From: Escherichia coli
GTDB taxonomy: Bacteria > Pseudomonadota > Gammaproteobacteria > Enterobacterales > Enterobacteriaceae
NCBI RefSeq assembly: GCF_024298765.1
Contig: NZ_CP101210.1
DNA length: 64,000 bases
Reading direction: 5' to 3' (one strand)
The position numbers and the translations under genes were made by a program. The notes beneath the pieces were generated by a model. It was not told the origin of the DNA and made no database searches. It worked only from the letters and a program-made list of their open reading frames with translations. Below, piece by piece: positions 1 to 64,000 of this stretch (the first letter of the stretch is position 1; the number at the start of each line of letters is the position of its first letter).

Positions 1-99
1 CCGGGGTGTGTGTCTGACACGATAAAATCCTCACAGAAAATCGGTTAAGAATGCTCCGATGGTGGCGATAATTCGGCTCATCAGAATGCCCTTTCTGAT

Positions 100-321
100 T
101 CAGTTCAGGGTAACGCTCATCAGACGGACATACGGACCAAAACTGTCCTTACGGCGTTCAGCAAACACGGCCAGCACACCGGGAATATCCTGCACTTCAC
201 GGCCGGTATACGTATCCGTGCTACCGTGCCAGCGGTATTTACCGGTACAGAACGGAAAAAGACGGGATGCAGGATGCTGTTGGTGAATACGCATGGCTTC
301 ACCACGGGTGATGATTTTCAT
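100..321 (-). CDS. DUF987 family protein (YeeT/YpjJ-like), CP4-57-type island
   Basis: 73-aa ORF; N-terminal MKII..AM.I.QHP...F..CTGKY.WHGS pattern recalled for DUF987; sits next to the RadC-like gene as in CP4-57-type islands. Confidence 0.55.
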   Translation of the reverse strand: MKIITRGEAMRIHQQHPASRLFPFCTGKYRWHGSTDTYTGREVQDIPGVLAVFAERRKDSFGPYVRLMSVTLN

Positions 322-383
322 AATGGGATACCTCTGAAGACAGAAGATAAAAGTGAAAACAGGTGTGATGTGGTTGTGACGGG

Positions 384-875
384 TTAAAGCAGACCGTGTT
401 CGGCAAAGGAGAATACCTGGTTGCCACCGACTATCAGATGGTCCGGCACCCGGATATCCACCAGGGCCAGCGCCTGTACCAGACGTTCAGTGATAAGCCG
501 GTCTGCCTTACTGGGGGTGACTTCACCGGACGGGTGATTGTGCGCCAGCACCACGGCAGCGGCATTGTGGTACAGGGCACGTTTAATCACCTCCCGGGGA
601 TGGACTTCTGTGCGGTTGATGGTGCCTGTGAAGAGGGTTTCACCCGCAATCAGCTGATTCTGGTTGTTCAGATACAGCACCCGGAACTCTTCCCGCTCCA
701 GTCCTGCCATGTTCAGAATCAGCCATTCCCGTGCCGCATGCGTGGAGGTGAAGGCCACGCCGGGCTCATGAAGATGACGGTCCAGGGTTTTCAGGGCCCG
801 CTGAATGAGGCTGCGCTCGCCGGGCGTCATCTCTCCGGGCAGAAAGGAAAGCTGTTGCATTGTGCTTCTCTCCAT
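384..875 (-). CDS. RadC-like JAB/JAMM domain protein
   Basis: 163 aa; HNHPSG...D JAMM-type motif; abuts the antirestriction gene (stop 876 / start 875). Confidence 0.75.
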   Translation of the reverse strand: MERSTMQQLSFLPGEMTPGERSLIQRALKTLDRHLHEPGVAFTSTHAAREWLILNMAGLEREEFRVLYLNNQNQLIAGETLFTGTINRTEVHPREVIKRALYHNAAAVVLAHNHPSGEVTPSKADRLITERLVQALALVDIRVPDHLIVGGNQVFSFAEHGLL

Positions 876-1361
876 TCAGTCGATGATGCGCATAATGGCG
901 TTGCATTCCGGATGCTGCAGGGCGTAATCCCGCAACCGATAATAATGGACCGTCATGGCATAATTCTCTGTACGACAGGCGTGATGACTGTACGCCATCA
1001 GACAGGCGGCAATGCCGGCGGCTTCCGGGCTCATTTCAGCGCGGTTGCCGTTCATGGCATTGAACAGTACCCATGTTTCGTCATCATCGTCATCCGGTTC
1101 GGGTACCATAAATGCCCCACCGTTGTTCAGGGTGTACAGATTCCAGATACCACCGCAGTAGTCTTCGCAAAGACGGTCCATCCAGCCGAAGACACGGGGC
1201 TCCAGGGTCACCCACTGTGGAATGAGGCCAAAATGTTGCGGCCAGAAACTGATGCGCTGTTCATCAGGGACGGGAGTGGCAACCAGTTGAGACTGGTTAT
1301 TCCCTGGTGCAGTGGTTACGGAAACAGAAGGCGTGGTGGAGCTATGCGAAAAGGTTGTCAT
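876..1361 (-). CDS. antirestriction protein, ArdB/KlcA family (YfjX-like)
   Basis: 161 aa with acidic DDDDDE stretch; conserved island position between DUF932 and RadC-like genes. Confidence 0.6.
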   Translation of the reverse strand: MTTFSHSSTTPSVSVTTAPGNNQSQLVATPVPDEQRISFWPQHFGLIPQWVTLEPRVFGWMDRLCEDYCGGIWNLYTLNNGGAFMVPEPDDDDDETWVLFNAMNGNRAEMSPEAAGIAACLMAYSHHACRTENYAMTVHYYRLRDYALQHPECNAIMRIID

Positions 1362-1452
1362 GAGATGATTCCTTATAAAAAGTAAATGAATGGAAGAATG
1401 CCCGGGGACTGGTACAGACGTGAGTCAGGGTTGCACTTTCAGGGAAACAGCA

Positions 1453-2271
1453 TCAGCGCATGCTCTCCAGCAGCGTTTCTGCCATCACCCACAATGCGCG
1501 ATTGAGCTTAATGTCCGTGTCGATGCTGTGAATGGCACGGGTGTGGATACGTTTTCCTTTAGCGCTGCGACCAGAAATCCCGCCTTTCAGCATATTTTCC
1601 TGGATGGTCTGATAAGCACTCCACAGGTCCTTACCGTAATCCTCCCGGCGTCGTGGCGTCAGAATGTCGGCGGTGGTGACGGGCTGATGTTCGTCACCAT
1701 AACGGTAAGTCAGTGCCGCCTGTGCCAGCGCCTGGCGTGCCGGTGGCGGCAGGACCAGCGACTGCATGGCATCACGCTTTTCCTCAATCCGGTCAAAAAC
1801 GCCCACCACTTCGTAAGCCCCTTCAATGACTCTGTCCACCACATTTCCCCGGTGCGGAACACGCACTTCCCCCAGAGACTGACCACAGACGCAGCCGTTC
1901 TGGCAGACGAACCTGAAGTAACCCGGCAGCATCTGGTAGCTGGAGGTACCGTCATGGGAGTTCAGCAGGATGATTTCAGGGACATGTTGTCCGTTTATCT
2001 CCCCGTCACGGCGCAGACGCAGCATGTGTTTGGTATACCCCCGGCGGCCCGGGTCACGTACGCGGGTCTGGCAGGCAAAGAAGGGCTGAAAGCCTTCCCG
2101 CTGCAGGCTTTCCAGCACGGTGATGGTGGGGATCCAGGTATAGTTCTCGCTTCTGGATGTGTGCTTATCTTCCCCGAATACGCTGGGGACGACCTGCATC
2201 AGTTCTTCGCGAGTTAAGGGGCGGTCACGGCGTATCTGGTTCGCATAACCAAAACGACTTGCTAATCGCAT
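1453..2271 (-). CDS. DUF932 family protein (YfjQ-like)
   Basis: 272-aa ORF; sequence recalled as the DUF932 island family; same strand and order as neighbours. Confidence 0.55.
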   Translation of the reverse strand: MRLASRFGYANQIRRDRPLTREELMQVVPSVFGEDKHTSRSENYTWIPTITVLESLQREGFQPFFACQTRVRDPGRRGYTKHMLRLRRDGEINGQHVPEIILLNSHDGTSSYQMLPGYFRFVCQNGCVCGQSLGEVRVPHRGNVVDRVIEGAYEVVGVFDRIEEKRDAMQSLVLPPPARQALAQAALTYRYGDEHQPVTTADILTPRRREDYGKDLWSAYQTIQENMLKGGISGRSAKGKRIHTRAIHSIDTDIKLNRALWVMAETLLESMR

Positions 2272-2361
2272 GATTTGCTCCTTATGAATGAGTTAGCGAT
2301 ATAAATGAAAAAGCCGCGCCTCCCGGAGAAGACGCGGCCTGATGGATGAAATGAATGACGT

Positions 2362-2571
2362 TTATTGTCTGAGAAGCCCTTCACTGGCGAGCCACACATT
2401 AAGCTGTTTTCCGGCATCGGATTCAAAATTCCAGTACCGCCAGCGCAACTGACCTTCAGCATTACGGATAACCAGCCGGAAATGCGTTCCCTGGTCATCT
2501 TCAATAAGCACATTGCGGTAAGCTGTTGTGACGGCAACCGCCTGTTCGCGTGAGAAAGGGCCTTCGGGCAA
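2362..2571 (-). CDS. DUF905 family small protein (YkfF-like)
   Basis: 69-aa ORF; [19 protein letters not shown] pattern recalled for DUF905. Confidence 0.45.
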
Positions 2572-2600
2572 TTAAACAGGGTGACAGTCCGACATACCGG

Positions 2601-3278
2601 CTATTTTCCGATAAATTCAACGCTGGCACCGGTGGCATTACCGTCAGCACCAACCGTGACGGTCACTTTGTCGTACGCACGGTCTTCAGGATTGAACACT
2701 TCAAACTCAACCTTATTGCCTTTTACTTCGTAAGAGCCAAAATCAGCGGTTTCTGTTGTTTCCTCGTCATATTCCCGGGCGTATGCCAGCCGGGCAGCCT
2801 GCAGGACGGAATCTTTATTAATGGCGGGTGTCTGTTTCGGGGAAAAACCGGCAAGTGATGTGACAAATTTCGGACAGACCTTCAGCATATCACCGCGGGT
2901 GAATTCCATTCGTACACCAAATGCCTGTAAAACGGACACATCACGCTCTGCTATGGAGTGAACGGCTTTTTTGACCATTTCCGGCGCCTGTCCGATTTCC
3001 ACCTCAACAGCCCTGAATCCCGTCTGCTGATTACACATTTGTGATGTGGGGATCAGGTTACCGTTAATACTGATACGGCTGCCCAGGAGCGTCTGTACAC
3101 CATTCGGGCATCCCTGCATCAGGCCGGTAATACCAATCGTGCCATTTTTCAGCATTACCAGCGCCTGACCATCTTCCGTCATGGTCTGACACCAGCCGTT
3201 TTTGACAGCCCAGTTGCCGGCGGAGGCGGAGAATGATGCCACAGTGAACAGCAGGGGAAAAAGAGCTCTGGTATTCAT
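2601..3278 (-). CDS. secreted or lipoprotein-like island protein (YfjS-like)
   Basis: Start placed at internal ATG (3278) with GAGG RBS and signal-peptide-like MNTRALFPLLFTVASFSASA; ORF is open up to 3383. Confidence 0.45.
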   Translation of the reverse strand: MNTRALFPLLFTVASFSASAGNWAVKNGWCQTMTEDGQALVMLKNGTIGITGLMQGCPNGVQTLLGSRISINGNLIPTSQMCNQQTGFRAVEVEIGQAPEMVKKAVHSIAERDVSVLQAFGVRMEFTRGDMLKVCPKFVTSLAGFSPKQTPAINKDSVLQAARLAYAREYDEETTETADFGSYEVKGNKVEFEVFNPEDRAYDKVTVTVGADGNATGASVEFIGK

Positions 3279-3425
3279 GACTGACCTCTGAAATGAACGT
3301 ACGGTGTTATTGATAATGATGGAAGGTATGCAGTGACTGTTCAGGGAATGACGTAGCCGTATATTTAGTTTTCTGTTCAACATATTGTCTCCATACCTGT
3401 CGGGACGGCTTTGGCAGGCCGGCGA

Positions 3426-4106
3426 TCACAGGTTAAAGGTGTTGATAAGTTTATGGATGAAAGAGAAATGTGGCAGGGCGGAGATAAAACGCTCTTCAGC
3501 GACCAGACTGTGGATGTGGCCTCTCCGTTCAAACCGTTCTGATGTCAGGCTGACTGATTTGATATCTGCCAGAGGAAAGACCTGCAGTTTTCCCTTCTGT
3601 AACGCGATCAGATACCAGCTACCGCTGTAATAAATGAGCCGGCAGGGCTCCAGTGACGGATACCATCGCTCAGTCATCAGAGAGATGTGGATACACTGTC
3701 TTATTGCCAGGATGAGTTGCGAGAAACACTCGGGGAACGTTGCAGTGATATCCGGCGCCGGTAGCCAGATAAGGCAGGGAGAGGGCTCCTGGTTGTCGGT
3801 AAGACAGGTTATCAGTCGTCCGTTCCGGAGCGGAAGTATCCGTGCGATCCCGGTATTCTGTATAAAAGAAAGCATTTCAGGGATCGCACCTGGGCTGCTC
3901 TGTCGTCTGAGGCTGTACCTGCCATTTCTGTACTCTAAATCCAGGTGAACCAGACGCTGATGAAAATCGCGCTGTAAAGTACGTTCTGTAACGCCAAATT
4001 CATCTGACAGTGTTTTTAGTGACAGAGATTCTCCGGCCATCAGTCGGCTGATAATGAGTGATAAGCGAACCGCCAGGCGATCATGCCGGGAACGATTATC
4101 AGACAT
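3426..4106 (-). CDS. WYL-domain transcriptional regulator (YfjR-like)
   Basis: 226 aa; N-terminal HTH (LSLKTLSDEFGVTERTLQRDF) and WYL motif (SGSWYLIAL). Confidence 0.6.
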   Translation of the reverse strand: MSDNRSRHDRLAVRLSLIISRLMAGESLSLKTLSDEFGVTERTLQRDFHQRLVHLDLEYRNGRYSLRRQSSPGAIPEMLSFIQNTGIARILPLRNGRLITCLTDNQEPSPCLIWLPAPDITATFPECFSQLILAIRQCIHISLMTERWYPSLEPCRLIYYSGSWYLIALQKGKLQVFPLADIKSVSLTSERFERRGHIHSLVAEERFISALPHFSFIHKLINTFNL

Positions 4107-4308
4107 AGATGTGCACTCCGTAAGAAAACATCTTTTATTTCATGATGTTATTATGCATCATGATGTTGAAAGGATGTGTCGCATCCGAATAATCAGAAAT
4201 AAAATGCAGCAGAAAAAATATTCCTTTAATTATCTGATTTTTAAGCAGGGTTTCATAAAAAGAAGAATGCTTGTTAATCCAGCGACACATCCTGTCGGCG
4301 TGAGTGTG

Positions 4309-5193
4309 TCAGAACAGACGATCCCACAGTGTGACCAGCAAGTGGATAATGCGGTCCCGGGCCTTACGCAGAAGCTGTAACATCCAGGCCGGAAAGCTGA
4401 ATTGGGCAACGGCAGCGTCAAAGCTTTTCCCGATGGCGTCACCAAAAGTTTGTTGTGCGTGTTTCCGGGCCTGTTCAGAGCGGTTTTCCCCCCGGATATG
4501 TGAATAAACTGCGCTGGTTGCCTGTGGTGGCAGTGCGTGGATCATCAGCGACACCAGTGCCGGAAGATTCCAGCCGACAGGTGCGGCAACGGAGAGTACC
4601 GGAAATGATGACGGGAACAGGGGTGCCACCCGGGCTGTTACTGTCGCCAGTGAGAGTTCCTGCTGACGGGACGGGCATTTTTCTGTGTCGTTCCATTCTT
4701 CAGCAGGAAACACGCGATCGGCATGGCTGAGAACAAACAGAAAACGCGAGGGATCTGCACCTTCATTCAGTAAAAACTGATGCATGGCAATATCAGCAGC
4801 ATACGCACGTTCATCAGCCCGCAGGATCCAGATAATCAGATCCAGTTCCGGCAGTAACTGACGGTAAAGCTCCCGGTATTCCTGATCATGCTGCGGTGTC
4901 TCACCAATGCCGGGCATATCGACCAGCGTCATTCTGCGTTCACCGAGCTGCAGGGTAAGACGATGAGCCTGGCGGGTGCAGCCGTTCAGGGGATGCGTGG
5001 CGCAGATACGGGACTGAAAAATGGCATTACACAGACTGCTTTTGCCGGTGCCGGATTTACCCATAATGCCAATTACGGGCTCGTAATGAATAACACCGTG
5101 GAGATGTTCAAGGATTTTCTGGCGAATTTCTTCAGGAAGAAACGTCAGATATGATTTTACTTGTGCAGAGAGGGAAGAATGGCTGAATGACAT
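4309..5193 (-). CDS. GTP-binding protein, YfjP/YeeP/YkfA family
   Basis: 294 aa; P-loop GKSGTGKSSLCN; DxxG-like MPGIGE. Confidence 0.65.
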   Translation of the reverse strand: MSFSHSSLSAQVKSYLTFLPEEIRQKILEHLHGVIHYEPVIGIMGKSGTGKSSLCNAIFQSRICATHPLNGCTRQAHRLTLQLGERRMTLVDMPGIGETPQHDQEYRELYRQLLPELDLIIWILRADERAYAADIAMHQFLLNEGADPSRFLFVLSHADRVFPAEEWNDTEKCPSRQQELSLATVTARVAPLFPSSFPVLSVAAPVGWNLPALVSLMIHALPPQATSAVYSHIRGENRSEQARKHAQQTFGDAIGKSFDAAVAQFSFPAWMLQLLRKARDRIIHLLVTLWDRLF

Positions 5194-5377
5194 ACCGGTA
5201 TCCTGTTGATTTCGCTGAACCGGATCACACTAATCCGGTTTATCATTCAGGTAATATGGACGTGAAAAATGATGGAATGTCTGAATTACGGACATGATTG
5301 TTAAAGTGTAATGGAGTATGAAGTGAGTTTTTCCGAACGGGAACTAATGACATACTGCGGTTTCAGGAGATGAGAGG

Positions 5378-6508
5378 ATGACCGGACGTAAAAACAAATG
5401 TGTCAGAAAAAATTGTAACAATCAGGTTTTCTCAGTAAAAATGGCAGTGGAGAAAAGACTGTGCAGAAAACATTATGAGAGGTTTTGTGAGCTCAAAAAA
5501 AGAAGAGAGCAAAATCCTGTTCACAGATTAAATGAAGCATTGCCAAGAAAGATAAAAGGACCAAAAAGTAAGAAAAAATTAGTAAAAGAAAGAGAAATCA
5601 TTAACAGCAGAAAAAAACATAAACAGGAGCAGGGACCATCGCTGACTGAACTTAATAAAAAAGTTCGTGAGATACTGAAAACTCCTGCATGGAGAACGCT
5701 GGAAACGAGAATTCGAAGAAACGGAATCACATTTAACTCAAAAGCAGAGTTAGATGCGCTTTCTGAACTTTATGCAATTTATTCATGGGTTTCATATTGC
5801 AAACGGGGCGATAATTATTCTGTGTGGTTTTTGAATTGTCCGGATGTAAATATAAACCTTCATGTGTGCGAATGCCGGTCTTCTGAAAGCGATTGTTATC
5901 TGCCATCTCGTTTTATTATTCTTCCAGCTCCATTAAGGCAAAAAGTAAAAAGAAAATACTCGGCTAATTCGTCTGGGGTACCAGGACATAATGATTCAAA
6001 AAGTCTTTATAAGACAGTTTTGTCTGTTTGTGGTGGGAAAAGAGAAACCGAAATGTTCTTTTATTCATTGCCAGTAAAGACTAATCATCATCCTTACTGG
6101 ATTAAAAGTGGTGTGGTTAAAAGATTCCCTCCTGTTTTTGGTTTGTTGTTTTATGAACAGGAAAGATTAACAGGAGGTGTTTTTCGTTATGTGTTGATAA
6201 GATTTTATAATACTTTTAAAGAGAATTTGTTTTTTGTTGAGATTGTATCGTGCTGTTTTCTTGTTGAGCTTTTTCATGATATTGATTCATTTTTTATAAA
6301 TCAACGATTAAGTAAGCTGGAAAGTTTTATAGATAAGTGGAGGGAGGGTAAAGAAATCTGGATAAAAGTATATTTACAACTGATACATACTATATTGGGA
6401 ATAACTGAAACAGAAAAACTCGTCAATCTATATAATTCATTTTTTACTGATAAAGTGGTTCTCTGGGATGAATCAGTAAAAAAAGTTAAGTGGATTTATG
6501 AGAAATAG
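5378..6508 (+). CDS. hypothetical protein, AT-rich, Cys/His-rich N-terminus
   Basis: 376-aa ORF with GAGAGG RBS; N-terminal C-x5-C...C-x3-H-x4-C then lysine-rich stretch; no family recognised. Confidence 0.4.
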   Translation: MTGRKNKCVRKNCNNQVFSVKMAVEKRLCRKHYERFCELKKRREQNPVHRLNEALPRKIKGPKSKKKLVKEREIINSRKKHKQEQGPSLTELNKKVREILKTPAWRTLETRIRRNGITFNSKAELDALSELYAIYSWVSYCKRGDNYSVWFLNCPDVNINLHVCECRSSESDCYLPSRFIILPAPLRQKVKRKYSANSSGVPGHNDSKSLYKTVLSVCGGKRETEMFFYSLPVKTNHHPYWIKSGVVKRFPPVFGLLFYEQERLTGGVFRYVLIRFYNTFKENLFFVEIVSCCFLVELFHDIDSFFINQRLSKLESFIDKWREGKEIWIKVYLQLIHTILGITETEKLVNLYNSFFTDKVVLWDESVKKVKWIYEK

Positions 6509-8013
6509 TACCATTTAACTGAAAGCCACCATAACGTCTTTTTGACTACATTTATGATAATGCGTCTCATTTTGTTTTCGTTTTTTTGTTCAGGGAAATT
6601 TTCCGAACATCAGTGATAATGAGGGTTTTGTTGTTTTTGTTTCTGCAATGTTTGAGGACTGTTCCTGGAGACGATTCGTTGCTTGTGAGCAAGAGGTGGT
6701 CCGCTTTACTGGACAAGTTTTGCATTTGTTGAGTGGTGAAATGGAAGTAAAAAGAGCCCCTTTCTGGCAATGGTTGAAAAAGTCAGTAGCGTGTGACAGT
6801 AAAAGCTAACATAAAGTGATTATCGTATGATTATGACAATGACTTATAACTTTTATGAAAAGAACAACAGAAACTACGAAGCCATAGCAGATTCCTGAGA
6901 CCATGTTTTCTGAGGTAGAGAAAATAATTCCAGAGTAAATCTGTTCTGTTTTTAGGACAGAAAACTCCATGCTGGCTGTAAAAGTGAAAAATTAACACCC
7001 AGTATGTATGGAAGTCTGAAGATGTTGAGAATGTCGGTATGATACTATATACACATATTTTACTAAGTATTTTTACTAAGCATTTCAGTAAGTGTTATAC
7101 ACGTATTTTCATAAACACTTCTACAATTGTTTTCGTTAAGCATTGCTATACACATCCAGTTTAGTAAATCTTTACGTTAACTAAATCAGTTTAATGCTGC
7201 TGTAAAACCTTTCTGCTTCAGCAATCAATCTGCTATTCGATTTTACTGATGTTACGTTTAACCTTTCCTGAGATTTCGAGTTTCGACGTTAGCATGAGAA
7301 AAGTATCTTTACGCTAAATCAACCCGAACTTTCCTGAAGTAATCTGACGTTCTTTTCGATGTGCTTACAACGATTCTGTTAAATGACTTTCTGGATGTTT
7401 TGATAACAATCAGATTTAGGCATTAACGATTCCTGACGTTTTTCTTTTCCGTGTAAGGTCATTGTTTTCGTCATGAGGTTTCTTCTTGCATTGCGAAAGT
7501 GTGATGAACGGTTTTGGTGTTTTGATTCAGATGAAGTTTACGTTATCGATGGTTAATCGTTTTTATGGTGCGTAGTGAAACGTAACGCTTTCAGGAAGGG
7601 AAAATCGATTCTGATGGGGATGATCGTGTAACGGCGTTATCTGTAAACAGGTTTTAAACATGTCATTCGCATCCGTGATTGAGTTGTGTGATTAAGCTGT
7701 AGGTTTTGGGGTTGTTGTTGATTTGCATTACCAGGAAGCGTTCTGGTTGCGTTTCTGGTGTTTTGTTTGAATGTTCTGTGGATCCTTTTCCCTTCTGACT
7801 TTTCTCGTTGTCTATGTCGTTTTTAAATCCATTCGCTGTTCTTGAGTGTTTTTACCCTGTGTGTAGAATTATCTTTTCGTTCCGGGATGGTTTGTTCCGT
7901 TTCAATCACTCTTAATCAGAAAGTTGTAGCATTGCTCAATGCCGGATGCCGTAAAGTTTTACCGCGGTGATTAATGATGTGAAGTCAATCCAAATCAACG
8001 GAGATCTCTCATC

Positions 8014-8745
8014 ATGAATCAACCAATACACAATGCTTACTGGTTATCCCGTTTTGACAGCCTTCTCGACAGTGCCCTGGCGCAGCACCGTGCCGTCTCG
8101 TTAATCCGGGTGGATTTACGTTTCCCTGAGTATATGCCTGTCACCATCATGGATCCCGATCCGGATTCAGCGGTGATTTCTCGTTTTTTTGCATCCCTGA
8201 AAGCCAAAATTCAGGCTTACCAGCGGAAAAAAAGATGTGCCAATCAGCGTGTGCATGCAACCAGCCTGGGTTATTTCTGGTGCCGGGAGTTCGGCAAGAT
8301 GTATGGCAGGAAACATTATCACGTGATATTACTGCTCAACAAAGATACCTGGTGCTCGCTCGGGGATTTCAGCGAACCGTCTTCGCTGGCGACGATGATC
8401 CAGGAGGCATGGTGCAGCGCCCTGCATCTTGAGCCCTGGCAGGGTAATGGACTGGTTCATTTTTCCAGGCGGACGCCTTTCCGTAAACCGACATCATCTG
8501 ATGCTCGCCCTTCTTCCGATGATACGCCTTTGTCGGGTGGATGTTCTGAAACCAGGAAGGTTTCAGACAAAAAGTCTGGTGAAGCCGCTGTTCTCTGGAT
8601 CAAGCGTGGTGATGTGGAAGCGATGCAGAAAGCCCGGAACAGAGCCAGTTATCTCGTGAAAAATGAAACGAAGTTGCATGATGGTTCAGGTCAACGTAAT
8701 TATGGTTGCAGTCGTGGGCCGGGGCGTCTACTGGATGGCAGGTGA
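8014..8745 (+). CDS. YagK/YfjJ family protein (inovirus Gp2-like)
   Basis: 243 aa; YHVILLLNKD core; preceded by ~1.5 kb AT-rich leader; IS1 lies about 350 bp downstream. Confidence 0.55.
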   Translation: MNQPIHNAYWLSRFDSLLDSALAQHRAVSLIRVDLRFPEYMPVTIMDPDPDSAVISRFFASLKAKIQAYQRKKRCANQRVHATSLGYFWCREFGKMYGRKHYHVILLLNKDTWCSLGDFSEPSSLATMIQEAWCSALHLEPWQGNGLVHFSRRTPFRKPTSSDARPSSDDTPLSGGCSETRKVSDKKSGEAAVLWIKRGDVEAMQKARNRASYLVKNETKLHDGSGQRNYGCSRGPGRLLDGR

Positions 8746-9111
8746 ACCCTGTAAAACAGCATCTGGTGCCTGAGTGTATACCACGGTAAGGGCGTTGGAT
8801 GATGTCTTTAAATAATACAGTGCATTTTCATTCGTTTCCGCACTTTATGTTTTCACTAATCATAATAGGAAAAGTGACCACTAGCCTTGATAAATTGTAT
8901 TCACGGCCATTTCAGGAGTGGATTGTTGTGAATAACACGATGAGATCAGGGGGCTGAAGATTTTTTCTTTATCCGTTCAGACTTCAGTAACTGGAAAAAG
9001 CTTTCTGTAACCGCATTATAGTGGCAGTTACCGCGATGGTCGTGTTATTTCAGGAACGACTGACGCTCATGGCTTGTACACTAAAGAGTGAACTTAGGTA
9101 ATGACTCCAAC

Positions 9112-9615
9112 TTATTGATAGTGTTTTATGTTCAGATAATGCCCGATGACTTTGTCATGCAGCTCCACCGATTTTGAGAACGACAGCGACTTCCGTCCCA
9201 GCCGTGCCAGGTGCTGCCTCAGATTCAGGTTATGCCGCTCAATTCGCTGCGTATATCGCTTGCTGATTACGTGCAGCTTTCCCTTCAGGCGGGATTCATA
9301 CAGCGGCCAGCCATCCGTCATCCATATCACCACGTCAAAGGGTGACAGCAGGCTCATAAGACGCCCCAGCGTCGCCATAGTGCGTTCACCGAATACGTGC
9401 GCAACAACCGTCTTCCGGAGACTGTCATACGCGTAAAACAGCCAGCGCTGGCGCGATTTAGCCCCGACATAGCCCCACTGTTCGTCCATTTCCTCGCAGA
9501 CGATGACGTCACTGCCCGGCTGTATGCGCGAGGTTACCGACTGCGGCCTGAGTTTTTTAAGTGACGTAAAATCGTGTTGAGGCCAACGCCCATAATGCGG
9601 GCAGTTGCCCGGCAT
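9112..9615 (-). CDS. insB: IS1 transposase InsB
   Basis: 167-aa ORF matching IS1 InsB as recalled. Confidence 0.9.
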
Positions 9616-9809
9616 CCGACGCCATTCATGGCCATATCAATGATTTTCTGGTGCGTACCGGGTTGAGAGGCGGTGTAAGTGAACTGTAGTTGCCATGTTT
9701 TACGGCAATGAGAGCAGAGATAGCGCTGATGTCCGGCAGTGCTTTTGCCGTTACGCACCACGCCTTCAGGAGCGGAGCAGGAAGGACATCTGATGGAAAT
9801 GGAAGCCAC
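9534..9809 (-). CDS. insA: IS1 protein InsA
   Basis: 91-aa ORF; Zn-finger CPSC...CSHC and HTH of InsA. Confidence 0.9.
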
Positions 9810-10072
9810 GCAAGCACCTTAAAATCACCATCATACACTAAATCAGTAAGTTGGCACCATTACCTGACCAAGCTTCCTCTATTGCGGCACCTGATTGCAT
9901 CAATATCGAAAGTGATAAGATCCTCTCACTAGCAGGGCATGACAAGTGTAACTGCTGATTTGTTAGCCTGTTTTAAGTTTTTTAAGATCAATTATTTCTC
10001 ATTTTTTGACTTTATTGCTAGCCGTGAAAATGCAAAGCCTATAGGATACAAAAATTACAATTTGTAGGTTTT

Positions 10073-10579
10073 GTGAGTCATATGAAGGCAACCAATATAG
10101 ACCCTCAACTGCTTGAAAAAGCCACGAGTATCTTTGCTGAGTTGGGCTTACCTATTGAGCAGGCTATTAACGTCTTTTTAGCTAAATCCGTTCAAGCCAA
10201 AGGTTTTCCGTTTTCTGTTGCTCTTGAAAATGAAGTAGAGACACGGGAAGTTGCACAAACGCAACACAATATCAGCAATGCAGAGATAACCGAAGCTATC
10301 CAAGACTTGGTTGAACATGCTCTACCACTGAGTGAAATAGAAAACCTCACGCAGCTAACCTATTGTCGCAACATTTTTGGGTTGTCATTCCCCGTGCTCA
10401 AACTGGCTAAATCATCACGGCCAGAAGACATTCGCAGTGCAGCCAAAGATGCCAAAGAGCGAAACCGCTACTCCACCACTAAAGTGGCCCAGCGAGATGA
10501 AAAAACCTATGTTATTTGCACCCAATGGACCGACAGACATCGTTCTGCATTTTGCCGTTGGCAAGCCATCTTTAGCTAG
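10073..10579 (+). CDS. RelB/DinJ-like antitoxin-domain protein with ~100-aa C-terminal extension
   Basis: N-terminal IDPQLLEKATSIFAELGLPIEQAINVFLAKSVQAKGFPFSV resembles DinJ/RelB fold; no toxin ORF adjacent; ends 66 bp before hsdM. Confidence 0.4.
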   Translation: MSHMKATNIDPQLLEKATSIFAELGLPIEQAINVFLAKSVQAKGFPFSVALENEVETREVAQTQHNISNAEITEAIQDLVEHALPLSEIENLTQLTYCRNIFGLSFPVLKLAKSSRPEDIRSAAKDAKERNRYSTTKVAQRDEKTYVICTQWTDRHRSAFCRWQAIFS

Positions 10580-10645
10580 AACGCAAAATAATAACCAAAC
10601 AATACACTGATTTTTTAACGATTTAACTTCATTTAGGTAGTATCA

Positions 10646-12625
10646 ATGAACTTACAAGACAAAGAACAAAGCGCCAAACTCTCCAGTGCTATTTGGCGTA
10701 TGGCAGATGATTTATGGGGTGATTTCAAACACACCGATTTTGCGCGGATTATCCTGCCATTTTTGCTACTGCGTCGTATTGAATGCGTGTTAGAACCCAC
10801 CCGTGAGGAAGTTCGTAAGTTCTATCTGGCCGAAAAACAATCCGGCATAGACCTTGGTTTAGTGTTGCCAGAAATTGCGGGATTCGCCTTTTACAACACC
10901 AGTGAATATAGCCTAGAAACCTTAGGCGCGTCAGACACCGGCGACAACCTAGAACACTACATCAGCCAGTTCAGCAAAAACGTTCGTACCATCTTTGATG
11001 AGTTTAAATTTGGTCAAACCATAGAAGATCTGGAAAAAGCCAAGTTGCTGTATCGCATGGTAAACCATTTTGCCAACCTCGACTTGCATCCTGATGTAGT
11101 GTCTGACCGCGTATTATCAGATGCTTATGAAGAGCTGATTCTAAAGTTCGCCAGTTCGGTTAATGAAAAGGCCGGGGAATTTATGACCCCGCGTGATGCC
11201 GTGCGTCTTGCCACCAAACTGGTGCTGGCGGCGGATGAAGATATCTTTAGTGAAAAGGGTGTGATCCGCACCATCTATGACCCAACCTGTGGCACGGGCG
11301 GTTTCCTTTCCGATGCCATTAGCCAAATTGAAGAAATGGGCAGCAGCGCTAAAGTCGTGCCTTTTGGTCAAGAGCTCGACCCCGCGACCCATGCCATGGC
11401 GCTGACCAATATGATGATCCGCGGTTTTGATGCCAATAACATCAAGCAAGGCAACACCTTATCAGACGATCAGTTACGTGCCGACAAGTTTCACTACGGC
11501 CTTGCCAACCCGCCATTTGGCATTAAGTGGGAAAAAGCCAAGAAAGAAGTAGAACGTGAGCACAAACAGCTCAAATACGCCGGACGCTTTGGGCCAGGCC
11601 TGCCGAGTATTTCTGATGGTTCAATGCTGTTTTTACTGCACTTGGTATCAAAAATGGAAACGCCGGAAAATGGTGGTGGCCGAGTGGGTATAGTCCTTTC
11701 TGGCTCGCCACTGTTTAATGGCGATGCAGGCTCAGGCCCATCAGAAATCCGCCGTTGGCTGCTAGAACAAGACTTAGTCGAAGCGATTGTTGCCCTGCCA
11801 ACCGATATGTTCTTCAACACCGGCATTGGCACCTACATCTGGATTTTGACTAACCATAAAGAGCCAAGACGCAAGAATCAGGTGCAACTGATTAACTTGG
11901 CAGATATTTGGACTCCCATGCGTAAATCGCAAGGCGATAAGCGCAAGTACCTGAGTGATGAACAGATTGACGATATTGTCCGTGCGTACGATGGCTTTGA
12001 AGCCAGTGACAACTGTAAGATCTTCCAGACTACTGATTTTGCCTACCGTAAAGTCACCATTCAGCGTCCACTGCGTGCCAAACTAGATATTACCGCTGCG
12101 GGCATTGCTGCATTTGTGCAGCAAGATACGTTTAAAAAACTCAAACCAGAGCAACAAGCGGCATGGGTACAATACCTCACCGATAACCTTGGCCTTCAGC
12201 CTTATGAATGGGCACGTTTGGCGGTTAAGAAGAATAACAATAAGGGTGACTTTGGTAAGTGCTCAAAAGCACTGGCTACGGCCTTAACTGCGCACTTTGT
12301 AAAAATTGATCCGCAATTTGAGCCTGCACTGGATGAAAAAGGCCAAGTGATCGCCGACCCTAAACTCAAAGACACCGAAAGCATTCCTTTTGACCGCGAC
12401 GTTGAAGATTACTTCGCACAAGAGGTGCTGCCACATGTACCGGATGCCTTTATTGATCACTCAGTGCGTGATGAAAAAGACGGCGAAGTGGGCATTGTCG
12501 GTTATGAAATTAACTTTAACCGCTATTTCTACCAATACGTGCCACCACGCGAGTTGAGTGTGATTGATCGTGAGCTAAAAGCATGTGAAGCGCGCATTCA
12601 GGCTCTGCTGAATGAGGTGGCGTAA
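10646..12625 (+). CDS. hsdM: Type I restriction-modification methyltransferase subunit HsdM
   Basis: 659 aa; motifs FMTPR, DPTCGTGGFL (SAM binding), NPPFG (catalytic); stop overlaps hsdS start (TAATG). Confidence 0.9.
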   Translation: MNLQDKEQSAKLSSAIWRMADDLWGDFKHTDFARIILPFLLLRRIECVLEPTREEVRKFYLAEKQSGIDLGLVLPEIAGFAFYNTSEYSLETLGASDTGDNLEHYISQFSKNVRTIFDEFKFGQTIEDLEKAKLLYRMVNHFANLDLHPDVVSDRVLSDAYEELILKFASSVNEKAGEFMTPRDAVRLATKLVLAADEDIFSEKGVIRTIYDPTCGTGGFLSDAISQIEEMGSSAKVVPFGQELDPATHAMALTNMMIRGFDANNIKQGNTLSDDQLRADKFHYGLANPPFGIKWEKAKKEVEREHKQLKYAGRFGPGLPSISDGSMLFLLHLVSKMETPENGGGRVGIVLSGSPLFNGDAGSGPSEIRRWLLEQDLVEAIVALPTDMFFNTGIGTYIWILTNHKEPRRKNQVQLINLADIWTPMRKSQGDKRKYLSDEQIDDIVRAYDGFEASDNCKIFQTTDFAYRKVTIQRPLRAKLDITAAGIAAFVQQDTFKKLKPEQQAAWVQYLTDNLGLQPYEWARLAVKKNNNKGDFGKCSKALATALTAHFVKIDPQFEPALDEKGQVIADPKLKDTESIPFDRDVEDYFAQEVLPHVPDAFIDHSVRDEKDGEVGIVGYEINFNRYFYQYVPPRELSVIDRELKACEARIQALLNEVA

Positions 12626-13911
12626 TGAATGCTGGCAACATAGTAGATGCTTTCGTATCTGACTCGAAATGGAACTCAGTACCAGCTAAACGTTTATTTA
12701 CGAGTAGCAAAGAAATCAATCAAGGAATGAAAGAATCTAATCGTCTTGCACTAACAATGAAAGGTGTCATAAACCGCTCGTTAGACGATTTACAAGGACT
12801 TCAATCTTCTGATTACTCTGTTTATCAGATTTTTGAAAAAGATGACTTAGTTTTTAAGCTCATAGATCTTGAAAATATAAAGACTAGCCGAGTGGGGATT
12901 GTGCATGAACGAGGAATAATGAGCCCTGCATACATCCGTGTTTCAGCGAGTTCAAATAGCATCTACCCAAGGTTCTATTACTGGTACTTTTTTGCTCTAT
13001 ACCTAACCAATATTTATAACAAACTGGGTGGAGGAGTTCGTCAGAACCTAACAGCTGGTGATCTTTTAGAAATACCTGTTCCACTGATTGATATTTCATT
13101 ACAGAAGCAGGTTAGCACATTCCTTGATCGCGAAACCCAGCGCATCGACAGTCTGATCGAGGAAAAGCAGACCTTTATTAAGCTGCTCAAAGAAAAACGC
13201 CAAGCACTGATCAGCCATGTGGTCACAAAGGGGCTCTATCCCAATGTGGAGATGCAGGACTCTGGCATCGAGTGGATTGGGCAAGTGCCGAAGCATTGGG
13301 AAGTCAAAAAGATAAAGCATATTTGCTCCAACTTTATGTATGGAACCTCTCAAGACTGTAACCAGTCTGATGTTGGCTATCCTGTTCTCAGGATACCAAA
13401 CATCAAGAGTACCAATGTTGATTTTGAAGATCTCAAATATGCAAATATCAGTGATGTTGATGCTTTAACTTATCTTTTATCAAGAGGCGACATTTTAGTC
13501 ATCAGAACTAACGGTAACCCTAATCTGGTCGGCCAAAGCGCGCTTTTTGATTCAAATGGGCAGTATTTATTTGCGTCGTACCTAATAAAGTTAACACCAA
13601 AGCAAGGAGTGGATACTAGCTTCTTAGTGGAAGCGATGAACTCACTATCTGTTCGTCAAGCATTAACATTTCAGTCAAGAACATCGGTAGGTAACTACAA
13701 CCTGAGCATTCCTTCACTAGCTAATACAAGTATTGCTATCCCACCAATTGATGAGCAAAAGACAATAACGAATTACTTGAGTGCAGCAACGATAAACATT
13801 GATTTACTGATTCAAGAGACTGATAAATCGATTGATCTTCTAAAAGAACACCGCACATCGCTGATCAACGCGGCTGTCACAGGAAAAATAGACGTCAGGG
13901 AGGCGGTGTAA
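12625..13911 (+). CDS. hsdS: Type I restriction-modification specificity subunit HsdS
   Basis: 428 aa; two variable target-recognition regions separated by conserved central (ETQRIDSLIEEKQTFIKLLKEKRQALI) and C-terminal repeats; TAATG overlaps on both sides. Confidence 0.85.
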   Translation: MNAGNIVDAFVSDSKWNSVPAKRLFTSSKEINQGMKESNRLALTMKGVINRSLDDLQGLQSSDYSVYQIFEKDDLVFKLIDLENIKTSRVGIVHERGIMSPAYIRVSASSNSIYPRFYYWYFFALYLTNIYNKLGGGVRQNLTAGDLLEIPVPLIDISLQKQVSTFLDRETQRIDSLIEEKQTFIKLLKEKRQALISHVVTKGLYPNVEMQDSGIEWIGQVPKHWEVKKIKHICSNFMYGTSQDCNQSDVGYPVLRIPNIKSTNVDFEDLKYANISDVDALTYLLSRGDILVIRTNGNPNLVGQSALFDSNGQYLFASYLIKLTPKQGVDTSFLVEAMNSLSVRQALTFQSRTSVGNYNLSIPSLANTSIAIPPIDEQKTITNYLSAATINIDLLIQETDKSIDLLKEHRTSLINAAVTGKIDVREAV

Positions 13912-16900
13912 TGGCTGCACATCATGAAGTGCATTTTGAACAATATATTACCGAGCAGTTGGTGAACAATGGCTGGAAAGAAGGCCATTCCTGCCACTAT
14001 GACCAGCAACGCGCCCTTTACCCGCAAGATGTCATGGATTGGGTAAAGGCCACCCAGCCAGATGCCTGGCACAAACTGAATAAACTGCATGGTGTGAATG
14101 CCGAGCAGGTGCTGTTGGAGCGTTTGGAAAAAGCCCTCTCTTCCCACAAAGCTGGCAGTAAAACAGGTGGCACCATTAATGTGCTGCGTAAAGGCTTTAC
14201 CATTGCAGGTTGCGGCACGATTGCCATGGGCCAACGCAAACCCGAAGATGCGCGCAATGAAGAGCGTATAGCCCGTTATGAGCACAACATTTTGCGCGTG
14301 GTGCGCCAACTGAAATATTGCCCGACTCGCGAGTGGGAAATTGACTTGGTGTTCTTTATCAACGGTCTACCCGTTGCCACCGCCGAGCTAAAAACCGATT
14401 TTACCCAGTCGCTAGAATCGGCGATTGCGCAGTACAAAGAGGATCGTCTGCCCGTTGACCCAAAAACCAAGCGTAAAGAGCCGCTGTTAACCTTTAAACG
14501 CGGTGCAGTGGTACATTTTGCCATGTCTGATACAGAAATCGCCATGGCGACCAAACTGGCGGGAGAAAATACCTATTTTCTGCCCTTCAATAAAGGCCAT
14601 GATGGTTCTACCTCTGATTTGCCCGTACACATCAACTTGCCGGGTGAAGATGGAGAGTATCCGGTCAGCTATTTTTGGCAAGAAATTGCCCAAAAAGATA
14701 ATTGGCTACGCATTTTCTACAGCTTTGTGTATGTCGAAACCAAAGAGGTTGCCGATAGCAATGGCAAGGTTGAGCGTAAGGAAACACAGATTTTTCCGCG
14801 TTATCATCAGTTAGCCGCAGTCAACAAGATGATTGATGATGCCCGCCAGAACGGCGCAGGCATGCAGTATCTTTGTGAGCACAGCGCCGGTTCGGGAAAA
14901 ACCTCTACCATAGCCTGGACGGCCCATGATTTGATTCGTTTACGCAGCACCGATGGTAAAGCGGTCTTTAAATCAGTGATCATTGTGACCGACCGCACCG
15001 TGCTGGATTCGCAGTTGCAAGATGCGGTGCAACAGCTGGATCATCAATATGGGGTGATTAAGGCGATTGATCGCGAAAAGAGCAGCGAGTCGAAATCAAA
15101 ACAGCTGACTGAAGCGCTATTGACTGGCACGCCGATCATTGTAGTGACGATTCAAACCTTCCCATATGCGTTAGAAGCGATTCTGACCAATCAATCTTTG
15201 GCACAAAGTAACTTTGCGGTGATCATCGATGAAGCACACACCTCGCAAACAGGCTCTACAGCCAAAGGGTTACGCGCAGCGCTTACTCTAAACCTTAGCC
15301 CTCAAGAGTTGGAGCAAATGAGCATTGAGGACATTCTTACTAAGGTGCAAGAAGCGCGCGCCATGCCCAAGAACGTTTCGCACTTTGCTTTTACGGCAAC
15401 ACCCAAGCACAGCACCAAGATGTTGTTTGGCCGCCCGAAAGACCCTAACCAACCAGTGTCAGATGACAATCTTCCTGAATCGTTCCACCTCTACACCCAA
15501 CGTCAGGCCATTGATGAGGGTTTTATTCTTGATGTGCTGGAGAATTACACCCACTACGATACAGCCTACAAAATTGGTGAGAACAATCTGGATGAGAAGC
15601 GCGTAGACAGCAAACAAGCTCGCCGCGCGTTGGCGCGCTGGATGTCACTGCACCCAACCACGGTCAGCCAAAAAGTCGAATTTATTATTAAGCACTTCAA
15701 GGCCAATATCGCTCACCTACTGGAAGGTGAAGCCAAAGCCATGGTGGTCACATCGGGCAGGCCACAGGCGGTGAAATACAAGCTTGCTTTTGATAAATAC
15801 ATTAAAAAGCATGGTATTGAAGGTATCCAAGCCTTGGTTGCCTTCTCGGGCAAAGTCCCCGGCAAAGATTTGGGTGATGAAGACAGCCAAGACCCGCTAG
15901 AAATTGATTTCGATAAAGAGTACACCGAGTACAACTTAAACCCAGACACGCACGGGGCTGACCTGCGCCATGAGTTTGAGAAAACCGAATATCGCGTCAT
16001 GTTAGTCGCCAACAAGTTCCAAACGGGCTTTAATCAACCAAAACTGGTTGCCATGTATTTGGATAAGAAAATATCCGATGTAGAAGCGGTGCAAACGCTG
16101 TCTCGCCTAAACCGCACCTATCCAGGCAAAGACACAACCTTCGTGATTGATTTTGTTAACGATCCACAAACCATTCTCAATGCGTTCAAAAAGTACGACA
16201 AAGGCGCGCAGCTTAATGAAGTGCAAGATGTGAACGTCATCTATGACATCAAAGATATTTTGGATGAACAGAACATATACAACCATCAAGATTTAGAGTT
16301 GTTTAAGCAAGCGCGTGGTAAATCGATTCTCGGCCAATCACCTGACAAAAAGCCACACGCGCACAAGAAACTGCTAGCTGCCACACAACGCCCTACCGAT
16401 GTGTTCAACGTTAAGCTCAAAGAGCTGGTTGATGCTGCAAACCATTGGGATCAGCAATACAACAAAGCGCACCTTGCGGGTGATGAAAAAGCGGCGAACT
16501 ACGCAGAATCTCAGCGCAGTGATTTCACCAAGCAGCGCGAAGCACTAATGCGTTTTAAGTCAGATTTAGCTCGATTTGTGAAGCACTATAGCTATATGGC
16601 GCAATTGATTGAGTTTGGTGATCCTGAACTGGAAAACTTTGCCGCGTTTGCTCATTTGCTATCACGTCGATTGAAAGGGGTAACACCAGAAAACATCGAT
16701 CTCAGTGCACTGGTACTAGAAAAATTCAAAATCAAATACGACAAAGAGCCGCTTCCAGAAGCGTTTAATCAGGTACTTGAACCTATCCGCCCCAACTATA
16801 ACGACCCTGCGGATCGTGAACAGGCATTTCTTGCCGATATCATTCGCCGCCTAAACGAACTGTTTGGCGATGTCGGCGACGAACCCGGTCGCCGAAACTT

Positions 16901-17147
16901 TGCCAACGGTACTATTACGCGTGTCACCCAAAATCCAATTGTGGTTGAGCAGATAGAAAAGCACGACAAGTCGATTGCCCTCAAAGGCGACTTGCCGCAA
17001 GCGGTGAAGCAAGCCGTTGTGCAGGCTCTGCTGAAAGAAGGTGATATAGCCCGAACGCTACTCAAAGACCCACAAGTTATGGCAAGTTATGTTGAGTTGA
17101 TTTTTGACATGATGAAGCAAGGTGCAGAACAGGCGGCGGTGAAATAA
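13911..17147 (+). CDS. hsdR: Type I restriction enzyme endonuclease/helicase subunit HsdR
   Basis: 1078 aa; Walker A GSGKTST and DEAH box (VIIDEAHTSQ); GGGAGG RBS; TAATG overlap with hsdS and with downstream gene. Confidence 0.9.
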   Translation: MAAHHEVHFEQYITEQLVNNGWKEGHSCHYDQQRALYPQDVMDWVKATQPDAWHKLNKLHGVNAEQVLLERLEKALSSHKAGSKTGGTINVLRKGFTIAGCGTIAMGQRKPEDARNEERIARYEHNILRVVRQLKYCPTREWEIDLVFFINGLPVATAELKTDFTQSLESAIAQYKEDRLPVDPKTKRKEPLLTFKRGAVVHFAMSDTEIAMATKLAGENTYFLPFNKGHDGSTSDLPVHINLPGEDGEYPVSYFWQEIAQKDNWLRIFYSFVYVETKEVADSNGKVERKETQIFPRYHQLAAVNKMIDDARQNGAGMQYLCEHSAGSGKTSTIAWTAHDLIRLRSTDGKAVFKSVIIVTDRTVLDSQLQDAVQQLDHQYGVIKAIDREKSSESKSKQLTEALLTGTPIIVVTIQTFPYALEAILTNQSLAQSNFAVIIDEAHTSQTGSTAKGLRAALTLNLSPQELEQMSIEDILTKVQEARAMPKNVSHFAFTATPKHSTKMLFGRPKDPNQPVSDDNLPESFHLYTQRQAIDEGFILDVLENYTHYDTAYKIGENNLDEKRVDSKQARRALARWMSLHPTTVSQKVEFIIKHFKANIAHLLEGEAKAMVVTSGRPQAVKYKLAFDKYIKKHGIEGIQALVAFSGKVPGKDLGDEDSQDPLEIDFDKEYTEYNLNPDTHGADLRHEFEKTEYRVMLVANKFQTGFNQPKLVAMYLDKKISDVEAVQTLSRLNRTYPGKDTTFVIDFVNDPQTILNAFKKYDKGAQLNEVQDVNVIYDIKDILDEQNIYNHQDLELFKQARGKSILGQSPDKKPHAHKKLLAATQRPTDVFNVKLKELVDAANHWDQQYNKAHLAGDEKAANYAESQRSDFTKQREALMRFKSDLARFVKHYSYMAQLIEFGDPELENFAAFAHLLSRRLKGVTPENIDLSALVLEKFKIKYDKEPLPEAFNQVLEPIRPNYNDPADREQAFLADIIRRLNELFGDVGDEPGRRNFANGTITRVTQNPIVVEQIEKHDKSIALKGDLPQAVKQAVVQALLKEGDIARTLLKDPQVMASYVELIFDMMKQGAEQAAVK

Positions 17148-17701
17148 TGAATACTGCGTTTCGGGTTTTACTTACGTTCAATGCAACATCACTACTAGTG
17201 ATTATCTTTGCGGTACAAAAAGGGTACTCACTCGGATATTTCTTTGGTGGTTTCGCTTGCTTCGATTGGATAGCAGCACTTCCGAACGCAGTATCATATT
17301 TACTCTATTTTCTTATCCCTGTTTTATCGACTGGATTGAGTATTTGGCTGAGTAAGTATTTGGGTAAAGACGATTTTAAGGCGGGTGAAGTAGCGAGTAT
17401 TGAGCATGCCAATAACAGCTTCCTACCAAGTTATTTGGGTTACTTTTTCGTGGCGTTGAGCATTGGTAACTGGGAGACATTGTGGTTTGTTTATGGCGTT
17501 TTGTTTGTTTTTACTCTCTTATCGCAAGCACTCTACTTTAACCCATTGTTTTTACTGTTTGGTTATGAGTTTTATAACATTACAACCAAAAACGGAACGG
17601 CCATTTTCCTTATTAGCCGAGAGCGCTACAAGAAGCCAGATGACATCGAAATATCATTGGCTTATCGAATCAATAATTACACATTTATCGAGCGAGGATA
17701 A
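17147..17701 (+). CDS. small integral membrane protein (about 4 predicted TM helices), translationally coupled to hsdR; KwaA-like candidate
   Basis: 184 aa; hydrophobic segments LLVIIFAV, YLLYFLIPVLSTGLSIWL, YLGYFFVALSI, LWFVYGVLFVFTLL; start overlaps hsdR stop (TAATG); visibly more AT-rich than hsdR. Confidence 0.6.
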   Translation: MNTAFRVLLTFNATSLLVIIFAVQKGYSLGYFFGGFACFDWIAALPNAVSYLLYFLIPVLSTGLSIWLSKYLGKDDFKAGEVASIEHANNSFLPSYLGYFFVALSIGNWETLWFVYGVLFVFTLLSQALYFNPLFLLFGYEFYNITTKNGTAIFLISRERYKKPDDIEISLAYRINNYTFIERG

Positions 17702-18543
17702 TGATGGACCATGTACTGGCACATATAAAAACTAGAGCAAAAAAACGCATTTTCAAATTGGTTTCTGATCAATCTCTTTTTGATACCGTCACAATCGACT
17801 TAAATGCCTGTATTCCATACAATCCAGACCATAACCTTGACGAAGACTCATGGTTTAAAATTGAAGACTTTAGTCAAAAAGAGTTTTGTATTGAACTGCT
17901 AAAAAAAGACTATGATTCAAAAGACTACGATGACTTAACCAAAGATAACTTCGCCAAGATCGCCTACTTATTTGCAATTCAAGGTAATGATTTTTACTTT
18001 CAAAAAATCACTCCAAGCCTATTCGTAAAACGCAAAACGCTTGTTTTTGGTGAAGCCGCAGAAATTGAGAAGAGCCAAACACGTTTAGTAATAAACGCCT
18101 TACCTGATGCAGTGTACTTCAAAGTGGCCGATACCTTGATATTCAAAAATCTGGCAACGATCTCGAGCATTTTTAAAGGTATCGATGAGTTGTACAAGGA
18201 AGCAACAAAAGAAGAAGTTGAGCAGTTTTTAGATGCACAGTTTATAGAGTTGGGTAATGACTACAACGTAGATAGCGTCTCAAAACCTAATAGAAAACGT
18301 ATTGGCCTTGCTATGGCAACACTTGATGCGATGTCTGCTGACGATAAAGCTAACATGCTTGATTATATCGACGGTTACTGCGGTGAACAGAAGCTGAAAT
18401 TCGATAAAGAAAATCAGAAGTTTGAAATATCTAATGACGATGAGTTGAAGTTACTGCTTTATGGCATTGAACAACGCTTCTATACGACCCCGTTTGGCAA
18501 AGAAAAAAGGCTCGCTAACTCTGTAACCGCTATGGATAAATAA
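17701..18543 (+). CDS. hypothetical acidic cytoplasmic protein, coupled to the membrane protein; KwaB-like candidate
   Basis: 280 aa, no TM segments, GAGG RBS, start overlaps upstream stop (TAATG); family not recognised by eye. Confidence 0.6.
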   Translation: MMDHVLAHIKTRAKKRIFKLVSDQSLFDTVTIDLNACIPYNPDHNLDEDSWFKIEDFSQKEFCIELLKKDYDSKDYDDLTKDNFAKIAYLFAIQGNDFYFQKITPSLFVKRKTLVFGEAAEIEKSQTRLVINALPDAVYFKVADTLIFKNLATISSIFKGIDELYKEATKEEVEQFLDAQFIELGNDYNVDSVSKPNRKRIGLAMATLDAMSADDKANMLDYIDGYCGEQKLKFDKENQKFEISNDDELKLLLYGIEQRFYTTPFGKEKRLANSVTAMDK

Positions 18544-18563
18544 TAGCCCATTATCAGTAACAT

Positions 18564-19613
18564 ATGAAGGTTGATTCAATGGCCGATAACATCCCACAAG
18601 CTCCTCAAGGTGAGTTTGTTCTTTTCACCAGTGCTGATGGTCAAACCCGCGTTGAGTGTCGTTTTGAGTCTGACACCTTGTGGCTTTCTCAGGCTGCAAT
18701 GGCAGAGCTTTATCAAGTTAGCTCTCAAGCAATCACCCAACACGTAAAAGCTGTCTATTCTGAAGAAGAGCTTGAGCAAATTTCAACTTGTAAGGATTAC
18801 TTACAAGTTCAACTGGAAGGTGGCAGAGAAGTAAAGCGAAGCATTCGTCACTACAGTCTTCCGGTTATTCTTGCAGTAGGATACCGAGTTCGCTCAACAC
18901 GTGGCACCCAGTTCCGCCAATGGGCAACCAGAATGTTGCAAGAATACCTAATCAAAGGATTCGTCATGGATGACGAGCGCCTGAAAAATCCGCCCATTGG
19001 CCATTCTGCTGTGCCAGATTACTTTGATGAAATGCTGGAACGCATTCGTGATATCCGAGCTAGTGAGCGTCGCGTTTATCTGCGAGTCAAAGAAATCTTT
19101 ACCATGGCTGCTGATTACGAGCCATCTAACCAAGAGACCAACCGCTTCTTCCAAACCATTCAGAATAAGCTGCATTATGCTTGTACGCATATGACGGCTG
19201 CTGAGCTTATCGCCAGCCGTGTGGATGCCAGTAAGCCGGATATGGGCTTAACCAGCTATAAAGGCGATGAAGTGCGCAAGACAGACGTTACTGTTGCCAA
19301 GAACTATTTGCGTGAAGACGAAATCAAAGAGCTTAATCGCATCGTCAATATGTGGCTCGACTTTGCTGAAGACCAAGCACTGCGTCGCAAGCAGGTATTT
19401 TTACAGGACTGGGCCGATAAGCTTGACCAGTTCTTGAGTTTTAACGATAGAGATGTATTAAACGGTGCAGGAAAAATCTCCAAGAAAGACGCTGATGACA
19501 AAGCGAAATTGGAGTTTGACCGCTTTGCCCAGCAGCGCCGTCGTTTAAAAGAAGCCGAAGGCGCACGGGCCAATATCGCAGCCCTCAAGGCCATACTAAA
19601 AAAAGATAAATAG
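18564..19613 (+). CDS. rhuM: RhuM-family protein
   Basis: 349 aa; sequence recalled as RhuM family, often found beside Type I RM loci; likely true start at ATG 18579 (GAAGG RBS). Confidence 0.55.
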   Translation: MKVDSMADNIPQAPQGEFVLFTSADGQTRVECRFESDTLWLSQAAMAELYQVSSQAITQHVKAVYSEEELEQISTCKDYLQVQLEGGREVKRSIRHYSLPVILAVGYRVRSTRGTQFRQWATRMLQEYLIKGFVMDDERLKNPPIGHSAVPDYFDEMLERIRDIRASERRVYLRVKEIFTMAADYEPSNQETNRFFQTIQNKLHYACTHMTAAELIASRVDASKPDMGLTSYKGDEVRKTDVTVAKNYLREDEIKELNRIVNMWLDFAEDQALRRKQVFLQDWADKLDQFLSFNDRDVLNGAGKISKKDADDKAKLEFDRFAQQRRRLKEAEGARANIAALKAILKKDK

Positions 19614-19670
19614 CCGATATAGTACAGCCCTGATCTCTAATGAGTTGAGGGCTGTGTTGTAAGATCATAA

Positions 19671-20347
19671 CTATAAAGGATTATCCATCTTAAAATCGTC
19701 GATATCGCCTGTCATTTTGAATAGATTGGTGTCATTCCAACGGCACAGTTGTCTAACCCGCATTAGATTTGAGTTGGCTCTGCGGATTATTGAGAAAGCA
19801 TCTTCAACAGCAGTAATCACCGATTTTTCCCAATCTTGTGCTCGGGTAAAGGTGCTTTGTGAATAGCGATAATTGCCCTCACGGGGGAGGTAATGGCTGA
19901 TCACCTGGTATTTGTCAGAATTCTTTTTAGGTTTAAACTCGTTGTAAACCCAGAAAATTTCGAGTTTTTTGTTTCTTTGCCTTACACGACAACCAAAATG
20001 ACCTGGGTAGCCTTCAGAGTTTTTACCTCTATGTGCAACGTTGTTCAGCCAGAACAAGTCTGCAATTTTTTGTGCTATGTAGAAGTAGCGGAGCTGTTCT
20101 ATTTCGGTTGATTTATGGGTGTAGTGTAGATATTGCTCTGATATGGTTAAGGAAAAAGCATTGCGTCGTCTTGATTAACATTTGTGCTATTGACAATAAA
20201 GGTTTCCCAAATATTAATTTGTGTTTCTAGTCCTTTAAATGATTTTGAGAAGGCTTCTATGTACTCAGATTGCGGTTGATTTCCCCCATTTAGTGCTGCA
20301 CCAAATGTAGCTATCTATTGTTCTAAAAATGAATGATTTTTGGTCAT
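19671..20347 (-). pseudogene. disrupted gene of unknown function (at least three frame segments)
   Basis: 128-aa ORF has no in-frame ATG at its 5-prime end and is open upstream; two more open segments in other frames up to an ATG near 20347. Confidence 0.4.
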
Positions 20348-20425
20348 TACATAATCCTCTGTGTGGTTGATACTGCGTATTTTCATGAAAGGAGATCACT
20401 CAATAACCCCCCTGTGTCAGCATAG

Positions 20426-20803
20426 TTGTCGCCTCAATTTTTTAAGGAGATAACAATGCCAGGACAACCAATACCAAATGAGCTCAAAGAAAAAGGACTG
20501 ATATGGCTTTTGCCACCATACTGTTGGTCACACCGTCAGATAGCCCGGAAGCTGAAGATCAGTGCCTCAGTTGTATCAAAATGGAGATGTGAGTTAGTGG
20601 AGCAAGGACTTTTACCTGAAAATGAAAAGATTACCTCCGTTGATGTTGAAGACTGGACACCGGAGCGTCGATTCTCAGTTGTTCTTGAGACGGCTACGCT
20701 GTCTGTCACGAACGGTGCAATAGTGGATCACTTTTCATCCGTCGTTGACACTGTCAGAAATGGAGCTTGCCGATTATTGCCGACGCATGGGATTGTTTGT
20801 TGA
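20426..20803 (+). pseudogene. transposase OrfA-like HTH protein, frameshifted
   Basis: HTH SHRQIARKLKISASVVSKW; continuation (leucine-zipper-like RELEKELKRKDKALAEAAALL) lies in another frame. Confidence 0.45.
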
Positions 20804-21376
20804 ACAGGTTAAAGAATGGCGGGCTATCTCAATTCAGGCGCATGAAAAAAATTGACGGAAAATATTCGAACAGACAGGGCATTGCGTGACGCAAAAAATA
20901 AGTTACGAGAACTGGAGAAAGAGCTTAAGCGCAAAGATAAAGCTCTGGCGGAAGCTGCGGCCCTGCTTATATTAAGGGAAAAGTTCAATGCCCTCTGGGA
21001 CAACAGCGAGGAAGACTGCCCCCTCTCCTGGAGCGGCATAAAATTATTTCTCTTGTCCGTGAGGCCGTCGCCAACGGCGCCCGGAAAGGTCAGGCTTGTA
21101 GGTGTATCGGTATTTCTATTCGGACACTTCAGCGCTGGACTAATGGCAACATCATCACCACGGACCGAAGATCCGATACTGTAAACAGCTCTCCCCGAAA
21201 TAAGCTGTCAGAAGCGGAAAGATTGCGAATACTGGAGTTGTGCAACTCTCCAGAGTTTGCATCCTTGCCTCCAAATGTGATCGTACCAACTCTGGCAGAC
21301 AGAGGTATTTATATTGCTTCTGAATCAAGTTTTTATCGTGTACTGAAATCAGCCAAGCAGTTGAAGAAACGATCCC

Positions 21377-21853
21377 GTGAATGCCAGTATAAACTGGCCT
21401 GATGTACTCAGGGCCGTTGCACCGAATCAAGTCTGGAGTTGGGACATCAGCTATTTGCCGTCCTGGGTCAGAGGCCAGCATTTTTACCTCTATATGATCG
21501 TCGATATTTACAGTCGCAAAATTATTGCTGCTGAGGTATTTGCCAGCGAATCTGGAAAACATGCAGCAGAACTACTCCAGCGTGCAGTATGGAATGAAAA
21601 ATGTTCATCCAACAATCTGGTACTCCATTCTGATAACGGTGGTCCCATGCGCAGTGACACGTTGTTGGCGAAAATGTATGCGCTTGGTGTGCTAAGTTCT
21701 TATTCCCGGCCAAGAGTCAGTAATGATAATCCTTACTCAGAATCTTTGTTCCGGACTCTCAAATATTGTCCCTGGTGGCCTGAGAACGGTTTTCGCACTA
21801 TTGATGATGCCAGAGTATGGGTAAACCAGTTTTGTAAACTGGTACAACTTTGA
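21377..21853 (+). pseudogene. DDE transposase catalytic core fragment
   Basis: WSWDISYLP...YLYMIVDIYSRKII...HSDNGGPM motifs; N- and C-terminal parts in other frames. Confidence 0.5.
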
Positions 21854-22180
21854 ACATAAGCACAGCGGGATCAAATACGTCACGCCAGCCGAGCGTCATC
21901 AAGGTAATGACATGAAAATACTGGCAGCCTGAAAAGCGGTATACCAGCTAGCTCGCGAGCAACATCCTGAACGTTGGGGCAAGTATCTACGTAACTGGAA
22001 CTACATATCAGAAGTCTACCTGAATCCAGAAAAAGAGGCTGCATAACGTAATTTTATTACAAAAAGCGACAACTACCTTGAAAAACACCGCCAAATCATG
22101 ATCGATTCGAATGCCAAACTGCGATCGATTCAGATGCCATTTTGCATGCTGCCAGAGCAATATTCCCCCTGATGGTTGTA

Positions 22181-22855
22181 TCAGAGATGGTATGCCGGTA
22201 CTTTGCGGGTTGTTCCTGTCAGGTTATCGTGCACCTCCACATTCGTTGTCACTACCGGCATTCCGTTCTGTCTTAGTCTCAGGACATCAGCCGCAATACG
22301 CTGACTGCCAGACCAGAACAGGCCGTCCAGCGCAGTCACCAGCAATCCCGCCTCCAGCGCATACTTCAGCCGTTCACGGGGCACTTTCACTTCCCGGGCA
22401 ATCTGCTGATAGGGTGATGATGTATTTTCATTCCCAACCATCCGGCGAATACGGTGAGACAGATGATACCGGAATGTATCCGGCACACCGGAAAGACTGG
22501 CCTTCAGGCTGTACACGCAGCCAAATCGCTTATCGTTGAACACCACATTTTTCTGGCTGATATCCCATTCTTCTCGAAGCGCAGCAATCAGCTGTGGCGT
22601 GCGGGTTAAAAGCAGACGAAAAGGCAGTTCAAAACTGGTGACGTAATCCACATTCAGCAGGGCAATACGCAGCCGTTCTTCTGGTCCGGCCTCTGTCTGC
22701 CGACACTCCTCCAGAACATCCTGCCACTGCTGGCAAAGGCGTGGAGATTCATTCAGTTCTGTAAAACAATATTTATCCGCAAGATAGTCAATTTGTGCAG
22801 GCATACTGAAGAGAATTCCGTATAAAGATTCAGCAGACAAAACTTTATCAGTCAA
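22181..22855 (-). CDS. hypothetical protein; its 5-prime region is duplicated upstream of tssF
   Basis: 224-aa ORF; first ~66 codons plus ~25 bp upstream recur (diverged) at 37305-37527. Confidence 0.5.
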   Translation of the reverse strand: MTDKVLSAESLYGILFSMPAQIDYLADKYCFTELNESPRLCQQWQDVLEECRQTEAGPEERLRIALLNVDYVTSFELPFRLLLTRTPQLIAALREEWDISQKNVVFNDKRFGCVYSLKASLSGVPDTFRYHLSHRIRRMVGNENTSSPYQQIAREVKVPRERLKYALEAGLLVTALDGLFWSGSQRIAADVLRLRQNGMPVVTTNVEVHDNLTGTTRKVPAYHL

Positions 22856-22880
22856 TAAGAATCAACGGAAGCACAGAAGG
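22658..22880 (-). repeat. copy 1 of ~220-bp diverged segment (5-prime end of gene at 22855)
   Basis: Pairs with 37305-37527 on the opposite strand; homology ends at GATTACGTCA. Confidence 0.7.
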
Positions 22881-22986
22881 TTCATACGTCCATCACCAAC
22901 TGATTGTTGTCATAACGGGTAACATAAAGGACTGAACGACTGTTTGAACCGCCCCGGGTTTCCTGGAGAGTGTTTTATCTGTGAAC

Positions 22987-26237
<3,251 letters not shown>

Positions 26238-26922
26238 GTTCCAGCTCTTTCAGACGCTGACGTTCAGCGCTGGTGAGCCCACCATCACCGCCCCCGGTAT
26301 CCCGCTCATGCTGGCGAACCCAGACACGCAGAGTCTCCGGCGTACAGCCAATCTTTGGAGCAATGGAACAAATTGCCGCCCACTGTGAGTCATATTCATC
26401 CTGACTTTCCAGAACCATACGAATCGCCCGCTGACGGACTTCGGGGGAAAAACGAGTATTTTTAGTCATCCTGTTTACCTCTTTCTCAGGGAGTTTAGTC
26501 TCCAGGATTTCCGGGGCGGTTCAAATACTGGGCGAAGGGAGATGTTATTGCGAAGCGCGCGCCAATTGGTCAGTGGGAACCTTATTCGGAAGAGTCACTA
26601 CTTGGCATCATCGTCACCAGCGTCTGTCGTATTAAAGTCGCGATGCTAAAACCTGAACCTCCCAGAGATCCCCATATCCCGCTGATGGGGGATTTTAACT
26701 AAAACTTAGCGCTATCGCTGCGTATCGTAACTATCCCGTATTACGTAGCGTAAATTATGACGCCATACGGGGAACAAATACACAGAGGAAGAAAAAGATT
26801 AGATTGGTTTTAAGGGATGTTTTTATCATAAATGGCACTGCTAAAATTATGAGATTATCGAAGATAAAATTCTTGATCATACATAAAAGGCCTCCTGAAT
26901 TAAATCAAGAGGCGTATAGTTT

Positions 26923-28041
26923 TTACATTACTGATGTATGTTTAATGATCTCACTGATTTTCACTTTCCTGTCCTGCGATCTTGAAAGAGTGGCAGCATC
27001 AGCAGTAGCAATCGCCGACATGGCCGCCTCACCATTGAGAAGGTCAATATAATCTTCTTCAGGTTTTGCACCACAGAGGATATTATGGAGGAATAACGTC
27101 TCCTTTCTTATTAAACTGGCAAGCCATAATGGTGTTTTTTTTCCTGGATGACCATATGCTATAGCGCCATCCATTTCTGAGGTCATATTGCCTTTCCGAC
27201 GATCATCATCTTCTTCTTGTGTTTCATGGACCAAAAAATGCTTTGTCTGACCGCCAATCCTAAGTGACCCTGCTGTTTCTTGCATATCAATTTTAATAGA
27301 GCCTTTAGTTCCATTGATGATGACATAATGTTCCGGCCAGTTAAATGCACTCCCCCACTCTAAGGTTGCTAGTTTTCCTGACGGGAATTCCAAGGTCATA
27401 AATAACATATCATCTTCATTGCCAAATCCTGGACCAGAATGGGCCAAATTTCCACCAATCATAGTAACCGTCTCTGGTATTTCTCCAAGTAAATGCTGAA
27501 CACAATCTAACTCATGTATATGATGATATAGATGTCCACCAGATTTTTCTTTCATCTTTTTCCAGGAAAGTCTCTCTTGTTTGTTTTCCCAGCCATTTCT
27601 CTTAGTATGACATGATAATATTTCGCCGATAACACCTTCTTTAATTAACTTCCGTGCATATTGAACCCCATTGAAAAAATTCATAATATGCCCGGCCATA
27701 AAGGTCACACCAGCTTCTTTACACGCTTTGACCATATCCACACAATCTTCATAACTTAATGCAATTGGTTTTTCACAAAAAACATGCTTCTTATTCTTTG
27801 CTGCTTTAATTACTGGTTCTTTATGCAGATAATTTGGGGTGGCTACGATCACGCAATCGACTAATTTACTTGAGACTAAAGCATCCAAGCTTGACATATT
27901 GATACACTGCAATTCACGGGCAATATTTTCTCCATTTTCAGGATCGTATACACATGTAATTTTTGCATTATCATGCATATTCATAAAACGAGCTAATTCA
28001 GCGCCAAAGTATCCAACACCAACAACGCCATAATTAATCAT
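26923..28041 (-). CDS. yjhC: Gfo/Idh/MocA family NAD(P)-dependent oxidoreductase (YjhC-like)
   Basis: 372 aa; N-terminal Rossmann GVVGVGYFG; partner MFS gene immediately upstream. Confidence 0.6.
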   Translation of the reverse strand: MINYGVVGVGYFGAELARFMNMHDNAKITCVYDPENGENIARELQCINMSSLDALVSSKLVDCVIVATPNYLHKEPVIKAAKNKKHVFCEKPIALSYEDCVDMVKACKEAGVTFMAGHIMNFFNGVQYARKLIKEGVIGEILSCHTKRNGWENKQERLSWKKMKEKSGGHLYHHIHELDCVQHLLGEIPETVTMIGGNLAHSGPGFGNEDDMLFMTLEFPSGKLATLEWGSAFNWPEHYVIINGTKGSIKIDMQETAGSLRIGGQTKHFLVHETQEEDDDRRKGNMTSEMDGAIAYGHPGKKTPLWLASLIRKETLFLHNILCGAKPEEDYIDLLNGEAAMSAIATADAATLSRSQDRKVKISEIIKHTSVM

Positions 28042-28052
28042 AAAGCCTCCAA

Positions 28053-29270
28053 TTATTTAGCCACGGATAGTTTATAAATTTTACCTGGAATATCAAAACC
28101 AACTAACAAAATTAATAAGGCAGAGAATGCAACCGTAACAATGAATAATGAAACACCTAAGCCATAATATCCTGAAATGTATGTAGCTAATACAGGTGCG
28201 GCCATTCCTCCAGTTGCCCCTAAGTTATAAATAAGACCGGTCCCTAATCCTCTTAATTTTGTTGGAAAGTAATCATATATAAATTTTGGAACCAACCCTG
28301 CAATACCTAAATTTGTAAACATTAATCCAAAGAGACATAATCCTATAAGAGAAGAGTTTTTCACAGAAATAAAAAAAAGAGGACAAAGGAAAACAAATGA
28401 AGTTATTAGACCGACTACAAAGGCTTTTTTTACACCAATCTTATCACCAACAAAACCAAAAAATATTGTACCTGTCAGTGTTCCTAAACCTGCTATTGTC
28501 ATCAGAGTTGAAATAACCACTGTATTAACTCCATTATCTGCCAGGTAGGAAGGAAGTAGTCCGTTTATCGGCCAGTTTGCACCAAATAGACAAAAACAGA
28601 CGAGGAAAACGATCATAGAGATTGAAAGATGTGGTTTTCTGAAGACAGACAAAAAAGTTGATTTATCCTTATATTTATCTTCAATCCACTCCTGACTTTC
28701 TGGAGCACTTTTTCTGATCCAAAGAACTAGTAAAACTGGTAACAGGCCTATAAAAAAAGAGTTTCTCCATCCATATACTTCAGCAAACTGAGGGATTATT
28801 TGTGCCGCAATAATATTTCCAACAGAAAAACCACTTACCAAAAAAGCACTAGCTTTAGATTGAAGATTTTTAGGCCAACTTTCTACCGCATAAGTTGAAG
28901 CACATGCATATTCACCAGACATCCCTAAGCCAACAATAAAACGGCAAACTGCGAGCATATATAAGTTTGTAGCAATACCGCTAAGGCCTGTTCCGACTGA
29001 GTAAATGATAATTGCCCACATCATCATTGGCTTACGACCATATTTATCAGCCATGGCACCAAAAAAACCACCTCCAATAGGTCTGGCTATGAAGGCCACT
29101 GTCCCTATTAAAGTAGCCTGAATATCCGTAATGCCAAGATCTGCTTTTATAATATGAAGAATGTAAAATATCATCATAAAATCAAAGCCATCAAATACAT
29201 ATCCAAGCCATGCGGAAAAAAGAGCTTTCCGTTGTGGTGGATTAACTTGTTTATACCATGCTGTTGCCAT
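28053..29270 (-). CDS. yjhB: MFS transporter (YjhB-like, sialic-acid-derivative transporter family)
   Basis: Start placed at ATG 29270 (AGGA RBS); multiple TM segments and MFS motif GRKP. Confidence 0.6.
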   Translation of the reverse strand: MATAWYKQVNPPQRKALFSAWLGYVFDGFDFMMIFYILHIIKADLGITDIQATLIGTVAFIARPIGGGFFGAMADKYGRKPMMMWAIIIYSVGTGLSGIATNLYMLAVCRFIVGLGMSGEYACASTYAVESWPKNLQSKASAFLVSGFSVGNIIAAQIIPQFAEVYGWRNSFFIGLLPVLLVLWIRKSAPESQEWIEDKYKDKSTFLSVFRKPHLSISMIVFLVCFCLFGANWPINGLLPSYLADNGVNTVVISTLMTIAGLGTLTGTIFFGFVGDKIGVKKAFVVGLITSFVFLCPLFFISVKNSSLIGLCLFGLMFTNLGIAGLVPKFIYDYFPTKLRGLGTGLIYNLGATGGMAAPVLATYISGYYGLGVSLFIVTVAFSALLILLVGFDIPGKIYKLSVAK

Positions 29271-29681
29271 ATTTGTTTCCTGTGTTATTCTAATATAGCC
29301 CTTAAAGTAAATATTAGGGAGCCTCAACAATATCCAGAAATAATTATATTGTCTTCAAATACGCCAGTACTATTGATGGTTATCAATACCTAATCAGTAC
29401 AATCTTTTCCTCCATTTCTTCTTAACATATTTCACTCTATGAAAGATAAAACTGATACCCACCTACAGTTTTGGGTCACCAACAAAAAACAATGTTCGCC
29501 AGATATTCCACCACTGGCACAGTTCAACCCTGCTTCAAAAATTGACTTATTCATTGTGCTCATTTTCGTAGTCCGTTCAGGTTGAATAAAACTCCCTTAG
29601 TCAAATGAGGAAAGACTGAGAGGTTATTACTTTAGCTTACGTTATAGCTGTTTTCCTTTGCAGTATTTCCTTGCTTTTCTG

Positions 29682-29704
29682 TATACCTTTATACCTGTTA
29701 TACC
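29682..29704 (-). promoter_or_regulatory. NanR-type operator (three tandem GGTATA repeats)
   Basis: Minus strand reads GGTATAACAGGTATAAAGGTATA, about 410 bp upstream of the yjhB-like start. Confidence 0.45.
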
Positions 29705-30023
29705 AGATCAAAAAACAAGCAATCCACATAACAAAACGCGTTTTGTTACTGATGTCACAAATTGAGCATATTTTTGTAGCTGATAGTTTGTTACAAACAC
29801 CAGAACCAAGATGCCTATTTCGTTTCAGCATCAACTGTTAAATTATCTGGTTGCCAACGAGAATACTGAGCTTTTTTGTCCCCAAGACTGACCGTCAACG
29901 CCACAATCTTTGACTGTTTGACATTGTCATGCCCGCAGGCCAGCGGATCTAAAGACATTAGACTGCTTGCATCAGCCAGTTGCGTATCTGGCTATGTCCC
30001 TTAATTGGTAAGGGTTCGAGGAA

Positions 30024-30240
30024 CTCAACATTAACGCATTTTTCAGCGCATCACCGACAGTGTATATGAACGATTGCACTCTGACGATGGTTGATTTATT
30101 TGGTTGCGTAGGGGCTAGCTAGTCTGGTACCGGAGGCTGGATCTGAAGTACTGACCCCAGGAATAACGCCGGGCTGACTCATATTCTGACCCATTGTCAG
30201 CCCGCGTGTTTACTGCTCTAGCTCATTTCCTGTTGTCAGG
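30024..30240 (+). repeat. copy 1 of a diverged intergenic repeat (partner at 55381-55690)
   Basis: Shared blocks GACGATGGTTGATTTATT, GGTACCGRAGGCTGG.TCTGAAGTACTGA, CTGACCC.TTGTCAGCCCGCGTG and GCTCATTTCCTGT.GTCAG. Confidence 0.5.
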
Positions 30241-30282
30241 CGTTCAATTCCCAACTGCAGGTTATGGCCCGGTGCACAAACA

Positions 30283-30670
30283 CCTGACGGCAGGTATCAC
30301 TTACCCGAAGAAGGTAAAGCCCTCAAGAGGCAGTAACTCAGCCAACCTCTCCTCCGGCCACTCCGGCAGACGCGTCAGGACGTCCGTCAGCCAAGCATGT
30401 GGCTCCAGACTGCGGTTCCCAGAAGGCTCATTATCTGTGCCGCGCGGTTCCCGGCCATCAGTGAACCAGCGAACAACCAGGCCTTTCGTCCCATAACGAC
30501 CAGACGGATAGCACGCTCGCAGATATTGTTGTGTGTGCCTTGAAATGCACGATCTTTCCGTCGGTGAAAGTCCGCCCCGGCTAACTCTCGCTCCGACTGG
30601 AAGGACAAGAAGCGGTCCAGGAGGTAACAAAAGGGCTGAATCTCTCCCTGAAACGACTTCTTCAGGAAGT
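30283..30670 (-). pseudogene. IS66-family tnpC 3-prime fragment, frameshifted
   Basis: C-terminal TnpC-like peptides (NNICERAIRLVVMGRKAWLFAGS; HAWLTDVLTRLPEWP) in two frames; GTAAGTGATACC-type IS66 terminus near 30283-30303. Confidence 0.55.
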
Positions 30671-31098
30671 CAACGGGTTATGCGGGCCGTAATGTGAGTG
30701 AACACTGAGCAGCCATCGAAATGCCGTCGAGGGTGCTGACACGCCACAATAACGGGGAAGGCCGACGATGACCGGGAAGAGAGTGAGAAAGGCATCGGTC
30801 ATACCCACCGGGGTTGTGGTGTCAGCATGCATAACAATTGATCGATCGTGCAACAAGAGAAGTCCATAACGATGTCTGTCCGGGTGACGGGCAACAACGC
30901 CTCGCGAGGGGGTGAATCGGTTGTTATGGATGGCAGATGGGGTGTAGTAGTGAAAATACTGAGTAATGTCAGAGGAGCGAAGGCCCCCTCTTGCAGTACC
31001 AGTGTAACATGCAGGAAGAGCCCGGGGATTGCCATCAGCCTCACAACCCCGCTCGAACCGGTTCAGAACCTACAGAAAACACTACAGGAGAAAGCAAA

Positions 31099-32214
31099 GT
31101 GAACCGCCCCGTGTTTCCTGTTTATCATTTTCTGGTCAGTGCCGCGATTCTGGTATTCGTGGTGATTTTCTGGCGGACACACCATCGCGACCACCGTAAC
31201 TGGCTGGCTCTACGGCTATTCGTATTATGCTCTGTAAACCGTTGGCCATTGCGGATGGTTAAAGGAACAGTTGTGGGGACAACTGACACATTACGTGAAA
31301 TGCAGCGTTATGAACAACTGAGTCAGCACGGGGCTGACAACTGGAAAATCCAGCCGGGAGCACCGTTATATGATACGATTGTTATTGTCACTGGTGAGAA
31401 TGTGCGCAGGGATTATATGTCAGTGTATGGCTATCTCGTACCAACCACACCGTGGCTGAATACGGCACCCGGTTTATTTATTGACGATTATACCTTGACA
31501 GCCTCCAGTACAGTGTCTTCCCTGAGCCGGACACTGATTTATGACTATGAGCAGAACCCTGATTCCGGCAACAATGTGGTGGCGCTGGCAGCAAAAGCAG
31601 GATACAGCACATGGTGGATATCCAATCAAGGAAAACTGGGGGAGCATGACACACGCATCTCTGTTATTGCTTCTGATGCGGAGCATGCCACTTTCCTCAA
31701 GAAAGGCAGCTTCGCTTCCCGTAAAACAGATGACAAACTGTTGTTACAGGAAACAGAACGTGCGCTGGCGGATACATCCTCTCCGAAGATAATTTTCCTG
31801 CACATGATGGGTTCTCATCCAAATCCGTGTGACAGCCTTAACTCCTGGCCGAATAATTACCTGGAGCAGTATCCCCGAAAAATTGCCTGTTACCTCGCCA
31901 GCATCAGTAAACTGGATAACTTTCTTGGCCAGCTTGATGGTATCCTTCGCCGGTACTCACATCATTTCGCCATGCTTTACTTTTCTGGCCTTGGGCTGTC
32001 GGTCAGCGACAGTGCCAATCCTGTTCATCATTATGGTCATGTGCAGGGAGGCTACAGTGTGCCACTGATTATTACCGCCAGTGACATAACGTCTCATCAG
32101 CCCGTCAGTAGAAAAATCAGTGCCCGTCATTTCGCAGGTATTTTTCAGTGGATGAACGGTATTTGTACTGAAAATATACCGCCATTCAATCCGCTGACAG
32201 ACGAAGATAATTAA
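31099..32214 (+). CDS. sulfatase-like (alkaline phosphatase superfamily) membrane-anchored hydrolase/transferase, possibly N-terminally truncated
   Basis: GTG start with AGGAG RBS; one N-terminal TM then motifs IVIVTGENVRRDYMSVYGY and YSTWWISNQG...HD resembling phosphoethanolamine-transferase catalytic domains; IS5 abuts the stop codon. Confidence 0.5.
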   Translation: MNRPVFPVYHFLVSAAILVFVVIFWRTHHRDHRNWLALRLFVLCSVNRWPLRMVKGTVVGTTDTLREMQRYEQLSQHGADNWKIQPGAPLYDTIVIVTGENVRRDYMSVYGYLVPTTPWLNTAPGLFIDDYTLTASSTVSSLSRTLIYDYEQNPDSGNNVVALAAKAGYSTWWISNQGKLGEHDTRISVIASDAEHATFLKKGSFASRKTDDKLLLQETERALADTSSPKIIFLHMMGSHPNPCDSLNSWPNNYLEQYPRKIACYLASISKLDNFLGQLDGILRRYSHHFAMLYFSGLGLSVSDSANPVHHYGHVQGGYSVPLIITASDITSHQPVSRKISARHFAGIFQWMNGICTENIPPFNPLTDEDN

Positions 32215-33409
<1,195 letters not shown>

Positions 33410-34823
33410 CTAGTGGTTAAAGTGGCAGCACTGATGACTTAAGCGATATTGTCTTTGTATACCAGATGAATATCTGCTCCTCGCTCATAGCAGACTTTTG
33501 CATAGGTTCTTTTCCTAAAATAGCATGACATTTGTTTCAAAATTAGCCTGTAAGTCAAGAAAATACTTGGAGAATAATAATCTAGGCATTGGTAGCAACG
33601 ATAAATATCTACATAACCGATATTATCGAGTTACTAAATTGATGTGTTCCGGTAGATGAACAAAATGGTAGATCCTTCTAGAAACAAATAGAGTGTGGAT
33701 GAGGTAACCTGACTCAGCCAATTTATTGAGTCCGTTGAGCATCTGATCGGTTAATCTCTGAGAAAGAGTTTTCAGACAGATTCATTTTCTAGAATTATTT
33801 TTACTCATCAAACAAGGATGATTTTAATTTAGGTTTATTACTATAATTATATTTATTCTTTATATATTCTTTATTCACTCCCTTTTTCATACAATCTCTA
33901 TTGTTATTTACTTCCTGTCTTCACTCACTCTCAATCTTTACACATTCCATTAGTATTACTCTTGTTATCGTATTCACTCCATCCCTCAATCATAACTACT
34001 GTAACTCATATGATGTTCAGGTAAGTTATTCTCTACTACGCTATTGTTGATATTCATCTATTCTCATCTTCAGTAAAACAGTAATTGATTCTAATTTATC
34101 CATTATGAACCGTATTTGCTTAACAATGATTGTTTATCTGAAGTGTTTTAACTATTCTGGTGAACATCAATTTCTCTGTCATTACTGATTAACTGAATGC
34201 TTACTCTTTAATAAGGTATCCATTATTCTGTAACGATTAGCCGAGCAGGGTAAATAACAGAATTAATAGAGTGAATTTCTGATTGTGTTTGTTCGTTCCT
34301 GATTATCTTGTATTTTAAACAAAATGAAAATTATCCATCCATGGTATGTTTCATTCTGGTACCGTGTACCCGTTAACGTTCATATCTTGAACATGAGTTG
34401 TTTTTAACAGATAAAATGAGTGCGTGTAAGTTTATTGGGTTACAGGTATCGTGTTGGCCTTGTACACGGTTTTTTAGAACCATTGAGAGCAAGTTTGTAA
34501 TTTATGATGGTGATTAGTCGTAATATGTTTCTTGAACTTCTGATCGTGGGTTTTTATCGCATATTTTGCAGTATTTCGTGATGTTTATTGATTCTGTATT
34601 TTATTCACTCCTCGTTTATCTCATCTCTTTAGCTAATACCATCAGATAATCCATTTATTTCTGCACAACGCTACGTGTCGTTAATAACCGACGTATCCAT
34701 TCTGTTACAGCATGCCTGATAAATACCGTCTGTAAGTTATTACCGTTTTAGATCTGATTATGAGCGAAAGCATTAATTCGTTTACAGCACTTAAAACGTC
34801 ATTAACTTTCAGGAGTCATCAGC

Positions 34824-35390
34824 ATGCCTAAATCTTACACACCAAACTGGTTTTTTACCGCTTTACTTGACAATCACATCAATCAGTTGGTCGCACGCTA
34901 TTCCCGCCTGCGGGCCTTACGCATGGATTTCTTCTACAGGAAAGATACGCCTGATTTCTTACAACCTGATCATCGCTGGCTTGAATTGCAGTTGCGTATG
35001 CTGCTGGAGCAGGTGGAACAATTTGAAAATATCGTTGGTTTCTTCTGGGTGATTGAATGGACGGCTGATCATGGTTTTCATGCGCATGCGGTTTTCTGGC
35101 TCGATCGTCAGAGGGTTAAAAAAATATATCCCTTTGCGGAGCGGATTACGGAATGCTGGCAGTCTATTACGCATAACAGCGGTTCGGCACACCGCTGTAC
35201 ATATCAGCCGCATTATACATACAACATCAACATTCCCGTGCGTCATAACGATCCCGGGAGCATCGATAATATTCGCGGTGTCCTGCATTATCTGGCGAAA
35301 GAAGAGCAAAAAGACGGACTGTGCGCATACGGTTGCAGTGAAGTTCCTGAACGACCTGCTGCAGGGCGTCCTCGTAAGCCTCACTTCTGA
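34824..35390 (+). CDS. YagK/YfjJ family protein (inovirus Gp2-like), paralogue
   Basis: 188 aa; GFHAHAVFWLD core; AGGAG RBS; preceded by 1.4 kb AT-rich leader. Confidence 0.5.
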   Translation: MPKSYTPNWFFTALLDNHINQLVARYSRLRALRMDFFYRKDTPDFLQPDHRWLELQLRMLLEQVEQFENIVGFFWVIEWTADHGFHAHAVFWLDRQRVKKIYPFAERITECWQSITHNSGSAHRCTYQPHYTYNINIPVRHNDPGSIDNIRGVLHYLAKEEQKDGLCAYGCSEVPERPAAGRPRKPHF

Positions 35391-35647
35391 AGCTTAAATC
35401 CTGAGCTTCCTGTCCTGGAAACATTCCGTCGGTAAAACCTTACCGCCTTGCTTAATGATGTGAACTGAAGTCAACGGAGATCATTCACTCTGAACCACAT
35501 CCGGTGTTCTGTCCCTTGTCGGTGACCTGATCTTCCCGTTCTGCCCCGGTTCTTCACTTATTCCATCAACCCCATCCGCAAACCATAACACGTCAGCTTA
35601 TTCACGGGCAGGACGCATTGTGGGCTGCGCATAACGGAGCATATCTT

Positions 35648-36208
35648 ATGAATGCTATCCCTTATTTCGACTATAGCCTGGCCCCCTTCTGGCCATCTTA
35701 TCAGAACAAAGTCATCGGCGTCCTTGAGCGTGCGCTGCGTGAGCAGTCCGGCTCACGGATACGGCGGATCCTGCTTCGTCTGCCGTGTGAATATGACAAT
35801 ACCTTCAACAGCAGAACGACCTGGTTTGGTATGGATTTTATCGAAACCGTCAGTGCGCTGATGAATGCAACACCCGGACGTGACCTTTGCTGGCTCCTGA
35901 CCCGTCATCCTGAAAAACCGGAATACCATGTGGTGCTGTGCGTCAGACAGGAGTATTTCGACGGCCCCGAACTGGATCGGTTGATTCTGGATGCCTGGAG
36001 TAACGTGCTGGGTTTCGCGTCACCAGGTGAAGCAAAGCCGTACCAGAAGCAGATCACCCGGGATGTGGTACTGGATCGCCGGTCACCGGACTGCGAAGCC
36101 CTGTTTAAGGACCTTATCTGGGCGTTCAGTGATTTCGCCCGCGATCGCCGTGGAGTGCGCGATCCGGAAGCCCGTTGCCTCGCCGGTAATCCCGGTTGGC
36201 AGTGCTGA
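35648..36208 (+). CDS. YagK/YfjJ family protein (inovirus Gp2-like), second paralogue
   Basis: Start placed at ATG 35648 (ACGGAG RBS); YHVVLCVRQEYFD core. Confidence 0.45.
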   Translation: MNAIPYFDYSLAPFWPSYQNKVIGVLERALREQSGSRIRRILLRLPCEYDNTFNSRTTWFGMDFIETVSALMNATPGRDLCWLLTRHPEKPEYHVVLCVRQEYFDGPELDRLILDAWSNVLGFASPGEAKPYQKQITRDVVLDRRSPDCEALFKDLIWAFSDFARDRRGVRDPEARCLAGNPGWQC

Positions 36209-36276
36209 AAGCAGCATTCCATCCCATACCTCGTATTACCCCATTCTTCATCAATCTCACAGAGGATATTCTGACC

Positions 36277-36507
36277 ATGTTGACCACAATAAGCCACGAC
36301 AGCGTGTTGCTGCGTGCCGACGATCCCCTGATCGACATGAACTACATCACCAGTTTCACCGGCATGACCGATAAATGGTTTTACAGGCTGATCAGTGAAG
36401 GTCATTTCCCTAAACCCATCAAACTGGGGCGCAGCAGCCGCTGGTACAAAAGTGAAGTAGAGCAGTGGATGCAGCAGCGAATTGAGGAATCACGAGGAGC
36501 AGCATGA
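36277..36507 (+). CDS. alpA: AlpA-family phage/island transcriptional regulator
   Basis: Small HTH protein ...FTGMTDKWFYRLISEGHFPKPIKLGRSSRWYKSEVEQW; start chosen at internal ATG of the 103-aa ORF. Confidence 0.5.
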   Translation: MLTTISHDSVLLRADDPLIDMNYITSFTGMTDKWFYRLISEGHFPKPIKLGRSSRWYKSEVEQWMQQRIEESRGAA

Positions 36508-36732
36508 AACGAGTTGTGATGCCGGTACGCTGGCAATGTGCAAAATGCCGGCGCTGGTATTGCGGAAATCAGCTCTGTCCCTGGTGCTGGCGACATTACC
36601 GTTCATTTTCCTGCTGACCCTCTCCGGTCAGCCAGCAGGTTGTAGCTCTTTCCTGACTGATTCGTTATTCCTTTCGTCCCGTCAGTCACTGGTGTTTGTA
36701 TCGTACTGTGCTGGTGTTGATGTGCGTTTTCC

Positions 36733-37275
36733 GTGTGTCTGCACCGGCTTAACAAAATTCACAGGGGTAAAATAGTGCAAATAACCGAAGCCTTACTTTC
36801 AGCGCCGGGGGAAATCCGGCGTTTTGTTCAGCAGGGGGTGGACCACTGGCCGCGTCTGCTGGCATTTCACTTCACGCTCCATTCGGCAGAAGGAAACATC
36901 AACGGGCAACAGATTCATGCATTCTGTACTTCCTTTTATGAACGTATTACTGAGCGTAATCACACGACCAGTCCATCATCGCCGGTGGTATTACGCTGGT
37001 TGCGGGAACAACATGGAGGAGCAACAATGCGATGCCTGTTGCTGCTCAGCCAGACGAGTATTTGTCACCCGCGAGCCAGTGTCACAGTTGATGAACAATG
37101 TTCGCAAGTGGTGGATTTACTGCAGCAGACCTGGCGGGGGATGGATACGGGCGGACAATGTCGGGTGGAAAGGTGTTTTCGGGTTACCCGGCCTGATACA
37201 TCAGAGCAATACGTTGCGTTAAAAACGGCTGTTCAGTCTCTGATGCCACTGGTTATTGCAACAATCATCCGGTGA
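36733..37275 (+). CDS. hypothetical island protein, possibly truncated
   Basis: 180-aa ORF downstream of alpA; no family recognised. Confidence 0.3.
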   Translation: MCLHRLNKIHRGKIVQITEALLSAPGEIRRFVQQGVDHWPRLLAFHFTLHSAEGNINGQQIHAFCTSFYERITERNHTTSPSSPVVLRWLREQHGGATMRCLLLLSQTSICHPRASVTVDEQCSQVVDLLQQTWRGMDTGGQCRVERCFRVTRPDTSEQYVALKTAVQSLMPLVIATIIR

Positions 37276-37304
37276 TGACCGGGAGAAATATCGACTCTTC
37301 CGTT

Positions 37305-37527
37305 AATTTTTACAGACTGATAAAGTTTTGTCTGCTGAATCTTTATACGGAATTCTTTTCAGTATGCGTACACGAATTGATTATCTGGCGGATAAATACT
37401 GTTTTACAGAACTGAATGAATCGCCCCGTCTTCGCCGGCAATGGCAGGATGTCCTGGATGAGTGCCGGCAGACAGAGGCAGGGCCGGAAGAACGGTTGCG
37501 TATTGCACTGTTGAATGTGGATTACGT
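37305..37527 (+). repeat. copy 2 of ~220-bp diverged segment (5-prime end of gene at 22855), fused to tssF
   Basis: Encodes ..AESLYGILFSMRTRIDYLADKYCFTELNESPRL.. up to ..LLNVDYV, then switches into the tssF frame. Confidence 0.7.
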
Positions 37528-39206
37528 CAGCAATGCTGAATCTGGATAAGCCTGGTGCCTGCGATCCCAGTGTGGAACGTCTGTTTGAAGGCTTTGCCTT
37601 CCTGATGGGACGTTTGCGTGAAAAGCTGGATGATGACCTGCCGGAGCTCACCGAAGGTCTGGTGAGTCTGCTGTGGCCGCACTATATGCGGACTATCCCG
37701 TCGCTGGCCATCGTTGAGTTCTCGCCTGACTGGCGTAGTCTGCGTCAGGCCGAAATACTGGCTGAAGGCTTTTCCGTTCTGTCCCGTCCTGTCGGGCCGC
37801 ATAAAACCGCCTGCCAGTACCGGGCGACCCGCGATGTGTTGCTACAACCGCTGCACCTTGCAGATGCCCGTCTCCATACTGAATCCGATGGCCGCTCTGC
37901 TATCCGTCTGCGCTTCGAATGCCCTGAAAAAGTGGACTGGAGTAAAGCCGGGATCGACAAAGTCGCCATTTTTCTTAACGCAGAGGCGCCGGTAAGTGCT
38001 GCGCTACATCTGGCAATGACCCGGCGTGTACATGCCATGTATGCGCGTCATGCCGGGACATATACCGGACGTCGTCAGTTTGACGGCTGGTGCAGACCCA
38101 TGGGCTTTGACGACAATGACTGCCTGTGGAAGAAAGCTGATACAGCCTTCAGTGGTTACCAGTTGCTGCTGGAGTATTTCAGCTTCCGTCCGAAGTTTAT
38201 GTTTGTTGAACTGCGCGGCCTCGACACCATTGGGCTCACTGCGGCCAGTACCTGGTTTGAAATCGACATTGTGCTCAGTGAAGCCTGGTCATCCGGTTTG
38301 CCTTTTGAGACAGAAAACTTCCGCCTGCACTGTGCGCCGGTTATCAATCTCTTTACCCTGGAAGCCGACCCGCTGATCCTTAACCCGCTGGATAACGAGT
38401 ACCTGCTCAGGCCGCTGCGTCTTCAGGATGGTCACACCGAAATTTACAGCGTCGATAACATTCACGGCTCGGTGAAGAACGGCAGACACCCTTATGTCCC
38501 GTTCACCAGCTTCCGGCACCGGGGCGGTATGATGCGCCACGATGCTCCTGAACGTTATTACCACACCCGTGTGAAACGGGGACCCTCCGGCCTGTATGAC
38601 ACATGGTTAGTTCTCGGGGGGCGTTCGTTCGAGCTGGAGCAGTTGTCCGATAAACCGGAGTCCCTCTCGATGCGAATCACCGCGACCAACGGGCAGCTTC
38701 CGCGCAGGGCGCTGGAAAGTACGCTCCTGGACAGGGTGGTCAAAACCGGCAAAGTCCCCGTCAGAGTCCTGAACCTGACCGCACCGACGATGCCACTGTA
38801 TCCCCCGGCAAATGACCGGTTTCACTGGCGGGTGATGAGTCACCTCGGATCAAACTTTCTCAGCATGATGGACAATCCGGAGGTGCTGCGGGGGACGCTG
38901 GCGCTCTATGACTGGACCGACGATGAAATGAACCGCCGCCGGCTTGAAGCCATCGTTGCTGTGAAGCACACCCTGATCCGCCGTTTTGAAAAGGGCTTTA
39001 TGCTCCGTGGCGTGGACATTGAGGTCACGCTGAATATGGATAATTTTGCCGGCGAGGGCGATGTGAATCTCTTCGGGGAGATGCTGCACCGTTTCTTTGC
39101 GCTCTATGCTGATGTTCACCTTTTCAACCAGCTCACACTGGTACTGCAACCCACAGGGAAACGACTGAGATGGAAAGAGAATCACAGCCAGCACGTACCG
39201 GGCTGA
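37515..39206 (+). pseudogene. tssF: type VI secretion baseplate subunit TssF, N-terminally truncated
   Basis: DPSVERLFEGFAFLMGRLREKLDDDLPELTEGLVSLLWPHY matches the TssF N-region; first ~40-50 residues replaced by unrelated sequence. Confidence 0.7.
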
Positions 39207-40015
39207 CGCAGGCCCTGGCCCTTAACAACGATATCTGGCGGGCCAGTTTTTATCGTTTCTGCCAGCTGCTGGAGCTGGAAAATCCGGACGGGCCAAAACT
39301 GGGCACGACCAGCCATCCGGGCGATGACCCGGTGCGATTCAGGCCCTGGCCCGGGATGGGATTCCCGGTCAGCACCCTGAAAGCGGTGGAGATCGACGAA
39401 GACCGTCCGACATTACCCCCAACGATCCGCACGACATTTCTCGGAATGTATGGGGTGGACTCACCTCTGCCGACGTCCTGGCTGGATGATATTGCGCAGC
39501 GCCGTGAAGGACATGAGGCGCTCACCTCATTTCTGGATATTTTCAGCCACCGCATCACCACCCAGTACTACCGGATCTGGCGAAAATATGCGTATCCGGC
39601 CACTTTCGAGGAGGGGGGGCGCGATGCCACATCGCAGTGTCTGCTGGGACTGGTCGGACTCGGTATACCCGGCACCGCTGAACAGGTGGCAACGCCGGTT
39701 TCCCGTTTCCTGGCCTTACTGGGTGCCATGCGATTACCCACCCGCAATGCTGAAGGCATCCGGGCTCTGGTGAGTCTGCTGGCACCGGATACCCGCGCAC
39801 TTATCACCGAACCCGATCCGGTTAAGGTCCATATCGATAACCGCAGTGGGCTGGGTGCCGGAAACCGCATCCGTCTTTCGCAGCGGGCCACGCTGGGTAA
39901 AACGGCAGGGGAAGCATGCAGCCGGCTCCTGATGACACTGGAAACAGCGGATCCGGACGAGGCGGAAGGCTGGTTGCCCACAGATAACCGGAGCAGGATT
40001 TACCGCCTTTCTTAG
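39170..40015 (+). pseudogene. tssG: type VI secretion baseplate subunit TssG, C-terminally truncated
   Basis: 281 aa with TssG-like FYRFCQLLE...VRF...FPVS...FLGMYGVDSPLP...FLDIFSHRITTQYYRIWRKY; overlaps tssF end; IS66 fragment starts about 50 bp downstream. Confidence 0.65.
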
Positions 40016-40066
40016 TGTTCAGGATCTTCAGGGTAGTCTCATCTGCATGCACCACCGGACGGTTTA

Positions 40067-40849
40067 TCAACTCGCGATGGAGTAACGCCGCCAGGGGAGA
40101 TAATGCGGCACCCGCCGCGCCAACCATGTCAGCCATCGAACTGACGGGCAGCCCGACACTGAACGGGCAAAGACCTGTTGCTGGCGATACAGAGGCAGGT
40201 GGTCACCGTATTTATTGATGATCACCTGTGTGATGACTGATGGCTCAACGGCACTTTTCGGGAGGATATGTGCCGGCATTTCACCGCTGAACACCTTCTG
40301 GCAACAGGAACAACTGTATTGCGGACGGACATAACGGTTCACCACGAAGTGAACGGGAATATACTCCAGCTTTTCACTCACCGCATCACGGATATAGTGC
40401 AGCGGCTCGTCACATTCAGGGCAATGGTCAGTGTCCGGCTGGATAATTTTTTCCACCCGTGGAAGATGAGCCGGTAAGGGTTTGCGTATCGGGCGTGAAC
40501 GGGACGCTTTTTCGTCTTCTTCAGGGGATTGCGGGAGCAGTTTATCCAGATGTGCGGTAAGCGCGGCGATATCGACATCAACATCCTCTTCGAACAGGGA
40601 GCGTTGCATACCAGCCAGCGTTTCACATTTTTTACCGAAGCGCTGTTGACGAACCAGTTTCAGCATTTCTTCCAGAAGCTGGATGCGCCGGCTTTTCTCC
40701 AGTAATTCCCGCTCTTTTTCGGCATTCTCCGACATGACTTTTTGTACCATGGTAAGTGCCATAGCACGCAGTTTTTCGATGTCATTCGTGGTGTTGAGAG
40801 CGGAGATATCCATACAGGGGAGTATACCACTCCAGATACGGATATTCAT
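40067..40849 (-). pseudogene. tnpC: IS66 TnpC, N-terminal part only
   Basis: Coiled-coil N-terminus, Zn finger CPECDEPL...CSCC, DHLPLYRQ motif; C-terminal half missing. Confidence 0.7.
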
Positions 40850-40855
40850 TATTTT

Positions 40856-41248
40856 TCACTGAGTTAGCAGTGTATTTTGCGTGTTTTCAGGGCGCAGTTC
40901 AGGTTCATTCTGCCAGCCCCATTTCGTCAGGTCATGTCCCTTAACCTGCTGCCAGTCAACACCGGCAATCAGCCAGTTAAACTCGTCGGGAGTTAGGTGC
41001 CAGGCAGCATCATTTGCACGTGGCCAGCGGAAGCTGCCTTTGTGCAGACGGCGGGTACACAACCACACCCCGTGTTTATCCCACCGGAGAACTTTGATAC
41101 GCGAACGGACTTTGTTAACAAAGACGAAGGCGGCTCCCTCATGCCATGTCGACCGGAGTTCATCCTGTATATACTGCGTCAGTGTGTCGATGCCCCGGCG
41201 CATGTCAACAGGTTTAATCGCGATGAAGACATTATCAGGACTGAGCAT
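40856..41248 (-). CDS. tnpB: IS66 TnpB (Orf2)
   Basis: Start at internal ATG (MLSPDNVFIAIKPVDMRRGIDTL...); typical ~130-aa TnpB. Confidence 0.7.
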   Translation of the reverse strand: MLSPDNVFIAIKPVDMRRGIDTLTQYIQDELRSTWHEGAAFVFVNKVRSRIKVLRWDKHGVWLCTRRLHKGSFRWPRANDAAWHLTPDEFNWLIAGVDWQQVKGHDLTKWGWQNEPELRPENTQNTLLTQ

Positions 41249-41564
41249 ATTTGAGCGCCCTGAAGACATCGGTAAGTTGTGACGGCTGACAGCACATCCG
41301 TACTCCGCCGGGAAGGAAGAGCGTGACTGGCTCATTCGTGACGGGCTGTGGTACATCAGCATGCAGTGGTGGCGCAATATGAACGGGAAGAACGGTCGGT
41401 TCATTTGCCCGGCGTTCAGCTTTTGCGACATCCTGCGGCCATTCGCGAAGTGATGTGAAGGGAATATCGTTGAGTTCACAGTATTGCTGACGTGTAAGAC
41501 CACTGGCGCGCCAGGCAGCAACGTGCTGCCTTTTCTGTTCAATGGTCCATCGGGGTTTTGACAT
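41235..41564 (-). CDS. tnpA: IS66 TnpA (Orf1)
   Basis: 109 aa; overlaps the tnpB start. Confidence 0.65.
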   Translation of the reverse strand: MSKPRWTIEQKRQHVAAWRASGLTRQQYCELNDIPFTSLREWPQDVAKAERRANEPTVLPVHIAPPLHADVPQPVTNEPVTLFLPGGVRMCCQPSQLTDVFRALKYAQS

Positions 41565-41670
41565 TGATTATCTCCGGTAAGTTGGTGAATGAATGTCGGT
41601 AATGCTAACTGACTGAAAATCTCTGTGAAGATGACTTCCCCGTAACGACACCTTCTTTATCGCCTGCCGA

Positions 41671-42394
41671 ATGACGCTGTTCAGCGATTCGATGGCTATC
41701 GTCGTGTCCGGGCTATTCTCAGACGGCAGTCTTAACGAAGGACTGCAGTTCGTGAATGCAAATCGCGTTTATCGAATAATGAGCGAGAATAACCTGTTGT
41801 TATTACATGACAAACCTTCACGACCGCAGAGGGAACATAAAGGCCCGAATATCGGTGAAGGAAAGCGACCCGCGCTGGTGTGCCGATGGCTTTGAGTTCG
41901 GTTGTGATGATGACGAAAAACTGCGTGTCACGTTCGCACTGGACTGTTGCGATCTTGAATCCATAGACTGGGCCGCAAGCACGGGAGGTTATGGCAAAGC
42001 AACGGTGCAGGATGTCATGTCAGGAGCGATAGAAAAACGCTTTGGCGATAGACCGGGATGGCCCATCCAGTGGCTGACCGATAACGGTTCGGCTTATACA
42101 ACTCATGAAACACGGCAGTTCGCCAGAGAGTTGAATCTGGAGCTCTGCACGACGGCAGTCAGTAGCCCTCAGAGTAATGGAATGAGAGAACGGTTCGTGA
42201 AAACGATGAAGAGCGATTACATCAGTATCATACCTAAACCGGACGGGTTAATGGCAGCAAAGAACCTTGCAGAGGCGTTCGAGCATTATAACGAATGGCA
42301 TCCGCATAGTGCACTGGGTTATCGCTCGCCACGGGAATATCTACGGCAGCGGGCCAGTAATGGGTTAAGTGATAACAGGTGTCTGGAAATATAG
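41671..42394 (+). pseudogene. DDE transposase/integrase (rve domain) fragment, frameshifted
   Basis: [10 protein letters not shown] and [16 protein letters not shown] integrase-core motifs; N-terminal part in a different frame. Confidence 0.55.
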
Positions 42395-42650
42395 GGGCAA
42401 ATCCATTTCGCAAGCAAAGACTCTGGTAAATACTCGTCATATTTATCCAGATCCTTATCAGGAACAACTGTAGCAGGCTCAAATTCTGAAGGTGCAAAAT
42501 GGCATCTGAATCGATCACGACTTGGCATGCTTCCGATCATTGATTGGCATCCTGCCAGTCGTATCGTAAGCGTAAACCGACCGCCGTATGTAGCCATTAG
42601 ACAAGAATTGGTAACTTAGACGCCCATCTGACACAGACGGACATCTAAGT

Positions 42651-43070
42651 ATGGAATTGCAGGACTGGCGAAAAGAACCTCGTAAAAAGTATTCGAATGA
42701 ATTCAAACTTCGTATGGTTGAACTGGCATCACAACCCGGTGCTTGTGTGGTCCAGATTGCACGAGAAAATGGCGTCAATGATAATGTTATATTCAAATGG
42801 CTCAGACTCTGGCAAAACGAAGGGTGTATATCGCAGCGTCTTCCGGTGACAACCACTTCTGACGCAGGCGTTGAATTATTACCTGTAGAGATAACGCCTG
42901 ATGAGCCGAAAGAACCGGTGGCTGCTCTTACTCCGTCTTTATCCACCCAGACTACTGTCAGTGCCAGCTCCTGCAAGGTGGAGTTCCGTCACGGTAACAT
43001 GACGCTGGAAAATCCTTCACCAGAGCTGCTCACTGTGTTGATCCGTGAACTGACCGGGAGGGGACGATGA
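42651..43070 (+). CDS. tnpA: IS66 TnpA (Orf1)
   Basis: 139 aa; ATGA overlap with tnpB. Confidence 0.7.
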   Translation: MELQDWRKEPRKKYSNEFKLRMVELASQPGACVVQIARENGVNDNVIFKWLRLWQNEGCISQRLPVTTTSDAGVELLPVEITPDEPKEPVAALTPSLSTQTTVSASSCKVEFRHGNMTLENPSPELLTVLIRELTGRGR

Positions 43071-43417
43071 TCTCACTCCCGTCAGGCACCCGCATCTGGC
43101 TCGTTGCCGGCGTTACCGATATGCGTAAATCCTTCAACGGACTGGGAGAACAGGTACAGCATGTGCTGAATGATAATCCCTTCTCCGGTCACCTGTTCAT
43201 CTTCCGTGGCCGACGGGGTGACACGATTAAAATCCTGTGGGCTGATGCTGATGGTCTGTGCCTGTTCACCAAACGCCTGGAGGAAGGCCAGTTTATCTGG
43301 CCTGCGGTGCGTGACGGCAAGATATCCATTACCCGCTCGCAACTGGCAATGCTCCTCGATAAGCTGGACTGGCGTCAGCCAAAAACATCCCGTCTTAACG
43401 CACTGACAATGTTGTAA
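43067..43417 (+). CDS. tnpB: IS66 TnpB (Orf2)
   Basis: 116 aa; MISLPSGTRIWLVAGVTDMRKSFNGL typical TnpB. Confidence 0.8.
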   Translation: MISLPSGTRIWLVAGVTDMRKSFNGLGEQVQHVLNDNPFSGHLFIFRGRRGDTIKILWADADGLCLFTKRLEEGQFIWPAVRDGKISITRSQLAMLLDKLDWRQPKTSRLNALTML

Positions 43418-43447
43418 AAATGTCATGGCCGGATTATAAAAACGGTC

Positions 43448-44212
43448 ATGAGTCAGAAATACCTCATTCGGATCACTGAGCTGGAAAGGTTGCTCTCTGA
43501 GCAGGCTGAAGCCCTCCGTCAGAAAGACCAACAACTGAGTCTGGTTGAAGAGACGGAGGCCTTCCTGCGTTCTGCGCTGGCACGTGCCGAAGAAAAGATC
43601 GAAGAAGATGAGCGGGAAATAGAGCATCTGCGGGCCCAGGTGGAAAAACTGCGCCGGATGCTGTTCGGTACCCGTTCTGAAAAACTGCGTCGTGAAGTTG
43701 AACAGGCTGAAGCCCTGCTGAAACGACGCGAACAGAACAGCGATCGTTACAGCGGGCGTGAGGATGACCCGCAGGTTCCCCGCCAGTTGCGACAGTCGCG
43801 TCATCGTCGCCCGTTACCGGCGCATCTGCCCCGCGAAATAAACCGCCTGGAGCCAGAAGAAAGCTGTTGCCCGGAGTGTGGTGGTGAGCTGGATTATCTG
43901 GGGGAAGTCAGCGCAGAACAACTGGAACTGGTGAGCAGCGCCCTGAAAGTGATCCGCACAGAACGGGTAAAAAAAGCCTGTACAAAATGTGACTGCATCG
44001 TTGAAGCACCGGCACCGTCCCGTCCGATAGCGCGTGGTGTCGCGGGCCCGGGGTTACTTGCCCGCGTGTTAACGGGAAAATACTGCGAACACCTGCCACT
44101 GTATCGTCAGAGTGAAATCTTTGCCCGTCAGGGTGTCGAACTGAGCCGTGCGTTACTCTCCAACTGGGTTGACGAGCTCCTGCCATGGAACGTAGCACTC
44201 ACCAATAAATAA
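43448..44212 (+). pseudogene. tnpC: IS66 TnpC, N-terminal part only
   Basis: 254 aa; Zn finger CPECGGEL...CTKCDC, HLPLYRQ motif; C-terminal half missing. Confidence 0.7.
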
Positions 44213-44437
44213 GTATCAATACGGCACTCCGTTAACGCTTACTGAAACGACGCCGGGGACCATCTTCTTTTGGGTAAAAAAGGCCGCGCCAGAATTCGAC
44301 ACGACCACTGCTATATGCGTATTATTCTGTTCCGGGAGATTGCCTCTCTTCTGGTTATTCAGCAATACAACGGACAAAAAGCACTGGCATAAATAACCCC
44401 TTGTTAAACGGAGAATAGTGATAATGTATTGACGCTA

Positions 44438-45685
44438 TTACTCATTTCTCATCTTCATCCTTCGGGTAAGCAGAGTCGCACAAATGAATCCCAGCAGACT
44501 AAATGCCACCATTACAGAAAAAACATAGTTATAGCCCTGTATGCCAGAAAAATTATCTAACAGCGAACCATAAAGCGTGTAAGCAAACATGGAAGGCATG
44601 TAACCAATAATGCACCCAAACGCCATTGCTGAACCAGCAAATTCTCTGGGGGTACCGATTTCATCCATTGGCGCAAAAAAAATTGCCCGTTGTGAAAAAA
44701 TGATTGCACCAAATCCAAGAGTTGCAGTCATTCCAAGATAAACATTCATTGAGTCGTGTGGTAGTTGAATAAAAAGTAGCATAGCGACTGCTGAAATAAG
44801 GAAAGTCCATTTCAGATAGATGACCGGAGAATGAGAAATTTTATCTGCGAGATAACCGCCAACTGGCCCGCCCACCATTTTTAGTCCGTACTGGTTAATA
44901 ATCCCGTAAGCACCCACGAGTGCAACGGGAAGGGCATAGATATCTTTCAGGAATGGTATGAAATATGTTAGCCCACAATATGCGGAGTACACAAAGAATA
45001 TACAAAATGAGGCCAGCCACAGATTTGGTGATTTAACGACATTCTTTATCCCCTTGAATATCTGTTTATTAACATCTTCGTCATTCTGTGGAATGGTCCT
45101 GTCGTCTGCATCCACAATAAAGTAGGTGATAATTCCAACAATAATGGTGATTAATGTGTAATAAACAAGACCAGCCTGCATGCCAGCTTTTCCTTCGCCA
45201 AACTGCACAAAGACGAATAAAGCGCCGGACGCAATTAATACATCCACGACTCCTCGTCCAGCTTCCAGAAAGCCGAACATACGTCCCTGTTCATCCCTGT
45301 TCCCCAACAGACGAACAGCTTTAAGTAGCACGGGCCAGTAGACCACTTCGCCAAAGAAAGCCATAGCACCAAAAGCTATAAGGTAACCAGAGAAGGGGGG
45401 TAATGTTGTGAGGTAAGCGCCGCACAGACCCACACCGATTAAACCTGCAGGAAGAAGTATTTTTTTGGAAAAGCGATCTGCTATATATAATGAACTAAAT
45501 AGTCCGATAGTCTGAACAGCAGCATATATTGTAAATCCAAAGCCAATCTGTGTATTAGTCAATCCCCAGTCAGCCTGCATAGGAACATAAAATACGTCCT
45601 TCATACTGGACAATTTGAAAATTGTCCCACCGCCAAGAATAAGGAAGCATAGCTTCATCCATTTATTCATCTGGTTATCCCCCAT
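44438..45685 (-). CDS. MFS transporter
   Basis: 415-aa ORF with ~12 hydrophobic segments; start may be the second ATG (45670); 1-nt overlap with RidA gene. Confidence 0.7.
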   Translation of the reverse strand: MGDNQMNKWMKLCFLILGGGTIFKLSSMKDVFYVPMQADWGLTNTQIGFGFTIYAAVQTIGLFSSLYIADRFSKKILLPAGLIGVGLCGAYLTTLPPFSGYLIAFGAMAFFGEVVYWPVLLKAVRLLGNRDEQGRMFGFLEAGRGVVDVLIASGALFVFVQFGEGKAGMQAGLVYYTLITIIVGIITYFIVDADDRTIPQNDEDVNKQIFKGIKNVVKSPNLWLASFCIFFVYSAYCGLTYFIPFLKDIYALPVALVGAYGIINQYGLKMVGGPVGGYLADKISHSPVIYLKWTFLISAVAMLLFIQLPHDSMNVYLGMTATLGFGAIIFSQRAIFFAPMDEIGTPREFAGSAMAFGCIIGYMPSMFAYTLYGSLLDNFSGIQGYNYVFSVMVAFSLLGFICATLLTRRMKMRNE

Positions 45686-46062
45686 TATTTGATAACCGCA
45701 ATGGCTTCAATTTCTATCAGCACGTCTTTCGGTAATCTGGCGACTTCAACACAGGACCTGGCCGGGTATTTGTCTGATGAGAAATATTCACTGTACAGAA
45801 GGTTAAATTGAGAAAAATTATCCATGTTACTGATAAAACAGGTTGTTTTTACGATGTTATCCATTCCGATTCCTGCAGATTCAATAATTGCCTTCAGATT
45901 ATCCATCGCTTGCCTGGTTTGCCTTTCTATAGTCTCGCCATTTACGGTTCCGTCTTCTGGTTTGAAAGGACAACATCCGGAAATGAACAATAAATTACCA
46001 GTTGATACTGCCTGTACATAGGGACCGATAGCTTTGGGGGCATGTTTAGTATCAATGATCAT
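45685..46062 (-). CDS. RidA/YjgF family reactive-intermediate deaminase
   Basis: 125 aa; MIIDTKHAPKAIGPYVQAV...ARSCVEVARLP pattern typical of RidA. Confidence 0.75.
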   Translation of the reverse strand: MIIDTKHAPKAIGPYVQAVSTGNLLFISGCCPFKPEDGTVNGETIERQTRQAMDNLKAIIESAGIGMDNIVKTTCFISNMDNFSQFNLLYSEYFSSDKYPARSCVEVARLPKDVLIEIEAIAVIK

Positions 46063-46083
46063 AAAAGTATCCTTTTAAATTTA

Positions 46084-47043
46084 TTAACAATATTTTTTTC
46101 TTAAATTCTTCAGAGTCTGAACAGAAACCTCAACACAACGATTTTGGGCTGCCATTAGTTCCTGTAATACAGAGTCAGATATTTTGGCAGGGTAGTAATA
46201 ATCAAGTGGCTTTATTTTCAGGTGTTCAAATGGTGCCTCTTTTACGGAGAATGCCCCTTCCAGAGAATATACGCCGCCAGTACCCTTTGGACGGGCAAAA
46301 GGTGAGGCATATGGGAAACATGTTTCGATGTTTATTCTGGTTAAAGAGGACTCTTTAACCAGAGTTTTAAAGCAGGTATCAATATCAATGCTTCCTTCTC
46401 CGACAGGAACACCACAGACAACCAGGTCTTCGCCGTTGCGTGTGACAATATGATCCTTGAAATGCGTGCTGTAAGCATAAGGAGCCAGTTTACGAACTGT
46501 TTCTACTGGTTCTTCCCATGCCATCATTCCATTACCTATATCACAGTGTGCTCCCACCCACTCAGAATTAACAGATTTGATAACTTCGATTATCTCGTCG
46601 GCAGTTTCATCTTCATGGTTTTCTATTGCCAGTTTAATTTTCTTTCTACTGAGTAAGGATGTCAGTGATTTTAACTGTTCTACTATTTCCGGATATTTCA
46701 GAGGGTTATATTCTCCTCTCCTGAACATATAAGTTCGGATAACTTCTGCTCCAAGTGCAGATGCAATTTCCACTGCTCTGGTGATAGCTTCACAGGAAGT
46801 GAATCGGGTATCTATCTCACAATAAAGACCATGAGAATCAATGGATTTTCTGACTTTTGACAGATATTCAGGAGATATACTGTTCAGGACACCAAATTCC
46901 GGATGCAGACCAACATCCGGAATGATATTAATTTCGACCCCATCCAGCCCCAGTTCACTGGTTTTATCAATGAAGTCGAAAATATCCATCATTCCCTGCT
47001 GAAAGAACAGATGATATGACTCAGTCTCAAGGCCTAGTTTCAT
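46084..47043 (-). CDS. sugar phosphate isomerase/epimerase (xylose-isomerase-like TIM barrel)
   Basis: Start at ATG 47043 with GGAGG RBS; family call from overall sequence resemblance. Confidence 0.55.
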   Translation of the reverse strand: MKLGLETESYHLFFQQGMMDIFDFIDKTSELGLDGVEINIIPDVGLHPEFGVLNSISPEYLSKVRKSIDSHGLYCEIDTRFTSCEAITRAVEIASALGAEVIRTYMFRRGEYNPLKYPEIVEQLKSLTSLLSRKKIKLAIENHEDETADEIIEVIKSVNSEWVGAHCDIGNGMMAWEEPVETVRKLAPYAYSTHFKDHIVTRNGEDLVVCGVPVGEGSIDIDTCFKTLVKESSLTRINIETCFPYASPFARPKGTGGVYSLEGAFSVKEAPFEHLKIKPLDYYYPAKISDSVLQELMAAQNRCVEVSVQTLKNLRKKYC

Positions 47044-47228
47044 GGCGAACCTCCATAGTATTTGAGACTGATTGTAGTTTTTTATACATTTGTAAAATGT
47101 GATCAAAGTAGAATAATTTCTCACTTAGTGAATAAATTTACTACCTGGTGTTATTTTGAGCCACTTTGGTGGACTCTGTTCTGCATCTGGTATAGCATTC
47201 AGATGTACTTTGTTCATGAGGTTATTAT

Positions 47229-47891
47229 ATGAAATCTATTGTTAATCATGAGTTTACTGAGGATGACAGGCAGCTTTTGCTCTCATATATTCCATTCATC
47301 GACAGTCTTGGTCAGTTCTTGGGTGAGTATTGCGAGATCGTCCTGCATAGTTTTGAGGACTTGCATCATTCCGTTATTCATATCGTTAACGGGCATGTGA
47401 CGGGGAGAGAGAAGGGGGCACCTGTAACAAATATAGCACTGGAAAAACTGGCAGAATTTAACTCAACAAACGATATGTGGGATGTCTATTTCAACCATAA
47501 AGGCGTTCGCCCTTTTAAATCATCGTCATCACTTATTCTGAATAAAAATAAAGAACCAGTAGGTATGATATGTATGAACTTTGCTCTGGATATGCCTCTT
47601 AATGCATTTATTGAAAACTTTGCAAAATCGTCAAACTGTAAAAACGAAAATTTCACTCAGGATATCAATAATCTTGTGCTTAGTCACCTTGAACCTGTTA
47701 AAAATATGGTTTACTCCAATAAGAATATACCAAGTAAAAACAAGAACTTTGAAATAGTAAAAGAACTTAATTCTATTGGGTTGTTTAAGTTCCCGGTTAC
47801 AACAAAAATTGTTTCATCGGTTCTTGGTATCAGTGCTAACACTATTTATAAACATCTCAGGGTATTAAATAATAAGGGGAAGGAGAATTAA
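47229..47891 (+). CDS. YheO-like PAS-domain transcriptional regulator
   Basis: 220 aa; divergent from the MFS-RidA-isomerase operon; C-terminal HTH VLGISANTIYKHLR. Confidence 0.5.
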   Translation: MKSIVNHEFTEDDRQLLLSYIPFIDSLGQFLGEYCEIVLHSFEDLHHSVIHIVNGHVTGREKGAPVTNIALEKLAEFNSTNDMWDVYFNHKGVRPFKSSSSLILNKNKEPVGMICMNFALDMPLNAFIENFAKSSNCKNENFTQDINNLVLSHLEPVKNMVYSNKNIPSKNKNFEIVKELNSIGLFKFPVTTKIVSSVLGISANTIYKHLRVLNNKGKEN

Positions 47892-48778
47892 GGTGTCTGT
47901 ATTCTGAACTTATAAGTAAGTTGTTTGTCTGAAGCGTATTGATATTTATTTTTCGGTTAGAGCAACTTTCTAGGGAAACAGATCGCGTATCCAGTTTGCC
48001 TGTCATTCCTAGATATGTTCAATGACGTAACGCAGCCATTTTTCTGGAGCCATATTGTTCAGACGGCATGTACCAATCCGCAGGTACAGCATCGCCGCAT
48101 CCTCAAGTAATGCCGGTAATTTGGGGCGTAATTCTGTTGCGCTTTTACTGAACACAATGCCGTATTCAGTAAGAAGTCCAAGAACATGATCTATCAGTTG
48201 TGTCCTTCCATCGAGATCAACCGATGCATTTTCAAAAAAGCCTGGACGTTCTGTAGGTCCAGACTTTTTATTGGTACCAGTCGTATAGTTCTATATTGAT
48301 AGGTTTCAGCTATTGCTGTGCGTTGTTATAATCATTTTTCTGACGCCATTGATAAGATTTAACATGTTGTGCTGGATGCAATATTACATCATAGTTGAGT
48401 TCCCTTATTTCCTGTGGGCAGTGATGGGATGTCCCGCAAGCCTTCATCGCAACGGTCATTTTGGCTGTTATACCAGCCAGTTAAGCAGTTGGTTGTGAGA
48501 AAGTTTGATCTTTCCCGCGTGATTGCCACGAGCATTGATACTGAAAAGATAAAAGTTCGTTTTAGCCTGAGCGATGTCGGTAATTTTCTGTTCAATCATG
48601 GCCTTTCTCTTACTTTTGTGGTTAAAATTTATTCGCTATGGCGCAATTGAAAGCGGTCGTGAAGGTGGGGGAAGACTATCTCATCACTTACCATATTTCC
48701 GACATATTCTCACAACAAAATACCACGTAACTATTGATGAATATTGTTCTCTCCTGAGCAGCGTTTATGCTTTAATTG

Positions 48779-48794
48779 CTAAATCGATTTAATT
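48779..48794 (+). promoter_or_regulatory. candidate ScrR operator upstream of scrK
   Basis: Near-palindrome GCTAAATCGATTTAAT inside larger inverted repeat AATTGCTAAA...TTTAGCAATT, 30 bp before the scrK start. Confidence 0.45.
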
Positions 48795-48823
48795 AGTTTA
48801 GCAATTAGTATATTGGAGCCTTT

Positions 48824-49744
48824 ATGAGCACAAGAGTATGGGTACTTGGTGATGCGGTTGTTGATTTATTACCCGAAAGCCAGGGGAGACTACTACAGTG
48901 TCCTGGCGGGGCGCCTGCTAATGTTGCAGTCGGTATCGCAAGGCTGGGGGGGAAAAGTGCCTTTATTGGCAAAGTTGGCGATGATCCTTTCGGTCGCTTT
49001 ATGTATCAGACACTGAGTACAGAAAATGTTGATACACGTTATATGTCTCTTGATCCTCAACATCGCACCTCAATTGTGGCTGTAGGACTTGATGAGCAAG
49101 GAGAAAGAAACTTTACCTTTATGGTACGCCCAAGTGCCGATCTTTTTTTACAACCTGATGGCCTTCCTGCATTTGGGCCGGGTGAATGGCTCCATCTTTG
49201 TTCCATTGCGCTCAGTGCAGAACCTTCCCGAAGTACCGCATTTCTGGCTATGGAGAAAATACGTCAGGCTGGCGGAAACATCAGTTTTGATCCCAATATC
49301 CGCAGCGATCTCTGGCAGAGTGAAGCGCTATTAAGGAAATACCTTGATCGCGCACTTTCGCTGGCGAATATCGCTAAATTGTCCGAAGAAGAGTTGCTAT
49401 TCATCAGTGGCGAAAGCCAGGTTCAGCAAGGCGCATATTCATTAGTACAACGTTATTCGTTGACTTTATTGCTTATCACACAAGGAAAAAATGGCGTACT
49501 TGTGTATTTTCAGGGGCAGTTTATCCACTATCCCGCCAAACCTGTTTCTGTCGTCGATACGACCGGGGCAGGAGATGCTTTTGTCGCTGGATTACTTGCC
49601 GGTCTGGCTGATTCTGGAATACCAACAAATACCAGACAGCTTGAACGAATCATTGTACAAGCTCAGATTTGTGGTGCTCTGGCGACCACGGCTAAAGGCG
49701 CGATGACCGCCTTACCCCGACAACACGATCTCCCTTCACAATAG
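48824..49744 (+). CDS. scrK: fructokinase
   Basis: 306 aa; ribokinase/pfkB family motifs (GGAPANVA; DTTGAGDAF); first gene of scr cluster. Confidence 0.85.
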   Translation: MSTRVWVLGDAVVDLLPESQGRLLQCPGGAPANVAVGIARLGGKSAFIGKVGDDPFGRFMYQTLSTENVDTRYMSLDPQHRTSIVAVGLDEQGERNFTFMVRPSADLFLQPDGLPAFGPGEWLHLCSIALSAEPSRSTAFLAMEKIRQAGGNISFDPNIRSDLWQSEALLRKYLDRALSLANIAKLSEEELLFISGESQVQQGAYSLVQRYSLTLLLITQGKNGVLVYFQGQFIHYPAKPVSVVDTTGAGDAFVAGLLAGLADSGIPTNTRQLERIIVQAQICGALATTAKGAMTALPRQHDLPSQ

Positions 49745-49795
49745 TGATCCTGCTGTTGTATCTGTAACCCGATTTGTCGTGCCTGTCACATTTAC

Positions 49796-49866
49796 TAAAT
49801 CGGTTTAGCGAAAATAATTGCTTTGGCTAAAAAGTCAGCTTTATTATCAACACCTAAACCGGTTTA
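49796..49866 (+). promoter_or_regulatory. scrY promoter region with two palindromic LacI-type operators
   Basis: TAAATCGGTTTA at 49796-49807 and perfect palindrome TAAACCGGTTTA at 49855-49866. Confidence 0.55.
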
Positions 49867-49887
49867 GCATTTTAGCAATTTTTATAA

Positions 49888-51429
<1,542 letters not shown>

Positions 51430-51489
51430 TACCAGACAACCTCACAGATGTGAAGTTTTTACTGAAATAACAATGAATTAGAGGGTTAT

Positions 51490-52860
51490 ATGGATTTCGA
51501 TAAAATCGCCCAATCGTTGCTTCCTTTATTAGGTGGTAAGGAGAACATCGCCAGTGCAGCACATTGCGCCACTCGCCTACGGCTGGTACTGGTTGACGAC
51601 ACACTTGCCGATCAACATGCCATTGGCCAGATTGATGGAGTGAAAGGTTGTTTTCGTAATTCAGGGCAAATGCAAATTATCTTTGGCACCGGCGTGGTTA
51701 ATAAAGTCTATGCTGCCTTTATTCAGGTTGCAGGTATTAGCGAATCCAGTAAAGCAGATATCGCTCGACTCGCCGCTCAAAAACTCAATCCTTTTCAGCG
51801 AATAGCACGGCTACTTTCTAATATTTTTGTCCCCATCATTCCAGCCATTGTTGCTTCTGGTTTATTAATGGGGCTTCTGGGAATGGTGAAAACATATGGC
51901 TGGGTGAATACCGATAATGCGATTTATATCCTGCTGGATATGTGCAGTTCAGCCGCATTTATTATTCTCCCCATCCTTATTGGCTTTACTGCTGCTCGTG
52001 AATTTGGTGGAAATCCTTATCTTGGCGCGACATTAGGAGGGATTCTGACTCACCCGGCACTCACAAATGCCTGGGGCGTTGCTGCGGGATTTCAGACAAT
52101 GAACTTCTTCGGTTTTGAAATCGCCATGATTGGCTATCAGGGAACGGTTTTCCCCGTGCTTCTGGCAGTATGGTTTATGAGCATAGTGGAAAAACAGTTA
52201 CGCAGGTTTATCCCTGATGCTCTGGATCTCATTCTGACGCCATTTCTGACTGTCGTCATTTCTGGCTTTATCGCTCTTTTGATTATTGGTCCGGCAGGAC
52301 GAGCGTTAGGTGACGGTATCTCTTTCGTTCTCAGCACGCTGATTGCACACGCAGGCTGGTTAGCAGGGTTGTTATTCGGCGGGCTATATTCAGCGATTGT
52401 TATTACGGGTATTCATCATAGCTTCCACGCAATTGAAGCAGGACTTTTAGGTAACCCTGCAATCGGTGTTAATTTCCTGCTGCCTATTTGGGCAATGGCA
52501 AACGTTGCGCAAGGCGGTGCATGTCTGGCGGTATGGTTTAAAACCAAAGATACAAAAATTAAAGCAATCACCCTACCCTCGGCCTTTTCCGCAATGTTAG
52601 GGATTACTGAAGCCGCTATTTTTGGTATCAACCTTCGTTTTGTTAAACCTTTTATTGCGGCCTTAATTGGTGGCGCTGCCGGCGGTGCCTGGGTTGTCTC
52701 TGTTCACGTTTATATGACTGCCGTTGGTCTGACCGCAATACCCGGCATGGCAATCGTTCAGCCAACATCGTTGGTTAATTATATTATTGGAATGGTGATT
52801 GCTTTCGCTGTCGCTTTTAGCCTCTCTTTATTATTCAAATACAAAACGGACGAGGAGTAA
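51490..52860 (+). CDS. scrA: PTS sucrose-specific EIIBC component
   Basis: 456 aa; EIIB Cys motif (AAHCATRLRL) then membrane EIIC domain. Confidence 0.85.
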   Translation: MDFDKIAQSLLPLLGGKENIASAAHCATRLRLVLVDDTLADQHAIGQIDGVKGCFRNSGQMQIIFGTGVVNKVYAAFIQVAGISESSKADIARLAAQKLNPFQRIARLLSNIFVPIIPAIVASGLLMGLLGMVKTYGWVNTDNAIYILLDMCSSAAFIILPILIGFTAAREFGGNPYLGATLGGILTHPALTNAWGVAAGFQTMNFFGFEIAMIGYQGTVFPVLLAVWFMSIVEKQLRRFIPDALDLILTPFLTVVISGFIALLIIGPAGRALGDGISFVLSTLIAHAGWLAGLLFGGLYSAIVITGIHHSFHAIEAGLLGNPAIGVNFLLPIWAMANVAQGGACLAVWFKTKDTKIKAITLPSAFSAMLGITEAAIFGINLRFVKPFIAALIGGAAGGAWVVSVHVYMTAVGLTAIPGMAIVQPTSLVNYIIGMVIAFAVAFSLSLLFKYKTDEE

Positions 52861-54269
52861 TGTCGATGCCTTCACAAATGCCCGCGATTTTACAGGCAGT
52901 GATGAAAGGTCAGTCCAAAGCACTGGCAGATGCCCACTATCCTTGTTGGCATCTCGCTCCCGTCACCGGACTAATGAACGATCCAAATGGCTTTTGCTGG
53001 TCTGGAGGCCGCTATCATCTGTTTTATCAGTGGAATCCACTGGCTTGTGATCATAAGTACAAATGTTGGGGGCACTGGAGTTCGACGGATTTATTGCACT
53101 GGCAGCATGAACCATTAGCGCTAATGCCCGATAAAGAGTACGACCGTAATGGTTGTTACTCAGGAAGCGCGGTTAATAATCAGGGCGTTCTCACACTTTG
53201 CTATACCGGTAATGTTAAGTTTGATGATGGCAGCAGAACGGCATGGCAATGTCTGGCCACCGAAAATAACCAGGGCGGGTTTGATAAACTAGGCCCTGTC
53301 ATATCGTTACCTGATGGTTACACCGGACATGTTCGTGATCCAAAAGTCTGGAAGCACAACAGCCAATGGTACATGGTGCTTGGCGCGCAAGATAAAGAGA
53401 AACGGGGGAAAGTGCTGCTGTATTCCTCTGTCGATCTGAATACCTGGTCTTTTCATGGAGAAATTGCTGGTAACGGTCTGAATGAAATAGATAACGCAGG
53501 ATACATGTGGGAATGTCCTGATCTTTTCGCCCTTGATGGTGAATACATTCTCCTCTGTTGCCCCCAGGGAATGGTGCGCGAACATGAGCGCTATCTGAAT
53601 ACTTATCCCTGCGCCTGGCTACATGGACAGTTTGATTACGAGACAGGCAAATTTACGCATGGCGCTTTCTCAGAGCTGGATGCGGGATTTGAATTCTATG
53701 CACCACAGACGATGGAAGCCCCGGACGGGCGACGATTGCTGGTCGGCTGGATGGGGGTTCCTGATGGCGAAGAGATGTTGCAGCCAACCAGAAAGCATCA
53801 TTGGCAGCATCAAATGACCTGTTTTCGCGAACTCTCATTCCAGAAGGGAAAATTGTTTCAGATGCCAATCAGGGAACTCGCGCAACTGCGTGAAGCTGAA
53901 CACTTCTGGCAAGGAAAAGCGGATCATGCGCCGCATGTCGAAATTGAACGCCTGGAAATGGACATCATTCCGTCGGGTGAGCTGTATCTGAATTTTGGCA
54001 ATGCGCTGGCACTGCATCTTAATGACGATGGTATTCAACTACAGAGGAGAAGCCTTGCAGGGCAAGAGAAACTAACTCGTTACTGGCGAGGAAGCGTAAC
54101 GTCACTGAAGATTCTCTGTGACAGTTCCAGCGTAGAGATATTCATCAATAATGGTGAAGGTGTAATGAGTAATCGTTATTTTCCCCATCATCCAGCTTCG
54201 CTGATATTACAGGGTGAGTCTGACGTCACGTTACGCTACTGGTCGCTACGCGCCTGCATGGTAGAATGA
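52860..54269 (+). CDS. scrB: sucrose-6-phosphate hydrolase (GH32)
   Basis: 469 aa; GH32 motifs NDPNG, RDP, EC; start overlaps scrA stop (TAATG). Confidence 0.85.
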
Positions 54270-54294
54270 GGGTTTTGAATTACGGATCCTCGTC

Positions 54295-55302
54295 GTGAGA
54301 AAAACCAAACGCGTTACTATTAAAGACATTGCTGAACTGGCGGGAGTGTCGAAAGCAACCGCCAGTCTGGTTCTCAATGGTCGTGGCAAAGAGTTACGTG
54401 TTGCGCAGGAAACGCGTGAGCGTGTGCTGAGTATTGCCCAACAGCAGCATTATCAGCCCAGCATTCATGCCCGCTCATTACGGGACAACCGCAGTCATAC
54501 CATTGGTCTCGTCGTTCCTGAAATCACTAACTACGGATTTGCAGTATTTTCCCATGAACTGGAAACATTGTGTCGGGAAGCGGGCGTCCAACTCCTCATA
54601 TCCTGTACTGATGAAAATCCTTCACAGGAAACAATGGTGGTGAACAATATGATTGCCCGCCAGGTTGATGGGTTAATCGTCGCATCCAGTATGCTGCATG
54701 ATAATGACTATCAAAAACTTAGCGAGCAATTACCTGTTGTGTTGTTCGATCGCCACATGAACGGCAGCACATTGCCATTGGTCATTACTGACTCTGTTTC
54801 TCCCACCGCCGCTCTGGTGGCAGATATTGCACGGAGTCACCCGGATGAATTCTATTTTCTGGGGGGACAACCCCGTTTGTCACCGACTCGCGATCGACTG
54901 GAAGGATTTACACAAGGCTTGCAGCAAGCCGGAGTAACGCTACAACCTGAATGGATTATTCACGGTAATTATCATCCGAGCTCAGGCTATGAAATGTTTG
55001 CCGCGCTATGCGCTCGTTTAGGACGTCCTCCTAAAGCCTTATTCACTGCCGCTTGTGGATTACTGGAAGGCGTTCTGCGCTATATGAGCCAATATAATTT
55101 ACTCGACAGTACAATCCACCTGGCGAGTTTTGATGATCATTATTTGTATGATTCACTTTCGGTAAGAATCGACACAATACAACAGGATAATCGCCAACTT
55201 GCTTTTCACTGCTTTGAGCTTATTTCGCAACTGATTGAAGGTGAAACGCCATCCCCATTACAGCGTTATCTTCCTGCCAGTTTACAAAAACGCTATAGAT
55301 AA
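54295..55302 (+). CDS. scrR: LacI-family sucrose operon repressor
   Basis: 335 aa; GTG start; N-terminal [25 protein letters not shown]. Confidence 0.8.
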
Positions 55303-55380
55303 TTTATTAATTATCTTATGTAGCTGAGTATTAGGTGACAAATGATCAGTCTTTCCCACGACAATTGTATCGTTCTGATG

Positions 55381-55690
55381 AACTCATATTGACGCATTTT
55401 TCGGGCGTATCAGCCCCCGGTGTTACGAATGGTGCATACGAACGATCGCAGTTTGACGATGGTTGATTTATTTTGTTGCGCAGGGGCAATCGCCTGCTAG
55501 GTACCGAAGGCTGGCTCTGAAGTACTGAGTCGGGTGATCGCGTCTGGCCGCTGGCTGCGAATTACTGACACGGGATTGGTGGCAGGTGATGAAATCCTGT
55601 CCCGGAAATGGCTCCGGATTGATTCAAGTTCTGACCCGCTGTCAGCCCGCGTGGTTGCTGCTCTGGCTCATTTCCTGTCGTCAGTTTTCT
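55381..55690 (+). repeat. copy 2 of diverged intergenic repeat (partner at 30024-30240), ~110 bp longer
   Basis: Same conserved blocks as copy 1 with an extra internal segment (about 55520-55630). Confidence 0.5.
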
Positions 55691-55853
55691 CATGCCCGGC
55701 TGCGGGTTTTCGGACTGAATGATAATATCTGACGACAGGAGTCGCTCATCTATCGAAGGTAAATCTCCCTGAAAGTAATAGTTCTGGCAGGGGGAACAGA
55801 ACTGTAATCATTGTGCCGTAATTTGAGTTGGCTACCTTTGCTACATGAAAACT

Positions 55854-56327
55854 TTATTCACTTTGTTCATGTTGATTGGGTTTTTCAATGAGGAAAGTTT
55901 CCAGGGTACAATCTCCATTAACCTGTTTCCGCAAAGCAAGTGGCATTTTACCGTTACCAGACCACGTCCTGGTTTCGCCGTTCTCATCCTCAAAGATATA
56001 TTTCGCTTTTCTCACACCGCCTTTGGGTTTTCGTTTGGTTTCCGTTGTCCCTGCAATAGCAGAAACTGGACCCTGCCATTCTTCCGGGTCAAGCCCCACA
56101 GAAACGATGTACTCAAATACCTGTTGACATTTAGTTTCCAGTTCCTTACGTTCAGCCGCTTTTCGTTCAGCATCTTCACGGCGTTCTTCAATAACAGTGT
56201 TGAGCTTTTCCTGCATGTCGAGTAATTGCTCAAAATCAAGTTCGCGTACATACGTGCGTAGTGAACGAATATTCGTCATTGTCCGACTGATGATGCTGTA
56301 TTCTTCTTCTTTAGTCAGTTTGCACAT
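55854..56327 (-). CDS. H-NS family nucleoid-associated protein (island-borne paralogue)
   Basis: 157 aa; C-terminal KYIFEDENGETRTWSGNGKMP matches the H-NS DNA-binding motif; strong RBS AGAGGGG. Confidence 0.75.
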   Translation of the reverse strand: MCKLTKEEEYSIISRTMTNIRSLRTYVRELDFEQLLDMQEKLNTVIEERREDAERKAAERKELETKCQQVFEYIVSVGLDPEEWQGPVSAIAGTTETKRKPKGGVRKAKYIFEDENGETRTWSGNGKMPLALRKQVNGDCTLETFLIEKPNQHEQSE

Positions 56328-56645
56328 AATTCCCCTCTCTTTTGCAATAAACGTGTTTTCTCTGGTGGGTTGATTACCCAGTCTTTTTTACTGTGTCTGA
56401 CATTTTGTACTGTGGTGCAGTTGTAATGCAAACCTTCCGGGCTTCTGGGACACAGCATTTCAGTCCGGGCCCCATCATTACCATTTTGTTGATTCGAAAC
56501 GAAAACCCTCACCAATATCGATCGATTTTACCGATCGATATGATCACATCGATCGGTTGTAACCATTTTACCCTGTCTTTTGCATGGTTTTAAAATAGGC
56601 AACCCTCTTTGTCGGGTAGGGCAAGAACCAACGGAGATGATTGAA

Positions 56646-57383
56646 ATGAAAAAGGTTATTGCGGTTTCAGCGCTTGCAATGGCAGGCATGTTTTCGGCCC
56701 AGACTCTGGCTGATGAGAGCAAAACAGGCTTTTATGTGACCGGTAAAGCCGGTGTTTCTGTTATGTCACTTTCAGAGCAACGTTTCGTTGATGGTGAAGG
56801 GGCATGGGCGGATAAATACAAAGGCAGTGACAAAAGTGATACGGTTTTTGGCGCAGGCCTTGCGGTGGGATACGATTTTTATCAGCACTACAATGTGCCG
56901 GTGCGTACTGAAGTGGAGTTTTATGGCCGCGGTAACGCTGAATCAAAATATCGTCTGAGTTATTGGGAAAGTGCCGGTGGTGCCGAGTTCGATGATGCAC
57001 AGAACAAGCTCAGTGTAAACACGCTGATGCTGAATGCGTATTATGATTTCAGAAACAGCAGTGCATTCACGCCATGGATATCTGCTGGTCTGGGTTATGC
57101 ACGGGTTCATCATAAAACTTCGTACATATATACCGATAACAGCCCGGCAGGCAGTGAAGTTTATTCAGCTTCAGCGTCAAAATACGAAAACAACCTGGCA
57201 TGGAGCCTGGGTGCCGGTGTTAAATACGATGTGACGCAGGATTTCAGCCTTGACCTCAGCTACCGGTATCTGGATGCAGGGGATTCCACTCTGACTTATA
57301 AAGATGAGGATGGTGCTAAATATAAATCCTCTGTTGATGTCAGAAGTAACGAGTTTATGTTAGGTGCAACATATAACTTCTGA
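56646..57383 (+). CDS. outer-membrane beta-barrel protein (OmpA-like/opacity family)
   Basis: Start at ATG 56646; signal peptide MKKVIAVSALAMAGMFSAQTLA; alternating aromatic pattern and C-terminal ...YNF. Confidence 0.6.
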   Translation: MKKVIAVSALAMAGMFSAQTLADESKTGFYVTGKAGVSVMSLSEQRFVDGEGAWADKYKGSDKSDTVFGAGLAVGYDFYQHYNVPVRTEVEFYGRGNAESKYRLSYWESAGGAEFDDAQNKLSVNTLMLNAYYDFRNSSAFTPWISAGLGYARVHHKTSYIYTDNSPAGSEVYSASASKYENNLAWSLGAGVKYDVTQDFSLDLSYRYLDAGDSTLTYKDEDGAKYKSSVDVRSNEFMLGATYNF

Positions 57384-58039
57384 CAGCCATTTCTGCCTGC
57401 GCTTTGGAGCACAGTAAAGTGCAGGTATGACAAATCAATAACAGATATCCTGATGATATTCTCCCTCTGGCAACTAATAATTTCAGATGAATGAAATATA
57501 AATAGAGCAAAAATATTACTTTCGTTGATTTTTTACAGGGGGCAGGTAGCGCGCAGTATGGTTGTCAGTCTGTTAAATGAAAAAGGACTGTTGTTGGGAC
57601 ACGTTGTTTTTTGTCATATCAGCCCTTCCGGAAACAATAAACCGTATTACGAAGGAGGCTCCCGGACATCTGGTTTAAAGTTTGAACATAATCAAATAAA
57701 AATCTGTTGCCGGAGGGCGTAGTTTTGTGGAACTGACAAATGATGTCAGGAGTATTTATATAATTCACTTACACAAGAGTAATACTACAGGTGCAGTGAT
57801 TTATGGTTGACTCAACGAGAAATCGCTCAGCGGAGCGTTTGACTGGATATCGGTAGCGGGATGTCCTTTATGTCATTTTTGCCTTCTGCCGTAGGAACCA
57901 CAACGTGGGCCCAGACCCGTTGCTTCTCCTTCGGACTCTGTGCCGTATCATCACTGCGGAAGTTCCTGAGAAACCACTGTGAGAGCATGTGCTGATTTCT
58001 GGTGTATCCCATAATAGTATCCTTACATCACTGAATACA

Positions 58040-58712
58040 ATTTAATCGTAAGCTCCATCGGCGGCGGCTGACCTGATTTTCCGGTGGGTTTGCCGGATTA
58101 ACCCGGGGAAGGCCTCTGAGTCCGTAACGTTGTTCAGCGACAGGTCAGCGCAGATGATTTCATGTGTTTTACTGTCAACTGCCAGATGCAGCTTACGCCA
58201 TATACGACGGCGTTCCTGGCCATGCTTTTTGACTTTCCACTCGCCTTCACCGAAGACCTTCAGCCCGGTGGAATCAATTACCAGGTGTGCGATTTCACCC
58301 CGGGTGGGCGTTTTGAAACTGATATTAACCGACTTTGCCCGCCTGCTGACACAGCTGTAATCCGGGCAGCGTAGCGGAACGTTCATCAGAGAAAAAATGG
58401 AATCAATAAAGCCCTGCGCAGCGCGCAGGGTCAGCCTGAATACGCGTTTAATGACCAGCACAGTCGTGATGGCAAGGTCAGAATAGCGCTGAGGTCTGCC
58501 TCGTGAAGAAGGTGTTGCTGACTCATACCAGGCCTGAATAGCTTCATCATCCAGCCAGAAAGTTATGGAGCCACGGTTGATGAGGGCTTTATTGTAGGTG
58601 GGCCAGTTGGTGATTTTGAACTTTTGCTTTGCCACGGAACGGTCTGCGTTGTCGGGAAGATACGTGATCTGATCCTTCAACTCAGCAAAAGTTCGATTTA
58701 TTCAACAAAACC
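58040..58712 (-). mobile_element. IS903: IS903, truncated (about 670 of 1057 bp retained)
   Basis: Inverted repeat GATTTATTCAACAAAACC ending at 58712 beside the bla stop; transposase ORF breaks off after ...ADGAYD. Confidence 0.8.
58042..58680 (-). pseudogene. IS903 transposase, C-terminally truncated
   Basis: 212 aa matching the N-terminal two-thirds of IS903 transposase as recalled. Confidence 0.8.
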
Positions 58713-58714
58713 AG

Positions 58715-59608
<894 letters not shown>

Positions 59609-59706
59609 TCAATCCGTGTTACATCAGTATTCCCTAAATTCCACGTGTGTTTTTTATTAGCTTCAAAAATCACTATTTCACGAAGAATTTAGACTGCTTC
59701 TCACAC

Positions 59707-59736
59707 ATTGTAACATTATTTACAACCACCTTTCAA
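59707..59736 (-). promoter_or_regulatory. ISEcp1 outward promoter for blaCTX-M (-35 TTGAAA, -10 TACAAT)
   Basis: Minus strand reads TTGAAA-18 bp-TACAAT between the IS10 insertion and the ISEcp1 right end. Confidence 0.6.
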
Positions 59737-59821
59737 TCATTTTTGATAAATCATTGATTTCATCTTTGCTGCAATGATACTTAATAAACTCTGCAAGTTA
59801 TCCACAGAGCAACACTCAATT

Positions 59822-61150
59822 CTGAGAGATCCCCTCATAATTTCCCCAAAGCGTAACCATGTGTGAATAAATTTTGAGCTAGTAGGGTTGCAGCCACGAG
59901 TAAGTCTTCCCTTGTTATTGTGTAGCCAGAATGCCGCAAAACTTCCATGCCTAAGCGAACTGTTGAGAGTACGTTTCGATTTCTGACTGTGTTAGCCTGG
60001 AAGTGCTTGTCCCAACCTTGTTTCTGAGCATGAACGCCCGCAAGCCAACATGTTAGTTGAAGCATCAGGGCGATTAGCAGCATGATATCAAAACGCTCTG
60101 AGCTGCTCGTTCGGCTATGGCGTAGGCCTAGTCCGTAGGCAGGACTTTTCAAGTCTCGGAAGGTTTCTTCAATCTGCATTCGCTTCGAATAGATATTAAC
60201 AAGTTGTTTGGGTGTTCGAATTTCAACAGGTAAGTTAGTTGCTAGAACCCATGGCTCCTTTGCCGACGCTGAGTAGATTTTAGGTGACGGGTGGTGACAA
60301 TGAGTCCGTGTCGAGCGCTGATTTTTTCGGCCTTTAGAGCGAGATTTATACAATAGAATTTGGCATGAGATTGGATTGCTTTTAGTCAGCCTCTTATAGC
60401 CTAAAGTCTTTGAGTGACTAGATGACATATCATGTAAGTTGCTGATAGGTTTCCAGTTTTCCGCTCCTAGGTCTGCATATTGTACTTTTCCTCTTACTCG
60501 ACTTAACCAGTACCAACCCAGCTTCTCAACGGATTTATACCATGGCACTTTAAAGCCAGCATCACTGACAATGAGCGGTGTGGTGTTACTCGGTAGAATG
60601 CTCGCAAGGTCGGCTAGAAATTGGTCATGAGCTTTCTTTGAACATTGCTCTGAAAGCGGGAACGCTTTCTCATAAAGAGTAACAGAACGACCGTGTAGTG
60701 CGACTGAAGCTCGCAATACCATAAGTCGTTTTTGCTCACGAATATCAGACCAGTCAACAAGTACAATGGGCATCGTATTGCCCGAACAGATAAAGCTAGC
60801 ATGCCAACGGTATACAGCGAGTCGCTCTTTGTGGAGGTGACGATTACCTAACAATCGGTCGATTCGTTTGATGTTATGTTTTGTTCTCGCTTTGGTTGGC
60901 AGGTTACGGCCAAGTTCGGTAAGAGTGAGAGTTTTACAGTCAAGTAATGCGTGGCAAGCCAACGTTAAGCTGTTGAGTCGTTTTAAGTGTAATTCGGGGC
61001 AGAATTGGTAAAGAGAGTCGTGTAAAATATCGAGTTCGCACATCTTGTTGTCTGATTATTGATTTTTCGCGAAACCATTTGATCATATGACAAGATGTGT
61101 ATCCACCTTAACTTAATGATTTTTACCAAAATCATTAGGGGATTCATCAG
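59822..61150 (-). mobile_element. IS10: IS10 (1329 bp) inserted in ISEcp1
   Basis: Ends CTGAGAGATCCCCTCATAATTTCCCC (59822) and CTGATGAATCCCCTAATGATTTTGG (61150); perfect 9-bp direct repeat CACTCAATT at 59813-59821 and 61151-61159. Confidence 0.95.
59835..61043 (-). CDS. IS10 transposase
   Basis: 402-aa ORF matching IS10 transposase as recalled. Confidence 0.9.
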   Translation of the reverse strand: MCELDILHDSLYQFCPELHLKRLNSLTLACHALLDCKTLTLTELGRNLPTKARTKHNIKRIDRLLGNRHLHKERLAVYRWHASFICSGNTMPIVLVDWSDIREQKRLMVLRASVALHGRSVTLYEKAFPLSEQCSKKAHDQFLADLASILPSNTTPLIVSDAGFKVPWYKSVEKLGWYWLSRVRGKVQYADLGAENWKPISNLHDMSSSHSKTLGYKRLTKSNPISCQILLYKSRSKGRKNQRSTRTHCHHPSPKIYSASAKEPWVLATNLPVEIRTPKQLVNIYSKRMQIEETFRDLKSPAYGLGLRHSRTSSSERFDIMLLIALMLQLTCWLAGVHAQKQGWDKHFQANTVRNRNVLSTVRLGMEVLRHSGYTITREDLLVAATLLAQNLFTHGYALGKL

Positions 61151-61177
61151 CACTCAATTTTATTGATGATATTCTTA

Positions 61178-62440
61178 TTATACCAGACATTTTTCATACA
61201 CTCCCTTGTACGGATAGTTTTCCGACAACTTCATGATTACATATCTTGCGGTTTTGATTATTTTTGCTGCAAGAAATACATACTTCAAACGAAAGGTCTT
61301 TATTTGCTGTCTGTATTCTGAAGAGTCCAAGGAATCAAACTTGAACAACAAAAATAGGTTATATGAAAGCATCATCATTTGAAACACGGCTTCATTCGCC
61401 CAAAATGACTTTAGCAAGAGATGACCCACCGCCATGTCGTATTTGGCTTCTTTGATATAGTTTTCAGCATTACCACGCTTTTCATAGTATATAACTACTT
61501 TTTCAGAAAGCAAGGTAGTATTTGTTACAAAGAAAAAGTAGTCGTATTCGGAACCTTCTAAAAGTGATAATTGTGCTCTTTCTTTTTCTGGTTTCAGTAC
61601 GCGAGATACGACAAATCTTCTGTCTTTTTCCCATTTAACTAATTTTGTATACAGTTCTGTAGTTTCTCTACCTTCTTCTCCTTTAACGAATACAATTGAT
61701 GAATTCGTTGCTTGTGAGGTGAGTGTAGAATAACTTTTGGCTTTAATTAAATATTTGCATCCAAGAGATTCTATCGTTTCGATAATTTTTTCATCAAAGT
61801 AGCCACTATCCATTCGAAATAAAATTTCTAAATCGTCTGATTTGATGTTAGCAACAATTTCTTTGATCATTTCCGCAGCACCGTTTGCAGTGTAAGTATT
61901 GCCACTTCTTACAAATCCGGTAACATATGCTTTTAATTCGTCGCAAAATGCAAATTGGATATTGTAGCATCGGTTTCCCAGTTTCTTAGGATTATATCCT
62001 TTTGACGCACCTTCTTGATGACCTTCTACGTTAATTACACTACTATCAATATCAATCGTAATGGATGTCAATTTACTTTTAGTGAGCAGTTTTTTAAAGA
62101 CTTTAAAATTAATGTCTCTAAACATTTGGGTTGTCTTGAAGTTGAAGTTTCCTAGAAACCGTGACACTGTTTCAGGTTCTTTTACGGAAATATCAAACTC
62201 GTTGACGAGGGGATCATTTTGAAGTAGCTTTAGACGTTCTAACTTATCAATGCCAATGAAGTGACCGCAGAGCATGGTCTTTATATGATTCATCTTGATT
62301 TTATTTGTTGAGTCATTATCAAATACGAGGTCATTTTCAATAAAATCAAAAATCCCATTGCTTTTTGCATTCTCAAGGAGCAGAAAAAGACCTGCATTTG
62401 ATGTTAGATTCTTAGCTTTGAAATCAATTTTATTAATCAT
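61178..62440 (-). CDS. tnpA: ISEcp1 transposase
   Basis: 420-aa ORF matching ISEcp1 transposase as recalled. Confidence 0.9.
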   Translation of the reverse strand: MINKIDFKAKNLTSNAGLFLLLENAKSNGIFDFIENDLVFDNDSTNKIKMNHIKTMLCGHFIGIDKLERLKLLQNDPLVNEFDISVKEPETVSRFLGNFNFKTTQMFRDINFKVFKKLLTKSKLTSITIDIDSSVINVEGHQEGASKGYNPKKLGNRCYNIQFAFCDELKAYVTGFVRSGNTYTANGAAEMIKEIVANIKSDDLEILFRMDSGYFDEKIIETIESLGCKYLIKAKSYSTLTSQATNSSIVFVKGEEGRETTELYTKLVKWEKDRRFVVSRVLKPEKERAQLSLLEGSEYDYFFFVTNTTLLSEKVVIYYEKRGNAENYIKEAKYDMAVGHLLLKSFWANEAVFQMMMLSYNLFLLFKFDSLDSSEYRQQIKTFRLKYVFLAAKIIKTARYVIMKLSENYPYKGVYEKCLV

Positions 62441-62627
62441 AATTAGAACCCCTTTTTACTACTTTTCTTACTATTATTTTACCATATATCGAGTCATAAA
62501 AGCTGATAATTTAACATATTTTTGAGCACTTTTCTTTCACCCAATGGGTGAAAGCTGAATTTCGAAGGAATGCATATTTATCAAGGCTTTGATTATGCTT
62601 TTTGAAGTACTGACGTAGAATCTAGGT

Positions 62628-63488
62628 TTGATTGATATCCTTGTTGAATTACAAAATTATGGCGTGGTCAGTCGCTATAATTTGATGAAAAAATACAACA
62701 TCACTGAGCGAACAGCATATCGTGATCTGAATATGCTTTCTCCCTTTATTGAAGCCTGTGGCGATGGAAAATACCGGCTTATTTCGGCAAGAGCAGGAAA
62801 CCAGAGCAAAGAATCACTGCACAAATCTCTGGCCAGGTTACTGGATACTGATGCGATTTTTCCTGAACGGGATGAAGGTTTCTGGCAGAAATTAGAAAAC
62901 AGGGCAACCGAAAGGCATATTCGTGTTCAGTTTCATAACCCTGAGCACACCATCAGGGATGATTTAAGAAAATATCTTGATGTTCTTGAAAAAGCGATCT
63001 GCAACAGTAATGTTTGCCAGATTGCATATGCCGGTAAGACCAGAATCGTTCATCCCTATAAATTAACTAATCAGAGAGGTATATGGTATTTGCTGGCTAC
63101 TGAAGAGAACAAGTTAAAGTCGTTTTCATTAGCTAAAATAAAATGGCTGGATATAAAAAAAGAAAAGTTTGCAAAGAGTGATGAAATCCAGTCACTGGTA
63201 AGTGAGTCATGTGACCCGTGGGTGAGCGACAAAACATTTGATGTTGTGTTGTTCATTTACAGTAATATCGCCCATTATTTTTTGCGACGGGACTTACTTC
63301 CTTACCAGCAATTGCTACACAAACATGACAATGGCATTACGCTGTCATGCAAGGCTGCACATAAAAATCAAATTGTCCCGTTGATTTTATACTGGCTACC
63401 GAATGTTGAAATTATTGAACCAGTATGGCTGAAAGAAGCCGTGTTAACAATGTTAGGAAAATACCTTACTGCTGAGAATGTTTCCTGA
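62628..63488 (+). pseudogene. WYL-domain transcriptional regulator, 5-prime end removed by ISEcp1 insertion
   Basis: HTH (YNITERTAYRDLNML) and WYL motif (RGIWYLLA); ORF begins 2 bp after the ISEcp1 inverted repeat with no ATG. Confidence 0.6.
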
Positions 63489-63536
63489 AATATTTCAGTT
63501 GACTGATGATAAAGCAATCTGTACAGGAGGAAAAGA

Positions 63537-64000
63537 ATGGCGTTACCTTTTATTATTTTGGGTGTGGCTGCCGGCGCTGCGGCATTCGGCGGAAAAAAAG
63601 CTTACGATGGATATCAAAAAAAGTCAGAAGCAGAGGATATCCTCGAAAAAGCAAAAGAGCGTTACGAGGAGCATAAAGAAAAATTTGAGCAGGCTGAAGC
63701 TCAGACATCATCAAAATTAACAACGCTCGGAAATAAAGAGCTTGAGATTGGTAAAGATTTCAGTGAGTTCGACAGGATTGCTGCTGAGCTCCTGGCGCGT
63801 CTGGAAAAAGAGGGCAATAAAGACCTGAAACTGAGTGTCCCGCAACATAACATCAATAAGATTCAGAACCTGGCCATTTCAGCGACAGAATATCTCAGTA
63901 CGGTCGTTGCTGCCGGAGTTTCCGGGGCTGCTGCGGGTTTTGCTGTGTATAGCGGAGTGATGGCATTTGCTGCGGCTTCTACAGGTACACCCATTGCAGC
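63537..64000 (+). CDS. hypothetical protein (N-terminal hydrophobic segment, coiled coil), partial, runs off window
   Basis: AGGAGG RBS then ATG at 63537; open frame to window end (MALPFIILGVAAGAAAFGG...); absent from ORF track because no stop. Confidence 0.5.
   Translation, partial: MALPFIILGVAAGAAAFGGKKAYDGYQKKSEAEDILEKAKERYEEHKEKFEQAEAQTSSKLTTLGNKELEIGKDFSEFDRIAAELLARLEKEGNKDLKLSVPQHNINKIQNLAISATEYLSTVVAAGVSGAAAGFAVYSGVMAFAAASTGTPIA

What the first reader, a model, noticed from the sequence alone, without database searches (positions are those of the whole stretch)
55854..57383. Island-borne H-NS paralogue next to an outer-membrane beta-barrel gene
A 157-aa H-NS family protein with the canonical C-terminal DNA-binding motif is encoded beside an OmpA-like/opacity-type outer-membrane protein. 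Acquired H-NS paralogues can modulate silencing of horizontally acquired DNA, which is abundant and AT-rich in this window.
Basis: partly seen in the sequence, partly recalled or inferred. Interest (0 to 1): 0.4.

Follow-up and report, generated by a model that had tools for sequence, protein, structure and literature searches.

The report
IncX-type H-NS gene beside hra2 adhesin
Both genes are real, but the "H-NS paralogue" is a chromosomal copy of the H-NS type normally carried by IncX resistance plasmids, with a non-canonical DNA-binding loop, and its neighbour is the already described adhesin gene hra2, so this is a modest new member of known families.

Summary
Both ORFs exist exactly as reported. 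The window is an E. coli chromosome, 100% identical to strain ECJXMCRH7. The genes lie in a ~62-kb island between cadC and tRNA-Phe (pheU).

The 157-aa protein (55854-56327, minus strand) is a real H-NS-family protein. It is not H-NS, StpA or Hfp (37-41% identity).
- Its nearest relatives are the H-NS homologues of IncX plasmids (HppX/Sfx clade): IncX4 67-68%, IncX1 about 55%, IncX3 about 47%.
- It shares their N-terminal extension and their position-30 signature.
- Its DNA-binding loop is TWSGNGKMP, not the canonical TWTGQGRTP. The same NGK loop occurs in IncX4 HppX-CROD2, which a 2026 preprint reports to bind A/T-rich DNA by ChIP-seq.

The outer-membrane gene (56646-57383) is hra2, a characterised accessory adhesin of the Hra1/Hek/Tia family.

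This H-NS lineage is chromosomal in about 2% of complete E. coli genomes. In every context inspected it sits divergently beside an Hra-family gene (Hra2, Tia-like, Hra1-like or Hek-like). Constraint is relaxed (dN/dS 0.4-0.8) and frameshift alleles are common.

[quoted passage not shown] This role is inferred, not shown.

Verdict: a new member of known kinds, of modest interest.

The parts
55854..56327 (-). hnsX: an intact 157-aa H-NS-family gene of the IncX-plasmid (HppX/Sfx) lineage (WP_000335224.1). Layout: N-terminal extension at residues 1-9; dimerisation and oligomerisation helices to about residue 84; basic linker at about 85-107; DNA-binding domain at 108-148 with the loop W122-S-G-N-G-K-M-P129.
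   Evidence: ORF. Pfam and NCBIfam. PDB phmmer. Alignments A1, A3 and A5. AlphaFold and Foldseek. RefSeq annotation.
56332..56337 (-). Shine-Dalgarno sequence GAGGGG, 4 nt upstream of the hnsX ATG. It supports the 157-aa start.
   Evidence: Read directly from the sequence.
56328..56645 (.). 318-bp divergent intergenic region shared by hnsX and hra2 (57% A+T). The same ~319-bp spacing recurs in every other hnsX/Hra-family pair inspected.
   Evidence: Spacing in L016-L019, L028-L031 and L034-L037.
56515..56556 (.). GATC-rich palindromic element: ATATCGATCG-N7-CGATCGATAT plus a further CGATCG. It has four GATC sites, at 56520, 56533, 56542 and 56551. The element is conserved upstream of tia, hra1-like and other Hra-family genes. 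It is a candidate operator or Dam-sensitive site; no function has been shown.
   Evidence: Sequence. GATC positions. Alignment A4.
56565..56596 (.). Overlapping back-to-back sigma-70-like promoter matches. Plus strand: TTTACC-18-TAAAAT, towards hra2. Minus strand: TTTAAA-18 / TTAAAA-17-TAAAAT, towards hnsX. These are consensus matches only (9 of 12).
56646..57383 (+). hra2 (heat-resistant agglutinin 2), a 245-aa outer-membrane beta-barrel adhesin of the Hra1/Hek/Tia/Hes family. The predicted signal peptide MKKVIAVSALAMAGMFSAQTLA is inferred from the sequence. GenBank JF808724 annotates the start three codons earlier, at 56637.
   Evidence: 98.0% nucleotide identity to the machine-read JF808724.1 hra2 sequence, against 76.5% to tia. 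70% amino-acid identity to Tia and 67% to an Hra1-like protein. Pfam PF13505.
55303..55764 (.). Tail of the sucrose (scrKYABR) module downstream of scrR. It marks the left boundary of the hnsX-hra2 cassette. Positions 55400-55764 are also 97% identical to scr-bearing IncF plasmids.
   Evidence: The left flank varies in other hnsX contexts.
57852..62625 (.). A 4.8-kb insertion relative to APEC E16002: IS903 remnant, blaCTX-M-14, then ISEcp1 interrupted by IS10/ISVsa5. It lands about 40 nt into the WYL/HTH regulator gene that natively follows hra2. This is context, not part of the cassette.
   Evidence: blastn of L008 against the window. Annotations.

Best explanation
hnsX encodes a functional accessory H-NS-family protein of the IncX-plasmid (HppX/Sfx) lineage. 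It has become resident on the chromosome as a two-gene cassette with an Hra-family adhesin gene, here hra2.

Proposed mechanism:
1. The N-terminal helices form homo-oligomers. Through the conserved Arg (H-NS R12 = R21 here) and the N-terminal extension, they also form heteromers with host H-NS, StpA and Hha.
2. The C-terminal domain inserts its N-G-K loop into the minor groove of A/T-rich DNA.
3. The resulting filaments or bridges repress transcription. The most probable primary target is the shared 318-bp hnsX/hra2 control region. Other A/T-rich parts of the island are secondary targets.

Shown here: family membership, lineage, intact reading frame, fold, and the recurrent divergent pairing with Hra-family genes.
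Taken from the literature: HppX proteins, including the NGK-bearing IncX4 protein, bind A/T-rich DNA and repress transcription.
Inferred only: that this chromosomal copy is expressed, that it silences rather than activates, and that hra2 is its target.
For: Family and fold.

Lineage:
- tblastn ranks IncX4 plasmids first (68%), then IncX1 (about 55%), IncX3 (47%) and IncHI2-size plasmids (about 41%).
- HppX-CROD2 is 67% identical and has the identical WSGNGK(R/M)PLAL loop.
- H-NS is 41% identical, StpA 39% and Hfp/H-NS2 37%.
- Fitzgerald et al. state that HppX alone diverges from H-NS at position 30 and at Q112-G113-R114. The window protein has Q at the position-30 equivalent and NGK at the hook.

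Function of the nearest characterised relatives:
- HppX-CROD2 binds A/T-rich DNA with an H-NS-like profile in E. coli K-12 (PMC13308145).
- HppX3 is a transcriptional repressor (PMC11915502).
- Sfx needs its N-terminal extension for heteromers with H-NS, StpA and Hha (PMC11796372).

Long-term purifying selection: dN/dS is about 0.2 against IncX4 genes at dS of about 1.

Cassette:
- In all chromosomal contexts inspected, hnsX alleles lie divergently, about 319 bp from an Hra-family gene, while the other flank varies among scrR, IS66, PerC genes, dndB, a gspM remnant and a sulfatase-family (phosphoethanolamine-transferase-like) gene.
- These contexts cover 4 hnsX allele types and Hra2, Tia-like (98%, 94%, 83%), Hra1-like (98%) and Hek/Hes-like OMP partners.
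- 125 of 5426 complete genomes carry the window-type pair.
- 109 of 121 are identical to the window across the frameshift-prone segment.
Against: - No expression, binding or phenotype data exist for this gene.
- Constraint within the chromosomal lineage is relaxed: dN/dS of 0.77, 0.42 and 0.39 between intact alleles, against 0.18 between plasmid copies. The counts are small.
- Independent inactivating lesions are common. A +G insertion after nt 364 gives the 124-aa form seen on 833 contigs. A deletion of A143 and multiple lesions occur in the pheV-island and other alleles.
- Most hra2-bearing genomes (about 290 of about 413) lack hnsX altogether, so hra2 does not need it.
- The intergenic region is only moderately A/T-rich, at 57%.
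- HppX-CROD2's strong preference for its own plasmid is proposed to depend on a plasmid topoisomerase. No such gene is adjacent here.
Confidence: 0.5

Rival explanations
1. Decaying passenger. hnsX is a leftover of an old capture from an IncX-like element. It has no selected role on the chromosome. The window copy merely happens to be intact still.
For: - Many independent frameshift or stop alleles occur.
- A truncated 124-aa form is seen on 833 contigs.
- dN/dS is 0.4-0.8 among intact chromosomal alleles.
- Most hra2 loci have lost or never had hnsX.
Against: - The window-type allele is unbroken across the tested segment in 109 of 121 complete genomes. It is identical in unrelated hosts such as APEC O1:K1:H7.
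- dS of about 1 against plasmid genes, with dN/dS of about 0.2, shows long survival under constraint.
- Start codon, SD sequence and all invariant family residues are retained.
- Four diverged allele types keep the same position beside Hra-family genes.
Confidence: 0.22
2. Island-wide 'stealth' or back-up H-NS. The protein acts globally, like Sfh of IncHI plasmids or Hfp/H-NS2. It tops up the H-NS pool so that the ~62-kb acquired island does not titrate host H-NS. It has no special relation to hra2.
For: - HppX-CROD2 expressed in E. coli K-12 binds the same A/T-rich chromosomal regions as H-NS.
- The stealth model for plasmid H-NS homologues is summarised in PMC13308145 and in PMC7544231.
- The island contains several segments of 34-39% GC.
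Against: - The only invariant neighbour across contexts is the Hra-family gene, while the rest of the island varies.
- The cassette also occurs in small pheV or pheU islands with little other cargo.
- Frequent loss of the gene argues against a strong fitness role.
Confidence: 0.18
3. Anti-silencer or H-NS antagonist. HnsX, or its common truncated 124-aa form lacking the DNA-binding loop, counteracts H-NS at the hra promoter. It would do so by forming defective heteromers, in the manner of H-NST, or by displacing H-NS, in the manner of Ler. The outcome would be activation of the adhesin gene.
For: - The changed hook (NGK) and changed oligomerisation positions could alter filament properties.
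- The +G364 allele keeps the whole N-terminal oligomerisation region and loses only the DNA-binding loop. It is very common.
- That the H-NS family contains antagonists (Ler, H-NST) rests on my own background knowledge, not on a tool result.
Against: - Characterised HppX proteins are repressors.
- The truncations look like ordinary frameshifts at several different sites rather than one selected form.
Confidence: 0.1

Closest known systems
HppX-CROD2 (IncX4 plasmid pCROD2, Citrobacter rodentium; WP_001293133.1) and the near-identical H-NS homologues of IncX4 mcr-1-type plasmids
   Same: - 67-68% amino-acid identity over the full length.
- The same N-terminal extension (M-x-x-LTKE-E/D-EY).
- The same Q at the H-NS position-30 equivalent.
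- The same WSGNGKxPLAL DNA-binding loop.

   Different: - The window gene is chromosomal, in a pheU island.
- It is not preceded by topB-hha as on IncX4 plasmids. It is divergently paired with hra2 instead.
- dS of about 1 shows old separation, not a recent plasmid integration.
- The linker is only about 41% identical.
Sfx (R6K, IncX2) / HppX3 (IncX3) / IncX1 H-NS homologues: the Sfx or HppX clade
   Same: - Same clade by identity ranking: 46-57%.
- An N-terminal extension, which Sfx needs for heteromers with H-NS, StpA and Hha.
- A non-QGR hook.

   Different: - These proteins carry RGR, whereas the window protein carries NGK.
- They repress plasmid T4SS/conjugation genes, which are absent here.
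- A second chromosomal allele (P0054; strain A41 locus CP028735.1:4153062-4153523) has the RGR, IncX1-like C-terminal domain in the same hra cassette. Wang et al. mention that locus only as lying 'within chromosomal transposons'.
Hfp / H-NS2 (island-borne third H-NS of UPEC 536 and EAEC 042)
   Same: It is an accessory H-NS-family gene on an E. coli genomic island.
   Different: - Only 37% identical.
- Hfp has canonical QGR, no N-terminal extension and 135 aa.
- It lies in asnW/serU islands (per Fitzgerald et al.) or an ssrA island (seen in strain 042), not beside an Hra-family gene.
H-NS and StpA (core E. coli)
   Same: - Same two-domain architecture and fold.
- Conserved R12, R15, L26 and L33 equivalents.
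- Conserved W-x-G-x-G-x-x-P scaffold of the DNA-binding loop.

   Different: - 41% and 39% identity.
- Fails both NCBIfam equivalog cut-offs.
- NGK in place of QGR.
- A 9-residue N-terminal extension and a C-terminal tail (KPNQHEQSE).
Hra2 (heat-resistant agglutinin 2, EAEC strain 60A, GenBank JF808724; Mancini et al. 2011, J Bacteriol 193:4813)
   Same: - The window outer-membrane gene is this gene. It shares 98.0% nucleotide identity with a machine-read copy that carries OCR errors.
- The downstream regulator gene is the same one that JF808724's title calls deoR.
   Different: - In the window the downstream regulator is cut off by the ISEcp1-blaCTX-M-14 unit.
- The adherence phenotype of Hra2 is taken from how other papers summarise it and from my recollection of the abstract. 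The paper itself is not held.

Membership tests
H-NS family (Pfam PF22470 + PF00816) | N-terminal coiled-coil dimerisation site and central dimer-dimer site | tested here: met
   PF22470 at E=1.7e-19 over residues 11-83. phmmer to H-NS 1-83 crystal chain 3nr7, residues 15-89, E=4e-11. Equivalents of R12, R15, L26 and L33 are conserved. The AlphaFold model has helices at 5-27, 31-75 and 80-83 with pLDDT above 83.
H-NS family (Pfam PF22470 + PF00816) | C-terminal DNA-binding domain fold (beta-hairpin, helix, 3-10 helix) | tested here: met
   phmmer to 2l93, 1hnr and 2lrx at E=1e-8 to 7e-6. The model has strands at 109-112 and 118-121 and helices at 129-136 and 141-144. The top Foldseek hits are the H-NS, Ler and StpA C-terminal domains, with target-normalised TM of 0.69 to 2l93. 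PF00816 itself scores 24.1 bits, just under its 25.6 cut-off.
H-NS family (Pfam PF22470 + PF00816) | Canonical Q-G-R AT-hook-like loop (TWTGQGRTP) | tested here: not met
   The loop is TWSGNGKMP. The G and the W...P scaffold are kept, with Q to N and R to K.
H-NS or StpA orthologue (NCBIfam NF008193 / NF007656 equivalogs) | Score above the curated equivalog cut-off | tested here: not met
   92.2 against 211 bits and 90.1 against 202 bits. Identity is 41% and 39%.
Hfp / H-NS2 | Close sequence relationship to Hfp, a QGR loop, and an asnW/serU/EARL-type island location | tested here: not met
   37% identity to EAEC 042 H-NS2 (L014:25098-25505). The loop is NGK. The island is at pheU.
HlpC (Fitzgerald et al. 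2020) | Clade signature given in the paper: divergent from H-NS at position 33, with QGR 100% conserved | tested here: not met
   The window protein keeps L at the position-33 equivalent and lacks QGR. HlpC sequences themselves could not be retrieved for a direct alignment.
HppX / Sfx clade (IncX-plasmid H-NS homologues) | Closest sequence relatives are IncX H-NS homologues | tested here: met
   tblastn ranking across 72,556 plasmids gives IncX4 68%, IncX1 55% and IncX3 47%, ahead of all other plasmid types. HppX-CROD2 is 67% identical.
HppX / Sfx clade (IncX-plasmid H-NS homologues) | Clade signatures: substitution at H-NS position 30, a non-QGR hook and an N-terminal extension | tested here: met
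   Q39 aligns with H-NS L30. The hook is NGK. A 9-residue extension is shared with the IncX1 and IncX4 proteins.
HppX / Sfx clade (IncX-plasmid H-NS homologues) | Encoded in the IncX backbone immediately downstream of topB (with or without hha) | tested here: not met
   The gene is chromosomal. Its neighbours are scrR and hra2, with no topB or hha nearby.
HppX / Sfx clade (IncX-plasmid H-NS homologues) | Binds A/T-rich DNA and represses transcription | not testable with these tools
   Known for HppX-CROD2, HppX3 and Sfx. Not tested for this protein.
Hra family of outer-membrane adhesins (Hra1, Hek, Tia, Hra2, Hes) | Sequence identity to a named member | tested here: met
   98.0% nucleotide identity to hra2 JF808724.1:342-1088 as printed, with OCR noise, in the supplement of PMC5539235, against 76.5% to tia U20318. 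70% amino-acid identity to RefSeq-annotated Tia and 67% to an Hra1-like protein.
Hra family of outer-membrane adhesins (Hra1, Hek, Tia, Hra2, Hes) | Integral outer-membrane beta-barrel with a signal peptide | tested here: met
   PF13505 OMP_b-brl at E=3e-20 over residues 31-267 of the long ORF. The N-terminus MKKVIAVSALAMAGMFSAQTLA-DE and a C-terminal ...TYNF ending in Phe are visible in the sequence.
Hra family of outer-membrane adhesins (Hra1, Hek, Tia, Hra2, Hes) | Confers adherence or agglutination | not testable with these tools
   Reported for Hra2 of strain 60A, as summarised in PMC5539235. The primary paper is not held.

The most novel reading that the evidence does not exclude
The hnsX/Hra-family pair may be a self-contained, mobile adhesin-expression switch.
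- A plasmid-derived H-NS variant with an NGK or RGR hook would be dedicated to one promoter region.
- It would act together with the conserved GATC-rich palindrome (four Dam sites in 35 bp) and the overlapping back-to-back promoters.
- The result would be heterogeneous or phase-variable Hra adhesin expression.
- The recurrent frameshift alleles would then be a population-level way of locking the switch.

The cassette would also be a natural test of the 'cognate plasmid specificity' idea, because it is an HppX protein living without its plasmid or its topoisomerase.
Probability: 0.1. Interest if true: 0.55.

Novelty: new member of a known kind. Interest (0 to 1): 0.33.

Why it matters
H-NS homologues of IncX plasmids are under active study. 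They repress conjugation of NDM and MCR plasmids, and they seem to recognise 'their own' replicon.

A long-established chromosomal branch of that lineage qualifies the published statement that each H-NS clade is exclusively chromosomal or exclusively plasmid-borne (PMC7544231). This branch is found in about 2% of complete E. coli genomes. It was always beside an Hra-family adhesin gene in the contexts inspected, and it lacks the plasmid topoisomerase.

The branch also offers a natural control for the topology-based model of cognate-plasmid specificity (PMC13308145). If the protein controls hra2, tia or hra1, it would add a regulator to a poorly understood adhesin family of EAEC, ETEC, ExPEC and APEC.

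If it is only a decaying passenger, the finding is ordinary island content.

Tried and rejected
1. Recent integration of an IncX plasmid. Rejected: there is no topB, hha or T4SS nearby, nucleotide identity to IncX4 genes is only about 74%, and dS is about 1.
2. Identity with Hfp/H-NS2. Rejected at 37% identity.
3. Identity with HlpC. Rejected on the clade signatures stated in the paper. HlpC sequences could not be fetched for a direct alignment.
4. The many short N-terminal-only relatives (104-148 aa) as a distinct H-NST-like family. Rejected: they are frameshift products of the same gene. The delA143 allele reads into the alternative frame that is visible in the window at 56012-56251.
5. The 124-aa form as an IS insertion. 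Rejected: it is a +G frameshift after nt 364. One genome does carry an IS1203 insertion (H32).
6. 'Microcin DNA binding protein' Q46969 (P0083). It shares only the N-terminal two-thirds and then runs into unrelated sequence. I did not pursue it.
7. Plasmid location of the whole locus. Rejected: only one 62-kb plasmid carries hra2, and none carries the pair.
8. Reading the primary Hra2 paper. It is not held. The sequence was recovered instead from another paper's supplement.
9. Literature linking H-NS to Hra genes. None was found in the held library.
Full report
**Where the window comes from.** The region 55400-57700 is 100% identical to the chromosome of E. coli ECJXMCRH7, a chicken isolate (NZ_CP067342.1). 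Window position x corresponds to record position 4382785 - x on the reverse strand.
- RefSeq annotation shows core genes (melB ... cadCBA) up to window position ~18.2 kb.
- After that come an integrase remnant and typical island cargo.
- The other end lies beyond the window, at int, tRNA-Phe(pheU), dicD and dsbD.
- The two genes therefore lie in a ~62-kb pheU island. It also carries T6SS remnants, IS66 copies, the sucrose (scrKYABR) and raffinose operons, and an ISEcp1-blaCTX-M-14 unit.

**The observation.** The ORF listing gives a 157-aa ORF at 55854-56327 (minus strand) and a divergent ORF ending at 57383.

*The H-NS-like ORF:*
- Pfam Histone_HNS_N scores E=1.7e-19. Histone_HNS (the C-terminal domain) scores 24.1 bits, just under its 25.6 cut-off.
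- phmmer against the PDB matches H-NS residues 9-83 (3nr7, 4e-11) and the H-NS and StpA C-terminal domains (2l93, 1e-8; 2lrx, 7e-6).
- An AlphaFold model built on a 34-sequence alignment (mean pLDDT 78) shows long N-terminal helices, a disordered linker (residues 88-103) and a beta-beta-alpha C-terminal domain.
- The three best Foldseek matches to that model are the H-NS, Ler and StpA C-terminal domains.
- The ATG at 56327 has a GAGGGG Shine-Dalgarno 4 nt upstream. The N-terminal residues it adds are conserved in relatives. The 157-aa reading is therefore right.

*The claim of a canonical motif is not right:*
- The loop is TWSGNGKMP, against TWTGQGRTP in H-NS and StpA.
- The protein scores far below the NCBIfam H-NS and StpA equivalog thresholds.

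**Which H-NS homologue it is.** Identity is 41% to K-12 H-NS, 39% to StpA and 37% to the island-borne Hfp/H-NS2 of EAEC 042.

A tblastn search of 72,556 plasmids ranks small conjugative plasmids first. Inspection shows these are:
- IncX4, 68% identity, in the backbone module topB-hha-hns;
- IncX1, about 55%;
- IncX3, 47%.

These sit ahead of IncHI2-size plasmids at about 41%. HppX-CROD2 of the IncX4 plasmid pCROD2 is 67% identical and has the same WSGNGK-x-PLAL loop.

Fitzgerald et al. (PMC7544231) define this group as HppX. They state that HppX alone diverges from H-NS at dimerisation position 30 and at Q112-G113-R114. The window protein has Q at the position-30 equivalent and NGK at the hook. 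It keeps L at position 33, which argues against their HlpC clade. It also shares the N-terminal extension (MCKLTKEEEY...) of the IncX1 and IncX4 proteins. In Sfx of R6K that extension is needed for heteromer formation with H-NS, StpA and Hha (PMC11796372).

**Age and state of the chromosomal lineage.** All the closely related copies (95% nucleotide identity or more) in complete E. coli genomes are chromosomal.
- A 61-nt probe finds 125 places in 121 genomes, none on plasmids.
- 125 of 5426 genomes carry the hnsX-hra2 pair at 80% coverage or more.
- Nei-Gojobori estimates give dS of about 1.0 and dN/dS of about 0.2 against IncX4 genes. This is an old separation under constraint, not a fresh plasmid integration.
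- Among intact chromosomal alleles dN/dS is 0.77, 0.42 and 0.39, against 0.18 between two IncX4 copies. The counts are small.

Inactivated alleles are frequent:
- A +G insertion after nt 364 truncates the protein inside the DNA-binding loop. This is the 124-aa form, seen on 833 contigs in the large collection.
- A deletion of A143 produces the 104-aa forms.
- Alleles with several lesions occur in EC361, FXCREC035, AH19B041 and MS1685.

In complete genomes, 109 of 121 copies are identical to the window across the nt 335-395 segment. The window copy is identical to that of APEC O1:K1:H7 E16002.

**The neighbour is hra2.** The outer-membrane gene shows 98.0% nucleotide identity to hra2 of EAEC strain 60A (JF808724.1:342-1088). 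That sequence was reprinted, with machine-reading errors, in the supplement of PMC5539235. Identity to tia is 76.5%.
- The protein is 70% identical to RefSeq-annotated Tia and 67% to an Hra1-like protein. This is close to the values I recall for Hra2 (68% and 64%).
- PMC5539235 summarises the family (Hra1, Hra2, Tia, Hek and its new member Hes) and gives adhesion as the Hra2 phenotype.
- About 413 complete genomes carry hra2 at 95% identity or more.
- Most of them have an integrase or IS remnant upstream instead of hnsX.

**A recurrent cassette.** In every chromosomal context I opened, an hnsX allele lies divergently, about 319 bp from an Hra-family gene, while the other flank differs. The varying flanks are scrR, IS66, PerC-family genes, dndB, a gspM remnant and a sulfatase-family (phosphoethanolamine-transferase-like) gene.

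The partner gene varies:
- Hra2, at 97-99% identity to the window protein;
- Tia-like, at 98%, 94% and 83% to Tia, one of them in a tia-leo context;
- Hra1-like, at 98%;
- a Hek/Hes-like protein at the pheV island.

There are four hnsX allele types. One of them (P0054, 153 aa) keeps the chromosomal first 24 residues but has an RGR-type C-terminal domain 93-98% identical to IncX1-type proteins. That points to recombination with plasmid genes. One such locus, CP028735.1:4153062-4153523, is one of two chromosomal exceptions that Wang et al. mention as lying 'within chromosomal transposons'. The NGK-type allele, the link to Hra-family genes and the extent of the lineage were not found in the literature I could search.

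**The shared control region.** The 318-bp spacer is 57% A+T.
- From about 56490 rightwards it is conserved upstream of tia, hra1-like and other family members (alignment A4).
- That part contains a perfect inverted repeat, ATATCGATCG-N7-CGATCGATAT (56515-56541), plus another CGATCG. Together they hold four GATC sites within 35 bp.
- It is followed by overlapping back-to-back sigma-70-like matches at 56565-56596, one per strand.
- These are sequence observations only.

**Mechanism.** Shown here: a two-domain H-NS-family protein of the HppX lineage, intact, with the conserved oligomerisation residues, an H-NS-type DNA-binding fold, and a fixed position beside Hra-family adhesin genes.

From the literature on its nearest relatives:
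- HppX-CROD2 (NGK hook) binds A/T-rich DNA much as H-NS does when expressed in E. coli K-12, and prefers its own plasmid natively (PMC13308145).
- HppX3 and Sfx repress plasmid T4SS promoters.
- Sfx forms heteromers with H-NS, StpA and Hha.

Inferred: HnsX oligomerises with itself and with host H-NS, StpA and Hha. It binds the minor groove of A/T-rich DNA through the N-G-K loop. It represses transcription, most probably at its own divergent control region with hra2.

I give this about 0.5. The rivals are:
- a decaying passenger (0.22), supported by relaxed dN/dS, many broken alleles and the fact that most hra2 loci lack hnsX;
- an island-wide stealth or back-up H-NS (0.18);
- an antagonist or anti-silencer (0.10).

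**Novelty and score.** Hra2 is already known. The H-NS gene is a new, chromosomal member of a known and currently studied clade. Its only unusual aspects are its location, the absence of the plasmid topB-hha module, and its fixed partnership with Hra-family genes. It mildly contradicts the statement that each H-NS clade is exclusively chromosomal or plasmid-borne (abstract of PMC7544231). It also offers a natural control for the topology model of cognate-plasmid specificity. I rate it 'new member of a known kind', with interest of about 0.33.

Noticed in passing
window 56515-56556: A perfect inverted repeat, ATATCGATCG-N7-CGATCGATAT, plus a further CGATCG. This places four GATC (Dam) sites within 35 bp, about 90-130 bp upstream of hra2. 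The element is conserved upstream of tia, hra1-like and other Hra-family genes. It may be an operator or a methylation-sensitive switch.
   Followed up: partly
window 57852-62625: An IS903 remnant, blaCTX-M-14 and ISEcp1 (itself interrupted by an IS10/ISVsa5 copy at 59835-61043) form a 4.8-kb insertion relative to APEC E16002. The insertion lands about 40 nt into the WYL/HTH regulator gene that natively follows hra2. A second identical ISVsa5 transposase gene lies elsewhere in the island.
   Followed up: partly
window 62628-64000 and L008:11404-17379: Downstream of hra2 lies a conserved block: a WYL-domain regulator, a 359-aa protein, a 523-aa protein (doubtfully annotated as a cobalamin adenosyltransferase), small ORFs and a phosphoethanolamine transferase. 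The 359-aa and 523-aa proteins have no Pfam hits on record. The block's function is unknown.
   Followed up: no
L009, L011, L012, L013, L024, L025 (other E. coli genomes): Hra-family outer-membrane genes are very often followed directly by a phosphoethanolamine transferase gene. Often an integrase and tRNA-Phe (pheV or pheU) come next. This suggests a conserved adhesin plus lipid A/LPS-modification module at Phe-tRNA islands.
   Followed up: no
L016-L019, L033 (P0054 allele): A second chromosomal hnsX allele keeps the chromosomal N-terminus (first 24 aa identical to the window protein). It carries an RGR-hook C-terminal domain 93-98% identical to IncX1-type plasmid proteins. This is evidence for recombination between chromosomal and plasmid H-NS genes.
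   Followed up: partly
window 55400-55764 and L015 (pJJ1887-5): The sucrose PTS module, including 365 bp beyond scrR, is 97% identical to a segment on about 23 IncF plasmids of clinical E. coli. The scr block therefore moves between plasmids and this island.
   Followed up: partly
protein P0083 (UniRef Q46969, 'Microcin DNA binding protein'): An old database entry from a microcin locus shares the N-terminal two-thirds of the IncX1-type H-NS homologue and then runs into unrelated sequence. It is probably a frameshifted copy.
   Followed up: no
window 35400-38700 (record 4344144-4347348): T6SS baseplate genes tssF and tssG are present only as truncated pseudogenes, flanked by IS66 elements, inside the same island.
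   Followed up: no
window 56366-56380 (+): A terminator-like hairpin, TGGGTTGATTACCCA followed by a T-run, lies on the plus strand just upstream of the hnsX start codon. It points towards hra2. Its role is unknown.
   Followed up: no

What the first reader, a model, noticed from the sequence alone, without database searches (positions are those of the whole stretch)
62628..64000. WYL regulator followed by an unknown membrane/coiled-coil gene at the window edge
WYL-domain regulators frequently control adjacent defence systems. The downstream gene has a strong RBS, an N-terminal hydrophobic segment and a coiled-coil region, and continues beyond the window. A further defence island may extend to the right.
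Basis: inference. Interest (0 to 1): 0.4.

Follow-up and report, generated by a model that had tools for sequence, protein, structure and literature searches.

The report
WYL-controlled membrane HNH nuclease cassette
The window ends inside a mobile four-gene operon (a WYL regulator, a membrane protein, a membrane-anchored HNH nuclease and a small cysteine-rich protein) that is most likely an uncharacterised anti-phage or anti-plasmid system, and here an ISEcp1-blaCTX-M-14 insertion has cut its regulator gene off from its promoter.

Summary
62628-63488 encodes an HTH-WYL-WCX regulator. A gene with an AGGAGG ribosome-binding site starts at 63537, opens with a hydrophobic segment and long helices, and runs off the window.

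Two things were missed:
- The WYL ORF is a remnant. A 4.8-kb ISEcp1-IS10-blaCTX-M-14-IS903 unit (57843-62626, TTTGA duplication) split the 298-codon gene after codon 13. The promoter, a conserved operator (ACTGACA-N5-TGTCAG) and the 5' stub were left at 57732-57842.
- Near-identical E. coli genomes show what lies to the right. It is not a further island but the rest of one operon: A (359 aa), B (523 aa) and C (88 aa).

B has an invariant Cas9-like HNH motif, a beta-beta-alpha-Me fold and a C-terminal membrane module. C is a CxxCxxCC protein with eight invariant cysteines.

In 80 species-level loci, A adjoins B in 78 and C in 74. The gene order is permuted in Firmicutes. A WYL gene sits directly upstream in 40 of 69 testable loci.

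The cassette lies in islands, ICE-like regions and plasmids, often beside BREX, Wadjet, Kiwa, Hachiman or restriction-modification systems. Only remote PADLOC candidate models match, and no paper or solved structure was found.

Best reading: a WYL-repressed membrane nuclease defence cassette, unvalidated. Interest is moderate.

The parts
57732..57749 (+). Probable operator of the WYL regulator: palindrome ACTGACA-AATGA-TGTCAG, 54-71 nt upstream of the original start codon
   Evidence: Perfect 6-bp arms. The arms are invariant and the 5-nt spacer varies in six Enterobacterales species whose flanks average 68% column identity. Binding has not been tested.
57759..57764 (+). TATAAT, probable -10 box of the operon's native promoter
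   Evidence: ATAAT is invariant at a fixed distance of 10 nt after the palindrome in the six-species alignment; sequence checked. Promoter function is inferred.
57803..57842 (+). Orphaned 5' stub of the WYL gene (13 codons plus one base), ending in the left copy of the target-site duplication TTTGA (57838-57842)
   Evidence: Collinear with L002 up to position 15014; sequences.
57843..62626 (-). ISEcp1 transposition unit that split the WYL gene. Components: IS903 remnant (58042-58680), blaCTX-M-14 (58715-59590), IS10/ISVsa5 (about 59822-61154), ISEcp1 tnpA (61178-62440), ISEcp1 left inverted repeat ending at 62626
   Evidence: ORFs. RefSeq annotation of near-identical records. Absent from 368 of the 371 E. 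coli genomes that carry the locus. Flanked by TTTGA repeats. IS10 extent.
62627..62631 (.). Right copy of the 5-bp target-site duplication TTTGA
   Evidence: the junction is compared with the uninterrupted locus.
62628..63488 (+). 3' 286 codons of the 298-codon HTH-WYL-WCX regulator gene. Annotated in RefSeq as an intact 286-aa 'helix-turn-helix transcriptional regulator' (WP_167804447.1)
   Evidence: The TTG start lies inside the target-site duplication, and the only purine-rich run (AGG) is 1 nt upstream, so translation is doubtful (inference).
63525..63530 (+). Shine-Dalgarno AGGAGG of gene A
   Evidence: 6-nt spacing to the ATG.
63537..64000 (+). First 154 codons of gene A (359 aa in full, WP_001207396.1). 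Layout: N-terminal membrane helix, long helical stalk, then the start of the near-invariant Gly/Ala-rich membrane region. Genes B (523 aa, membrane HNH nuclease) and C (88 aa, CxxCxxCC) follow beyond the window
   Evidence: Continuation read from L001/L002/L015.

Best explanation
The finding is the left end of a horizontally mobile operon: regulator, A, B, C.

Shown by the evidence:
- The regulator is an HTH-WYL-WCX protein. Its gene is preceded by a conserved palindrome that overlaps the promoter.
- A is an inner-membrane protein with an N-terminal anchor, a long helical stalk and an almost invariant Gly/Ala-rich membrane segment.
- B has an N-terminal domain with the fold and invariant catalytic motif of an HNH (His-Me finger) nuclease. 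This is followed by a coiled coil, a membrane hairpin module and a C-terminal helical domain.
- C is a small protein with eight invariant cysteines (CxxCxxCC/YkgJ family). Its start codon overlaps B's stop codon.
- A, B and C travel together across Proteobacteria and Firmicutes.

Inferred:
- The operon is an anti-phage or anti-plasmid defence system.
- The WYL protein represses the operon at the palindrome until a signal (for WYL proteins, typically nucleic-acid or damage derived) relieves repression.
- A, B and C form an inner-membrane complex that keeps the cytoplasmic HNH domain away from the chromosome.
- That complex lets the nuclease cut DNA arriving at the membrane. If it is unleashed, it may instead cut host DNA and abort the infection.
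- C supplies a metal or redox cofactor, or a control function.

In this strain the ISEcp1-blaCTX-M-14 insertion removed the promoter, the operator and the first 12 codons. The regulator is probably dead and A-B-C are no longer under native control. Whether they are silent or transcribed by read-through is unknown.
For: Operon structure
- Intergenic gaps are 48 and 46 nt, and the B and C reading frames overlap by 4 nt.

Conservation
- In 80 species-level loci, A is adjacent to B in 78 and C in 74.
- The order is A-B-C in 70 loci and B-C-A in 8.
- A WYL gene is directly upstream in 40 of 69 testable loci.

Nuclease assignment for B
- D110, H111, N140, T144, N149 and K152 are invariant in 76 of 76 full-length homologues.
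- The motif LDHIxS...SNLxxT...NxSK resembles the Cas9 HNH motif. The resemblance is my reading of the sequence, not a tool result.
- The AlphaFold N-terminal domain has pLDDT above 90.
- The top Foldseek PDB hit is the NmeCas9 HNH domain.
- Sub-threshold Pfam GmrSD_C hits occur in two members.

Membrane location and topology of B
- Hydrophobic segments lie at about 305-330, 365-393 and 397-423.
- B has no signal peptide before its 240-residue N-terminal domain.
- Variant P0372 needs one extra membrane helix to reach its periplasmic OmpA-like domain. This implies a cytoplasmic C-terminus for the core.

Defence character
- A matches PADLOC PDC-M09A (3.5e-22) and B matches PDC-M40B (1.3e-42).
- PADLOC PDC models are candidates found embedded in known defence loci (10.1101/2024.09.26.614923).
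- Neighbours include BrxR+BREX or Wadjet in V. cholerae.
- Neighbours in Morganellaceae include Kiwa, BrxR+type I restriction-modification, PvuRts1I-like, Hachiman and ArdA.
- Neighbours in Pseudomonas include Dcm/Vsr, DndB and PDDEXK_4.
- Neighbours in E. coli include type I restriction-modification, an AriA-like ATPase and a PD-Lambda-2_B-like protein.
- A Klebsiella plasmid carries DUF262 nearby.

Mobility
- The E. coli copy sits in an island at tRNA-Phe.
- The locus is in 371 of 5426 complete E. coli genomes and 69 plasmid records.
- Cassette GC is 44%.
- In other species it is inserted between housekeeping genes.

Regulator and operator
-.
- WYL regulators of defence operons are established (Picton 2022 and Blankenchip 2022, cited through PMC12409362).

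Precedent
- A membrane-tethered nuclease that cuts injected phage DNA exists: SNIPE (10.1101/2025.11.03.685801).
Against: - No experiment exists. I found no paper naming these proteins, PDC-M09 or PDC-M40.
- The PADLOC matches are remote (77 and 144 bits) and come from two different candidate systems, so PADLOC would not call a system here.
- Many loci sit among housekeeping genes. Only about 11 of 136 nearest neighbours carry restriction or defence Pfam domains, and I had no background control.
- About 40% of loci lack an adjacent WYL gene.
- An A+B pair occurs in Aeromonas jumbo phages, which a pure host-defence role does not predict.
- Complex formation, the trigger, the nuclease target and the role of C are all inference.
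Confidence: 0.55

Rival explanations
1. Abortive infection through the membrane. A, with its invariant glycine-zipper-like segment, is the effector and forms a pore or remodels the membrane when triggered. The HNH domain of B would be secondary, acting as a sensor of DNA or a second effector.
Confidence: 0.15
2. Not immunity but a selfish or competitive module of mobile elements: an addiction (toxin-antitoxin-like) cassette, or an entry-exclusion function that stabilises islands, plasmids and jumbo phages.
For: The cassette is carried on islands, ICE-like regions, 69 plasmid records and four jumbo phages. It combines a potentially toxic nuclease with a small tightly coupled partner (C) that could act as an antidote.
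Against: Several loci are single insertions between housekeeping genes with no mobile-element genes nearby. C is absent in some lineages that keep A and B, namely Snodgrassella and the phages. A three-gene membrane architecture under a WYL regulator is atypical for toxin-antitoxin modules. Exclusion and defence overlap in practice.
Confidence: 0.12
3. A physiological DNA-damage, DNA-uptake or envelope-stress function. Some WYL regulators (DriD, PafBC) control damage responses, and membrane His-Me nucleases (EndA type) process DNA during uptake.
Against: The locus is present in only 371 of 5426 E. coli genomes and about 170 of 100,044 species representatives, which is far too patchy for a core function. 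The HNH domain precedes the first membrane segment without a signal peptide, so it should face the cytoplasm, unlike uptake nucleases. The cassette is not linked to competence or repair genes.
Confidence: 0.1
4. Chance adjacency: the WYL gene and the downstream gene are unrelated neighbours in a mosaic island.
For: The island is mosaic and rich in insertion sequences. The cassette exists without a WYL gene in Aeromonas and Snodgrassella.
Against: The 48-nt gap contains no promoter-like site. A WYL gene is directly upstream on the same strand in 40 of 69 loci across classes, including divergent WYL lineages. A conserved operator and -10 box lie upstream of the WYL gene rather than upstream of A.
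Confidence: 0.03

Closest known systems
WYL-domain regulators of defence operons (BrxR of BREX, CapW of CBASS) and the damage-response regulator DriD
   Same: It shares the HTH + WYL + WCX architecture. It sits first in an operon carried on defence islands. A palindromic site overlaps its own promoter. BrxR genes occur a few kb away in the Vibrio and Morganellaceae loci.
   Different: It does not match the BrxR-specific Pfam models (WHD_BrxR, BrxR_CTD), which the neighbouring true BrxR genes do match. Similarity to solved WYL proteins is only weak (E 0.04-0.16). The ligand and the direction of regulation are untested. In this window the gene is truncated.
SNIPE (membrane-bound nuclease that cuts phage DNA during injection; bioRxiv 10.1101/2025.11.03.685801)
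   Same: It uses the same concept: a nuclease domain facing the cytoplasm and tethered to the inner membrane, which would keep it off the chromosome.
   Different: SNIPE is one protein with a single N-terminal membrane helix, DUF4041 and a C-terminal GIY-YIG domain. Here there are three proteins, and the nuclease is an N-terminal HNH followed by a multi-helix membrane module. No DUF4041 or GIY-YIG match was found. This is an analogy only.
PADLOC phage-defence candidates PDC-M09 (component A) and PDC-M40 (component B)
   Same: These are the only library models that recognise A (3.5e-22, full length) and B (1.3e-42, positions 19-436 of 547). Like them, the cassette is found beside known systems.
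   Different: The scores are those of distant relatives. The two hits belong to different candidate systems. No M09B or M40A partner is matched. C is not represented. Neither candidate has published validation that I could find.
Eleos (LeoA/LeoBC bacterial dynamin-like defence system)
   Same: A homologues match the C-terminal stalk/paddle part of the LeoBC model. Both are helical membrane-inserting proteins.
   Different: No GTPase domain is present anywhere in the cassette. The match is partial and may be compositional.
Zorya and Kiwa (membrane-embedded sensors coupled to DNA-targeting components)
   Same: The logic is shared: an inner-membrane complex with long helical parts plus a DNA-acting component. 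One B variant carries an OmpA-like peptidoglycan-binding domain, as ZorB does. Kiwa lies next to the cassette in Morganellaceae.
   Different: There is no homology to ZorA-D or KwaA/B in the PADLOC scan. Here the nuclease is itself the membrane protein.

Membership tests
HTH-WYL-WCX transcription regulators | WYL domain followed by a WCX C-terminal extension | tested here: met
   Pfam WYL 36.9 bits (cut-off 21.8); WCX 32 bits (cut-off 23.9). PADLOC WYL models at 2.6e-22 and 3.6e-20.
HTH-WYL-WCX transcription regulators | N-terminal (winged) helix-turn-helix | tested here: inconclusive
   HTH_11 at 20.9 bits against a cut-off of 25, and HTH_DeoR at 19.3 against 21, at residues 12-50 of the intact protein. 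The window copy starts at residue 13.
HTH-WYL-WCX transcription regulators | Binds a palindromic operator at its own promoter and responds to a ligand | not testable with these tools
   Only a phylogenetic footprint is available: ACTGACA-N5-TGTCAG with invariant arms in six species.
BrxR family (sensu stricto) | WHD_BrxR and BrxR_CTD domains | tested here: not met
   Neither model appears at E up to 0.1. The true BrxR neighbours in L009 and L012 carry both. Identity to the L012 BrxR is 18%.
HNH / His-Me finger nucleases (protein B) | Catalytic His in a D-H dyad, with structural and metal-binding Asn residues | tested here: met
   D110, H111, N140, N149 and K152 are invariant in 76 of 76 homologues; N136 in 75 of 76. 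They are also kept in the phage homologue, except N136.
HNH / His-Me finger nucleases (protein B) | Beta-beta-alpha-Me fold | tested here: met
HNH / His-Me finger nucleases (protein B) | Match to a curated HNH family model | tested here: not met
   No Pfam HNH model matches, even at E up to 10 on the isolated domain. Only GmrSD_C appears, at 0.013 and below cut-off; it reaches 0.00096 in the relative P0287.
HNH / His-Me finger nucleases (protein B) | Metal-dependent nuclease activity | not testable with these tools
   Needs biochemistry.
CxxCxxCC / YkgJ cysteine-cluster proteins (protein C) | PF03692 match with conserved cysteines | tested here: met
   25.3 bits against a cut-off of 23. Eight cysteines are invariant in 72-74 of 74 homologues. 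The Klebsiella plasmid copy is annotated as YkgJ family.
PADLOC PDC-M09 or PDC-M40 systems | All components of one candidate system present together | tested here: not met
   A hits only M09A and B hits only M40B. No M09B or M40A match appears at E up to 0.1.
Eleos (LeoA/LeoBC) | Dynamin-type GTPase domain | tested here: not met
   No GTPase or Dynamin_N domain is found in A, B or C. Only partial LeoBC/LeoA stalk matches appear.
SNIPE | Single membrane helix + DUF4041 + GIY-YIG nuclease | tested here: not met
   No such domains were found.
Methyl-accepting chemotaxis proteins (database label of A) | MCP signalling domain | tested here: not met
   No Pfam or NCBIfam match for A.
ATP:cob(I)alamin adenosyltransferases (database label of B) | Cob(I)alamin adenosyltransferase domain | tested here: not met
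   Pfam gives 0 families. NCBIfam gives only a far sub-threshold FtsW hit (20 bits against 337.5).
Anti-phage defence systems in general | Experimentally shown protection against phage or plasmids | not testable with these tools
   No publication was found.
Anti-phage defence systems in general | Recurrent location beside known defence genes | tested here: inconclusive
   The association is strong in five lineages. Overall, only about 11 of 136 nearest neighbours carry restriction or defence domains, and there was no background control.

The most novel reading that the evidence does not exclude
A, B and C form a previously undescribed type of inner-membrane immune complex. An HNH nuclease is built into the membrane, partnered with a dynamin-paddle-like glycine-zipper protein and an eight-cysteine metal protein, and placed under a WYL repressor. 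It would destroy DNA at the point of entry, or kill the cell, by a mechanism unrelated in sequence to SNIPE, Shield, Zorya or Kiwa. The family is broad: about 800 clusters at 50% identity with E up to 1e-10, spread from Proteobacteria to Firmicutes, with copies captured by jumbo phages.
Probability: 0.4. Interest if true: 0.7.

Novelty: new variant of a known kind. Interest (0 to 1): 0.5.

Why it matters
If the cassette is a working defence system, it adds a compact, widespread membrane-nuclease architecture to bacterial immunity. It offers clear handles for study: one catalytic histidine, a defined operator and a small metal protein. It would also turn two PADLOC candidates into a testable family.

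It corrects two misleading database names ('chemotaxis protein', 'cobalamin adenosyltransferase') that already appear in a published GWAS table (PMC12987596). It also adds a gene missing from RefSeq E. coli annotation.

The window itself shows a resistance transposon (ISEcp1-blaCTX-M-14) landing in the regulator of a probable immune operon. That is a natural experiment on how the spread of resistance genes can rewire phage defence in poultry E. coli.

Tried and rejected
- Translating gene A from 63538 gave the wrong frame; corrected to 63537.
- Sequence searches of the PDB found nothing usable for A, B or C. The regulator gave only weak DriD-like hits.
- PHROGs gave no match for A, B, C, the phage homologues or the Vibrio TerB-like protein.
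- NCBIfam gave nothing meaningful.
- The consensus promoter scan found nothing convincing between ISEcp1 and gene A: one 9-of-12 match against 4.2 expected by chance. The expression state in this strain stays open.
- A pattern scan of IMG/VR found no viral copies. The divergent jumbo-phage copies would escape those patterns.
- Literature searches for PDC-M09/M40, the WP accessions, CxxCxxCC plus defence, and the database names found no functional study.
- Rejected: that the cassette is SNIPE, Eleos, BrxR-BREX, a chemotaxis receptor or a cobalamin enzyme (see the membership table).
- Rejected: that more defence genes lie to the right in this island.
- The neighbour scans use crude longest-ORF calls and report only family counts. 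I treat them as qualitative.
Full report
**What is in the window**

The ORF at 62628-63488 (+, 286 aa, TTG start) and an open frame from 63537 to the window edge are both present.

The full-length form of the first protein matches:
- Pfam WYL (36.9 bits, cut-off 21.8) and WCX (32 bits, cut-off 23.9);
- an N-terminal HTH just under threshold;
- PADLOC WYL models at 2.6e-22.

The second gene has AGGAGG six bases before its ATG. It begins MALPFIILGVAAGAAAFGGKK, followed by a charged helical stretch.

**The regulator gene is a remnant**

Megablast against 5,426 complete E. coli genomes finds the locus in 371. In 368 of them the match begins at window position 62626. Only three genomes, all from chickens in China, continue leftwards into ISEcp1.

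In an uninterrupted genome the gene is 298 codons long (WP_000228490.1) and starts MVDSTRNRSAER-LIDILV....

In the window:
- The first 40 bases of the gene lie at 57803-57842.
- The unit 57843-62626 follows. On the minus strand it carries an IS903 remnant, blaCTX-M-14, an inserted IS10 and ISEcp1.
- The gene resumes at 62627.
- TTTGA is duplicated at both junctions, and the ISEcp1 left inverted repeat (CCTAGATTCTACGT on the minus strand) ends at 62626.

RefSeq annotates the 286-codon remainder as an intact protein. Its TTG start lies inside the duplication and has no properly spaced ribosome-binding site. I infer that the regulator is inactive or poorly made.

**Beyond the window**

Near-identical records (99.99% identity over 17 kb to strain ECJXMCRH7) give the continuation:
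- A, 359 aa (WP_001207396.1).
- B, 523 aa, after a 46-nt gap (WP_001100182.1, named 'ATP--cob(I)alamin adenosyltransferase').
- C, an unannotated 88-codon ORF whose start overlaps B's stop by 4 nt.

After these come a 65-aa membrane protein, a phosphoethanolamine transferase, a TPR protein, IS1 remnants, a raffinose operon, an integrase and tRNA-Phe next to dcuA-cutA-dsbD. Of these, the phosphoethanolamine transferase and the TPR protein were scanned and match no PADLOC model.

So no further defence island lies to the right. In sister strains the left side carries a type I restriction-modification system, an AriA/PDC-M55A-like ATPase and a PD-Lambda-2_B-like regulator. In this window's lineage the left side has a sucrose operon and an H-NS-like gene instead.

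**Protein B**

Pfam and NCBIfam give nothing, so the database name has no basis.

An alignment of 32 homologues shows an invariant block LDHxxSA.EIH.D.GR.LA...G..LAN..SNL..T....N..K. Over 76 full-length homologues from 80 species-level loci, D94, Y96, D110, H111, D121, N140, T144, N149 and K152 are invariant, and N136 is kept in 75. By my reading, the pattern resembles the HNH motif of Cas9.

Structural evidence:
- AlphaFold gives pLDDT above 90 for residues about 60-220.
- The best Foldseek PDB hit is the NmeCas9 HNH domain (probability 0.87, E 0.34).
- Sub-threshold GmrSD_C matches, another His-Me nuclease family, appear in two members.

Each line is modest but they agree. B carries a His-Me finger nuclease under strong purifying selection.

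Downstream of the nuclease domain come a coiled coil, hydrophobic helices at about 305-330, 365-393 and 397-423, and a helical C-terminal domain. The 240-residue N-terminal domain has no signal peptide, so it should be cytoplasmic. In variant P0372 one extra membrane helix separates the B-like core from a C-terminal OmpA-like domain, which argues that the core's C-terminus is cytoplasmic too.

**Protein A**

A has no Pfam family and no relative with a solved structure.

Its layout is an N-terminal membrane helix followed by KK, long helices (3-91 and 190-274 in the model), and a Gly/Ala-rich segment between them. That segment is almost invariant across Enterobacterales, Vibrio, Photobacterium, Gilliamella and Pseudomonas.

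**Protein C**

C passes the Pfam CxxCxxCC threshold (25.3 bits against 23). It has eight cysteines conserved in 72-74 of 74 homologues. It is uncalled in several assemblies, including V. cholerae and RefSeq E. coli, but is annotated as YkgJ family on a Klebsiella plasmid.

**The three genes are one unit**

A profile scan of one genome per species (100,044 genomes) found 170 loci encoding a B relative. The best 80 were analysed with local HMMs:
- A is adjacent to B in 78. At least one of the two exceptions (L073) lies at a contig start, where the upstream side cannot be read.
- C is adjacent in 74.
- The order is A-B-C in 70 loci and B-C-A in 8 (Firmicutes, Desulfovibrio, Rhodospirillales).
- A WYL gene lies directly upstream on the same strand in 40 of 69 testable loci. 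Others have one nearby or divergently oriented.

The WYL proteins are not all orthologous. Identity to the E. coli protein is 36% in Morganellaceae and 29% in Sphaerotilus, but only 16-19% in P. fulva and V. cholerae. The pairing therefore seems to have arisen more than once.

The B family comprises 1,105 clusters at 50% identity with E up to 1e-3 and 802 with E up to 1e-10.

**Regulatory site**

Seventy bases upstream of the original ATG lies ACTGACA-AATGA-TGTCAG (57732-57749), followed 10 nt later by TATAAT.

In E. coli, three Citrobacter species, an unnamed Enterobacterales isolate and Pectobacterium fontis, the arms and the ATAAT are invariant. The spacer and flanks vary, with 68% mean column identity.

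This is the footprint expected of a dimeric HTH protein binding over its own promoter. I infer autorepression, as established for BrxR and CapW (references listed in PMC12409362). Binding is untested. In the window this site is now 4.8 kb away from the genes it controlled.

**Context**

| Lineage | Arrangement and neighbours |
|---|---|
| V. cholerae | WYL, TerB-like, A, B, C, beside BrxR+BREX or BrxR+Wadjet |
| Morganellaceae | Beside Kiwa, BrxR+type I restriction-modification, a PvuRts1I-like enzyme, Hachiman, ArdA and an integrase |
| P. fulva | Beside Dcm/Vsr, DndB, DUF3987 and PDDEXK_4 |
| Klebsiella IncFIB plasmid | Near a DUF262 gene; the WYL gene is again cut by an IS element |
| Aeromonas, Sphaerotilus, Snodgrassella | A lone insertion between housekeeping genes |

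Among 136 nearest-neighbour ORFs of the 80 loci, the recurrent families include PDDEXK_4 (4), GmrSD (3), ResIII (2), BrxL and McrBC. PADLOC recurrent hits include PDC-S26, HEC-05/06 and SspE. Many ordinary genes are present too. I had no background control, so this is suggestive only.

An A+B pair with the HNH motif intact, but without C or WYL, occurs in four Aeromonas jumbo phages. A pattern scan of IMG/VR found none.

**Comparison with what is known**

PADLOC 'PDC' models are candidates found embedded in known defence loci. Some have been validated, but not M09 or M40 (10.1101/2024.09.26.614923).

Our A and B hit components of two different candidates at distant-relative scores, so the cassette is not a member of either as defined.

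It is not SNIPE, which is a single protein with one membrane helix, DUF4041 and GIY-YIG. It is not Eleos, because it has no GTPase. Its regulator is not a BrxR in the strict sense.

No paper mentions the accessions or these candidates. The only literature trace is a GWAS table that lists 'WYL domain-containing protein', 'chemotaxis protein', 'cobalamin adenosyltransferase' and rafY as chicken-associated E. coli genes. That list describes this island (PMC12987596).

**Mechanism**

Shown: operon structure, conservation of the trio, the invariant nuclease motif and fold, membrane segments, the cysteine cluster, the regulator type and the conserved palindrome.

Inferred:
1. The WYL protein represses at the palindrome and is relieved by an infection- or damage-derived signal.
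2. A, B and C assemble in the inner membrane.
3. The cytoplasmic HNH domain, kept at the membrane and away from the nucleoid, cuts DNA entering the cell, by analogy with SNIPE. Alternatively it cuts host DNA as an abortive response.
4. C provides a metal or redox cofactor, or a control function.

I put 0.55 on the general statement (a WYL-controlled defence cassette with a nuclease effector) and less on any single step. The rivals are a membrane-pore abortive mechanism centred on A, a selfish mobile-element module, a physiological DNA or envelope function, and chance adjacency. The last is essentially excluded by the co-occurrence data.

**State in this strain**

A and B are identical in protein accession to those of uninterrupted strains, so the effector genes are intact. 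Their promoter, operator and regulator are not.

No convincing promoter lies between ISEcp1 and gene A. The operon may be silent, or expressed without control by read-through. Only RNA data can tell.

**Limits**

All functional statements are computational. The fold scores are modest, the model of A is poor in its membrane part, and the neighbour analysis is crude.

Noticed in passing
window 57843-62626: A chromosomal ISEcp1-blaCTX-M-14-IS903 transposition unit with an IS10 (ISVsa5-like) copy inserted between ISEcp1 and bla, flanked by a TTTGA duplication. Exactly this junction occurs in only 3 of 5,426 complete E. coli genomes, all from chickens in China (ECJXMCRH7, CM2, EC17CM2). In CM2 the IS10 transposase is frameshifted.
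   Followed up: partly
L002 18606-18872 (the same ORF in L001 and L015); L009 10817-11107: Gene C (88-96 aa, CxxCxxCC, eight invariant cysteines, start overlapping the stop of B) is not annotated in the RefSeq E. coli records and was not called in the V. cholerae assemblies. It is conserved in 74 of 80 loci.
   Followed up: yes
beyond the window; L002 15912-16991 and 17038-18609: The database names 'chemotaxis protein' (A) and 'ATP--cob(I)alamin adenosyltransferase' (B) have no domain support. They have spread to hundreds of records, to a phage genome and to a published GWAS table (PMC12987596).
   Followed up: yes
L019 3979-6575 (Aeromonas phage LAh10; also phages D3, D6, D9): Jumbo phages of Aeromonas encode an adjacent A-like (34% identity) and B-like (30% identity) pair with the HNH motif kept, but no C and no WYL gene. 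Their role in a phage is unexplained.
   Followed up: partly
L020 6190-7738 (Klebsiella pneumoniae IncFIB plasmid NZ_CP031815.1): The WYL gene of the plasmid-borne cassette is also truncated, here to 117 aa by an IS3-family element. This is a second independent IS hit in the regulator. Whether regulator loss is selected was not examined. Thirty-nine Klebsiella plasmid records carry B.
   Followed up: no
L085, L087, L089, L092, L095, L096, L099, L100: In Firmicutes, Desulfovibrio and Pararhodospirillum the same three genes occur in the order B-C-A instead of A-B-C.
   Followed up: partly
protein P0372 (817 aa, metagenomic): A B-like protein is extended by an extra domain, one membrane helix and a C-terminal OmpA-like peptidoglycan-binding domain. 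Other relatives are 870-880 aa with unassigned C-terminal extensions.
   Followed up: partly
L009 7606-7998 (V. cholerae): A 130-aa gene with a faint TerB match is inserted between the WYL gene and A in the Vibrio version of the cassette. That version lies between a large helicase-containing locus and BrxR+BREX or BrxR+Wadjet.
   Followed up: no
L003 10072-12336 and other Pseudomonas loci: A PDDEXK_4 nuclease gene and two unknown genes follow C directly in Pseudomonas. PDDEXK_4 is the nearest downstream neighbour in 4 of the 80 loci. It could be an added module or a separate system.
   Followed up: no
window 55854-57383: An H-NS-family gene (55854-56327, minus strand) and an OmpW/beta-barrel outer-membrane protein gene (56580-57383) lie just left of the operon's promoter. 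Upstream of 56566 the window diverges from strains W2-5 and CM2: it carries a sucrose PTS operon where they carry a type I restriction-modification system plus an AriA-like ATPase.
   Followed up: partly
window 62627-64000; L002 14967-18872: The cassette has low GC (44% overall, 40% for the WYL gene) compared with typical E. coli, consistent with horizontal acquisition. The whole island sits at tRNA-Phe next to dcuA-cutA-dsbD.
   Followed up: partly
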